DNA of 64,000 bases from assembly GCA_001244265.2 (NCBI GenBank), contig CDLV01000007.1, forward strand, positions 1,054,001 to 1,118,000, in the 5' to 3' direction. This document shows positions 1 to 64,000 of the stretch, one piece after another (within the stretch, counting starts at the first letter, position 1; every line of letters begins with the position of its first letter). Made by a program: the position numbers and the translations under genes. The notes beneath the pieces are model-generated. The model did no database searches. It was not told the DNA's origin and saw nothing but the letters and a program-made list of their open reading frames with translations. This stretch comes from Microbotryum violaceum. Taxonomy: Eukaryota.

Positions 1-1408
1 CCGTTCCGACGGCGGGACCTCTGGGTGGGTACATGGACGAGTGGGGAAATAGGGTCAGAGAGGTGGTTATCGAATCGCGACTCGTCATAGAAAGGGCGAA
101 CTGACGCATGAACCCTGGCAGCCGCTCCAACTCGATCCTCTCTGTGACATGGAACCTCGAGCTGCGTTGCTTCCTCGGCGTCTTTGATGTCGGGATCGTA
201 TCCTTGGGTCCTGCAGCCGCGGCGGGGCGCAACTTGCCTGCGCCCGCGAGCAACCCCGCCGATCCGGCCTTGGGCGGTGTTCCGGCAGGAGACAAGCCCG
301 TAAGCGGGGGTGCACCCGGTGGAGGCGGCGACGAAGACGATCCTGGTCCGCCAACGGTGGCGAAGGGTGCACCGGCCATGGGTGCGCCTGCGCGATTCGG
401 GGAGATGGGGTGGTGGGGTTGACTAGAAGGGTGAGGCATCGGGTCCTGCGGCATCACGGCCTATGTGCCCATGTGGAGACGGAGTCAGTGTGCTTGCTGG
501 TGGTAGAATCTCGAGAGCATGATGGCCAATATGACACACAGCACAAGCCTGTGCCAGAGCAATAGGCATGACGATGCCTGTCACAGGTCGGAGTGACCGC
601 GACACCGACGACAAGGAACACGCGCGCGTCCGGCCTCGATTGGTGGTGGTCGATGGAGGCCTTCGACGGCCGGGGGACGCCGGTACGACCAGCGAGACAG
701 CGCGATCCGAGGGCACCGATCCAGGTCCCGAATGCAACACGACCGGAAGCAGGCCGACTTACGTGCTCAGGAGAAACTACGATTGAAGGTGCGGACGGGC
801 CACCTTTGTGGGACGGCGCACCGCCCGAGAAGGTCGATGCACCGGCGCTGCCGCGACTGGAACCGCCGCCGGGAGCAGCGGCAGGGGCGTGTTGGGCTCC
901 TTGAGGCGGAGGCGCGCCCTTGCCGGACTGGGCTGAGGTCGAACTGGGACCTGATTTGCCGTTGGACGAGGAAGATGAGTTGGCGTCTTTGGAGTTGCGG
1001 TTCAACTGTGGGTTGTATGTAGGCGAGCGTTGCCGGCACGCGGAAGAGGAGGGGGAGCCGCCGAGCGAGATGGGGATGGCGGTGGTGGTGGTGGTGATCG
1101 TGTACGCGGGTTGATCGACGACGACGAGGCCAGACCGCGAGACGAGCCGTATCCGAAGAGGCCGGGGTGGGATAAGGGCAGAGGTGTGAGAGAGAGGAAG
1201 AAGTTCGTCAGCATCGTCCATCTACCAGAACCACCCAGCTCGCACGCCTCGCAGTCGGATCGCCGACGATGTGCGATCGCACAAGGGCCCGCCTCGGGAC
1301 CGGTGAGGGAGACCGGGGGGACAACGGCGTGGAGGGGCCGTCGAGTGGAGCGTGAACGCAGGCGAGGCAGTGGGAGTGACTGACCAGTCGTTTCTGAATG
1401 CTCTTCAT
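1..1408 (-). CDS. RTS1: PP2A B56 (B') regulatory subunit, 5' part; gene runs off the left edge of the window
   Basis: Micro-exon MKSIQKRL (ATG at 1408, GTCAGT donor), then low-complexity exons. These are followed by KDTIPTSKTPRKQRSSRFHVTERIELERLPGFM, an intron and EVPPSER, which matches the conserved start of the fungal B56 domain. Internal exon phases are not fully resolved. Confidence 0.85.
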
Positions 1409-1571
1409 CTCGACGATAGACCAGAACGACAGCCTCGGGAATCTAGTGGGACAGAGTACAAGGTCAGGTCGTCCAGCGGGTCCGAGCGAACGCGGGTAAC
1501 GGTGATGGGGTCGCGTCAACCCGGCCCCCCCGTCCAGCTTCGATGGCGCATCCCCCAGAAGCGCTCACTCT

Positions 1572-1731
1572 CAGATCGGCAGGTCCGTTAACCCAGCCAA
1601 ATGAGCTGCCCCGCGCGGGTGAGTTAAGGTAGCTTTTTTGTTTTTTGGCCCGGTTGGAGGTTGGTACAGGTCGGGTGCACCAATGCCCTCCCCACCCCAT
1701 CCCACCCCGGCGCAGTGCACCTCAAATGGTC
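1572..1731 (+). repeat. Left terminal inverted repeat of the KDZ element (imperfect)
   Basis: Collinear blocks are shared with the reverse complement of 10691-10844: CCCCGCGCG, GAGTT, AGCTTTTT, TTTGGCCC, GTTGGT, GGTGCACCA-TGCCCT, CCCCGG and TGGTCA. Confidence 0.85.
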
Positions 1732-2734
1732 ATAAGTAATAAGGGGCCACTAGTTCGTGTAAGACTCACCATCATCACGAATAACACTTTCCGAAGACTC
1801 CGTCGCAAGTTCGAATTATGTCATAAATGTCATACAGCTTGTCGTACTCAGTCCATTCAATTCGTGTAGTTCCGTATACCATCAACTGATATGTGCACGA
1901 CAGATCCTGTGTAGACCTTTTCCCATATTCGTTAATTTGGATACGACGGAGGGAGTACATACACACCGCGTCTATTGGGCCCGAGGGAGGGATCGGTCGT
2001 GGTCCCTGAAATCCTGGATCGGTCCTCGAGCAGACAAACGCTTATTCTGAACGGTGTGCACCTTTTTATATAAAATAGATATCTAGTGAAGCCCCTTCGG
2101 ACAGTCGACTTGGGTCCAGCGCCAATCAGTCCTGCATCAATGCCTAGAGAGTAATTGAAGAGGCAAAATTGAGGCGGGGCTGTGCGGCCGCACGCGGAGC
2201 TCAGATTGGCGAGCGCTCTGCGTTAACACTTTGACCTCTGCGCACTCACGTCAACGCGACAACGCGCACCCTTGACCCACGCCACGCCCCGCATCTCAAT
2301 ACATTGAAATCTCCCTGCGCCTGTTGAATGAACATAGATGCTATTACCGTATGGAGGTATGTGGACGCGTTTCCCCGCCTCACATCTCCCTCCTCATGGG
2401 CCTAATTGTGTTGCTCCACCATGATGCGACCGTCAGACATACGCGTGGGATCTAGGGAAGGTTCTCCAGCAGAGTCCATTTCCTTTGGCGCTCATCCGAG
2501 TAGTGCTCTTGTCTGGTGTGTCAACTAAGATCCCTCGTAGCAGGGCTGAAAGCAGAGTGCCAGTCATCAACCTCATCCTTCTATCTACTCAATCCTGACG
2601 GACAGCTGAAGAATTCTCAGTTCTCTCACACCTCTTGCAGGTCGGAGGGACGATCAAAGCCGTCGAACCTCCTCACAAGCCAGTACAATTCTGGATGAAC
2701 CGTCTCGACGCCCGACTCGGAAGAAAAGCGGCGC

Positions 2735-4446
2735 ATGCCCGTGCCCCAAACCCCTTCGTCCGACTCCGACTCTGACGAGCCCAATTTGGGCGATTCCAAT
2801 CAATCCTCGGCTGACGACAGTGACAGTGAAAGTGACAGTCACAGTCACAGTGAGAGTGAGTTTGAAGATGTCGCGATCGACCATCGAAGAGCTATCAGGC
2901 TCTGGACGGCCATACATGGCTCGCATCGGAACGCGACCGGTCGTATGAGTCAAAGAAAGTGGACCTCGCTGAAGCGCTGGGCCGCTCGAAGATATTACTC
3001 GGAGCTCAAGATGGCCGCGAAACTCGGCATATCTCATGCAAGGCTCGTTCAGGCCGTCAAAAAGTTCGACAGGCTCGCTTCGAAGGGCAATGCGTGGTCT
3101 AGATTTCTCTCGGACCCTGTAATCAAGGTTTTACACTAGCGAGCAAGCAAGGGTGAGTGGTCCTCCGGGCGCTTCCGGTCATGCCCACTCCACTCTCCTA
3201 CGCTCTCGCTTATGCTTACCGCTGCGGCCGCAATGTCTGTTCTTACATACCCTGGGTGTGTCAAACGTGCTCAGAATCGGATCAGTCGAAATCGCAATCC
3301 ATCACCAAACTTGCCGCTCACCTCTGGAACTTCCTGAGAGACCAGGGGGACCTCGCATCTGCCCAACTTGGCGAGGACGACGAAGAGCTTGTTCGCGCGG
3401 CTTTTGCAGCGGCAGAGGCCGGAGGTAATACGACTTTCACTTCGATAGTACCACCCACCATCATCACACGGTCGCCATCCGACATTCCTTCCCCAACTCG
3501 GATGGAGCAATGCAAAAAGTACATTGCAGAGTTGCGAGACCTGGCGCAACGCATGTCCAAGCTGTACGGAGTGGAAACCCTGGCCTTTATTGTCCCTCGT
3601 TATCAAGACGACGTGTCGCCAGCGACGAAGGCGACCGTGCATTCGATAGGTGGGCTCAGATTTTCAGCTCACTGCAACGACTTCAAGGATCCATCCGGCA
3701 ATTCCTTGTTGTCTAATTTTGCTTCCAAGATGAGCTGGGATGAGACACTCAAGGCCAATGAAGCGGCAGATCTGAAAAAGGGTGAGCCTTTCATCGCAAG
3801 TTATACGCGCATGAGACCAAGTTACCGTTACCAATTATGTGATATATGTTTTCGTCTCATCTATCAGCAAAAACTCGCTCGATGGACAGTGCTACTCGTG
3901 GCGTTCTTGGCAAATGACACGGCACTCTGTTCCGCGCCCAACTCAGTAAGTAGTCTGCATCTGATCGGGCTCGACTCCGTGCTTATCATTTCCGTCTTTA
4001 CAGACTCTGCCCTCGAGACTATACATCGCCGTTCCGACACGGGATCATCGACAGGCGCTTTCACACCTCAGAAGAAGATGATATGGTCTACCCAGGGCTT
4101 GAAGGCACTGGGTGTCAAATTGCGGATCAAGCCCGGAACGAAGAGTAGATACGAAATGGCTCTGCATCATAGTGCAGAGACATCGCCCAAGCAAACCGTT
4201 GCTCAGCTCAAGGCTATCATTGACGACCTCCGTCACGGCCGCCTCGCTATCGTACCCTCGGCGGACCCGAACGACAACACGGAGGCAGAGGCAAGCGACA
4301 ATGACTTGAATGGCGGAGAAGGACCCCTGGGCTCAAGATTTGGTGGAGCCGGGGACGAAGGCGGAGAGGTACGCGGCGGAGAAAAAAGCGGAGAAGAAGA
4401 TAGAGAAAAAAATAGCGGGGGGGTGGCGGAGGAGACCGGAGGATGA
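2735..4446 (+). pseudogene. KDZ-associated cargo gene with a divergent HMG-box-like region; one in-frame stop
   Basis: Acidic N-terminus, then NAWSRF, an intron (GTGAGT donor at about 3153) and SITKLAAHLWNFL, resembling the helices of derived HMG domains. TAG at 3137-3139 interrupts the exon four codons before the donor. Acidic C-terminal tail. Confidence 0.55.
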
Positions 4447-6415
4447 ATGAAGCAAAACATCGTCGATGTGAGACCGTTCTTATGTCTGTCTTTGGGCATA
4501 CTATGCTCTGAGTCGGTCTGCAAGATGACCGATATTTGTTATGTCTCTGTGGTTTGTGACGCGTCTTTCAGTGTAGATCCTTGAGTTTAGTTTCAGATGA
4601 TTGTCATGCACGCATACAGCGTCTCAGCTGCCATCTTAATTGTGGCAATTAATCTTAACAGGATTGTAAATCAATACGATCAAAACGCTCATTCTGTCAG
4701 GCTCCGCCAAGATCACTGGGCATACTCGAAACCCCCCCCAGCGGACCGTTTCCTACGTCAAGGCCCGGGGGCCCCTGTGTGCTCCGGGCGCCGGCATCCC
4801 GTTTATCTACGGCCCCCCTTCCAGAGATTACGCTAGAGTCTTTCTTCACAACCAATCGTTCCGCACCTTTGTCCTACAAGGACTCGGGGCGCACCGCATG
4901 GGCCGCAGCACAACGGTGTGGCGCTCGCATCCAGGCAAGGCGACATCTCTGCGCATCTATTTACCTTTGGGTTAACGAAATTAGAATAGCTCTCGGCCGA
5001 CGCATCTCCTCTTTCTTCTTCTTCTTTTTCTGAACTTGTGGTGTACAACCAAATGGCCATACACCTTTTCCAACTTCGACCTCATCGCCGTTTCTTGCGC
5101 CTCCCGTTTCAAACACACTTGCGAACCGATCCCTCCTAATCATTATCATATCCATGTATCCATGCTTCGTCCAAAGGCACCGTACCATTGACCGGGTCTC
5201 GTTGCACAAGTCTGTTTGACCTTTTGGCCTACCGTTGTCTTCTTTCCTTAGATACAATCTGACTTCACCTTCAGGTCGGACCGGTTGCCACTGCATAACC
5301 CTTAACTGCCTGCGCGCCGCAAAACCGGACGGTGGACAACTGTGAGGGCATTCGGTGGGACTGCAATACAGGGGTCAGACGACAGCTCGACCTCTCCTTT
5401 CATGTCCCATCCTGAATTCACCCATCGTCGCAACTATAAGACCCAACTGAAGACCAAGAAGATGACCATCACAATGATGACAAGACGGTATGTCCCGTCG
5501 AAAAGAACTCTGAAAACACCCTCCCGGTTCGGGTACTTTCAGTCTGACTCCAACACGACGTGTTGTCCACCTTGGGTTTGAACCCTGATTGGTGTCACAA
5601 AAGACTATATGACCTGCCATCGCCGAAAACCACGGCAGGGCAGTCGGTCGGTCGATATTAGAAGGAGGCCTAGGCCACAACAGCGTGCAGAACTCTCAAG
5701 CCGCCTAATGCGATGAGAAAACGTAGAGCAACGACAGAGCAAGGGGTGTATCAAGGTGAGTCTGACTCACTCGTAGCTTTGTTCAGTCAAATAAAGCACA
5801 ATACATTGGGTATGGGTGACTATGACTTGCTGCAGTTCGACTGTTGAAACGCAAGCGCCCGTGATGACGTACTGCGCATCGAGATCACAGTGAGCGTGTG
5901 AATTACGCAGGAAGGAATTGCGACAAAGCAGTACGCTGGATCAGGACTTCGTTCAAGTATACATCAAAATGTAGTCGGCAGTGTTGGAATATAATAAGTA
6001 CCTTTGCAATCCCTGCTGACTGTTTGGGAAGTGTCACCCAAGGCACGACGCGGACTGCGCATGTGACTGACTGGCAGGGAGCGCGGTCTACATGTAGGAG
6101 ATCTCAGTGCAGTCAGTGCAACAAAGATGAAATGGACGCTTGTGTTCACTCCCTCAGCGTAGCGCGCTCTTCCTCTAAATCTTACCGGTCGTGTTGGGCT
6201 CCGGCTGCCAGCTTTACTCGAGCGACATTAGGCGAGCCACCGCAAGATCGAGCGATTTAGCGTTGCCGGGTCTTGGATGTCTGATCGTTCTTGTTGCACT
6301 TCCTGGCGGAGCGTCGTATAACGGGTAGAATTACTAGCGAAATGAACGCATCATTGATCTCTTTACTAGTGCAAGTAGCAACTGGGCAAAAGACTGCAAC
6401 TATATATGATCAATA

Positions 6416-9400
6416 TCAAATCCCCCAAAAAACATCGCCATCGTCTTCATCAAAGTTCTCGTTGATCTCGTCACTGAAGGCGCCGTAATCGGTAGTGTCG
6501 ACGGAATGATGACTCAGATCATCGCTCGAATGATCACTGATGTCAAGAAGGGTGTCATGATCCGTGGTGATGTCGTCTGACTCTCCGACCATCCCATCAT
6601 TGATGCAGTCTGGCCATGTGTGATCCGGCAAGCCACCCGCTGTGGTTCGTTGAAAAACATCAACGTACGACGTTCGAAGCTCGACCCACTCCTCCACTTG
6701 CGGTTCGCCGGTTTGCCGGGTGCATTCCCACAGGTGATCTAGGCCGCCCTTCGAAAACCATCGGCGCGCAATATTTCTAAGACGCTCTTCTTCTTGCTCG
6801 AGCATCATCATCGCAGAGTCATCCTGCTCATCTCGTTGGAGTGATTGCTGGTGAACTTGCTGAAACCTCTTGCGACGGCTTATCAGCCACCGTCCAATGC
6901 GACGCACTTCCCATCCAAGTCGCTTGATTTCTTGCTGGCATCTTGCGCGAGACAATACTGCTGGAATGCCGACACGAACATCATCATCGTAGGCCCACGG
7001 CTCAGTGGGATGACTATATAATCCGTTGTTCCAGAGCGGCGCCAAGATGTCGAGTTTGAGCAGTTCGTTGAGATCCTCTGGGGCTGACGGCGGTACCCTT
7101 CGGGTTCTCAAGATCGAATGGGAATGCTCAGAATTGGCGAGGATGGCAGCATACTTTTTCACCTCGTCGTTATACATCGCCACTGCCTTCATGAGTCTTG
7201 GACGCAAAGAATTAAGATTCTTGGCCAGGAGACCAGCCGCTTTCGTACCTATGAGCTGGCATTGCTACACATCAGCGTTCCTTCTGCCGGCGCAGAAGAC
7301 TCATGGATTTCCTACCGAGGGCTTTACCGCCTAGGCGCGGGAGCCGCAGCTTCTCAGCTCCCTGTCGATATTGTACGACCAAGTCCCACAGCGAGCGAGA
7401 TGCGATAATCGATGTGCAGGCAAATTCATAATCCGTGCCAATCAAAGGTATTGAAATATTTAAGCGAGGACAACGGGGATCACACCAGAGGGTCAGAATG
7501 GAAGAAGGGAGTGACATACCAGGGTCCAGGACACTGATGTTTATGTCCGACGCGCGTAAGGAGTTCAGTCGATCATCAAGAACCTGTCGTTGTTTGGCCA
7601 GCTGTTGAAGTTTAGTCGACTGTTCTATAAGCTTGTTCGTATCTATGGTGTTCACGCAGGCTAGGTCTTCCCTGTAGCAATCGAAAAATGAATACCGAAG
7701 TTAGGTTACCGGTTCGTGTCTCACTCCCAAACAACGGCGATAGCTCAGACCCACCGGCATGCTGCGATGTCTCTGTTAATCAGCTCAAGCTTGAACATGA
7801 CGTTGCGCATCTCGGCTACCTCTTTGCGCTGCTCTTTCAGAGGGATCTGCTTGGACGCTGCATGTTGCGCGTGTCATTGTTCAAGGAGGGTAGCGACCGT
7901 CCATTCGGCGGAGCGATTAACGACCTCAGCAATGACTCTGTCGGCTTCGGCCTTGAGCTTGATTGCGTTTTTGAGTCGATAATTAAGTTTGGTCATTGGG
8001 CATGATCGATACGCCAAAGATCAGCGACATGGTAAGGTAGTGCATGAAAGACTGGACGCTTAGGCGAACCAAGTTCGGCCAGATGCTGCTTGTTATAAGC
8101 AGACGCTCGACGATTGATGTTCTCCAGCCGATGGGAGGCACTGGATGATCGATTCATGGGTATCATGCCTCGAAGCTGCGACCACAAGCGCTCGGCTCCC
8201 TCGGCATCAGTCAAACCAAAACTGGGTAGTAAGCGCGGATCAAAGTCAACCTGGCAGGACCACTTGTGCGCATAGGCATGCATCGACGAGAGAGCAAATT
8301 CTAGACGCGGTAAGTGGTCTGCCAGAAGATTGCGCTGCGCATACCGGGGAGAGATGAGCTGTTCAGCTACGGACTAAGCCAATGCTCAGGCTGAGTGTCA
8401 CGAACAAACTCACACGGCGTAAGTGCGACGATAAGTTGCAGGCGATATCATACGCGACTCCAACGCGACTTCGATCCTGCCTCGAACTTTGGTGGGAGCC
8501 CGATCCCGAGCTGGATCCGACGTTTGTAGCGTCACTGGTACGCGCAGGTCCCGTAGTACAATCCGTTTCTCCGACTTCAACTTCTTCGAGAATCCATTTC
8601 AACAGCGACACGGGATATACTAACCTGCGGTAGACCAAACTCGCGTATTAGTGTCCTTGCCTGGAGTCACAGATGGCCGGTCCACACATACTTTTCACCT
8701 GATTGATGAAGGTTGCAAGGTCGCAGGCAATGATCATGACGGCACACTGCAGCAACGAGGCCTGTGTCGGCTACTACATTTGACGAAGCGGAGGTCACAC
8801 CACCATTTGCGGCCTTCCAGTTCGCTGTGCATTCGTCCTATATGGTAGAATAGCCCGTTTAGCAATCACAGACAGTCGGGTCAACGCATTATTGGGTTCG
8901 GGTGACCCGACACCAGCAGCACCAAGGTACCTGCTCGCCCGCTTCAGTCGATCCGTCGATCAAAGCTTGCTCGTTTCGAATCTTGTCTGGTGACAGGAAT
9001 AACGCTGGACGTGACTTGAGAGGATCAGCAGTTGCCCGCGCGAATCGTCGATCCTGAAAATTGCCGTCGACAGCAATGATGACATCGAGGTCATTCTCGC
9101 TCTTGCCGGCTTCATCGATCCGAGGCCCAAAACATGCCGGACAAACGTCGGCCAGACGCTCGCGCGGGGAGAGGCCGATAAATTCGGCGGTCAAAGTTGC
9201 CTGCAGCTGTTGCATAAATCGATATTCATCCATTGCGGCTTGAAGATGCTGACGCACGGTTGGACCCTGGGAAGCTTCCAATATTTTCTGTAAGAACCAG
9301 TGAATGTTTCCGGCCTGTCCCTGTCCCAGAGCCCACCTTGTTAAAAGGATCCTCCGAGGATAATTCAGAGGACCAAAAGAGAATGAGCGCTTCGGACATG

Positions 9401-10677
9401 TCATAGATACCAAAAGGATCTAACCCCCAGTAGGTGTCGAGATATTCGATCGTGCGAAAGGTGAATGCGGTGATGCCTTCTCTTTTTCGGATTGAAGATG
9501 ACGACTTCGGGAGAAGACCGTGAGCTGCCAGGGTTTGGATTGAGGGATAGCATGGGCAGTATCGTAGTTCTCGCATGCCTGCTCATGGTTGGGGGATATC
9601 AAATCAGTCCAAGACGATAGCGTAGGGGTGATTGACAAAAGATGTGCAGCAGAAGCACCTACCTGCAAAGAACAGGTCGACAACCCGGAACTTTCTGGTG
9701 ACTCGGCGTTCATGACATGCGTCGCACCACCCCTCGTCGTCCGAGGAAGGGACAAACCCGCTCTGTCCAAGCACTTCTTTGGCCTTTTTCTTCATTAATA
9801 GGTACGCCTGGAGAAGTTCAGCTCGTTTTGACGCCCTAGTCTTAGCTTCGGCCCTCGCATTCCGGCGACGATTGCGCTGCTTCTTGGCGTTCCTCTCGAT
9901 CTGCGATCGCTTAAGGGAAGAGGGCGCTTGGTCTTGAGAAGCACCGTCTGGGTGGAATGGCGAATGCTCCGGTCCAGATGAGTATCCACCGCCGAAATCG
10001 CGACCGAAGTCGTAGTCGGGCTCAAAGTCGGGCGCGCTGTTAGGCTTGAAGTTGTGCTCGAAGCCGCCGGTCTCGGTGTCTAGAGGCCACGCCGTTGCGC
10101 CATCGGCAATGTCAGTCCACGGCTCGGACGATGATTTGTGGAGGCCGGCAATGGATTTCTCCGAATGCTCCTTCCGACGACGCGTTGACCTCTGGACTGA
10201 TGGTGATAGGGGAGGGCCCGGCTGACGTTTCGGACGCCTCTTCGTTGGAGAGCGGAAAATGCCGAAGTTGAAGCCGAACGTCTTGTCGAACAGCTCGCTA
10301 TCCGGGGACAACGATGGCCCCCTTTTCCGTACTCGCCTGGTCCATAATCTCCTCCTCTTCTTATTCTTCGTCTTCGCCTCCTCCTCCGTTCCGACCGACG
10401 TCGTGGCCCCATTCTCACACGTGTCCTTGTTGCTGCTGGTCACCTTCTTCCTCCTCCTCCTCACGGTCGTGCTCTTCTTGCGCTTGGTCTTGTCAGGCGT
10501 TTTCCCTTCTCTGTTCCGACTGGCGATGCTGAGCGAGGTTGTAGAGGTGGTGGTGTGTGTGGTAGGATGTCCATGCTTGAAGCGATGGGTGCGAGCCTGC
10601 AAGGCCTTGGTTGGAGGGAAGTGGGGGGGAACTCGTGGTGCTGAGGCAGATGGACCAGTAGCGGGGATAAGTAGCAA
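6416..10677 (-). pseudogene. CxC-type cysteine cluster plus KDZ transposase, multi-exon, probably inactivated
   Basis: Motifs in order: WCDAC, YCPC...LAAHGLLP...TAFTF, CPACFG...DGNFQ, DTGL...CRHD...GEK, YDIAC, HAYAH..CQ, GLTDAEGAERLWS, LGTK, EPWA..R..QEI.RL.WE. In-frame TGA at 7874-7876 where Trp is expected (EQ*HAQ). No clear in-frame ATG at the 5' end. Confidence 0.88.
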
Positions 10678-10690
10678 GTGCCCGGATTAG

Positions 10691-10844
10691 TGACCACTTT
10701 TGCCTCCGGGGGCTGGGGGTTGGCAGGGCAATGGTGCACCTAGCCCGCACCAACGTTTTCCTGGGCCAAATCTTCAAAAAGCTCCATAAACTCGCCGCGC
10801 GCGGGGTAGTATATTTGTTAGGCTTATTTTGACCCGCATAGGTG
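10691..10844 (-). repeat. Right terminal inverted repeat of the KDZ element (imperfect)
   Basis: The reverse complement aligns block by block with 1572-1731. It is followed directly by the target duplication CTCACTCT. Confidence 0.85.
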
Positions 10845-11786
10845 CTCACTCTGTCAGACTACTTTGTCCTACTCTGTCGGCCCGCTCGGGCCTCTTGACC
10901 GTGGCCTCTCGATCGTGATGGGCGGGGTTCAGCCTCTGTCACATAGTTACAGCAGAGCATAGGAATTAGCTTTGAGGAAAACAGAGATACTACCAGGTTT
11001 TCTCAAGAACACCTGGGCTGCCCGAGACCGTGTTCTCGCGTCCAGAAGACTCGGAGCTGCTCGTACAATTGTCGCGCCGCCAATTTTTGCGAGCAAGATC
11101 CAAACCATTCATGCAGTTGAGGCTTGCAAGTGCACCACACTCGAGCTTGCTTTTGAGACTAGGACCCACCTCAAGAGTATTCAGATCACTAGGAACGAGT
11201 CGCTGCCTTTGGCACCGCGACTTTGCACAATCAGTAGCATTCAGAGTTCTCGCTCGTCGCCCCTATCACCAACCGGGCGAATCCCCACTAGCTCCTAGCG
11301 CGGGGGTAAGGAAAGCCTATTTGACGGTTTCAGGTAACTCACCATTTGAGTAGAAAAGCGCTAGAGGTGACAGCAAGTTGACCCTGCTGTGGCATTGGCA
11401 ATCTTTCGGCTGGGCTGAACCAAGCTGAAACTTTGGTGCCGAAACTTCGGATGGCAGCGGCCCGGTTGGCCGATTATCCTACTACACTGGTATTATGTCC
11501 CATTAGGTAGTGTTCGCTTGCTTCCGACGCTGGGACTGAGAAAAACTCTGTCAGACACGACTTTCGTTAGATATCCCCGGATCAGATGCAGCATCCCGCC
11601 GGCTGCCTGTCACGCGCTTAGGCCTGCCAACGGTTTACGGGTATACCGAGGCTCACGAGAGCTCACGAGAGCTCACGATGCAGCCTTGTCTCACTCGCGC
11701 TGCCTGTCTCTCTGCCTCTTCCACGCAGTCCAGTCCACCTTCTCCCAAGCAACTCATCAGGGTATAAACAAGACTGCCCCGTCAGG

Positions 11787-13191
11787 ATGGTTTCCATATT
11801 CGTTCCCATCAGCTGTAAGTGTTATGCTCTGTCCCGCTCACTGCGGATGTCGTCTGCCTCAATTCGGACACGTCGATCGTTCGCGTACGGACCACAACCT
11901 CCATGCGCGCACAGAGCTGACCGTGGCATCCCCGTTGTGTATTGGCTACCCAGACCTTGTCTTCCTGTTTGGATCCTTGGCCGTCTTCTCCCGCTTTTAC
12001 AGGAAGGCCCAAAGCAGTCAGTCAAAGCCGCTAAAGCTTCACACCTCACGTCGAGATGTTCGGGCATTACCTGATTTAAGCGTACATCACTGTCGTCGAA
12101 ATTCTGACATATTGCTTCAACCGCCTACAGAAAAAGTTGTGGAAAAGTCCTGGTTCCCTCAACACAAATCCCGGGACATTTACGTCTCCTTACTTTCGCT
12201 CGACCCGGCCCCTCCTCGTCCTATCCTGATCGCGGCCTTGTTGCGTCGAGCGATGGACGACGTCAAGCTCATCTGGACCATCCGCGATTCCAAACAAGCC
12301 TTACAAACGCTCTTGACCAAAGGCCAGATCGGCGATGAGCTTTGGGAACGCTTCCAAGAGGCGGAGAAGGAATTGGAAGCCGAGATCGTCGAGGTCGTTC
12401 AAGAGGCCAATACGTTCCAAGAGGGCTATGGGCAACAAATCTTTGGTTTGGCAAGTGAGATGGTCGGTCATGAAAAGTTCAAGGAGGCGTATGACAAGAT
12501 CGTCGAGAATCGTAAAATCGAAGGTCGGTCTCGGCTTCAGTCTTTGCAGGCTTGGGTCAGAACTGACGCGACCCAAATACTGTCTACGCGATCAACAGAG
12601 GCCAAGATCGCTGCCGGTCCCGCTTCCAACATCCTTGCCCCGACGACTTACCTCACACCTTCGTCCTTGACGCTCGCGCCCTCAAACCCGCTCGTCGCTT
12701 CGCTCGTCACATCTGGCGAACCCTCTCACGCTCACTCGACCGATGGTCCGGAATCGACCCCCGCCCCCGCTTCGGCGGACGAGCATGCTGGTCACAGTCA
12801 CAGCCACGGTGATGGCGACGATCATAGTCGCAGTCATAGTCACAGTCATAGTCACAGTCATAGTCACACTCATAGTCACAGTCATAGTCAGGCTCCCTTG
12901 GAAGCGAGGACCACGACGACCAAGCCGCCTTCGCCCGTTGTGACGCCTTCGAAAGCCAGGAAGCCGAACTCGAAGAACGCGAACAAGAACAACACTAACG
13001 ACGAAGACGATGAGGAGGTCGATGAAGATGAGGATATCGACGTGCCCATGCCTGTAGCTGGTACGAAAAATGGGGATGCTGCGGCGACGAGCAACAAGTC
13101 GACCCCGTCGGCGACGCCGAATAAGGGGAATACGCCTGCTAAGGCTAACAAGAAAGGTGCGATTAAGAAGAAGGTCAAGGGTGGGAGATAG
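11787..13191 (+). CDS. SEC66: Sec62/63 complex subunit Sec66 (Sec71) with a long low-complexity C-terminal extension
   Basis: MVSIFVPI-Y-LVFLFGSLAVFSRFYRK (one TM segment), WFPQHKSRDIYVSL, LIAALLRRA, LLTKGQIGDELWERF..AEKELEAEI.EV..EA; canonical introns. Confidence 0.88.
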
Positions 13192-13376
13192 AGGCGGTGC
13201 TGTTTGGAGTGGGGAGGATCTTTTTCGATACGAGTGCATGAAATTTTGAACGATGAGTTCAAGTCGCTCGGCTTGACTCCATCACAGTGCATTGAACGAC
13301 GTCACATGCCAAGTCTGATGGTATTGCAAGAGTCGATGGTGGTCATACACTACTTTCCTATGTAGCGACGTTGTGC

Positions 13377-14846
13377 TTACAGCTCAGACTTGGAGTCTAC
13401 AGAATACTGCGGCGGGTGTTGCGACACCTGCGGCGGCACCCTGGCATGCTTGGCCAGGATAGGTTCGAGCGCTCCCTCGTTGATGATCTCCGTCCAAGCG
13501 GGGAAGACCTCGCCCAATCGATCCCAATGCAGTTCAGGCAACCTCGTCACAATCGCATTCGCCACAACTTCCGTCACGACGCCATAACCCTCAGCAGTCA
13601 AATGTAAACCGTCGGAGAGGAATTTGCTCAATCCCTCGGGGGTTTGCGCAGCCCTTTGCGTGATCGCGGTCCATGTATCGACGACGGGGACCCCTGCTTC
13701 TTGACCGACTTCCAAAACAGCGACGGCGAAGAGGCGCGTTCGTTCGGTATCCCGATCGGGGACGCGGGCGGGGATTCGGGACATGAGCTCGTTGTTGCGC
13801 ACGTCGGCGTCGACGGGGGGTGGGGTGATGAGGAGGAACTTGGTCGTGGGGGAGTACCAGGGTGAGTTGGAGTCCTTGACGAGGTTGATGATGCTGTGGA
13901 GGGCAACTTTGAACTCTTCAACCGTGATCGACTGAGGTGAAGGCGGGAGAGCGGCACTGCAGCGGGAGAGCGAAGATTCCTCCTCAGCGTTAGGTCGGGA
14001 TCGTGAGGGCGACGCGTTCTGCTTGAACACTTCTCTTTACGCACTCGTTTGCACCGAGCCAGATGGTCATCAAAGCCATTTTGGGGAGACGATCGGTCTT
14101 TTTGGGCAAGAACTACGGGTTGCAAATGTTCGCCGGGGAGGGCATCAGTGGATTGCTTTCGAGCATGTATCTCGTCCGGAGGTCCGGAGGTGCAACCGAC
14201 CTCCTTGGCCACGGCAAGTGCCCAGACACCTTTTTAAAATGCACAAGGGTCGGACGGTCAGCTGGAATGTTGGCATGGAGGGTCATATCGAGGCCGAATC
14301 TGCATGAACGAACTGTTGTAACCTGTGAAGGTACAGAATGTGATCAGCACGTGTCCATACGACCTGCTCCCACCAGCTTGCATCGAGAGCCCACCTGCAA
14401 ATCCACGGTTAACGACATCACTGTATAAAGAGGATCACAGGAGTCGAAATGAGCACGGGCCTTCCACATCGGCTTGCATAGTCGTGTGGTAATTCTCTTC
14501 GAGACTGACAGCTTGCGTTGGTAGGCATTGGCAAATGCTGCACCCGTTCCATTGAGAGCCCAAGCTCCTTGGGTGATCGAGTCTGGCAGTCGATGGCACA
14601 AGAACGACCGAAGTGGTGATCAGCTGTCCGAAGTCCAGCGGTCACTGCGTGTGCGATGAAGGATGCAGGTGGAAGGGGAGGCGGGTGGGGGCGGCGCAGC
14701 GGGAGTCGGGACTGACCACCAACCATCGTCACGGTCTCCATCAAGACCGTAGGAGGACCCATCTTGGCAGCCATATAATCTTGAATGAACGCGAACACGC
14801 AGATGCAGCCGATGATGCCAGGGAAGATCCACAGCCAGAGAGGCAT
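13377..14846 (-). CDS. IAH1: SGNH/GDSL hydrolase, isoamyl-acetate-hydrolysing esterase family
   Basis: Spliced G-DSITQ block, LLITPPPVD, VPVVDTW and FLSDGLHLTAEGY catalytic block. The start codon is uncertain. Confidence 0.85.
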
Positions 14847-15485
14847 TCGACGACAAGGCCCGCGAATTGGATCCGGTTTCCGTGCCAGTCGTCGGGTTTT
14901 GGACACGAGAGAAGGCGGTGGGTGGGAAAGCGCGATCGCGACCCGGGCCGTGCGGTCCGTTGGCCCGTCTCATGGCGCATGCTCGCTCGGGCTGATCTGC
15001 TCAAAACAAGCGTAGAGCTTACCCAAGTACCACTCGGTGAGCCCTGGTCGAAATACTCGATTTGACCATGGCATAATCCATACGAGTCTTTTAGACATTG
15101 CTGAGTGGCACATGTCTGAATTAATTAGGCGTTTATCGAATTCGAATCGGCAAAGAGGATTATCGATCATTTTCTTTCGTCCTCGTTTGGCAGCGCTGAT
15201 GCCACCCCTTCATTCCATGTCAGACTCGAGGATCACCATTAAAATAGAAATCACCTTTTTTAATTTGTGCACCAGTCGGGTTCTCTTACAACGCGGCTGA
15301 AGCTGAGTTGATGCTCGGCTCTTCCGAGTCAGTTCGACGATTGTCCGAGAAGCTGATCGCGACCGATCGAGCCGGTTGTGGCGCCCAACTCGTTCGTTTA
15401 CTTTGCCCCTGAGCCATCTGTGCTGGGCCTAGCCTTCATCGCTTTCCCGTCAAGGCACTCTCGTAGCAGTCACTAAATTATCACA

Positions 15486-16377
15486 ATGTCTTGGTACAAC
15501 ACAACCATCGCCCCCTCCTCAGGCTTCCACCCCATCGTGACCCTCTTGATCCACCTCGCCGCAAGCGAGCAACGTCAACGAGCGATCGAACAAGGCTGTT
15601 CACTCTGGACCCATCTCGACCTATCACCCTCGTGGGTTCTCGATCGGTATCAACTTGCTCAACTGCACCATGAAGGAAGGTTGGGGAGTTATACCGATTC
15701 GACGGGGGAGGGGCAGGATGAGTCGTTTCAAGTTGTCGGGGAGGATGATTTGGAAGGACCGGTGACGAAGGCGGGAGGAGTACAAGCGTTGTTGAGACTT
15801 CAAGATCCAAAGCGAACGAAGACAGAGGAACAGCTTGAATTTGATGTGCAGATCCCTCTGCATCTCCGGTACCAGACACCGGTCGAACGTCGATTCGAAC
15901 AAGGCAAGCGAGCCGACGTCGTGTCCGTTCAACTCCAAGCCCCAGCCGTGTTTTGGAAATGCCCCCCAAGTGAGTCGCTAACCAATCTCTTTGTGTCCTT
16001 TCTGAATATCAAAATGTGGACTGAGGGAGATGACACTGCGCTCACCAGGCAACAAAGCAATTCGACGATGTCCCCCCGCCCCGGCGCTTTCAGCCTTTCC
16101 TTCCCCAGTCTCATCGACAAACTCTTACCACTACCTCCACCCCAAACCACTCGATCTAGGAGCGTCTTATTCCCACGCTTCCTCTTGCGCACAACCAAGA
16201 TTACCCAACTTGGGCGTCTCGATCGCGACGGGCGTTTCGAGCGATCTTCCGTTCGTCGATTTCGTCAACTTTATCGCCATCTGGTTGGGTACGATCTGGA
16301 TCGCTTCGAGTGCCTACAAGTGGCAGAGACGAAACAGTAAAAGTTTCAAGCCAGCGGCAAACAAACGAGTCGAATGA
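15486..16377 (+). CDS. PIG-X/Pbn1-family GPI mannosyltransferase I subunit
   Basis: SGFHP, LSPSWVLDRYQL, DLEGPV and IPLHLRYQ motifs. One intron (about 15971-16048) leads to a C-terminal TM helix (FVDFVNFIAIWLGTIWI). Confidence 0.8.
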
Positions 16378-16614
16378 TGGGGTAAATCCGTGGTTATGCG
16401 TCGGGTTGCAGTAGTACAAGTGTTGTATGCAAAAAGGGAGGGAACAGAATCCTCGATCTGAGCCAAGTTTGTTTGAAAGAGAAAGTTGCGAGTAGTGGTA
16501 TGGATGACCCGAAGGACGGAGAGAAGAGCAAACGAGTGTACGAGTTTGGTATGGAGATACAGCCCAAAGTCGATGTCCAAAGCCCAAGTTGTGGGTTGAG
16601 AGAGCGGATGGGCC

Positions 16615-17623
16615 TCACAGGATCGTGCAGTTTAGTTTACTGCGAATCTTGCGCCTCGGCCCTTCGTGCGCGGCCCCACCGTGCCCGATCCGACTTGTCC
16701 CCTTTATAGCGAGGTCCAAAGCCAATTGAAACACCTCATCAACGCCTCTCCGGTGCATCGCCGACACCTCGGCATAGCTCGCGCCGATCCGTCGTGCCAC
16801 CGCCTGCCCTTCCTCGGTCGTGACGGGGTGTCGACCCTGGGCCGCTAGCAGGTCCCGAGCGTGTTGGTCCGACCTGAGATCCATTTTGGTCGCGATGAGG
16901 ATGATAGGTACTCCCTCGCAGAAATGAGAGACCTCGGGTGCCCACTGTGCGGCGTTAGAAGCGGGGAACGAGTTCATCCGTCAGTTTGACCTGGAATTCT
17001 CATTCGCGGATCCTTGCAACCCACCTTGTCCTCGACGTTCTCCAGACTCGGTGGATAGTCGCACGAGAAGCAGATGAAGATGACGTGACTTTCGGGGTAA
17101 GAGAGCGGGCGTAGTCGGTCGTACTCTTCCTGCCCGGCCGTGTCCCACAGCGCGAATTCGACAACCTTGTCCCCGAACGGGACGTTCGTGACGTAGTTCT
17201 CGAAAACGGTCGGGCAATAGTCCTGTACGGAGGTCCATCGGGCGGGTGAGCTTCTGAAGCTCTTTCGGAGCATTGTAAAGCTCATACCACAGCATCGGGC
17301 CATGAGTAGTCATGACAAGGGTGCAAGGGACTGACGGTTGGAAAGGGGTGCCCCGAGTAGACCATCAACAGACAAGTCTTGCCGACGCCACCATCCCCAA
17401 CGCAAACGAGCTTGGTCTTGATATCAGGTCTGGAAACAAGTTGGGGTGTCGACGCCATCGAAGGGGCTACAACATGAGAGTAGTCGGAGGTGAGCGTCGA
17501 GGTGTAGTAGGAGATTTGAGGCGAGTTGGTTGATGCGCTCGACAACGCGTTGGGTGAATGCGCTTGCGAGGCGCCATAGTGCGACCCGTCGGCGAGGTAG
17601 CGTTCGGTTCGGGCGTGTGCCAT
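16615..17623 (-). CDS. RHO4: Rho-family GTPase, Rho4-like with an N-terminal extension
   Basis: [42 protein letters not shown] and the CAAX box CTIL; two introns. The subfamily call is less certain than the family call. Confidence 0.85.
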
Positions 17624-18139
17624 GATTTTGTGTACTTTGGGGTGGGAGTGAGGTGCGAGGTGGCGGCTTTGAGGAGGGGCAGAGGAGCAAGTCAAGCTGC
17701 AAGCGCGCTCGGTCCATCACTGCATCACTGCATCACCGGCGCGGGCCAAGCCCACCGCGCCGAAGCACTGCCAACAGGCTAAACTGCGCCGCCTCCACAT
17801 CAGAGCTCGCTGCGGATTGGCGCACGACGCGTCGCCGGCCACCGGCCACCACCCGCCAGCGGTCCGAGCGCGTGACGCGTCGCTGCCCAGTCTCGGTTCG
17901 TTCCCTTTTGACAGCCGGCTCCTAACCGCCACGCGACGTTGCACACGCTACGCCATGAACGCGGGCTAATCCAACGACAGCTCACGAGCTTCATTGATTG
18001 ACCGTCAAGATCACTTTATTTTTGTCGTTGGTGCCACTCGCCTCAGCTCCATTGCCCCATCCCACCGGCAAGTGGTCATCCTCATCGTCCTCCGTCGTTG
18101 CGATCGCGTCACCTGAGCGCGGTGTGTCCAGGGACGCTC

Positions 18140-21100
18140 ATGGACGACTTTCAGTGTATGTCACAACGGAGTGAACTTCTTGAGATCCCCAGCTTCCAAG
18201 CGTCGGCTGACCACCGCTTTCGTGACTCGCGTGTAGCTCGGTTGACTTCCGTGCTCGCCGCGATCGGCCAAACCTCGATCGACTCACTCGAGGACTTTAT
18301 CTTTCTCCACGGTGCAGCTCGTCTCGTACCTCTCTCAGCCGACGAGCCCCGTTCTTTAGAAACTCAACAGCTACCACCGACAACTCCCGCCGAGGAAGTG
18401 TCCGAGATTCGCAAGCGAGCGCTCATCGAGCTCAAGGACGAGCTTAAGCGCAAGGACAAGGAGCTCGAGTACACCCATCGCCTGTACGAACAGGAGCGCG
18501 AAGAGAAGTTGGGACTCCGAAGAGATCTACGGTGGTTCCTCGACTTGCAGCGCCCAGAGGATCGGCCACCTAGTCATACTGATCCGGGTCGATCGGGACT
18601 CAAAGCAAAAGCATTGGCTCAGCTCCAAACCCAACTCGACGAGGCGAATGCCGTCATTGACAAGTTCCATCAACAACAACAGACACTTCAAGCCGAGATT
18701 GAGCGATTGAGACCGGCCTTGGAGCAAGCTCAGCAACGGAATGTAGCTGCTGAAAGACCTGCCAAGGGATGGACCCCACCTGCCGAAACTTTGTTGAGCG
18801 CAGCTCAGCCGTCTTCGGCAACCGTCACTCGCAGTCCTGCACCAAGGGCGGGCGCTGATGATGCGACGACGAGTGCAAAGTCGAAAATATCATCATCCAC
18901 CGCTCCCGCCTCTACCACAGCTTCTCCGCTACGATCCGCGCGACTTCAAAAGGCGCTGTACGAGACCTTGCACAAACGCTACCTCTCAAACAAGAAGCGC
19001 GCAGACGACATCACCAATTGGGCAATGACCAAGCTGCAAGCCTTCATCGCTGAAAATTCCATCTACCTCGCTCAACTGCCTCCCACGCCACCTCTTCCTC
19101 CGACGAGCGAGTTACCCGAGCTTCCACCGCTCAAATTCGTTCTTGGCGAACCATCGGAGGATGCCGTCGGTCGCTTCTCGGTGGCGCTGAGTGAGCTCAA
19201 GAGATGGGACGATGATGCGCAGGCGGTCGTAGGAACCTTGGTAAGGTGGAAAAGTATCATCAAGGACACCGCTCGTCGAGTCGCCGCCCTCAAGGAAGCC
19301 AAGGACGCCTCGAAAGCCGTCGTCGCCGTTAAGAAGAGGCGTAAAATCAAAAAGTCTCCTGCTGACCTAAATCCGAGCGCGTCAACGTCCTCGAGTACCA
19401 AGAGATCATCGTCGCCCCTCAAGGCAGGGAGGAAGGCCGGGTCACCGCGACGGTCACGTCTTGTTTCCGAGGCCCTCAACGGACCTGCTTCGGGTTTGGT
19501 CTTGCGTGCCGACGGCGTCTTTGCCAAAGACGCGTCTTCTTCGGCTCCTCCGGCGAGTCCACCCAAACGCGTACTCTCACCCTCTCCATCTGCGCAAGGT
19601 CCCCGGAAGATTGATGCGCCGCATGAAGAAACGCAAATCCCTGACTCGCCGATGAAGTCCAACAAGCGCAAAGGGAATCTCGGGCTCGAGGCGTCAACGT
19701 CGGCCAAGTCGAAGCGAGCGCGAAGATCGTCATTCAAGACGAACCAGTCACCTCTCCGTTCGGGTGTTCAGAACGGCCAGCTGGAATCTTCGCCTCAGCG
19801 GGGTTCACCTTCACCGTTACAACGACAGCAAGACAGGATCTTGTCGCAGAAAGAGCAACGCAAGAGTCCCGAGGCCGCTTCAATACGAGCCCCCTCGATC
19901 CCTGCCTCGAGCTGGGGACCCGAACCCGATACCGAGCCCGATGACTTTTTCCCACCTGCTGCTCAACACGATACCGTCGACGAAGTCACTCGCTCCCCAT
20001 TGGCGAGAGTCCCGTCGCAGGATACTCGCTCTCGACCTCCTACACAGCCTGCTATCCTCAAGCCTGTCGGGCTTTCCCCCTTCGTACCGAGTGTGGCTCG
20101 TTCCCAGGCGTCGGCAACACGAGCTTCATCGCGAGGAACGACCGTCTCTCATTCGCCGCTGTCCCAAAATCTTTGGAAAATCAACGCCTTGCCAGAGTCT
20201 GAAAGGAAGGCCTCTGTCAACGACGACGAGGACGATGACCATGAAGATGACGACGATGTATCAAAACGACCTCCATCACCCAGTCCATCGGTAGCCAAGC
20301 CTAGGATCTCCTCCTCGCCGGACGACACGAGGTTAATTCGAACCCCTTTGATTGGATCACCCGCGAATCGACCCAAGGTGACGGAGGACGAACAGCCGCT
20401 CATGGGATTTGATGCTGCTTTGGGTTCGCCGCCTCTACCCCAGGCGGATTCGGGGGTGAAGAAACGTCGGCAGGGGAAGAAACATGCTCCGGTAAAGGAT
20501 GTGGACGGCGATGAAGAGGGGGATGTTGAGACACCGAAGTGTGGGACGTCGAGGGTTCAGAAGTTGCGCGAGAGGGGTGGGGAAGCGCAGAGCGATGACG
20601 GGGGGACGGCTGTGGTTCGTGAGAAGGCCGAGAGGTTTGCTCGGAAAGAAGGCAAGAAGAATGCGAGGAAGAGCGAGGCTGATGCTGATACGAGAGGGGC
20701 ATCGTTGAAGGGCAAGGGGAAGGCTAAAGCGGTCCTCGATGCGGATCTGGATGAAGAGCCGAGGGTGGAGCAAGAGTCGGAGGAGCTGGTGCAGAGTGAG
20801 GACGATGTGACGGGCCATGACTTTATGCGCAAGTTGCACGCCAAACGCGCGAGGGAAGCCGAGGCGATCGCTGCGGAAAAAGCCAGGAAGACGTGAGTTG
20901 GCAAAGTCGTTGAGTATCTGGCCCTCATTTGCTGACACCTAATCCCTTGGCCGTTGGTCGCTCACAGCGGCAAAGCCTCGCCGGCGATTGAGATTAACCC
21001 CGGTCGCAATGCGGGCAAGTCGTATCATTTTTACGAGGTCGAACGCAACAAGGCTGCGAGGGAGCAAATGTTCGCCCATGATTGCGAGGATTGTGCAGGC

Positions 21101-21766
21101 GTGAGTCTTGACTGTGCACCCCATAAATGTCCCTCGCCACGGGTAGCTGATTGCCTTGTTCTTATTGTCTGAATGCAGTACTACGCTCGCGCGCACGCAG
21201 GTCTGGTCGTCCCTCCGGACCATGTGCGATCGTGCAACCACGCGAAAACGTCCAAAGGCGCCTCGTCCAACTTTCTTGCGCAACGACAGGAGGCGATGCA
21301 AGACCTATTGCAAAAGACGTCGAGGCATCGCAAGCATCACCGGCGTGAGTGAAATCACGGTTTCGGGAGTATTTGGAACGACGAAGTTACTGATCCGTTC
21401 ATTGTTCTCACCCACTTGTTCAGCTGATCCGACCCCACCTGATTTTTGGCAAATGGGTGAGTGTTACACAAGCCCCCAAATCGGATTGCACCACTTTGCG
21501 CCATCCACCCACTGATTGGGAATGCAATCTCGTCTCGCAGGTTTCCCCTCCACCGCTCAAGTCAACGACATCAATGCCCGTGCCGAAGAGATCCGTCAAG
21601 AACGGCAGCGCTTTCAATTGGCCGAAGCGAGGTAGGTCAGCTTTGTCGGTTGTCCCATCAATTAAAAGAGGATACTCATCTGATCGCTCGGTTCTCGTGG
21701 CGATCATACAGCAAAGAACGTGGGTTTTATCGCTATCGCGATGACGCGCCCAAAGCACGTCGATAG
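18140..21766 (+). CDS. SAE2: DNA end-resection endonuclease cofactor Sae2/Ctp1/CtIP
   Basis: N-terminal coiled coil and long disordered middle. Spliced C-terminus EVERNK..R..M.AHDCEDC..YY...SRHR...TPPDFWQMGFPST carries the CxxC and RHR motifs. Confidence 0.88.
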
Positions 21767-21914
21767 AGGGGTGGTTCACCTTCCGTTGCAGACTTTGTTG
21801 TTGTTCGTTCAGTCATCAATTCAATCAACCCACCAGGTACAGCAGAGATTTTTCGTTCGCAGTTTTCGTCTCTTCGCTTTTGTTCAGTTGTTGTACAGCC
21901 TTCTTCAGCTTTTA

Positions 21915-22215
21915 TCAATCACGATCGGGCTCTCTCCCCTCCCTAAAAGGACTATTGAACCTCAACATCCGCCTCATATCCTCGACCCAGGGATCGTTTT
22001 CTTCCTTACCCTTCTCGGCTAACCTCGATAAAGGCGAGGATTGGATACAGGGGACAGGGTAAGGGGACATCTTGATGAGGAGCGAGTTGTGAGGTTGGAG
22101 GGTTCGGGGTGGGAGTCCGTCGAGCGAGAGGAGGGCGGAGGAACGGGATCGTTTGGAGAGCTGAGCGAGGAGGGGGAGAGAAAACATTCAGTTGGGATGT
22201 TCGTAATGGGGGAGG

Positions 22216-22253
<38 letters not shown>

Positions 22254-23561
22254 ACTCACACTAAGTTGTACAGCCACATCGCTGGGTAACAAAACCGTCC
22301 TAAAACTCAAACTCCTCGGCGCAATCGCCGTAACACCCAAAGACTGCACCGAAGGATGAACGATCGGACCTCCGGAGGAAAGGGAATAGGCTGTTGAACC
22401 TGTTGGAGTTGAGACGAGAAGACCGTCGGCGACGACTTCGGTGAGGTGGGCTCCGTAGACTTGGGCGTCGACGTAGATGAGGTGAGGGGAGGCACCGCGG
22501 TGAAGGGTGATTTCGTTCATCGCGTGGACTGGTGGAAGGTGAAAGGGGTACAGATAAGGAAAAGTACTTTTTGAGGTTCCTTCTTCAGGGTTGACTTACT
22601 GTGCGCTCTCCCCTCGTCCCCATTTTCGGAAAGGGCGGAATCGACGAGTCGACCGTTTTCGTACAGCTCGCATTGGAGACGCATGCGGAGCAGCATCGAA
22701 GCTCGATTTTCCAATACATCCTTCAAGGCTTGTTTGAAAGCTCCCAGTCCTAGCCATGGACAGTACGAGGGTAAGCGAACCTTGTCGTGATTTGAGCAAC
22801 GATCCCTTGAACTGGTGCCTGGAGGGTGGCTTACGAACTGGCATCATGAATCCTAGGGTGCCGGTATTGATACCAATGACGGGGGGGACGGAACCATCAT
22901 CAAAGAGGGAGGATACGCGGAGTAATGTACCGTCTCCTCCGAGCGCAACGATGAAGTCGACGACCGAGGAGAGGTGCCGAGTGTGCTCTGAGCAGAGATG
23001 GAAAAGTCAGCGCTGCTTCTCGGCGATTGAATGCTAAAAAGAGAGGGCCACTCACCCGGACGAGTAGGAACAATGGAAGAGTGCGTTTCTCCAAGATGCG
23101 AGTAGAGATCCTCTTCGACGATAATATTGAGATGTGGGTCGTGTTGCCGCATGTGCCTGAGAGCATCATCGACTGAGCCATAGCCCACGAAGAAAGAAAA
23201 CCCTTTGTTGGTTCTTCGAGACTTACTGTATCACACTCTGAGCCGCTCGCGCACTATGACGATCGCGCTTCTTACACACCACCAGCACAGTCCTGGGTCG
23301 ATCGAGCCATTCCAAGCGATGGGTCCCACCGTATGTACTGCCTACCCTCTGGACGACACTGCGACCTCTTCGAGGGGCCAGGTTGGGTAAGGCGGAGAAG
23401 CGACCCATGGGCGTGACTTGGAACTCGGCCTTGGGGTGCGGGAGAAGGGAGAAGGGGGATGGCATGGAGGATGCAGGGGTGAGGGTGGTGGTGGTGGTGG
23501 AGAAGGATTGCCGAAGCCATGCATGGGGGGACGGGGCGATCGAGGACCGGAGTCGGTTCAT
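21915..23561 (-). CDS. POS5: Mitochondrial NADH kinase
   Basis: Presequence-like N-terminus, ALGGDGTLL, GTLGFM, MNE.TLHRG, ADGLLVSTPTGSTAYSLSSGGPIVHP, RSLSFR. Confidence 0.88.
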
Positions 23562-23802
23562 CTTGGGTGGTTGTAAGGGCGGGTGAAAAGGTCGTTTACT
23601 GTGCTTTGAGGAGGGAGGCCCAGATTAGGTAAGCGACGAAAAAGTGCACGAGTCGAGGTCGGGAGGATGGAAGGAAACGAACCAAGCAGAACGAAGCAGA
23701 AAGAAGCGAGGAAATGACGTTGCTCGGTCGAGTTGGTCGTCGACTCGTTGGCTCTTGGCCTCATTCCCCACTGTTCCCCACACTTCTGCGCCGCACATCA
23801 CC

Positions 23803-25165
23803 ATGGGCAAACTCACAGTGAGCTCATCGTCGCTTGTATCTAAACCCCGAGCACCTCGACTGACCCTCAATGTTCCCTCCCCTGTGCCCACCTCGCTCGC
23901 TTCCTCGGGTCACTCGTGTGTGCCCCCCACCCCACCACCACCAACACCAACCGCCGATCGCCGACCGCGGACCGCCACTACAGTTCAAAGGCGAACCCAA
24001 AAAGAAGAAGCACAAGTCGCGCTCCACCTCCTCACGCCACGATTCCAACCCCACCTCGACCCACGACGACGCCTACACGGACCAAGATCTAAGCGCATGG
24101 ATCGCCGTCCCCGAACCTGGACTTGCCCTCGGACCGCTCTACCTCACCCTTCCTCGCTCGTCCATCACTTCCTCCCCCGTGTGTTTGGCACTTCAGCCTA
24201 CGACGGGCAAGGTCCATCCTTTTGCGTTGCCTGTTCCGGGGAAGAGTGCGGGAACGAGTGCGGGAACGAGTGCGGAGGATTCGAAAGCGAGGACGTCGTT
24301 GGCCGCTACCCTGGACCAAGAGGAACTCGAAGCGTTGGTCGATTATGACCCTTCCTCCAACCACAACTCCCTCACTACATCCCTCACCACCGAAACCCAA
24401 ACTCCAACCGACATTCACCATGTGTGGGTCTGTACGCGCATCCCCGACTCGCAGGACAAGATCACCCTCCGTTCAGCGACGGGCAAGTTTCTCGCTGCCG
24501 ATCAGTTCGGTCAAGTCACCGCCGAAAGGGAAGCGAGGGGGATGTTGGAGGAATGGCTCATTGAACCGAGCTCGAACCCGGATCTACCCCGAGGGACCGT
24601 TGTGCTCAAATCATGTCACGGCAAGCTCTTGTCGATCGATTTGGTAGCGGGGGGAAAAGTCGAAGTTTCAGCCGATACGGATCCGAACGCAGGGATTGGT
24701 CCAACCGAGGAATGGCAAGTGTGGATGCAGGGCGAGTACTTGGCCAAGGCGAAGCAGCAACTGTTGGAGAGGACGGGCACCAAAGCGACGTTGTTGGATG
24801 CGAGGGCTAAATCGGCGGCGGGGAAGGGAGATGGGTTGACCATTGTCGGCAATTTAGGTGGGGCCGAACAGGAGGCCATGTGAGTCGCTTTCGGCCTTGA
24901 TCAATCCCGGAGACTGATTCCGATTCCACAATTATATACAGCAAACGTTTCCAAGCCCGAGGGCAAGGGCGGTACATTGGGTCAGAGGAGGACGTCTCGG
25001 AATTGGCCAAAGCCAGGCGGAAGGGCAAGCTGTCCGAGGCGATGCTCGATCGAAGGGTCAAGCTCAAAAGGTCAGTTGATGAGATCAAATTCTTCGCGGG
25101 TCTCTTTCAATTGCTGACACTCCGCACTGTGTGGGTTTGACATTCGCAGTGATCGATACTGCTGA
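23803..25165 (+). CDS. FRG1: FRG1-family protein
   Basis: MGKLT-FKGEPKKKKHK, ITLRSATGKFLAADQFG.V.A.REA.G..EEW, and C-terminal LAKARRKGKLSEAMLDRRVKLKSDRYC. Confidence 0.88.
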
Positions 25166-25315
25166 AGAGACAGAGACGGATGGAAGCGGTGTCGATTGTA
25201 CTTTTGTACTCGGCTTGATAGAATCGAGCTTGTACCCTTTCCCCAGGATCAGAACTTCGGATACCTATAAGCGAGCAATCTTCGTTGCAAAGCTTTTTTA
25301 CACAGCAATCCTTGA

Positions 25316-27202
25316 CTATAACAGCCCTTGTCGCTTCAAGTCCTCGTATGTCTGTCAAAATGCAGAAAGGGAGCGAAGCACGTCAGAGGCAAGAAAGGAG
25401 ACACGAGGTCCAGACGGGACAAAACCTCACCTTTCGGTTGTACACGTTGCCCTCGTCGTCCTCGAGCTCCTCCGTCAGTTCGACCTGTTGAATTTCTTGC
25501 TTGCCTTCCTGCTTTAGCTTCTCGGCCACTGTCAAGGAAACGACTTCGTGTCAGTAAATGGTGTCCAAGTTGCACTTCCAGCCATGGTGCCAACTCACAA
25601 GCGATCGCATCCTCGATCCTGGTGATCTCATGGAAGTGCTTCGTATTCGGCAACCCCAAGGCCCTCATCCCAAACGCATGTCTCGACTCCTGGAAATGCC
25701 TCTCGAACGCTTTCCGTCCCATATAAACGTAATCCGAACAGATCTCGCACTTGTACTCGACGCCCAACCCGTGCAACTTGTACAACCAGAAAGGGATGGG
25801 TTTCCCGTCCCAGCCCAAGGGTAGTTTAAGAGGGTTGTAGATGCGTTCTTCGTCGTCGTCGTCTTGGCCGGAAACGGGGAGTCGTCCTTCGGCGATCCCT
25901 TTGGCTTGGGCGGCGGCCGAGGCAGCGGCGACTTCGGCCGCTTCGCGAGCTTCGAGTTCTTCAATCTCGTTCGCCCTCTCTTTGTCGGTGAGAGCGGCAC
26001 GACGTTCGGTGTTGGACAAGGTATCAGCGAGGAGTTGCGACAGGGGTCCTGCCTCGTCTTGCAAGGGGGATTTGGAAGCGACGAGCGAGGCGATGAGCGC
26101 TTCTTTAAGAGCCAAGGCCCGATTCTTTTGCTGTCGTAGTTTGGCCAACGATTCCGGGGTGACGGTTTCGGATGTTGGTGCGGTGGTGGTGGTGGTGGAT
26201 GCTTCGTTGGACAGCTTCTGGGAGGCCTTGACGTGCTTTTTGGACGTCAGATGCGCGTTGTAGACGGTTTCTTTCGAGTAGTTCTTCTGGCCTGTTGGTG
26301 GCACGCACACAGTGTCAGCTTTCGGGAGCCATACTACGCTACCGTTGTTCTTTGGGGGACGACTCACATGCTGCACACCAGATGCCCTGCTCGGCCTGAC
26401 CGTTCTGCCCCTCTTCGTTCGTTGGGTTACTCCAGCCGGGCACCTCGCCCTTTTCCCATGCTTGAGAAAACCGCCGATCGGCATTGGTGAGAACGGATTC
26501 GAGATCGTTGAGCGGGAAGGCACGCTCGTGGAAGCCAGTAAGGTAGTCGAGCAGGTTGGCGAGGTATTTCGAGTACTCGGGCGTGGCCTTGATCGAGAGC
26601 GGAAGGTCGAACTTGGCCTCGCCGACCTTGGCGAGGTACTGAAGGTAGTTGAGACGCTTCCATGTGCCGATCGGTTGGGTCGAGAGGTTGTTGTAGAGCT
26701 CATGCTGGGCGTTGAGATCGAGGTAGCGACCGAGCCCTTCCTCTCCGGTGAACTTGTGGTCGAGCCATTCCTCGTCGCCGTGTTCGAGAGCGGCGAAATC
26801 GACGATGCCGGAGGACGAGGCGACGTTCGGGTTGGCTGCAGAGGTGTTGGCGGTGGTGGTGGCGGACAGCTCAGGGTACTTGCGATGGTGTTCCTTGAGC
26901 TTGGCCAGTCGCGAGTAGAACTCGGCGAGGTCCTGCCCCGGTTCAGGATCACTCCCACCGGCCAAAGCGTCGATCTCGCGTTGTCGTTCGGGATTGTCTT
27001 CGTCCAGGACGGTGAGGAGCGTCTCTGATCGATGGACGATGCGTTGTACGAGGTCATTGGCGCGGTGGGAGGTCGCGAGCCGGTCGCGGTGGGTCAGCGT
27101 CACCGGCGACGAGAGCTGCAGGAGCAGATCGGCGAGCGCGCGGTCATAGTGGTCAATGTCCTCGGCCTGCTGGCGAGCATCCTCGATGATGGAGGTCGAC
27201 AT
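25316..27202 (-). CDS. PRP9: U2 snRNP splicing factor SF3a60 / SF3A3
   Basis: [43 protein letters not shown] zinc finger, [15 protein letters not shown], and C-terminal [11 protein letters not shown]. Confidence 0.95.
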
Positions 27203-27484
27203 GGAGAGCGGGAACGTCGCGAGGGGCGAGTGGAGGAGGTGTGAGCCGACCGGAGGAGCCGACGTGCGGGCGAGCTCACGGCGCGGGTCAGGCCCGGTCT
27301 GGCCCGGTCCGGCCTGGTCAGGCTGGGTACTGATTGGGTCAGGCCGCCCCCAACTGAGATTAGTAAGCCAAGCTAATGCAGAAATTGCCCGTGGTTGCGA
27401 ACGAGACAGGTCACGAGTGAGCGGCGCCTAACCGATCGCCATCCCGCTCTCACCTGCACCCACACCCTACCCTGCCTCTCGACC

Positions 27485-29419
27485 ATGTCTGTGAGTTCCT
27501 CTCCTGATCGTCGTCGGTGTTGTTCTCGCGCACGATGGTCAGCGACGCTCGTCATTATCGGGGCCACCGTCAAGTGTCGCACCCCGGCAACCCCACCGAC
27601 CGTCCTGGTTCAGCCCCTTCCCGACCATACCGACTACACGTACAAAGCTGACCGTGCCCATCACCCATATATGCAGCTCGACACATCCCGAGACTCCAAG
27701 CTCAAGTTCGAGACGTCCGAGGAGGTCTCGATCGTAAGTCCGCCCCAGTCCCCCCCAGTCTCGCTCCTCGGGACCGCGTAGCCTCGTTCTGACTCGGGCC
27801 CTGACTTGATGACTGCCTTTCGATCCAACTTTCAGGCCCCCACCTTCGACGCTCTTGGACTCAAGGAGGATCTCTTGCGAGGCATCTACGCCTACGGTCC
27901 GTCCTCCCCGGCTGCGCTTACCCGAGTCGAGCCCTGGCTGACCCCTCTCCCAACCTCGTGCCTACTGCAGGCTTCGAGAAGCCATCTGCAATCCAACAGC
28001 GTGCGATCCGACCCGTCACAGAAGGTCGCGATGTCATTGCTCAGGTCAGCACATCCCCATCTCCCTCTCACTCACCCTGGGCTGCATACAACCTGATCCA
28101 CTCTTCTCTTGATCACCGCCCGACTACCCACAGGCCCAGTCCGGAACGGGTAAAACAGCGACCTTTTCCATCTCGATCCTGCAGTCCATCGACACCTCCG
28201 TCAGGGAGACCCAGGCGCTCATTCTCTCCCCGACTCGCGAATTGGCCACCCAGATTCAAAGCGTTGTCCTTGCTCTCGGTGGTAAGTGTTGCCGAAAAAT
28301 GAGCGCAAGGCGAGAACATGCGTTCTGACGTAAACGTCTCCCATTTGAATCACAGACTACCTCAACGTCTCTTGCCATGCCTGCATCGGCGGCACCAATG
28401 TCGGCGAGGACATCCGCAAGCTCGAGCATGGTCAACAGGTCGTCTCCGGCACCCCGGGACGAGTCTTTGACATGATCAAGCGCCGCACCCTGCGCACGCG
28501 CAACATCAAGATGCTCGTGCTTGACGAAGCCGACGAGTTGCTCAACCGCGGCTTCATGGACCAGATCTACGACGTGTACCGGTACCTCCCGCCGCAGACC
28601 CAGGTTGTGGTCTTGTCCGCCACTTTGCCCCAGGACGTGTTGGAGATGACGACCAAGTTCATGACCCAGCCCGTGAGGATCTTGGTCAAGCGTGACGAGC
28701 TGACGCTCGAAGGCATCAAGCAATTCTTCGTCGCCGTCGACAAGGAGGATTGGAAGTTTGACACCTTGTGCGACCTCTACGACTCGTTGACCATCACCCA
28801 GGCCGTCATCTTTTGCAACACAAGGAGAAAGGTGGGTAGGGCGTGTGAGCGGTACTGAGGCGTAGACAGTGTACTCATTCTATCTCCTCGCTTCGACAGG
28901 TTGATTGGTTGACCGAAAAGATGCGAGAAGCCAACTTTACCGTGAGCGCGACTCACGCCGGGAAACTCCGCACGTCAAGTGCCGCGCGCTCATCTCTCGC
29001 ATCTCTCCCACCGCAGGTCTCCTCAATGCACGGCGATATGCCGCAAAAGGAACGCGACACAATCATGGGTGAATTCCGAGGCGGCAACTCGCGCGTGCTG
29101 ATCACGACCGACGTCTGGGCGCGTGGTTTGGACGTACAGCAGGTCTCGTTGGTCATTAACTATGACTTGCCGTCGAATCGTGAAAACTACATCCACCGCA
29201 TCGGTCGTTCGGGGAGGTTCGGGCGCAAGGGTGTTGCTATCAACGTGAGTGCTGGGCTAACAACGTTGACCAGGTTATCCGAGCTGATCCCTCCCTTGTG
29301 TCTCGTTTGCGATCCAGTTCGTCACGGCCGAAGACGTCAAGATCTTGCGCGATCTCGAACAGTACTACGCGACGCAGATTGACGAGATGCCCAACAACCT
29401 CAACGAAGTCGTCGGTTAA
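27485..29419 (+). CDS. FAL1: DEAD-box helicase eIF4A-III (exon junction complex core)
   Basis: [56 protein letters not shown] (the W is typical of eIF4A-III), [15 protein letters not shown]. Confidence 0.93.
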
Positions 29420-29734
29420 AATTAAAACGAATCCACGGAAAGCCATTTCAAAGGCGCGCGCGGTAGAAGGCTTCGTCCAATCCTTTGGTCGGTTTTGCTT
29501 TATGAACCCTCGTCGACCTCCCGCCCCGAACGCCTACGACGTCATTTTTGCGCGTCGCGAGTGATGCTTTCTTCCCTGGTTGTTAATTTTCGCGGTGGAT
29601 GTAATTATAACATAAACAAATCCGGGCCGCAGCATGACGTGGCATGTGTGCGATGTGAACCCCCTCCCCCCTTAATAGGGCGCGTTGGGCGTCGACTCAG
29701 CTCGGGTGAATGAATCCGAATGTAAGGGTTTGAT

Positions 29735-29970
29735 CCCTACGGGAAATCCGCGCAACCGCAGTTGACCGCGGTTGGTGGAACAGACCTCGCCCGTCCAGCC
29801 ATTCGAAAGTAACCGCAGTTCAACTTCAGGCCTAGAAAGTGGATTGCAGAGGTGCACTTTTACCGCAGTTGCCAACCGCAGTCGCATCGGCAACCGCGGT
29901 CCCAACCGCACTAACCGCAGTTGTAGTAGATCAAGTGATTGCGGTTACGAGCTTTTGTGACCGCGGTTGT
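29735..29970 (+). repeat. Probable left end of a CACTA/CMC element: TIR-like CCCTACGGGAAA plus an array of (A)ACCGC(A/G)G subterminal repeats
   Basis: About 10 copies of ACCGCRG-like motifs in both orientations within 220 bp. The first 12 nt resemble the En/Spm end CACTACAAGAAA. A CACTA transposase lies about 1.5 kb downstream. No matching right end was found. Confidence 0.55.
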
Positions 29971-31144
29971 AATAATGTAGTAGCCTATACTATCCCTTTC
30001 TTCGCTCTCCTTTGCATGTACAGTAAAAATATAGTAAAGTGGCACTGCCAATGCCATTGCATTATATCAAGCATACGACTCGAACCAAGAGACGAACCTT
30101 GAGCCTGAGGCCTGATGAGGCACTCGGCCTCAACTCGTGAAATCGCTAAGTCGGATCGGCTCGAAGACTCGGGCCCAGCAACGCCGACTCACCTTCCACC
30201 CTCGAATCTTGCCACTAAACCTGTCAATGACACACAAGGCTGATGATGAGTGTCGGGCTATATCCAGTGGATCACCTCAGACTCAGTCTGGTGGCTAACT
30301 CACTCGACTGATCAAACTCGAAGCGTCGATCGGACGCACGCCTGCTGTTGCGCGACGGATCAGAATCAGCCCGCTCATAGTGTAGGAACGAACTGGAGAC
30401 TTACCCTATAGTTCAACATCAGGTCCTGAAATATGCCTGTACACATCTTAAACATCTTCTCGTCGAGCCTGGATAACCGACTGACTGCTCACCTCGAAGC
30501 TCCCGTCCACAGCATCGACTCGGAGGCGAAGCAGTGTGGCCTGTGGCACTGTTCTCGATGTTAATGCAAGCATTGGCATCAGCGAGCGGACGATAGAGCA
30601 AAGCTTGCTCACACTTCTCTCGAAGTCAAGGAATGGCCACCTGTGGGCTTCCTGAACAGAGACAAGTGCAGTTGACTCGGACCGCCGAGCAAGGCTAGGT
30701 CCTAGTGCAGAACAATTGATTGATGTGGTTAGTGCACGAACTAAGGTTACCAGATAACGAGATAACCTGGGGAGCATCACAGAGTCGGTGGAACAAGCTG
30801 CTGATCAGTGCGTCAGCGTGATCGGTGCGACGTACTATCGAGCGAGGCCGAGTCGGACACGTGACACCAAAAGCACGGGCCATGTTGAGTGACCGGGTAG
30901 CATCGAGATTGTAAGTCATCTAAACTCAGTCACTGGCTTGGTGCCGATCAAGTCAGTGAGTCGAATGCTGCAGGTTGGCAATGCCAAGGGCGCTTCAGTT
31001 AAGTTGGCGGTGACCATGATGTCGGCATGTGTGGAGCAGGAGGGAGAGAGGCGGCGCCTCAAGCAGTGAATGTCGATTTGAAATTGGAAATCTAATCGGC
31101 AAAAATATGGTTACTTTGCCTGACTTTTGCAAGCAGGTTTGACG

Positions 31145-31358
31145 TATGAGGAGCAGCGCAGTCAACAGACGAAGATGCCGAGTAGTAGGATTGGGAACTT
31201 TCATGATGTATTACACTAAACTACGAGGAGCAGCGCAGTGAGCAAACAAAGATGCCGAATAGAAAAGGATTCGGAACGTTAAGGAAAGAGAGAGAGAGAG
31301 AGCTGCGCCAGTCGCAGCTCGGGTATTCTAAGTCCAAGTTCAAAGAGGTCCGAGCGCG
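31145..31358. repeat. Direct repeat copy A (about 215 bp, with an internal tandem duplication)
   Basis: Aligns with 36168-36382 from TATGAGGAGCAGCGCAG to AAAGAGGTCCGAGCGCG, with scattered substitutions. Confidence 0.85.
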
Positions 31359-31508
31359 GCGCCAGGCGTTGGTGCAAAAGAACTAGCCAAGTGCTGGAAG
31401 CGAAAGGGGGCTACACCAGGTCCGTCAACGACTTCACTTATCTTGGCCAATCTCCATTCTGACCTTCGGGGACGTCTTTTGCCGGCAGCAGTCGGTCACG
31501 CGATCCCA

Positions 31509-34500
31509 ATGGCGGTCGATGACGATAACGCCGATGATATGAATCGAGAATTCGGCGGAGAGGCGGACGAAAACGGCGACGAAGACGATCTCCAAGGAAA
31601 CCTCAATGAAACCGCAGATGAAGAGGGAGAAAAGATGGTCGTAGACGAAGAGGAGATGCGCGGTCCGAAGGAGCTCGACGATCTCGAACTCGAATTGGGC
31701 TCGGAAGCGCAGGAGGAACATGATAGTGACAGAGATACCAGCGATACGGACTCCCTTGCGGGTGGAGCGCAAAGCGATGAGAACGTTCTGAGAGGCGCGA
31801 GAGAGGAAGAGGATGTCCAAGGGGAGGCAGAAGAACCCGAGCCCACTGAAGATGAGATTGCCGCGCTTGAGGCTCATCTCGCCGAGCTTGGTGCCGAAGG
31901 TGACTCAAAGTCTTGCTGTGCTTCAAGTGGTCATATTTGACACGAACACGAGCGCTGATGCAGTAACTACCTCATACAGGACTTCAAAGTCGAACGCTTC
32001 CACCCCATGACCTTGCAAAGCTACAACTCTACATTTTCAAGCGGGACCATTCGCTTCGAGGGACGCTTGGACTGACCTCCTCACATTGCTGCGCACCTAC
32101 ACCTTCCACAACGCCGACCTCAGCGACATGTCCGAGTACAGAATGGTTCGAGCCATACGACATCTCACCGGTTTCAGAACTGTGGAGGTCGGGAAGTGCC
32201 CCAAAGGTTGCGTGTCCTATGGCGCCAAACGGCTCGAAGATCTTGAGAAGTGTCCAACGCCCCGGTGCCGCGAGAACCGGTTCACGCTGGGGGAAAAGGG
32301 CGAAAAGTTTGAACGGTCAACGCAGCGTTTTTATGACCCCGCCCCTTTTTTTGAAGCGCTTCGTGCACACCCAGTAATTGGCCCTACCCTCGCCAATGCC
32401 AAGCCGAGCGACGAGGTCGTCGACTTGCACAAGGCGTCAGGTGGCTCGGGCTCTTACCCGGTCGTGAGGCGATGGGTTGACGGCTTACACGCACGGACGC
32501 TTTACGCAAACGGCGATCTCAAGCCGGATGATATCCCTCTTGCAACCTTCTCCGATGGAACCGAAGTGCTCGCGCACTCCAACGCCAATCACAAGGTCAA
32601 CGCCCACATCTCTGGGGTGATACCCATGACCCTGCCCCCCGAACTTCGTTGGAAGCTATCATCGCACTTTGTCATCTCCGGGAACGGCCCTCAGAAACCC
32701 AAAGACGAGCAGTAATTCCTCGAAACATTCTGTCAACAGCTTCACATCTTCGAAGGGGAGCGTACATCCTTTTCAGCCGCTCGGGACAGGCACGTGCTTT
32801 GCAGAGACAGGATCGTGGTTTGCATAGCCGACACGCTGGAGCAAGCAGCCCTTGGAAACCTTGTGGGAGCAAGAGGCCTCGCTTCGCGCTTGATCTGCTC
32901 GATCATCAGCATACCTCATTACGCACCTGGATACACCAAAGGCTATCTTCCGTTCTGTGTTCCTCATGCGAAAGCGTTCGAAAACGACGAGGGAGTGATC
33001 GTATCGGTGCTCGACCATCCCGAGTGGGCTGGGCTTGTCGACACCGCCACGACATTCCAAACCCCTGGTGAACGGGACGTTCGACTGGATAACGAGCGCA
33101 ACTACAAGCACTAACGTCGGGTGGTTGAAGCAATGAAACGACACCCGACCAAGCTCGAATCGCTGCGGCGTCGTAGGGGGATCTCAGGCGAACCTCCGAT
33201 CGAGGCGCTTGACCTGTTCAAGGATGCTTAATCCACGTTCCTGCCATTGGATTATATGCATCTGATTGGTATCAACAGTGGCAGCACTTTCATCAATATC
33301 CTCGTCGGCGACTTGGACTCGAAGGCACGCAGGCACTCCATGACGTTGTCCTCCGACGCGATCGTTCGCATGACTCGTGCGCAGCTGTTGTCTCGGCCGT
33401 ACCTCGCGAGAGTGGAGGGTGTGATTGTCAGGCCCTTAGCCGAGAAAAGGAAAAAATGGAAAGCAATCGAACGGGAACTTTTCATTTTGCGTGACCTGGG
33501 CCGCTTTCGTACCAGCAATTCAAGAAACCCGAGTTCGAGCGACTGACGGCGCTCACCATCCGAATGTTTGCGGCGATGAAGACATCGGTCTTCATCGACG
33601 ACTCCGTTGACTTTTTCGATCGCCTACCGGACGTCGACCGGCTCGAAAAACTTCTTCTGTACGAGCTCGATGAAAAGGGCGAGGTCCCCATCACGTACAC
33701 CTACCTCTATGTTCTCATCGAACAGACGCTGCTACTGCGCGAGAAGCTTCTCTATGATCAAGATCCCGAGTTCCTTCATCTGTTCCCCGCCACGAATCAT
33801 CGTCTTATGCACTTTCCCGATGTTATGAAGAGAATGGAACCGCTTCGCGAGTACTCGGCTTGCGGAAGGGAGACGATGATGGGTTACATCAAAGGGGGGA
33901 TGAGAAGCAAGTCAAAACCCGTCAAGTCTGGCATGAATTCGGCGGAGATGCGGAACATGATGATGATCCTCCGACTCAAGTACGACATACCTACACTGGA
34001 CGATCTCCAGGACACTTTACCGAGGAATCATGCCTTGCATGCCCAGCTGCCGGGCTACAAGCTGCACACACTCAAGAAAACGGCGCAACGCCATTCGCAA
34101 AATTTCGTCGACTTGACCGAAGAGGTTGCAGTCTTCCACGGAGGCAGTGTCACGTCGATAACTCTCTGGGGTCCAATGCAAACGACTACACCAAGAACCA
34201 TCTATGCGATGGACTTTGGCAGCTCGTTCGACGAAGGATGGCGGCGCCTTGAGGGTGCAGGTGCATCGGTAGTCACGTTGCTCGGATCCGGTCACGAGAT
34301 GCGAAACAAGCAAGGCACGGTCAACTGCAAGACGGCTAGATGTGTGCGAGTGAGTACCACAAAAACAACTCGTCGCATCTGATGTCAGCCGAGAGATTTT
34401 TGACAGCGGAATCTGGGATCCACAGATGTCAATGGAGGCCGACAATCCACAGCCCGCCGGCGAAGTTGTGTGCTTTGTTGAGCTAGGTATAACGACGCTG

Positions 34501-34875
34501 AAGGAGAAGCGATTGCTTTCGTTGGTCGATGTCTTCCCAGTTGCCATGGACATCCGGGGGTTGTACGAGAGATTCGATGTGGATGGTCCTCGCACCCTCA
34601 GCCTGATCGGCGTCGAGCATCTCCGCCAACTCGTGTCCATCATCCCGAATACGATGCGGTCGCCTCCCACCGCGGCCGAGCTTGCGCAAGGTGCAGGGCC
34701 AGCTGTAATAGCTCCCGACACATCTTTGATATCTGTGTTTCCACATATGAGTGCGACCCCTCTGCGCCGAGTCGACGCTGGCACTGACACGAGGCAGAGC
34801 GCTCTCCATTCGGTCGTCCGGTTGAAGATACAGGGGCGCAGTTTTTCCAATTGCTCATTAACTTCAATCCTTTAG
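31509..34875 (+). pseudogene. CACTA/EnSpm (Tnp2, Transposase_21-like) transposase, broken by stops and frameshifts
   Basis: Acidic N-terminus; CPKGCVSY...CPTPRCRENRF zinc motif; FSDG; LPPELR; GPQKPKD; IADT; DYMHL; WKAIE; H.LMH...PL.EYS...E..MG.IK. Stops at about 32713, 33112 and 33229. Confidence 0.8.
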
Positions 34876-35090
34876 AAACCTTGTCCAATTCCAAGACCAC
34901 CACATCTTCGAATCTGGAGATGTTACACATTCAAACGAGAGGAGAGCAAGTTGTCTCAGCAGTTGTGGGCAAGGCCCGTGGGAGGGGCGCACCCCTCACA
35001 TCCTCCTTCCCAAGTCTAGAATAGACTTCATCATCGTAAAATCGTCATGCCGTGATCGTCAATACCATGAGAAAAAACGTGGTTGGTAAA

Positions 35091-36078
35091 TCAGTCGTCA
35101 TATTCAGAATCTTCGTCTTCCGAATCCTCCTCTTCCGTATCCTCGGCTTCTGGGTCCGAGTTTGAGTATCGCATCATGCTCATCCTCGGCGCTTCTCTCA
35201 GCTCGGGACCTGGGCACTCGCGTGCCAGATGGCCATGCTCGCCGCATTTGAAGCATTCATCTCGCTTCGACTGCTCTTCTTGCTTTGCCGTGAAGTGTCG
35301 TCGTGGAGCCGCGGGCTCCTGTCTCGAAGTGTTGCCAGTGTCGCGTGTCGGAGAAGATCCGGAGCTCGCAGCGTTCGATCTGCTCTGCTGCGTCATCTCT
35401 CGGTGATCATCCTTCCGCGTTCGGATGTCCTCCTTCGTTGTTTCTTGTTTCGCTGAAATCGAAACGTTCCTCGTCACCTTTCGCACCCTACGGTTCATCG
35501 TCGCCCGCTGTAGTGGTTGCTGCTTCGTAATTCGACATCCTCCGTTCAGGAGGTAGTTTCTCTGACAGAGCGGTAGACTGTTGAATGTTGAAAATCAACT
35601 CCGCCTTTCTCGCTGTTCCGCGCATTTCGATCCAAGAGGACGAATCAGGGTCGCCGCCATAGATGTGTACATGCTGTAGCAGGCGAGGGTCCATAGAGTC
35701 ATACAGCTTCCGCGTCATATCACGCTCGCTTGAGGCGCGTCGATCTTTAGACAGTTGAACAATCTCCGCGACCACCTCAGAATTTTTTCTCAAACTTCCA
35801 TCGGATCGCTGCTGATGAATCCGGTTCCACTTCGTCTCTGCTTCTCGGTGAGCAGTTGGAGACACGTAGTCTCGGTGGAAGCGTCGAACAACTCTGCTCA
35901 AGAGGTATTCGACCATCGTCTCGTTCTGGACCCTTTGAGGCCAGCTTCGGTTCATCTTCTCACGCCACTCGGCGTACGCTTCCTTCGCTGCTCCGTTATG
36001 GTATAGCAATAGCGGTCGATCAAGGATGATATGAAAATGAAAAGGGAAAACGAGACTGAGTACGAGAACGAAACACAC
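35091..36078 (-). pseudogene. 5'-truncated, frameshifted retrotransposon gag (capsid-like region plus CCHC zinc knuckle)
   Basis: The ORF at 35488-36078 is capsid-like (AETKWNRIHQ...KLYDSMDPRL). The ORF at 35091-35498 contains CFKCGEHGHLARECP. No pol follows. Confidence 0.75.
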
Positions 36079-36167
36079 AGAAAGTGAGAACCAGCTAAGA
36101 TGCTGTATCGGATCCTCGAAGTCGTCTTCCTAAAACAAGAAGCAAACTCCCCTCCGACGCCAGGATC

Positions 36168-36382
36168 TATGAGGAGCAGCGCAGTGAGCAAACGAAGATG
36201 CCGAGTAGAAGAGGATAGGGAACGTTCGAAATGTATTACACTAACCTGTGAGGAGCAGCGCAGTGAGCAAACGAAGATGCCGAGTAGAAGAGGATAGGGA
36301 ACGTTAAGGGAAAAGAGAGGGAGAGCCGCGCTAGTCGCTGCCTCGGGTAATCTAAGTCAGAATCTAAAGAGGTCCGAGCGCG
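36168..36382. repeat. Direct repeat copy B, containing two identical 57-bp units
   Basis: 36170-36226 and 36249-36305 are identical. The whole block is homologous to 31145-31358 and lies just upstream of the minus-strand gag. Confidence 0.88.
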
Positions 36383-36527
36383 CCCGAGTTCCCATCCCCC
36401 AATCTCCGTATGCTGGAGTTGAGAGCGCCCCTGCAATGTAGTGTATACGATGACATTTTCTTCCATCCTCTCTCTCTCTTTCCCTCCATCGATCTCAAAT
36501 CCCTCTTCCCAACGAGCAAGAATCGTC

Positions 36528-36977
36528 ATGAAGCTCCTCGCGATTGCCGTCGCCGTCGTCGCCATGAGGGTCGCCGCAAGTCAAGCTACACCAGACCCTA
36601 TGTCTGGTAGCAGGTAAGTCCCCTCGTGACCCCATCAGCCCGCAAGTTTAGGTCAACTATACCGATACCTCTCCTCTCCTTTTGTTCATCCAAAGCGGGA
36701 TCTTCCAGGCCGCGTGCAATCAGGTTTGTGATCAGAACTGCTGGTGAGTAGTGGGTCGCGGAAGCCAAATGTTCGAGAGCAGTGTCTTAGGGCCAAAAAT
36801 TCCGAGCCCTTGAGAACGCCTGAGCGGCAGTGCGGCAAAGCTAATTCCCAATTGGTCCTCCCTTGGACTTATCGTCGAAGGTGCTACTACACACGCATTG
36901 ACTGCATGACAGAGTGCACGGCGAAGAGGGCGCCTGTTCTTTCGAAGCTCGGTTGTCATTCCAAGTTTCATTGCTGA
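36528..36977 (+). CDS. Small secreted cysteine-rich protein (76 aa, 8 Cys), three exons; candidate effector
   Basis: Exons 36528-36613, 36696-36743 and 36881-36977, with GTAAGT/GTGAGT donors, AAG acceptors and a GCTAAT branch site in intron 2. They join in phase to give MKLLAIAVAVVAMRVAASQATPDPMSGSSGIFQAACNQVCDQNCWCYYTRIDCMTECTAKRAPVLSKLGCHSKFHC. Confidence 0.75.
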
Positions 36978-37354
36978 GCCTTTTTCGTCTTGCTCCTCGA
37001 GGTCCATCGCTGTCTCACGGGGCGCATCGTGGTGGGTCTCGTGAAGGGTCAAAGCAAAGAAGGGGGCGAATGGTAGCAGAGATGAAGAGCGGCGAAGGAG
37101 CCGTAGGCATGGCAAGAACTCAAGGGACAAGGGAGTGCAATGCTAAACAACTGTCGGTTTTCTGGGCGGTGCGAGGATGTTTGACTGCTGATCCGATTGG
37201 ACAGGCACGCCACGTCGTCGGCTGTGATTGCTCCCTCAGAACGAGGAACCCACGTGTCAAGTGTTCGCATCACCAGCGACAAAGACACAACTTGAACAAG
37301 TCTCGGTGTACCCTTCATGAGCCTACCACATTGAAGCCAGCTCTCGGGTGCGGA

Positions 37355-37854
37355 TGTCACAAACGGGATTTTGCGACTTGCGCCCTTGGCTCACGTGATC
37401 TCACTCGGACCACGTGACCTCGGCTCGCTTCGAGTACGGGTCCTCGCTTCAGTGTCGCACGTGATCACGTCTTGATCACATGATCTCGCTTCGCTTACAT
37501 CGTCAGCTCACTTGGTCACATGGTCTCGCTGGCTTGTACACGTGTTCTCGCCTGGTCCATGTGGTCTTGTCTGGTCCACGTGATCTGGCTCGGTCACATG
37601 ACTCCGTTTGGCTCTTATTATCTCGCTTGATGCACATGACTTCGTTTCATGGGCACGTGTTCCTTTGCATTCTATCCTGTGCATAAAAGATGTCCAGTGT
37701 GATAGCTTGTTTCTCTTTCTCTTTTCTGCAACTCGAACCTCGCAAAAGGTCACATCTTTGCTCTTGTCCCTCGTCCTCGCCTTTCTTGGGAGTCCTTGGA
37801 GCATTCCTCGACTCGTCCCTCGCACCTCTCCTGTCTCTTTGTCCCTTCGTGACA
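37355..37854. mobile_element. Solo LTR, 500 bp
   Basis: TGTCAC...GTGACA inverted ends; exact 5-bp duplication GCGGA at 37350-37354 and 37855-37859; many CACGTGA/CACATGA motifs inside. Confidence 0.9.
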
Positions 37855-38217
37855 GCGGATTATCTAGCTCTCGGCTATCACCGCAGGAAGTCTAACATAT
37901 GTAAGGGGGTGTGTATGTTGCAAGTGGGTAGAGTAGAGAAGAAACGTCAAAGCAAAGATAAGCGAGAAGCGAAACGGGGAAAGACGCACATGTTGACCAC
38001 ACCTAGCGACAAGACTCAGGAGTATGAAGGTACCCCGCTACTGTACTACAAGCTGTACGAAAACTCTTGTAAACAAACCCTAACCCTTCTAAGAGAACAA
38101 GACGAGGTATTTGGGGGGACATAATGATACGAATACAATACATCGAACAGCGGATGCGAGAGACGCGAAAGGCAGTCTCGCCCGCGAAGTAAGATGAACG
38201 ACGCCGATGGCGAACGG

Positions 38218-40796
38218 TCATGAAACGATGGCGGAGGGAAAGGTCGTGGCGTAGGTCGCGTCTTCGCGCGGTGGAGTGGAGGCACCCGAGGAGGCGCGAG
38301 ACGATCCAGCAGGCGAGTAGTAGCCACAGCCTGACAACAGAGTGCGGCGAGGCGTCGTGGCAAGATCGCTCGAGGAATCACTGGGCATGCCGTTGAGGCC
38401 ACCGGTGTGGAAACAGTACTAAAACGCAGTGAAGGTCAGCTTTCTGGAGTCGATAGCCAACTGCACCGACACTTGGAACGGAGAGGGCAACTCACTCGAT
38501 CGAGAAAGCTCGAGAACTCCATGGGACGACTGGGCCTGTTTATGGTGCCTTGCAGCGGCGATCCCGCGATCGAAGTGGCTTCAGAGTCGACCGACTGCGC
38601 GTCGGACGAGTTCACGCTCGATAGTGGATCTGTCGACGACGAGGCAGGTGACCATAGAGCCTCTTCGGGGGACGACACGTCGGGATACAACGGCGGCGAG
38701 GCCTTGCGAGAAGGCGACATCGTTTGTGGCGAGATAGATGGGGAGTCATAGGGCGAGTTCATCGGCGAGGCCAAGGGTGATCGACGGGATCGATCTCGGA
38801 AGGTCGGGGGCAACAGAGGGGTGTAGTGCATCATCGAGCTCGGAGTCTGTGCACCTGGCGAAGGAACCGGTGATTTGTGACATGATGTGCGCACAGCCGT
38901 CTTCATTTTGGTGTCTTGGAGAGGCAGAAAGGGCCGGTCTTTATATCCCGAGTAGAGGCGCGCGAGCTCGGCTTCGGGAGGAGGTGAAGGGACACGATGA
39001 CCCGATGGAGGTCCGGGGTACAGCGAGGCTACTTTCGAGTACAGTGGTGACGCGGCTTGATACTGCTGCAGCGTCGAGGAGCCAAAATCCGGGGGAAGAT
39101 CGGAACGCGTGGCAACCGGGCTGCCGAGTGGGGCCGAAGGCTTGGAGGAAGCCGAGGCACTGGTCGGGGCATGGGAGTATGTGGTTGAAACAGTCGATGC
39201 GGGCTCGTAGTAAACGGTCGCGGGCATGCCGCCCACGATCGTCGTCGTCGAATACGCCTTGTTGATCTTGGGTGGTGAGGCCGAAGGGGGGTGGCCAAAG
39301 CCGTCAAAATGCGTCCCGTCAAAATGCGTCGAGGGACGCGTGCCGAACATCTTGAGCGAATTGCCAAAGTCGTACCGGCTTGAGAACATCGACGGCGATT
39401 CATCGGTGAACGATCGCGTCGAGTGATGCGCGGTGGGCTCAAGATCGTCGTCCATGACCAGTCGATCCAACTCGCGGCGCAGGTCAGCCATCGGGTCGGC
39501 CGAGTGGCTACCATGGCCCAAAGTCCATCCCTGACGTTTGCCAGACGTTGCATGTGCTGTCGTTGTTCCGTGCGGTCCAGTCGGGGCCGAGGGGTTCTTA
39601 ACGAACTCGACGCGGTAGTTCTGCCCACCATTGTTGTCCCAAATCTCACGATTGCCGACGTTGTAGCGGACGGCGATGAACATCGTCTTGGCTTCGAGCC
39701 GTGCGAGCAGGTCTTGCAGCTTGATGGTGAAGACGAATCGATCCGACATCGAGCCCATCGACTCGTGGTGTTCGGCCGACACTTCGGAGACGGTTTGCCA
39801 ATTGTCGAGCGTGAAGCGCACGGCAACCCACTTCTCGAACGACAGATTACGCACACGAACGATTCCTCGGATCGATTTGCCATCCGAGGCCATCTCCAGC
39901 GATTCGACGTACGCGTCCTGGTCGTGGTTAAATCGTGCGGGGAAGTTGGGCAACCGCAAAGAGATCGAGCCGGCTTGAGCACTCGTCATTGCTGGGAAGG
40001 GGAATGCCTCGGGCTCGTCCTCAGTCTCGGTTTCGACGGGACTACCACTCCGACTGACGGCGGCGGGTCGCTGCTGGGCAATGAAGTGCTTGACATGCTC
40101 CAACTGCGTATCAAAGTGGACGTACTTGGCGCCGATCGGCGTCGACGGCGCAGACCTTGGCTTGTCGCGTCTTAGCGGATCACCACCTTTGAGTGAAGAG
40201 CGAACCAGCTCGCCCGACTTTTTGCGGACCATCGCGGAGGTCCTAGTGGTGAAGTCGGACTTGGCCCGTCCCGAGCCGCGCATCGCTGAAACGATGGGCG
40301 TCGACGTCGTGCGGCTGGGTACTGGCACCAGGGGAACCCCAGACGTGGCAAAGGTGAAGTTGATTGTGTAGTTGGCGTTCTCGACTCGCGGGGTGACCTG
40401 TTCATCGTCGGTACGGGCCGCTTCGTTTGAAGAAGACTCGTCTTGGGATGAGGGTCCATCTTCGTTCGCTGCGGATGCGGGCGTGAGCCCAAAGAGCTTG
40501 ATTCTCCTCGGTTTCGGTGGTACGCCGTTCGAAGGTCCAGCGACGGCGTTGGCAGCCAAGCTCCATGTGGCGTCGATTGAAGCGGACCTGGCCTTGTCAC
40601 CCTCGGGCGAGGCGGGCTGAACGTAAATAAAGCTCGTCTGCTTGTGACTGCCGCTGCCCGACGTCGGGATCGCATCGGACGAATGTGACCGCATGTGGTG
40701 TCGCGCCGGTCGTGGTGCTATGCTCCGATCGGTGGTGGTAAGGGACATTGTACTGGTCGGTGAAGACGAGAGAGAGGAAGGTGTTGCGTAGGGCAT
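38218..40796 (-). CDS. Protein phosphatase 1 glycogen-targeting subunit (CBM21 domain, Gac1-like)
   Basis: MVRKKSGELVRSSLK, RVxF-type KYVHFD, VRNLSFEKWVAVRFTLDNW, WDNNGGQNY. One intron near the 3' end gives FLDR-YCFHTG. Confidence 0.88.
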
Positions 40797-43574
40797 AGTG
40801 TGGGCGTTCTATGGGAGGCGAGAGATAAGAAATGGGGCGAATGAGGGGGCAGCGTTGGGGAGCTGACGGGAGACCCGAGCCAACCAGTCGCGTCCTAGAA
40901 GCAGAGCCCATTGAGTGACAGACGGATCACAATAGGGTTGCGCAGAGCCATTTCAAGAGGAGAAAACAGGGACCGGTGTGGGAGAGAGAAAGACCAGTCA
41001 GTGGGTATGTTCATATGCTGGGAACCCTTCAAGATCTCGATGTATGCGTCTTCGAACAGGTGGGGCCGAGGTTGCTCCGCGATGGTGGCGTCAGCGCCAA
41101 CAGCACCCTTACCCAGCAGCTGGAGCTCAAAACAACCCAGCGAACACCGTCGGACTACGATATGCTGTCCCAGCCGAGAAGGTTCCCAGACCTCGAAACG
41201 AGCATGGCGGTGACGCGATGGGCCTGGCTTTAGGCGAGGGACCCAAAGTCGGCGCACGATCGTTTCGTTTCTCGCGTGGGCAACGGTGCACAAGGTGCGT
41301 GGCAGCCCCCCCATCAGGACTAGCTAGACCGCTGGAATGTATTCCAAGTCGTGTCAACTCACACGGCTGAAGTAATTGAAGGTCAAGCCAATGAAACGAC
41401 GCGTTCTGGAGACGAGGGTGCGGGGCGAGGCGACTAAGACATGGGAAACGACCAGGTGGGTGGTGGGTGTGGGTGCAGTGACCAAGACGGCGCCGGCCGA
41501 GAGTAGAGTGAATGCGCGCGCGTGGGCCCCATGATTGCCATTACGAAGCGCGTCCAAAAAATCGAAGGACGGCCACGGAAGACGTCGGCGAGCCGGATCG
41601 AAATTAAAGTACAGGCGGAAGGTGGCGAGGAAAAGAAAAAAAAGAACATGGTCAGTCTATACGACTCCTTCTCATGGTTCGGTGCAATAGCACGGGTCGC
41701 GCAGTCCGTTACTGCATCAAGGTTCGGGCGGAGCTAGGCGCTAGGTTGGGCAGACCGCGCCAGTTCGAGCCGAACATGGAGCCCGAGCCCACTGCCGGTA
41801 CTGGCGCCTGCGACTCACGGAGCTCTCGGTTGCCCGCGGCGCCAGTAGCCTGGCAACGCGTGGTTGCACCTTCAAACTGATGAACGGGATAGCACCACTC
41901 ACACTTCAAGTAGACCGTCTTTTTTTGGTACCTGAGCTTCGCAGGACAGGCGAATTATGCGGGCCTGACCGAGCTGGGCGGTGGAGGGGAGGCCGGGGGG
42001 CGGGGGGCGGGGGCGGGGGGGAGGGGGAGGTGAAGTTCGGTCGCGACGTCGACTTCGATCGTCGATCCAAGTGAGATCGTCGGACCACTGCAAGGAGTGC
42101 GACGAGGCACTGCGTTCACAGAGGTCGAGTGAACGACCCTACGAACAACGAGTACGGAACAGATAGATATAATTCGACAAGAAACCGAACAGTACCCTAT
42201 CGAAGCTGGCCTCGGCGTCGTCGAGAAGACCGCGGCGGTGAGTGCAGTGGGTGATGCGATACGCGAGATGTCGCTTGATCGAAACTTCGATCGGATTGCG
42301 AGCAGGGGGTCTGTCCAGGGGTTGCGTCGAATCCGAAGCAGGGGTCGAAGATGTGTCGGTGGCCCGTCGCCACGCCTCGAAACCTGAAACGGAATTCAAT
42401 TGTCGCACGGGTACAGAACAAGAGCAACTGGGCTGACGAGCGCGAGCTCTCAACAGAGGGAGTGCGATTGAACTCATCGATCAAATCGCGCAGGTCAGCG
42501 CAGGCCTTCCAGCAGCTCCCGGGGCGCGCGCCCCAGGCCCCAGGGCCTAGCTTGGCCAGGGCCTCCGCGGCCGCGCCCACGGGGCCTCTTCGCATTACCC
42601 TTCGCCTGAGAGGCCGATGAGGGTCCTACTCCGCAGTGCCAATTTTCGCATCGAGGGGATGGGTCGTGTCCCTTTGGGTAAGGATATCCTCTGAATAAAT
42701 AGTTTTCCTGGTGCCGTTGCCTGATACCGTACCTGCACTAGGTCCCTCAAACAGCTCGCGATGATCCCCGAAGCGAGTAACTGCCGTCATCACCGATCAA
42801 GGTTGCGCAGATCACATCCGGCTCGCGAGTCACGGCTCAAGATCGCTGTCATCCCCGCGCAGCTGCTTGTTGTACCCGTTCTAAGGAAAGGAAAAATAGC
42901 TCTCGGGAAGGTGTGCTTGTCAGTCGTCGGTCGACGTGTCAATTCACGGACGACGGAGTTCCGCGCCGGTCGTCGGTTCCGAAGCCCCGAGGCGGACGAT
43001 CAAAACGGTCCCATCCGTGATCACACACGTCTGGGTCAACGTCACACAGCACGCATAGTTGTTTTACTTATTACAACTGTTGAACTTTTCAATGGCTTGG
43101 GCTGCGAAGAAAGCACAAACTACGATAATACACTTCTGCTTCTAGTCGCTGAAAGAGATTACGACACCGATTGGCATCCTTTGTGCTCTGAAAGCTTCCG
43201 AGCCGGAGGTTCTTGGACCACGTATAGCGATCGTATCCGCTGCGGGTGCCGAGCTGCCGAGCCCACTGCTCGCAGAGGACTCAGCATGATCGTGGCACTT
43301 TACAACCTGAACTACAGAAGGAGGGTTAGGACAAGATCTTCAGCGAGGTAGTCATTTAGGGCCATCCGCTCTTGTAAGATGAGGGCATCGAGGCTGAGGC
43401 TCAGCAGAAGATCTCTGTGTCGAGAAACTCTCGCGGTGATCCTCCTGAGAATTGCGCAGCAGAGATTAGGCCGACGTCGGATCCAGTCCCTGCAACTATG
43501 AACTCGAGAGGCGTGTATCATCAAGATTTGACTTCTTAGTCTTTGAGGCGATTGTACAAGGGACGGCGAGATCA

Positions 43575-43944
43575 TGTCAAGGTTGAGGTTGCTGAGCCGT
43601 AGGCAGCAGGCGATAGCGAGGATAACGAGACGAGGTGCGGGATTGATGTAGTTGTTCTTGTAAGACCAGAACAGAGGCCGAGGGGGCTGGAGGCTAGTGG
43701 GGGAGTTGACTGTGAGATCAAGATTGCAGAAGGAAGACAAGAGCGGTTTCTACACAGTAGCCCTATTTATAGTCACAGGAAAGTCCAGGGAAAGCGACAG
43801 AAACTCATGGGAGCAAGTTGAAGCCAAAGGAAGCGATCGAGGCGCAAGATCATAGCGATAACTGAAAGCTCCTAGAAAGTTCCCAGCGCCGAGTAAGCTG
43901 CGCAGTGGCGCTGCGCTCAGACCTCGGACTGCTGATTCGTGACA
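43575..43944 (-). mobile_element. Solo LTR, 370 bp
   Basis: TGTCA...TGACA inverted ends; exact 5-bp duplication GATCA at 43570-43574 and 43945-43949; minus-strand TATAAATAGG at about 43762-43771. Confidence 0.85.
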
Positions 43945-45463
43945 GATCATGATGGCTGGAACGGTGCACCTCCCACTTCAAAGCCCTGCACTGCACTCGG
44001 AACTCAAGTCGCAAAGGGGTGTGGGGGGGAGAAAGACTCCTGGCAGTTTTGATTCATTTGACTCCATGTCATTTATACGCGACCTCAATTCTTCAATGCG
44101 ACCTCTTCTAAACTTTACTAGTCGGCCTACGCAGTCATTCCTTAATTTGCGCCGCGTCAGAAGAGCGATCGATGTCTGAATGGCTGAATGGTAGCAACAG
44201 AGCCGGAGCATTCAGTGTGATTCCCTCGTGAACCGGAAAGCCCCGGCCAAAGCTCTGACCACCAAATGAGGGAGCGAGAGTAGCCGGGCCAGCTCGAAGT
44301 CGGACACGGCATCTTCATTCGATACGATCGGTGATACATCCTATTCTGAGGAAGCTACACCACTTGACTCCGTTCGTCGGATGACTCCCATTCTTCATCG
44401 ACTGGAAGCTCGAGCTCCGATGAAGAACAGCAGAAGTAGAATGTCCACCATTGAAGAAGTATTCTGTCGGACCGATGAGATGGTGCCGTTCCAAACCCAC
44501 TTTAGCCTACAAAGACACTTCAAGCCTACACATTTTTATTGGACCGGCGTTTTCGACCTACTCGGAATCGTCATGAGCTTTTGCGGGCTGGATTATCCGC
44601 GGGGTCGCTTAATGAGGGAGGAAGAAGAAGCTGAAGTGAAAGCTACGTGGGAGCAGGGTAAGCTTTCTCACGATGGATTCATTTCTGATTTGTCAGCCCT
44701 TGTTGACAGGCCTTAGAAGCCGAGACCCTGTTTATCAACATCTTTGGGTAATGCTGAGATCACGTGTACTGTTCAATTCTCCTGCTACTTGAACTTCATC
44801 CTCCCGTAAACTCAACGGGTTATGATAGCGAGGGGCGCCGAGAAAAAGAGGATTCCCACGCAAGGTGAGGGAACGGGTTCAACTTCTAAGATCGTACGAA
44901 ACGGCTTGGCCCAAGCTATGAGCATTATTTGAGACCCTGGGCGCGTGTTCCGGAGGGAACCTGCCGCCGGAGGAAATCGGCGGAGAAGCCGTGGAAGTGG
45001 GAGCTGAGTGAGTGAGTGGCGAGTGGTCAGCTGGGCAGCTGGCAGGCCGGCAGGCTCAGCCTGCACCCTGTTGATTTGATCCCGAAGATCTGGTTTGATC
45101 AACAAGAGAGTGTAATAGATACCACAGTTTCGTTTTATCGTAATTGTTTTCTTACTTTTTTTGCAATATTATTGATGTGCCCTTTTAGTGCAGCCATCGC
45201 TTCAAAACCTCTCCGGTCTATCGCAGTCGCTCTAGTGGGATCTAGGATGATCGCTGGAAAGCTCCTAAGTAAGTCGAGATGGGCGGAGCAAATTGTGAGA
45301 GCAGATATAGTACAAGCTCCCATTTCAATCCGGGACACTCAAAATACAGGCTGTGAAGCATCGACTCGCGATCTCGTCACTTTACTGCCGGGCTTTAATA
45401 AGCGTTGTCTCATATCTCACCCTCCTCGACTGGAAGGCGCACCTTCCCCTACCGATAAGCTCA

Positions 45464-46771
45464 TCACCTTAACACGTAGGCAATAACGGGGAATAATTCT
45501 GTGTCACAATACCAGTGGCGATGTTAGGCCATGTAGTATGCGAAGACCGAACGAGTAGCGAATCACGCACCTTTGGGGAACCCTTGTTGCGTCTCTTGCC
45601 GTAATACCTCGAGTCCTGCATCGGCGAAGATGTTTTTAAACACTTTGTCGGACCTGTGTGTCGTACCAGAACAGCCGCGCATTCAGCATCATCCGCCTGA
45701 TTCTTCCCCGAGACCTGACACCGTCCTGCACGACTGACCTCGTGACCGAGCTGTCATCATCATCGAACAAGAATCCCGCGCCAGCCCCTTCGGTGTCCTT
45801 GCACACGTTTTCCTTGAGGATGATGTACCCCTGACAGCCCTGATCGTCCTGCCTCAACGCCTTGCGACTCCTCTTGAGGAAGTCGACCAACTCGGCGTCG
45901 CTGAGGTGACCAATACACCACTGAATCATGCAGAGGTCGTACCCATCCTCGGCCCCACCACTGTCCGTGTCCCTCCTGCGCTTCGGATCGGGCCAAACGA
46001 GGGATTCGGAGCCGTAGGTGGCCACCAACTCGACCGTGCCGACGACGGCTTGAGGATCTTCGTATCGTATCGGTGGTACCGGAATCGCCGGTGCGGCCGG
46101 GTCGAAGAACTGCAAACCGGCTTGCCACATTCGTACGCCCTTTCCCGTTGAGAGGTACTTCCATCCTTCTCTCCCTCGTTCGGCATGACGTTGCGCTTCC
46201 TTGAGGAATTTGGGTACCGGTTCCACGAGATCGACCCGGTCAAAGAGAGGAAGCTGATGAGCAGAGGGGGGAAAAAATGGCGATGGATTAGCCCAGAGCT
46301 CAAAGTCAACGTCTTGGAATTGTTTTGATCTACTCGCCAGTACGGTGGAAGTGACCCTACCAATCCCGGCACCACAATCGAGAGCTCGGAAGGATCTTCG
46401 CTGGGACTGGGTGGTGGCTGTGGTGGTTTCCGAGGCGCTGATCGAAGCGCGGTGTGGGGGCGCGATGGTTGAAAGATGGGGCATGATGGAGAGGATGAGC
46501 ATGCGAGATGCAGTGGCGTCCAATCGAGGCACGGCTGTGGCTCTGTTCTCGAGTGGTGGTCGGTCGGTTCGGCGAAGATAAGATGACAGCGATCAGCTGG
46601 CTGAAGAGTTGAGCACCCCGCATGCGCTGTACGAGCCATGACTCACGGTCCATATCCACCCAGAACCCCATTCACGGTGGCCTCGGTGTTGGCCCAATAG
46701 TCGACTCCGACCTGGAATTGAGGGAGCCTGACAGCTGGAGCTGGAGCTGGTGCATTGGCCGTCGTGGTCAT
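45464..46771 (-). CDS. TAE1: Alpha N-terminal protein methyltransferase 1 (Ntm1/Tae1)
   Basis: YW...ATVNGVLGGYG, ALDCGAGIGRVT, DLVEP, IQWCIGHLSD, KENV, FDDDDSSVTRS, GFPKELFPV. Confidence 0.92.
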
Positions 46772-47056
46772 GTTCGCAGGAGGTGCTGCGAGCTGGGCAA
46801 CAGGACCGGGCGAGAATTGGCCAATCAGAGGTGCTTTGGTGTTGAGTCTGGAGGTGAACGAGAAAGCCGCCAATGGATCGCAGAGAGAGGCAGAGAGATG
46901 AAGCGGGGGCCAAGTCGGGTTCGACGGCGCGCTTTGTTTCCCTCTCTCACAGTCTCTCCCAGTCTCACTCACACCTTGCTTCACTTTCTGTCACTCGGCG
47001 ATTTGCCCACCTCTCACTCCCTCCTCAAGCACGCGCTCGAGCACTTGTTCAAGTCC

Positions 47057-47652
47057 ATGTCCTTCTTCACCAAGTTCGCTTCCGGAGGTTTGCTCGCAGC
47101 CGGGTTCGTCCCTCGATCGGTTTCCCCACGATCACCTCTCCTCCCCGTAGCCACTTCCGTAACCATCTGACACCGATTCTCCTCGTTACAGCGTCACATA
47201 CTACTACCACATCGACATCCGAGAAACGTCGCACCAGATCGGCCAGGACCTGCACCGGCTATCGGAGCAATTGCTCGCTTCGACCCCCGTCGCCCCCAAC
47301 TCCAACTCCACCGAGACCAACCGATCGACGTTCCCACAACCGGTACCGAGTCGAGTCGGCCTCATCGAATCAATCAAGGCCAGAGTCGGTCACGCCGAGA
47401 CTATTCTTTTGGCGACCGCCTAGTTCGGTGCGCTGATCCTCATTCGTGTTTTTTTTTTTCTTTCCTTTTTTTCACGAGCAGTGGAACGAGAAAGTCGAAA
47501 CCGGCGTCATCGCCTTGAGGGAAACGGAATGGTCCACCGTGATCAGCAACACATGGAATCATGCAAAGTACGGTGCTGCCACTTTGAAGAACAAGATCTC
47601 ACCGGCTGCTGCGCAAGAGGTCAAGGACGTCACCGATCGGCGGCAGGTTTGA
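47057..47652 (+). CDS. Small mitochondrial inner-membrane protein, MICOS Mic12/Aim5-like
   Basis: N-terminal FASGGLLAAGVTYYY TM segment and spliced IESIKAR-WNEKVE...TEW motif; two introns. Confidence 0.6.
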
Positions 47653-48057
47653 GGTGTGTGATTCTTTGAGTACGTGCGTTGCAGGTTGTGGTAGATCACA
47701 AGGTGAGTCAGAACCCCGTGCAAAGTGACATCGAGAGTACCTGAGCTGACACGTCTACGTGCATGACCTCACAGGCTAGTTATTGCAATACAAGCTCGAA
47801 TCCGATCATCTCCAAGTGACGGTAAAGGCTACTACCGGCAAAGCGTAAAAGGTGATGTCTTCCGCAGCGCTCCGTCGGCATGAAAGTTCGCAGAATCGAC
47901 CGTGCGTATTCGAAATTCCAAGCCGAGACGCGCACTCCGTGACCAGGCGTGGAGAAGTGATGGCGCAAACGTGCAGATCGTGAATTACAAATTCAATAAA
48001 ACGGTACAATAGGCGGTCTCTCGTCGGCTGGACTGTGCCTCGTCAATCGCTAATCGA

Positions 48058-49107
48058 CTAGCACAGCATGGTGACCGTAGCAACAAAGATAGCGACGAAG
48101 CTTGCTCCACCGACGAAAGCCTTGCTCGCCATAGCCGACGAAACTTGCGCTTGTGCCGACGCCCCAACGACCGTGGTCGGGCCCGTACTAGTGGAAGAGG
48201 AGGGGGGTTGGGGGGCCATAGTCGTGAGAACGACGGTGACGACGTTAGCGGCTGGTGCGGAGCTCGAGCTTTCCAGGACGGTCACGATCGGCGCGTACGA
48301 GGTAACAACCACCACCGCATCGGTCGTGCTCGTTGTGGCTGCTGTTGTCGTCGTTGTCGTCGTCGTTGCTGATGTGGTGGACGGGGTCGACGCTGCTGCG
48401 GGAGGTGATGTCTCGACGGCGGCGGCGGCGGTCGTAGTCGACAGCGCGATCGATTTCCTCGTCGTAGTCGCTGCGGCAGGCGTCGTCTTGGCTGTCGTGC
48501 GAACTCTGCTTGTCGTGAACGACACGTCTCCAGCATTGGAGGAACCGAAGGACTTGATCGTCAAGGGAGCGGCTTGGGCGTATATTGTCGACAGGTCGGC
48601 AGAGTTGACAATGAGCAGTCTCTGCAAAGCGGTAAAAGGACCCCACCCCCAGCACCGCACTCAGTCTCCACTTTCTACCCAGATGACTTGCTCCTTGAAC
48701 TTACATAGGTGTTGGTCGATGACTTGCGCGCGTTGAGGTCATTCGGGATCGTCACACTCGCGGTGTTGACGAGATCGACTTCGCTCGCGATCACGATTCG
48801 AGTGTTTTGTCGAGCCGAGGCTTGTACCGTCTCGAGGATAAAAGTTCCTTTCGGTGCTCCTCCGGGTTGGTACTTCCATGTTACCTTGAGGCCCCCGGCA
48901 TTGCTAGTGGGACGACATGGTGCAAGCTTGAAGAGTGAGCACACACACCACCCAGAAACGTGCTAGACACAACTGCCCACAAGCTCTGTGCTGATGTTCT
49001 CCTCACCTGATGGTATCACCAGATTGAGGAGATGTAAAGTAGGTCGCCGCGACGAATGAAGCCTGGGCGAGGGCGACGCAAGCGGTGGCGAGAAGGGAGA
49101 GCTTCAT
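48058..49107 (-). CDS. Secreted Ser/Thr-rich, probably GPI-anchored cell-surface protein
   Basis: Signal peptide MKLSLLATACVALAQA, a beta-rich N-domain (TSP...VTW), a Thr/Ala/Ser stalk and a hydrophobic C-terminal tail after SSA. Confidence 0.75.
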
Positions 49108-49818
49108 CACGTTTTCAGTCGGCACGCGCGGTCGATCACCGAGTCCGAGGGGATGTGGGGGTCTGTGCGAAGGGGTTATTAGGCCGGGGGTGAGTCTATG
49201 CGTTTCTCGGAGTTGATGTGACGAGTCGTAGTTGGTGCGGGTGTTGATGTAGCAGAATGGTGGAGAGAAGTCAAGGTAGTGTGAACGAAGAAGAAGAACA
49301 AGACGCTCACTCGATCAAAGGATGAAGGCACTAGCACCAAGGAAAACCAAGCGAAGAAGTGTGATGGCGGCGATGACGGAGTGGGGACCGATCCCGTGGC
49401 GGGTGAGATGGCTGGGCCTTGCCCGCGGGCGGCGTGGGGGCTGGCTGGCTAATTGTCTGGAAACGACCCAAGTCGCAGTAATCGCTGCACCGCTTTTCCA
49501 ATACATTTGCGTTTGGGACGCGATGCTAGACTTGTGAGACATGATGCTTACGGGGGTTTATTTTTCTTGATTCAATATGGCCCTTCCGCAAGAGGTGTAG
49601 GCTGCGTGCTGCGTTGAAGAAACTCGGGAGTCACTGAACTTTCGGGCTCGCGCTCGGCGCTTGGAGTCGGTGAGAGGTCCGTGCGAGTTTGGCGACGTTG
49701 ACGCCCAGACCAGGCCAAGCACACTTTCGCGCCTCCGACTCCGACCGTCACGTGGAATTCTGTCATCACCACCAACGGGCTCGGGGAAAGGGCACCTCCG
49801 ACCAACTTCCCGTCAGCC

Positions 49819-51477
49819 ATGTTCGACAACGACAACGACAACGATGACTTTGACCTGGGATCCTCACGACCGAACGGCACGTCGTCGTCGTCGTCGTCGC
49901 CGTCGCCTCAGCCAGGCGAGGTGCTTCCATTTGGCCACTCGTCGGCATCGACTCGGCGAGGCTCCGGTTCGGGATCAACTTCAGGATCGGGATTGGCTCG
50001 ATTCATTTCGACAACGAACTCGGCGGATGATGGTCTTCCTCTGCCTGTCGCAGCGTCGAATACGATCCTACCACGCAGGACGAAGCGGTTCGTCGCCTCG
50101 GCCAAGGGCAAAGCGAAAGCCGTCAACGATGACGAAGCTGTTGGCCAGGCTCTGTTGAGCGGACACGACTTTGGGGAAGACGGCGAGAGGTCGTCAAGTG
50201 GTCCGACTGGAATGGCCTTTTCGATTCGTTTCACCGATGGGAGTGAGGATCTGTTGGATCTTTGCGTTGGAGAGAAGGAGAGCGTCGCGGAGGTCAAGCG
50301 CAGGGTCAGTTCTTATGGACAGCAAATGGTCCATCTTGGTCGCGATTGAGCGAACATTTTGATCAATAATCTACTCTCTCTCCCTCTTCAAAGATTCGCT
50401 TCCTCCGGCCCAATCTCATGCACGAAGACCGACCGCGGCGGCTGCGTCTGATCCAACTCGGTCGGCTCCTGACGGACGGCACCTACCTCGTTCCTTGGAC
50501 CGTACAACTGCTGTCGCGGCGAGCCAAATTAGTACGACAACAGACCCAACCCAACGCGGAGGCCTTGCTCGAGGGAGCGATCGAAGGGATCGAAGCTGCG
50601 GTTGGAGTGACCGTACCGAGAGCTTCGATCGATCTCAAGGGGGGGTCGAAGCAGGACGCAGCGCAACAGAGGAGGGATAGTAAAGGGAAAGGGAAAGAGA
50701 AGGATATGACGCTGGCTGGGACAGAGGCTGAAGATGACAAGCAGGTGTGGCTGCATTGTTCGGTCGGGGAACCGATGGATGATGAAGAAATCGACAGCGA
50801 ACGGATACAGGTAGGTCTCATTTCGCCGCTTTCCCCTCGTGGTATGAGCTGACGAGGGGAGTCCACGTTCAGACGACTCAAATCACACCGCTGCAAGGCT
50901 TTGACCGATTGAGGGACGCTGGCTTCTCTGAAGAAGAGATCGCTACGATGCGGGCCGAGTTCCGACGCAACAACTCGGCAGGGGGAGGTCAGCAACCGAC
51001 ACGTTTGCGAATCGAGATTGATGTGTATTGAGCTCACCCTAATCGACTGTTTTCTTTCGATCTAGATGACGATGAACACGCTCGAGCGTTGGAAGACCAA
51101 TGGATGGAAGGACTGGCCGGGCAGAACGAAGCCGCGGCGACCGAGTCTAGTAAGTCGCGGTGATCTCGGTTGCCTTCGGATCATCGTGGTAAAAGTTGCA
51201 CTGACAGCTGCTTCTTTCACATTCATCAGCCACTGAAGGCTATTGGATGAAGATGCTCGGAGGGCTTTGCGTCGGTTTCTTCTTCCCATTTTTACCCTTT
51301 TTCTTCTTCCGAACCCATCTCTTTTCACGCACGTGAGTCGAGATCTCTAATTTTTTTACCGTTCCCGTCCCTCCCAACTCACACCTCAATATTATTTCGA
51401 TCGACAGCACACAAATGGCCATCGTACTCGGCGTCATCATCAACGTCGGATTCGGCATTATGCGTTTGTTCACATAG
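49819..51477 (+). CDS. DSC3: Dsc E3 ligase complex subunit 3 (DUF2407 ubiquitin-like domain)
   Basis: FSIRFTD, RLRLIQLGRLLTD, WLHCSVG, GFDRLRDAGFSEEEIA.MR.EF, RALEDQWM, GLCVGFFFP and a C-terminal TM segment. Confidence 0.85.
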
Positions 51478-51620
51478 TGCCTGTCGATTGGATAGAGACG
51501 GAAGGAAGATGGGAGTGTATCATTATGCAATTGATATGTCCATCATACAAAGTCCTTGGCCGTCCGTCATTTTGAGGTGCGACGCATGTACCAGCGAGGA
51601 GGGCTTATACCTTATCCTGC

Positions 51621-53286
51621 TCACTCCTCGCTCCGATCCTGCTTGACTTCATATCGCTTCCCTCTGTGCCGACGGGGATCAAACAGGAACGAGCCAGATT
51701 AGTGATCAAGTCCCACTTTTGAATCAATACAGAGAGCATCTCGACTAACCGAATGCCCCAAATCCCCCAATTGGTCTTGACCGCTACCCTCGGATCGAAT
51801 TCGGCGATTTCCCATTTCTCACTCCCAAATACGTTCTCCCCCGGCGTCAACAACCAATCGAACTCGCCGTTTATGCCCTCTGCTTTATCAAGAGCGACGA
51901 CGTCCCTCTCCACGTCGGCGGGACTGAACCCGGTGCAAAAGAGGGCGCATTTGGTTTCGAGGATCGAGAGGATCGAACTTGACCAGTTGGTCTCGAGCTG
52001 GGTCCTTGTAGGGTCTTGTTCATCCGGGAAGCCGAAACCGGGTGAGAAGGAGAAGAAGACGTCGAGGTAAGGATCGAAAGGTCCCAAGAGGTCGTGCACT
52101 TCGTCATAAGGCGCTCGCAGGTTCGTCACGGAGAGGTATTCAGAATCGATGCGCGTGTAGGACGGCACGCCGTAGACTTTGGTCGGGTCCGTGTTGGGTG
52201 ACTTGGCGGGGATGTGCGCTTCGGGTCCGATGAAGTAGACGTGTAGTGGGATGCGAGGGAACAGGTGCGATAGTTGACCGAGGACGTGCGAAGGGAGGGA
52301 GGATTCGGCTCGAGCGCCGAGCACAAAGATTCGGACCGGGACGGGAGGGGCGCCGCCCTTTGCGTTCGCAGATGATGCAGAAGGATGTAAAGATTGCCGA
52401 AGGGCTATAAAGTGAGAAGGACAAGAGGTCGCGGGACGGTCAGCACGGCTGCCTAGAGGGCGGCGAAAGTCGCTTCGCTTCGGACTGACCAAAGAGGGAT
52501 CGCAGTCCTTCGGGAAGCAAACGCTGGTTGCGAAGTGTATACGGGCTGCTCTCATGCAGCACCGACCCGATCGAGAGCGGATACGTGAGCAGTTTGGACA
52601 CGTGTCTTCTCGACCTCTCCGTGTCGATGGAGGGGAACCCGCGGGTGTAAAGGAAGACGTCCCAGTTGCCCATCGAGACGGCCTCTTCGTAGGCTTGCTC
52701 GCCTATGGGGGGGGGGTCGTAGAGCTACACATGCATGAGAAGAGGGGTATGGTTCGCTCTACGGTGTCTGCCACAACTACCACTGACCTGGCAGATTGAA
52801 CTCGGTCATCTCACGCCCACTGCGCAAATCATGCTCGTCCTCGTTCGCTTCCCGGAGCCTCGGCCAGTAGCGCGCCTTCTCCGTGTCTTGATCGTACCGC
52901 TCACGACTGGCATGGGTCGGGAAGCCGCACTCGGGGCACTCGTACGCGACATGGACCTTTTCTCCGTGGAGGTCGAGGGAGGCCGGGCAGTAGGCGAGTT
53001 GCTTGATGCGCTCTCCCTTTGCGCGCATCTCGGCGAACGGCGAACGACTGAGCGGGTGGAAGAGGTCGTCCTGTGCCAAGAGGGGACGGGGTGGCGCCGG
53101 TGAAGGTGATTTCGGTTTAGTTGAGCCAAAGCCGAACAGGGTCCGACGATGGATGGACGACGCAGCGGATCCGACGGCGAGGCGAGCTGCAACGACCGAG
53201 GAGGCGGCCGCGGTGGTAGAGCTACAGCACAGTGTGGTTGAGCGCCAGAGGCCGGTGGCCTGCGAGTGCGCCAGTCGGTTGGCCAT
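51621..53286 (-). CDS. MSS51: Mitochondrial COX1 translation/assembly factor Mss51
   Basis: LFHPLSRSP, CP...ECPECGFP, NEDEHDLRSGR, NWDVFLYTRGFPS, LLTYPLSIGSVLHE.SPY, LGARAESSLP, PFDPY.D.F, PGENVFGS.KW, NWGIWGIRGKRY. Confidence 0.93.
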
Positions 53287-53480
53287 CGTGGCGATGTAAC
53301 TTGAATACACGAGGATTGAACAGGAGTGAGATGGACGGCCGGAAACAGAAAGGAGAACGGGTTGGGTGGCAGTAGTCGCGCTTCGATCGCGGAAGGGCCA
53401 ATGAATTGGCAGAGACGAGACGGGCTCAAGACCGGCAGCCCCTGCGAATCAGAATCACCGCAGACGGGATCCCGCTTCCC

Positions 53481-53535
53481 TCCCTTGGACGCTCCCTTGG
53501 ACGCTCCCTTGGACGCTCCCTTGGACGCTCCCTTG
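53481..53535. repeat. 12-bp tandem repeat (TCCCTTGGACGC) x about 4.5
   Basis: Directly visible; lies in the divergent intergenic region, about 30 bp before the ATG at 53564. Confidence 0.95.
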
Positions 53536-53563
53536 TCAGCTCTTGAGACCACTCTCGATCACC

Positions 53564-54487
53564 ATGGGCAACTCGGCTTCCAAGGCGGCGAAGCAGCATC
53601 TGACCAAGACGGCTACATCTCAGTCGCCCTTATCCTCCGCTCCCACTCGATCCTCTCCCTCGTCGTCATCATCAACATTCACCCCACCGTCGTCATCCAG
53701 ATCATCCGAGCCGTTGGCGAGCGAGACCAAAAGCGACGGTTGGTCTCATGCTCTGATGGTGAAAGATGAAGCAACCAAGCTGACCGGCGGTTGCCTACTG
53801 CAGCGATCGTACACGATTCGCAAGACCCCAACTTTATGCGCAAGCTCGAGCAGCTCGGTCAAGTCAAACTCCCGAGCGCCGGATTCGCTTTCCGAGCAGT
53901 AAGCCTTGCTTCGAGCACGATCAGAAGCGATTTATATGTTCTCTGGATCAATCCTAATCGCCGGATTGGACTCTCCTTTCTTTTACTACCCCACAGCACA
54001 ACCAGATGCTCGACATTCTCAAGCAGCGCAAGGAACAGGAACTGCAGAGCGAATCCTTGACCCCGATCCCGAATCGCATCGGCGCTCGGTCCCTGTCGAA
54101 TCTGCTCGATGATTGCAAGCAAGCCGCATCAAAGCAAGAGATACAAGAACTGTGCAAACTCTACCAAATCGACTACGAAGTGAGTGCCCCGGTGGGTTGA
54201 TGTGCCGATCGAGTGGGACTCCTGACGAGCTCGATATTCATCGGCGCAGATTCTGACCGAGCTGAATCGGCACATCACGGCGCCGTCGACTTCGACCATA
54301 CCCTTACCTGAACGCACCGTTGAAGAGGACGACGGAGAGACACTACTGGTGCGTACTTGGCGAGCAGAGCGTAAAGATCCAAGTCCGTGAACTGATATGG
54401 CTTTCCTGTGTGCGGCGACAGGCAATTTGGGTCCATGCTGGTGGGGACCCTCACAAGGCGGCCGCCCCCCAAAAGTTGGCGGCTTAA
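53564..54487 (+). CDS. Hypothetical protein, five predicted exons, N-terminal MGNSAS (possible myristoylation)
   Basis: Successive short ORFs join through canonical introns: ASETKSD-AIVHDSQDPNFMRKLEQLGQV...LTELNRHITAPS...AIW. Confidence 0.65.
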
Positions 54488-54728
54488 TCTACGACCTTGA
54501 AATTTTTACGTCAAACATGTAACAACATTCCTGTGCGATTAAAGCAGTGACCTATGAATTAGAACCAATCCGAGAGCCTTTTCCAAGCCCAATCCGACTT
54601 GTGCTCAGGCGCGCCCCAAAGCATTTATCTCTTCTCTTGCTGCCGTCATCGAGCCGAGCGTCGGAACGCTCTCGTCGATCGACGACCGACGACCGACGAC
54701 CGACGACCGACCGTGCGGGACAGTGACC

Positions 54729-56404
54729 ATGATCTTTGGGAGCACCCAGTCATTACCCACACCAACGGAGCTGCCGTCACAATCGACTTCATCATCACCG
54801 GCGGGGCCTTCCTCACCCGTCGCTTCGTCGAGCCATTCGCATCCGCGCTCGCACTCCAACTCGCAGACGGCGGCTCCGACGGTCGCTGCCCCGTCGTACG
54901 CCTCGAGCAATGCCCATGTGCCGATTTCGACCACGCTCGACCAGCATGCGCCTCTGACCGACCATCTCTTCGTGAGTCGGTCAAATTCTACGACGTCGTG
55001 AACGGCTGCAGTGGGGTGTCTGGCTGGCGGCTGGCCTCGCAGTCTGACCGCCTCGCCTCCCACGGCATCGCAACAACCTCCACAGATCGCAGGCTGGACG
55101 AATGCACTCTTTTCCGACACCCAGTTGACGGTCAACTATGCGGCCATGCGCCACTCTCCTTCGACTTTCCACCTGCATGCCATCATCGTCTCGCAGTCAC
55201 CGCTTCTACGCTCCCAGTAAGTCCGACTGCTCCCTCTGCCAATTTAGCCTTTAGCCCGTTCGACCCCCACTTTCACTTTTACCCCCGCCCGAGTGCGCCG
55301 GCAGCGCAGCTACCAAACATCGCTCCCGTCATCTTCAGCAGACTGATCCTCGTCCCAAAATTATGTCCCGAAATCAGGCTCGAAATCAATTATCCGCACC
55401 GGCCATTGCACCTCAACTCGCCCGACCCGAGATTGACCCCGAGTCGGTCTCGCTCGTGCTCGCGTCGCTGTACAACCTCAGCATCCTCACCGCGCATCTC
55501 GAGGCCAAAAACGCCATCTCGGTGCTCGCGGTCGCGTACTGGCTCGGACTCGACTCGGTGCTCAAGCGTGCCGAAGAACAGTGCCGCACCTCGGTCCGGT
55601 TCGTCAAGTCCAAGCACGATTTTGCCAACTGGTACGCGCGCTCGGCATCCTGTCGGGCTCCGACGCGGACGATGCCTCGTCGAGCCACGGCCACGGCCAC
55701 CACTACCAACACCACCATCACACCTCTTCTCTTGGTGCCGGTGTAGGATCATCCTCCGACCGGTCCGAATCTAGAGCACCGCTTGCGTCAAGTAATGGGG
55801 TTACCTTTACCGGTCTCGCATCCCCGATGGATCCGAACACTTCGCTCCCCCATGGCATCGACGGAGCCAGTCGCTTGAATGGGCATGCGAATGCAAACGG
55901 CGGGGCCGCGAACGGTTCGGGGTCTGCACAACTCAAGTACGGTGCTGCCGGTGCCCGACTCAAGGTCGAACTCGGTCGACGGCTGTTGGATCTTCCGAAC
56001 GAGTTGAATGCTTTTCCGCCTGCGGGGTCGTCCTCGACGGGAGCTTATGATGAACTGGTGGATCTGATGGCCAGTTTGCCATTCGAGGTGCTCAAAGTGA
56101 GGCGGGGTGGCGAGATGGATGCGATGCAGGAACTTTTGGCTGACGTGACCCTTTTCTCTGGTGGTACCAGACGGCGTTGGAGTCGACCTCGTTCAAAATC
56201 CCTGGTGGCGATCTGCAGCGTTTCTCGTTGGGTCAGAAGATTGTGGCGGCGCGTCGTTCGTTCGCGGCATCGGCGGGGAGGCCACCGGTGTGGGAGGAGA
56301 ACGTGGTGCTCCAGTTTGGTGCGAATGGGACGAGCTCGAGTGCGGTTGGCTTGCTGAGGAAACGCAAGGTGCGAGGCAGTTGGAAGGTCTCGGATTCGAG
56401 TTGA
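54729..56404 (+). CDS. Fungal BTB/POZ-like domain protein; two apparent 1-nt deletions in this sequence
   Basis: DHLF-IAGW.NALFSDTQL...FHLHAIIVSQSPLLR...DPRLTP/ESVSLVLASLY...AISVLAVAYWLGL; C-terminal LPFEVLK..LES...QRF and EENVVLQFG. Confidence 0.6.
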
Positions 56405-56714
56405 GGTCCTCCACGAGCGGAGGAGGGCATTCGTCGGAAGTGGCGCAAGGTAGTATTTTTTTGGCAATGCAAGTAGTACTTCTCCCCGGAGTAGGAAGCG
56501 TAAACATGCACTGTGATGAAGATGGCTTATAGCGTGAAAAACTCAGCGGCGTACTCTAAAGTGAAGAATGACGACAGCAGCCTCTCTCTGTTTCGACCGG
56601 TCACGCCGGTGTCGCTGGTCCGGGTCCGGGTCCGGGTCCTCCCACCTCCCACCTCCGCCTCCCACCTCCCGCCTTCCCCCTCTCCGCCTCACGACCTGTT
56701 TGGGTGGAGGGGCG

Positions 56715-59069
56715 ATGAGCTCGCCGGCAGCATCGACTCTGCGTCACACATGTCGCCATGTGAGTCGAGTCGCCTGCCCGAGTCGTGAATACGTCTCGTT
56801 GCCGACTGCTGATCGCCTGGACCTGACCCCTCGGCTGGTTATCAATCTCCGCGATGCGATGTACCAGTACCCGCATCGGGACGCGGCCATCCTGCAGGTG
56901 CTGGCGACGTTGAATCAGTTCAGGGGCAGCCTCTACCACGAGTTCAACGATTTCAGTGAGTGTGCTTTAATGGTGTGGTGTGATGTGACGCCCACAAGTC
57001 GCACACGCGCTCTGCCCATCTCTGTCCTCCCCCCCCCCCCCACTTGCACTCGGAGCGCGCTCACCAGCGCAATCTGTCACGACGCGTAGTCTGCCCCGTG
57101 CTGACCCCAACCCTTTCTACAGCTTACGACGATGGGAGGGTCGAACTCTTGCTGTCCATCACGGGCGTGATTCCCGTCCCGATCCAAGGCGCCACGTACC
57201 AATGCCCCATCACCTTCTGGCTCCCGCTCGACTTTCCCAACAAGCCGCCGATGGTCTTTGTGCTGCCTTCCAGCACGCTCATCGTGCGTCCGGGACCCAA
57301 CATCGAGCCGAGTGGCAAGGTCGTCGAATCGGCCTATCTCGATAACTGGGCCAGGAAAGCAGAGGTGCGTATGGGGGGGTGCTTTGGCGATCACAGAAGG
57401 TCGGTTCGAGTCCGAACGTGTGTCACTTCTGACCTACACGACCCGTCACTCCCAGGGCTGTTCATTGGTCGCTCTCGTCGTGGAGGAACTCATTCCCATG
57501 TTCTCGAGGAGATACCCCGTCATGGCTCGACCGGCGTCCAAGCCGAGCACCGAGCCCAAAGCTCAAACTCGACCTTCTCCGCCCCCTCCACCACCCCCAC
57601 CCTCGATAATGCCGTCCCATTCCGGGGCACCACCTCGACCCCCCGCATCGCCAATCAAACCAGCTTCCCCGTTCGGGAACCACCGATCGTCACCCTCGCT
57701 GGGATCGTCGGGCTTTGTCGCGAATGGGGCCGAACAGCATGGCGCCTACGCCTCCGTCGGCTCCTCTTCTCCCCGAGGTCTCAGTGCACCCTGGCCACCT
57801 CAACCACCGATCACGCCGCTGCATCATACAGACCCCAGATACCAGTCTCTCACTGTGCGTGTCTTCCTTTATTATTCCTGGGTAGATGGCAATCGAAAAA
57901 AAATTAACTGAGCCACCCTGCCGTGCTATCTACAGCCCAATCATCCGCCTCCTCCCGTCTACCCGCTCCCGAACCAGAACCCCCAGCACGCTCGATCATC
58001 AAGCCTGGACCAGTCCTCCCCAGTCGCCGCAGCTCCAGTTCAACCCCCACCTCAACCGCCGTATTCCGCGCAACTCCAGTCTTTCCAACCTCCGCCGAAT
58101 CAACCCGTAGCTGCTTCGTCTTCGGGAGCCCACCCTTCTCCACCGTATTCGTCCTCCTCCCCCTCCCCCGCTATGGGACATTCGCACAAAGTCATCCCTC
58201 CTCATTATTCGGGTCCCGGCCCGAACGGGGAAGGCGTCTACAACCCTTCGCTTCCAAGAATAGCGCCGATATCTCACGGTGTGAATGGGACGAAAGTCGT
58301 TCCGACTGGTCAACGAAGTACGAGGCCGAGCGCCAATTTTTTGGATGACGACGACGACGACGACGACGATGACCCTTCAAGAGGTTCGGGAACGAGGACG
58401 ACGTCGTACATGAAAGGCGTGGCTTTGACCTCTGCTTCGAGTTCGGGAACAACTGCCGCCGCAGCTCCACCTCCACCTCGACCGACGAACCCGGCGCTCC
58501 TCGCCCTACGGCAGCAATTACTCGACAAGCTCTCCGACTCATTGCACGCGCTCCAAATTCAAACCCACGAAGAACTACAACATCAACTCGTGCTGCGCGG
58601 CGACCTCCTCAAAGGCGAACCGGCGATGGTCGATGAGATGCAGAGGTTGCAAGTCGTCAAGACGGTGTGCGAGACCGTCGAAGGGAGGTACGCCAAGCTC
58701 GTTGAAGAGGCCGAGAAGAGGTTGGGCGAGTATCAGAGCAAGGGGGAGGGGCCCGAAGTAGATGAGATTGTGTGCTCGAGTACGATCGTTTATAACCAGT
58801 GCGTGTGCTGCTTACCTCCGAGCATGAAAAGAGGGAACGGAGGCAAGGATCGCTGACCCACCCTGTACCTTTTTTTGCATAGACTTTTGGACCTCATCAC
58901 CGAAGACGCGGCGTTGGAGGATACGATCTATCACCTCGGACGCGGGCTCAACTCGGACGTGGCCAAGATCGACCTCGACCAATTCCTCAGGCGGGTCAGG
59001 TCCCTTGCGAGGGATCAGTTCATTCGCCGAGCCTTGATCAACAAGATCTTGCTTGGGCTCGCCAATTGA
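56715..59069 (+). CDS. VPS23: ESCRT-I subunit Vps23/Stp22/TSG101
   Basis: UEV domain (YDDGRVELLLSITGVIPV...YQCPITFWLP..FP.KPPMVFV), Pro-rich linker, coiled coil and SB box (EDAALEDTIYHL...IDLDQFLRRVRSLARDQF). Confidence 0.92.
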
Positions 59070-59485
59070 ACGAAGTCTTTGTTTAAGGGCCTAGGGTCGT
59101 TCAAGTGGCGGTTGGCACATCGATGGGCAAAATTGTATGACTTTTTTTTTTTTTTTTTTTTTTGAGCGCGATCCGAAAGAAACTCTCAATCACGAAGGAA
59201 AGTATAATGTGTTTGAACATTGACAGATAAATGAAATTGGTCGAAAAGTATATACGGAGGGAAACACGGACAGTATGCTTTTAAAAAATAAAACTGAGTT
59301 CAACATGGCAGAGCGTTAATCGTCAAGGGCGTCAGGGAAAGGAAGCAAGTCAAAGATAAAAGTGTCCATAGTAGAGGGTGGAACAGCACAGAAGGGGACG
59401 CGCTAAGGGGCCTGCCCCTTTAGTGCGGCGCTGACGACCGTGGAGGAGAGCTTGGTACTCGTGCGAGCGGGACCGAAAGGAATTA

Positions 59486-62400
59486 TCACGTGGCCTCATC
59501 GAATGCCAATCGCGCATTCTCGAGATCAGTGTCCATGATGGACTCGGCCATATCCGACCCAATCGTCGAAGGAGGCCTCGAGTCAAAGTTGAACTGGTCA
59601 TGATCGATCGAGTCCATCGACTGGCGCGAGTGACGCAGGTCGCCGACCATTTTCCAGAACGTCGAGTTGTTGTGATTCTTGACCATGGGTGAGTTACGGT
59701 CTGGCAAAGAACTGGTCGGATCCGAAGAGTCGTCGTCACTGTTACTCTGCTGTCCGTCTTTGCCTACGATGGGGTCGCCATGGATGTCTGTAGTAAATGT
59801 AGCGCGATCGGCACTTCGCTGCGCGTAGAGATCGTAGAAAGAGTCGGCGTAGCCCGAGTTCCGATAGTCAACACCCGTCAGGGGTGCAGCAAGGGTCATG
59901 GGAGATTGAGGAGCTTTGTTGAGATGTCCGCCGCCGACCGCCGCCGCTTCGGACGACGAGTAATATGTATCGACCTCCTCGGATACGGTGAAGCACGGGA
60001 GATCCTCGGCAGCAATCGCGCTGGTGCAGCTTCTCGTGGAGTGCGCACTGGCCTCGGGGGTGGCCGAGTCCCTTGATTTGATGTCAACATGACTAGAGTT
60101 GGATGAGCGTGCGTGAATCGAAGTTACTATCGAATCGGGATGTTCCGACGAAGCGTCACAGCGCGATGTCATTGGCGAGCCGCCAGCGTCATTTTCGAGA
60201 ATGCCGAGCATGTAGTCCGCATCGGCCCAGTCGCCTAGAGGAGAAGCTCCATCAGCCATGGAGGCGACCCTCTTCGACTCCCCTCTGGCTGGCGCTGGAG
60301 CTTCGACAGCCGAACCGTACAGAGCATCGGTCTCGTCGTGCAGATGGGTATACGGAGGTGCTTTACCCTGGTTGCTCGAAATAGAACTGTCTTCGCCGTA
60401 GGAAGAGGAGACCTCGCTCAAGGACCTGGCGTGAGACGGCTCGTCATCTGCCGGAACTGGCATTGTCGCAGACGCGTGGGGTTCAGAATTGTAGTATTGT
60501 TGAGGACGGCGCGAGTTGATGTCGTACGAGATTGGGGCTCGTCCGTGTGGCTCTGGCGCGGCCTCGGGTCCTTGCGGCGTCCCAGGCTCAACAGGTTCGA
60601 CTGCGCAGTAGGGTGATCCAGGGATCGTCGCTAAGTGTGTCGGACCTTCGAAGGATCGCACGAACCCTTCCGACTTTGATCGACTCCGAAGCTTGCCGAC
60701 CAGATTGACAAGAGAACGGCTGCTTCGGGATGCCGGTTTGAGCGCGTAGAAAGATCCACGGGGTTGGGTACCGCGCTGGTTGCGCCTGTCGGCGAGAGCC
60801 TCGGCCTCAACCAGGGTCACCGTCGTGTCATCGTCGTCATCGGTACGATAGTCCAGGGCATCGTGACTATCTTGCTCATGCTCTTGGAATGGTGTGACCT
60901 CGTCCCCGTTGAGCAGGGCGACACAATCGCGCGATTTCTTCTTCAGGATCGACTTGAATCGCGTGCCAAGCTCCTTGATCTTGCGGGGCTGCGACGAGCT
61001 GCGCAACGGCTGGTAGGATTGTTTCGCTGATCCAAACAACTGAGTGAGAGCAGCGTCGGGGTTTCGAATCGGGACGACCGTCATACTGACCGGGTCGGGC
61101 ATAAGCGTCGGGCCCGAGATGAAGGTCTTGCGAACCGACTTGTATGCCTGTCGGCCTTCTTGACCTTGTTTGAGCGCCAACGTGGCAAGCGTTGCCCGAT
61201 CTCGGACGTCTCGGATGAGGAGGGAGTCTCTCGACGGTTTAAGTCCAACATTCGGCCCCGATGCAATCACGCCCGCCACCTCGCCATCCGCCCCATCAGT
61301 TGCCCTGGCACCCTGCGGGTTGACCCGGTGAGCGAGCGGTTCGTCGTCGTCAGAGTTTGGATCATCGCCTTCATGGTCGATTTGGTACTTGAGGATACGC
61401 GGGGGAACAGCGACCGAAAGATTTCGATGCTTGGGCTCTGGCGCACGCACGATCGCGCCACTGGGCTGCTCTTTCAGTTGGTTGGCTGCGAGCGACGGGG
61501 TTTTGACGCAGTATCAGTAAATCGAATCTTCGACGGGTAAGCCTATTCGACTTACAAGGTTTCGAGCTGATTTCATGCTCGACGAAGATGCTCCGGGACG
61601 CGGTGGGCGGCACCACAATCCCCAGTTGGGGCTGAGTTTGCAAGGCTGATCCGGCTGCATTCAGTGAATGAGGTACCGCCTCAGCCACAACATCGAGCAT
61701 GTCGTGTTGAGCGGGTGCGGGTCGAGAGAGCTCATCCCATGCCGGGTTGAAAGGACCCTCGGAGCTTGCGCTGTACACGAATTCATTTGCAGCCGCGTCC
61801 AACGCTCCGCTCGCGGGGAAAAGGTCGGGCTCGACCGTTTCGGTTCGCAGTCGTAGGCTTGCTGCGCGAACGAGCGAGTTTTGAATCAGGATGATGTCGT
61901 CAATGGTTACATCAATTTGATCAAAAGCCCCGTCGGCGATAGTGTTCGCTGCCGTCGAGGTTGAGCTGGTGGTGATGCTGAGCGTTTCGTCCGGATGATG
62001 CTGGCTGGTCGGGCGTAGGGAGACGGCGAGATGCTCCATCTCTTGCACACTGCTCGGAACAGGCTCGTCGAGCCCCGCACGCCGATAAGCGCTGATGTCA
62101 AGGATCGGAGCTACGGACTGCGAGTCAGGACGGGTCCATTTCCCGTGCTTAGATGGAGGCCGGTCCAGATCGAGGCTCCCGTGCTTGCATGAAGGGGCGT
62201 CCAGATCGAGGCCCTGTCCAGGAGCGAGTTTGCTGGCCCGCACACCAGCTTTCTCGTGGTAGCTCGACCCCACAGGCACCGACTCTTCTTCGCCATTTTG
62301 TGGATCCCCGTCCTCCTTAAGTGCACTAAGCCCTGCCAAGAAGGTTCCGATATCCAAGGCGCCCATGTCAAACGACCAAGAGGTGTCGGCGAAAGCGGCC

Positions 62401-63515
62401 TCGAGGCTTGTGTCGCCCAGGAAATTGGGAACCGTCGAGGGCGGTAGGGCCGTGGCATCCGTCGGTGCCTGCCCAAACGACCTCGAGGTGGGCTCTGCTG
62501 TATCGTGCTGAGAAAGCTGGTTGATGCAATCGCCAGTTCTGTCATGCGCGAACGTTCTAGATCTGAACGACGAGGTCTGTACCGAGGCTGGGCCAGGAGT
62601 GAAACTCTGGGCTGTTTCGTAACGTGCTCGATCCATCACAGTGGGAGCGCGAGCCGAAGGTTTTTGCGTGCGACCTGAGTCATCCGGGGATGCTGGCCCT
62701 CGCCATTCAAGATGTGAGCCTCGTTCTTGACTTGCTCGGAAGTCCGGCGAAGTCGCCGGTGAGTCGGAGCAGGCTCTCAAGTGACCATTGGGATGTCGGG
62801 TACTGCGCAATAGTGCGGGTTAAGCCAGTGGATCAGCTCGTGTCGTCGAAACGCTGCCTTCCATTGCCACCCGAGTCTCCTCAAGCCATGGAAAGCACTT
62901 CTACTCTGAACATTCAGGCTACTCACCCGAGTCGATGCTGAAAGGTGCCTTTTGGGCCAATCGATGTAGTGGGACGCGCTGGTTCCGAGCCTTCGACGTC
63001 GGCATCGACCGAAACCTTGAACGGAAACGTTGATGAAAAACCGGGCTGCTCGAAGAAGGTAAGAATAGGGGAGAAAATGAAAGGGATCAAAATTTAAAAC
63101 GTGTCAGATGTGTGGTAGAAGGGACTGCGTTTTTCAGGTTATAAAGCCTGGGCTGACGGGTAGCCGACGATTGGGACCCCGGCAGGCCGTCGTCGTCTGA
63201 AGCCGAAGCGGAGCTAAGCTCGTCACGTGTGCTCGAAAAATTACGAGTTCGAACGAGGCAGGAGCCTTTGCCATTTTATCTCTGCTGCTCGCCTCGTCGT
63301 TGATCACATAGCGATTGAAACGCCTGACTTATACTCAGACTTACGAAGATCTGGCTCGCTCGAAAGTCCGAAATTGACGGGAGGCAATCATCCCCGAGCG
63401 CGAACTTGGATGACGGCGCCGTGAGGGATCGCGCGCGACCACCAGCCGACACCGAGCTTGCGGTTCGGCTTTCCCCGGGGGTGGGGAGCGAAGGTTTACG
63501 ACTGTAGGGATTCAT
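59486..63515 (-). CDS. Large Ser/Asp-rich hypothetical protein, probably mostly disordered
   Basis: ORFs 61371-62810 and 59486-61450 join in phase through a GTAAGT...CAG intron near 61480-61555. A candidate first exon starts at 63515 and ends at a GTAAGT donor. No domain was recognised, and the 5' structure is uncertain. Confidence 0.6.
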
Positions 63516-64000
63516 TCCGGTGACCCCGGTCGTCGGTGGTTGTTCAAAGGCTTTGTTAGAGAATAGTGCGGCCCTTCCTGTGCTTTTGCGGGATTGTCGG
63601 GCGGGGAACCTGGGCGAACCGAATGCCCAAGCGACCGGGACGTCGAGCGTGAACGCAAGCGCGTGTGGTCAAATGGTCCTCGTGTGGGGGAGAGGTCCAG
63701 GGGCGACTATGGTTGAATCGCAAGGACGTGCAGCGAATGGTGACGGGAAGAGAGAGCTGAGGGATGATTGTGTGCAGCACCTTGAGCAAGCATTAACCCA
63801 CGGTGGTGCGAACGCGTCCGTAGGCAAACGTCCCAGGCTGTTCGCAGCCGCCACAGCGAAAATCGACAGAGCAAAGGAACGGTCCGTTGTCCGTCGCTCG
63901 CACGGGCGCGAAGGAGAATGGCCTGAGCGCGCCCAGGAGAGCTCCCCCTCCCCAAAGCTCCTCTTCACAGGCCTTTGAGTTCCACATGTTGCAAACCAAA

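Follow-up and report, generated by a model that had tools for sequence, protein, structure and literature searches.

Genes and features of the locus

The window analysed here is a stretch of 64 kb of DNA from the anther-smut fungus Microbotryum violaceum, and within it a unit of 9,273 bp (1572-10844) carries two convergent genes separated by a spacer of about 2 kb. The larger gene (6416..10608, reverse strand) encodes a KDZ transposase with a CxC1 cluster, a KDZ catalytic domain and a C-terminal region, as delineated by Pfam, by tblastn of the relatives P0001-P0011 and by GT..AG joints in sequencing run X20. Its exons lie at ~10608 or 10574..9663, 9578..9337, 9266..8931, 8837..8692, 8624..8414, 8334..8070, 7995..7755, 7671..~7301 and ~7248..6416; limits are approximate for the 5' exon and for the last intron. 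Related transposases are 1135-1227 aa long, and the C-terminal ~430 aa match no known family.

A preliminary description had called the unit a KDZ transposon, and the profile matches bear this out. The Pfam KDZ family (PF18758) matches the window exon at 7993-8373 (reverse strand) with E 1.3e-18 and 68 bits (cut-off 26.6); introns divide the domain, and weak matches come from two more pieces. The matches in P0004 (E 5.7e-48) and P0007 (E 4.9e-48) cover profile positions 2-215 of 217, and close relatives of this type are 91-98% identical to the window across the KDZ exon. For CxC1 (PF18802) the window piece 9226-9582 reaches E 0.033 and 14.8 bits, under the cut-off of 26.9; P0007 passes it with 28.8 bits, P0004 does not (22.9 bits), and precomputed annotation places the family on P0001, P0002 and P0007.

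The second gene, an accessory orphan (2735..4446, forward strand), is defined by X20 joints and by homologues. RNA supports exons at 2641-3152, 3275-3781, 3868-3945 and 4004-4446, and an extra intron (2500-2640) precedes the ATG at 2735. The GT..AG joints found on both strands in X20 indicate that both genes are transcribed and spliced. In relatives the accessory protein is ~480 aa long. Its N-terminus is acidic and rich in Ser and Asp, and a weakly helix-turn-helix-like segment comes next; its one Pfam match is to HTH_50 (E 9e-4, under that family's cut-off). All 19 of 19 homologues come from Microbotryum, and none was detected outside the genus.

The spacer (4447..6415) was characterised by family scan and X20 depth: its open reading frames at 4659-5033, 4961-5374, 5375-5695 and 5868-6260 match no Pfam family, and X20 depth is low over 4775-5642. 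The unit as a whole is intergenic, ~570 bp upstream of a Sec66 gene (profile match E 2e-43 on 11419-13191), and no open reading frame crosses the insertion site when the unit is removed in silico.

Boundaries, target duplication and terminal repeats

The unit is flanked by a direct repeat, CTCACTCT, at 1564..1571 and 10845..10852; its 5' end reads CAGATCGGCAGGTC and its opposite end, in reverse complement, CACCTATGCGGGTC. The exact 8-bp target site duplication (TSD) reported in the preliminary description is thus present, and it extends to 9 bp when the preceding G is counted (1563-1571 and 10844-10852). From this copy alone, an 8-bp duplication with CA..TG termini is therefore inseparable from a 9-bp one, and the last element base is 10843 or 10844. 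The repeat is informative because of its position at the unit ends and not because the 8-mer is rare: the window contains it five times where 3.0 occurrences are expected, and five or more turn up in 19 of 100 shuffles.

The ends form imperfect terminal inverted repeats (TIRs). The left one (1572..1711, forward strand) begins CAG and is placed by alignment and by contig breaks at 1572; the right one (10703..10844, reverse strand) ends ..GGTG (reverse complement CAC..) and is placed by alignment, a depth step and the start of flank contigs. The two are in register from base 1 with just two 1-bp gaps, and global alignment of the first 140 nt gives 95 identical and 47 mismatched columns out of 142. 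A repeat search recovers arms at 1618-1698/10716-10796 (81 nt) and 1589-1617/10798-10826 (29 nt), each with 72% identity. The alignment score of 36 compares with -38 +/- 7 for 500 shuffles, some 11 SD lower, and with a maximum of -12 among 1000 random 150-mers of the window. With ~67-72% identity across ~140 bp, arranged as collinear conserved blocks, the earlier wording of strongly diverged 150-bp TIRs was a fair one. Once these repeats place the ends within +/-3 nt, an exact 8-mer match between the flanks is expected ~7e-4 times.

Other copies and the insertion site

Public sequencing-run contigs were compared with a 13-kb region around the unit, using runs X1, X3 and X11 (DNA) and X20 (RNA-like). 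X1 may be the source sample of the window, which leaves X3, X11 and X20 as the independent support. K-mer depth rises ~10-fold exactly within the unit; summed contig depth, which does not equal copy number, is 715-1280 in the unit against 68-78 in the flanks for X1, 232-510 against 25-30 for X3, and 22-114 against 4-6.5 for X11. Twenty contigs (six in X1, seven in X3, four in X11 and three in X20) break exactly at 1572 into unlike flanks, whose agreement is 0.48-0.56. Further consistent loose ends lie behind 1604, and the outer 33 nt of the left TIR (1572-1604) are common to a second, diverged subfamily. This confirms both the left end of the element and that it is multicopy.

At the right boundary, depth in X1, X3 and X11 drops from repeat to flank level between the bins 10417-10850 and 10851-11284. 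Single-copy flank contigs enter each end by 26-27 nt in X1 and X3 (1-1597; 10818-13000), and enter the right end in X11; those of the right flank start at 10817 or 10818. No right-terminus loose end appears among the 24 of 108 loose ends listed, and metagenome scans found no ends of other copies. Support for the right boundary is thus indirect and comes from the fall in depth, the position at which flank contigs start, and the TSD. The proposal that this copy defines the true ends and gene complement of its family accordingly holds for the left end and for a transposase with one linked orphan gene, and indirectly for the right end.

Annotated Microbotryum genomes point to the same pairing of genes. 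Clusters of relatives have 11 Microbotryum representatives for the transposase and 19 for the accessory protein, and by locus tag the two genes lie one to two genes apart at at least five loci (C001g00911/13, C010g05986/87, C045g12203/05, C045g12227/28 and Chr6-3g09011/13). X3 also contains an internal-deletion derivative (joint 3789>5802) without part of the spacer and the 3' half of the accessory gene.

These observations bear on whether a bounded mobile element is present at all. The flanking and terminal repeats might be coincidental, and the region might hold a domesticated or ordinary pair of genes, one with a KDZ domain; the commonness of CTCACTCT in the window and the failure to find an empty site would fit that reading. 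It is left extremely improbable by the many paralogous gene pairs, by a TIR score far outside the shuffled range, by the small chance expectation for the TSD at TIR-defined ends and, above all, by the depth steps at both boundaries and the 20 contigs that leave 1572 for unrelated sequence, which effectively refute it.

X1, X3 and X11, which represent all three organism labels sampled, have DNA contigs in which the insertion site itself is occupied. The empty site that had been predicted, GAAGCG-CTCACTCT-GTCAGACT, was not found in the four runs compared, nor was any presence-absence polymorphism, and no joint 1571>10853 is among the 15 of 26 joints listed. Because three organism labels share the insertion, this copy is not brand new.

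A structurally complete, coding-defective copy

The element had been described as complete; this holds for its structure, and not for its coding capacity, as both genes contain premature stops. In the accessory gene a TAG at 3137..3139 replaces a glutamine found in 11 of 16 aligned relatives (VLHQRASKE; the other five have a gap), and a TGA at 3915..3917 replaces a tryptophan found in 9 of 16 (LGKWHG); position 3917 is G in all four runs and A in the window copy. The transposase gene has a TGA at 7874..7876 (reverse strand), past the KDZ domain, at a codon for which full-length relatives have tryptophan (TLLEQWHAQ). It is the sole internal stop in an annotation-like spliced frame, and the C-terminal ~440 codons past it remain open. 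In addition, intron 8069..7996, which has RNA support, ends in AA rather than AG at its 3' splice site (7996..7997, reverse strand; joint 7995/8070, ends 'TT..AC').

The start of the transposase frame (10572..10608, reverse strand) is likewise altered in comparison with P0001, P0004 and P0007. Codon 10608-10606, the start methionine of P0004, is AAG. P0001 and P0007 start at the ATG 10574-10572; in this copy that ATG lies out of frame, and the frame it opens ends in a stop after 37 codons. One X20 contig has an additional base behind 10496, which would restore the latter start's frame; X1, X3 and X11 DNA contigs match the window at 10496, so that the "missing base" is a common genomic state and not a private lesion. 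This copy, with stops in both genes, an altered splice acceptor and no usable transposase start codon, is coding-defective, and could move only by means of transposase from intact copies.

It might still be argued that the copy is autonomous and currently active, making for example a truncated transposase of ~760 aa that retains CxC1 and the whole KDZ domain. The stop at 7874-7876 does come after the KDZ match (which ends at ~8098), four annotated M. silenes-dioicae proteins on different contigs (P0001, P0003, P0010 and P0011) terminate at the same codon, so that a short form could propagate, and the family is transcribed. Such activity is nevertheless very unlikely given the defective start, the AA acceptor and the two accessory-gene stops; moreover, the RNA contigs are not assignable to this copy and differ from it at 3917.

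Asymmetry of the two ends

The preliminary description had suggested that the difference between the ends is built in, and this is probably so. Comparison of this copy with high-depth majority contigs shows differences at 11/1340, 7/702, 7/706, 5/631, 6/921 and 2/522 positions (0.4-1%), against ~33% mismatch between the two ends; the asymmetry is therefore probably a trait of the family rather than decay of this copy. Among 40 listed differences, out of 287 variable places for the whole 13 kb, one falls in either TIR.

We think it unlikely, if somewhat less so than current activity, that this is an old decaying copy whose ends were near-perfect inverted repeats at insertion and diverged afterwards, in which case their asymmetry would be uninformative about the family. 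The inactivating changes in both genes and the sharing of the insertion by three organism labels agree with some age, as do CpG-to-TpG or CpG-to-CpA changes at 8 of the 40 listed differences. One private change also lies in the right TIR, at 10786, where this copy has A and all four runs have C, the base that better fits the left end. Against such decay stand the low divergence of the long contigs, the near absence of listed differences from the TIRs, the intact duplication (8/8 or 9/9) and the open reading frame past the transposase stop.

Identity and possible mechanism

Taken as a whole, 1572-10844 is very probably one insertion of a multicopy, transcribed family of cut-and-paste transposons of the KDZ superfamily, represented here by a coding-defective copy and with end asymmetry at the level of the family. 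From published KDZ biology, a transposase with a DDE/RNase-H fold and an N-terminal CxC1 zinc cluster would recognise the ~140-bp ends. These are unlike each other save for the collinear conserved blocks, which are candidate transposase-binding sites. The enzyme would then cut at the CA..TG termini and integrate through staggered cuts 8 bp apart, yielding the CTCACTCT duplication. The convergent Microbotryum-specific gene travels with the transposase gene.

A more speculative possibility, to which we give some weight while considering it improbable on balance, is that elements of this family are obligate two-component systems in which the orphan protein reads the conserved blocks of the two unlike ends. 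The idea draws on a genus-restricted, weakly helix-turn-helix-like orphan that adjoins the transposase gene at five annotated loci where the two can be paired. End-reading factors are familiar from other transposons, namely the Myb-like protein in PIF/Harbinger and TnpA in CACTA elements. If the idea were correct, trans-mobilisation would have spread the lineages in which both genes carry stops; this copy would be one example, and the at least four M. silenes-dioicae paralogues that share the transposase stop codon would be others. The family would then provide a tractable natural autonomous/non-autonomous pair for the study of KDZ end recognition, for which the available portions of the KDZ literature cited below describe no biochemical study.

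Comparison with known KDZ elements

The view that fungal KDZ loci were known mainly from protein domains has been overtaken: as far as the available text of these sources goes, Cryptococcus KDZ1-3 have defined termini and TSDs, and Kojima 2025 (PMC12730594) gives the same for Dileera, Kyakuja and Zisupton families. Several of these provide useful points of reference for the Microbotryum element.

Kyakuja-1_LB and Kyakuja-2_LB are described in the available part of Kojima 2025 (PMC12730594) as having 5'-CA..TG-3' termini, 7-bp TSDs and no TIRs. The Microbotryum element shares the termini and a KDZ transposase; its 8- or 9-bp duplication and ~140-bp imperfect TIRs rule out membership. With Zisupton sensu stricto, fish and fungal, it shares an 8-bp TSD and the KDZ catalytic domain. 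Transposases of the Zisupton type have CxC4 and SWIM domains, according to the text available from two preprints (10.1101/2024.08.15.608186; 10.1101/2025.05.19.654958), which also describe Cryptococcus deneoformans KDZx1 without detectable TIRs. Scans of 14 window ORF pieces (E <= 0.1) and of P0004 and P0007 (E <= 0.01) matched neither domain, which speaks against membership. The left/right asymmetry seen here lies within the known KDZ range.

In its CxC1+KDZ architecture, its 8-bp TSD and its nearest relatives in Cryptococcus and Puccinia, the element appears to most resemble the Dileera type. Dileera families such as Zisupton-1_PGr of Puccinia graminis likewise have a Pucciniomycotina host, an 8-bp TSD and a KDZ transposase, and those characterised carry a TET/JBP dioxygenase gene (PMC12730594, in the part available); a CxC1+KDZ protein of Puccinia triticina (P0039) is 31% identical to the Microbotryum transposase (E 8.5e-44). 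In contrast, no Tet_JBP match was found in the 14 window ORF pieces, and the orphan at 2735-4446 is the sole second gene.

The closest parallel in layout is with KDZ1-3 of Cryptococcus neoformans, which the available text of the preprints (bioRxiv 10.1101/2024.08.15.608186, Huang et al.; bioRxiv 10.1101/2025.05.19.654958) describes as 9-11 kb long, with 139-241-bp TIRs, 8-bp TSDs, CxC1+KDZ transposases and observed transposition. KDZ2 has ~9.2 kb and 139-bp TIRs, KDZ3 ~10 kb and 169 bp, and KDZ1 ~11 kb and 236-241 bp; all are two- to three-gene elements whose extra ORFs lack known domains. The Microbotryum element, with 9.27 kb, ~140-bp TIRs, an 8-bp TSD, CxC1+KDZ and an orphan ORF, has the same layout, and Cryptococcus cluster P0038 and its members are among the nearest relatives outside the Microbotryomycetes (31% identity, E 4e-47 over the core). 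The two differ in that protein identity is ~30%, the accessory protein has no homologue detected outside its genus, and transposition is experimental in Cryptococcus while the Microbotryum element is known from sequence. Since its layout matches that of Cryptococcus elements already shown to jump, we regard it as a new member of the KDZ family and not as a new type of element.

Boundaries of the element and its terminal repeats

The 9,273-bp KDZ unit (1572-10844) is bracketed by copies of CTCACTCT at 1564-1571 and 10845-10852. The 8-mer alone is not rare, with five copies in the window against 3.0 expected; what distinguishes this pair is its place, immediately beyond the outer bases of two ends whose inverted alignment begins at base one. 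Since the terminal inverted repeats (TIRs) fix those ends to ±3 nt, the number of 8-mer duplications expected there by chance is about 7e-4. A repeat search returned inverted arms of 81 nt and 29 nt, each 72% complementary, with two 1-bp gaps relative to the termini defined by the target-site duplication (TSD). Global alignment of the ends scores 36; 500 shuffles gave -38 ± 7, and none of 1000 random 150-mers of the window exceeded -12. The direct repeat is really nine bases, G+CTCACTCT; from this one copy, the reading to prefer, if not a proven one, is an 8-bp TSD with CA..TG termini, because published KDZ elements agree with it.

Each conserved TIR block is found once per end, in collinear order; on the left the blocks lie at about 1609-1626, 1631-1651, and 1674-1689, with counterparts at the right end. 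There are no subterminal repeat arrays, and no 8-mer is repeated in a multiple-binding-site pattern within either 400-bp end. These blocks are candidate transposase-binding sites.

Other copies of the family

Within the 64-kb window, blastn of the element finds only itself and its own TIR pair, and the flanks are likewise unique there. Metagenome scans gave no loci for the left terminal 33-mer and none for a degenerate pattern of the conserved TIR blocks. Contigs of public sequencing runs supply the evidence from other copies. Summed contig depth, a measure distinct from copy number, rises about ten-fold from the flanks to the interior of the unit in three DNA runs carrying three organism labels (X1, 715-1280 inside and 68-78 in the flanks; X3, 232-510 and 25-30; X11, 22-114 and 4-6.5), and the steps are located in the bins that hold 1572 and 10844. 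Contigs aligning from exactly 1572 number six in X1, seven in X3, four in X11, and three in a fourth run, X20. The sequences ahead of 1572 in these contigs are mutually unlike (agreement 0.48-0.56), so this left terminus is common to other copies lying at different sites.

The right boundary is supported indirectly, as a probable end. Single-copy flank contigs (1-1597 and 10818-13000) reach 26-27 nt into each end, which fits a k=31 graph at a repeat boundary with about a dozen copies sharing their first flank bases by chance; 31 is Logan's word length, and is assumed for these contigs. None of the 24 loose ends listed, from a total of 108, lies at the right terminus. The expectation that other copies share both termini holds directly on the left, in four runs, and has indirect support on the right from the depth step and the start of the flank contigs. 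The TSD and TIR geometry, the depth steps, and the contigs breaking at 1572 together confirm that the element is real and that its limits were rightly drawn.

A second set of contigs (two to four each in X1, X3, and X11) agrees with the element over no more than the outer 33 nt (1572-1604), beyond which the contigs follow a different but mutually consistent sequence (agreement 0.81-0.98); this indicates a second, related subfamily, or a non-autonomous derivative, sharing the terminal 33 nt. An internal-deletion derivative is seen in X3, where a contig of depth 83.5 runs from 3789, through two extra letters, straight to 5802; the accessory gene loses its 3' half and the spacer most of its length. 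At 5935-5939 and 6509-6546, contigs of several runs break, with paired loose ends before and behind that carry identical foreign sequence. Most other copies seem to have extra or different sequence at these places, in the spacer and at the 3' end of the transposase gene, respectively.

Asymmetry of the ends and mutation pattern

The preliminary description had called the TIRs strongly diverged, and so they are: only 95 of 142 alignment columns are identical, yet the ends align from their first base. Long high-depth contigs differ from the window copy at just 0.4-1% of positions. The variable places listed for the 13 kb number only 287; of the 40 displayed, a single one falls in a TIR, at 10786, and the family base there would raise the TIR matches by one. 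Set against this copy divergence, 47 mismatched columns in 142 cannot be explained by post-insertion decay. The left/right asymmetry is most likely a family trait, as judged from the paired ends of one copy. That the end mismatch far exceeds divergence among copies strengthens the earlier proposal of built-in asymmetry, while leaving it a deduction from a single pair of ends.

The window copy departs from the family majority by a CpG-to-TpG or CpG-to-CpA change at eight of the 40 differences displayed. RIP-like hypermutation of the window copy with the TCG-type signature reported for Microbotryum is not supported: a single displayed difference of the 40 fits, and it is sited in the family contigs, not in the window copy.

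Insertion site

The empty site GAAGCG-CTCACTCT-GTCAGACT that the preliminary description proposed to look for was not seen in the four runs, and no joint spans the whole element among the 15 listed of 26. Flank contigs of X1, X3, and X11 instead run into the element; all three labels thus carry the insertion, and run X1 may be the window's own source. These contigs show no differences from the window in X1 and none in X11 (right side); those of X3 show two on the left, and 12 plus 24 gap letters on the right. The insertion is intergenic: removing the element in silico leaves no open reading frame (ORF) across the site, and the Sec66 ORF (E 2e-43) is about 570 bp away, with the insertion on its upstream side.

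Several features of the surroundings may be recorded here. The Sec66 (preprotein translocase subunit) gene to the right, at 11419-13191, carries in its 3' part a 12-nt tandem array of six copies (12791-12904). The left flank (1-1571) has a G+C content of 63-65%, against about 52% in the element and 53-58% in the right flank; it is covered by the RNA-like run X20, and the two ORFs tested there had no Pfam match. A direct repeat pair at 31145-31358 and 36168-36382 (about 215 bp, 84% identity) is unrelated to the KDZ element.

Transcription and splicing

In X20, whose type is unrecorded, canonical spliced joints are found in both transposon genes and in Sec66 (11815-11953, 12017-12130, and about 12522-12597), and there is no depth over 10851-11718; X20 therefore behaves as a transcriptome. 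Its GT..AG joints define accessory introns on the plus strand at 2500-2640, 3153-3274, 3782-3867, and 3946-4003, and transposase introns on the minus strand at 9662-9579, 9336-9267, 8930-8838, 8413-8335, 8069-7996, and 7754-7672, with an alternative one at 7519-7362. A further minus-strand transposase intron, 8691-8625, is predicted from frame and consensus. The KDZ family is therefore transcribed and spliced, from a source copy that the contigs do not identify.

The accessory-family database proteins P0014-P0016, P0024, and P0028 skip or read through segments and so avoid the window copy's accessory stops. Their disagreement with the RNA-supported introns argues that public annotations of these transposon genes are partly mis-spliced. 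Annotated "genes" of M. silenes-dioicae and M. saponariae are copies of the KDZ transposon, several of them mis-spliced around stop codons.

The transposase gene

The identification as a KDZ transposon is borne out by a profile search of the exon at 7993-8373 (minus strand), which matches Pfam KDZ with an E of 1.3e-18; CxC1 matches weakly at 9226-9582 on the same strand of this multi-exon gene. Its nearest protein relatives, with 91-98% identity over the KDZ exon, come from annotated genes in Microbotryum silenes-dioicae and M. saponariae. KDZ is matched at about 5e-48 by two full-length relatives, P0004 (1195 aa) and P0007 (1227 aa), of which P0007 also exceeds the CxC1 cut-off. These matches place the window in a Microbotryum (anther-smut) genome. 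No TET/JBP, SWIM, or CxC4 domain was found in the scanned ORF pieces of the element, and neither SWIM nor CxC4 in P0004 or P0007.

The window copy carries a TGA at 7876-7874 where full-length relatives have W (TLLEQ|WHAQ). Four M. silenes-dioicae proteins from four different contigs (P0001, P0003, P0010, and P0011) terminate at this codon, and P0001 is possibly orthologous to the window insertion itself. The shared stop points either to the multiplication, by trans-mobilisation, of a lineage carrying the nonsense codon or to tolerance of the short form. Further lesions include an AA, not AG, acceptor for the RNA-supported intron 8069-7996 and an AAG at the start codon of the P0004 type; the ATG at 10574 (P0001/P0007 type) is out of frame and runs into a stop 37 codons later. 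Behind 10496, an additional base is present in one X20 contig but absent from the DNA contigs, which match the window at that point. Under annotation-like splicing, about 1,200 codons hold no internal stop other than the TGA at 7876-7874, so the damage is recent.

The accessory gene

The accessory gene, on the plus strand from an ATG at 2735 to a stop at 4446, is convergent with the transposase gene. Its database homologues are Microbotryum proteins in 19 of 19 cases, without Pfam domains, and a family profile search of 1.84 billion representatives gave six matches, five from Microbotryum and one, marginal (E 4e-4) and taken as chance, from a jellyfish. By their locus tags, the accessory and transposase genes are one or two positions apart in the gene order at five annotated loci; both genes therefore travel together. 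The sole functional hint is a below-threshold HTH_50 match (E 9e-4). A profile search of the PDB had a best E of 0.17, an AlphaFold2 model from a 16-sequence alignment was too poor for use (mean pLDDT 39.5, pTM 0.26), and the ESM Atlas returned only unnamed Basidiomycota clusters (0.92-0.94), a lead only.

Two stops interrupt the frame. A TAG at 3137-3139 replaces Q, present in 11 of 16 relatives (the other five have an annotation gap there), and a TGA at 3915-3917 replaces W, present in nine of 16, with G at 3917 in all four runs. Upstream of the annotated accessory ATG, the family majority reads one additional G behind 2724. The transposon once described as complete is so in structure, with both ends and a TSD, but not in coding, given stops in both genes. 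The window copy is coding-defective, and the copy itself is shared across close relatives; it belongs to a transcribed family of roughly ten copies.

Comparison with known KDZ elements

Literature searches yielded no description of this family, and neither did a genus-wide transposable element survey that lumped such elements as "TIR" (PMC10502011) and whose supplements could list it as a generic TIR. The present description is base-accurate, covering the left end, a probable right end, the TSD, RNA-supported introns, and gene complement, in a model genus for sex-chromosome and transposable element dynamics. It leaves understanding of KDZ transposition unchanged.

Published KDZ elements differ widely at their ends. 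Cryptococcus KDZ1 (10.9-11 kb) has TIRs of 236-241 bp and an 8-bp TSD, while KDZ2 (about 9.2 kb, 139-bp TIRs) and KDZ3 (about 10 kb, 169-bp TIRs) make 4-8-bp TSDs; all three code for CxC1+KDZ transposases and domain-less ORFs, CNAG_00127 and CNAG_07313 being extra ORFs of this group, and their transposition into FRR1 was observed (bioRxiv 2024.08.15.608186, 2025.05.19.654958). The Zisupton-type KDZx1 has no detectable TIRs (bioRxiv 2024.08.15.608186). Since the ends described in these reports range from no TIR to 241 bp, imperfect 140-bp TIRs are within range.

Kyakuja elements have 7-bp TSDs and CA..TG termini without TIRs, and the Dileera element Zisupton-1_PGr has 8-bp TSDs (Kojima 2025, PMC12730594). 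A Kyakuja assignment is rejected by the 8- or 9-bp duplication and the TIRs, Zisupton sensu stricto by the lack of CxC4 and SWIM matches, and a TET+ KDZ transposon by the lack of TET/JBP. The Cryptococcus KDZ proteins belong to the Dileera clade according to Huang et al., who quote the GenBank accessions PQ181658-PQ181661 (bioRxiv 2024.08.15.608186). By its sequence features, the Microbotryum element belongs to the KDZ superfamily and is probably of the Dileera type. Its nearest relatives beyond the Microbotryomycetes are CxC1+KDZ proteins of Cryptococcus and Puccinia, at about 31% identity. Like Cryptococcus KDZ1-3 it is large, with long TIRs, an 8-bp TSD, and a CxC1+KDZ gene beside an orphan ORF; an architecture mobile in Cryptococcus is now extended to the Pucciniomycotina, without TET/JBP cargo.
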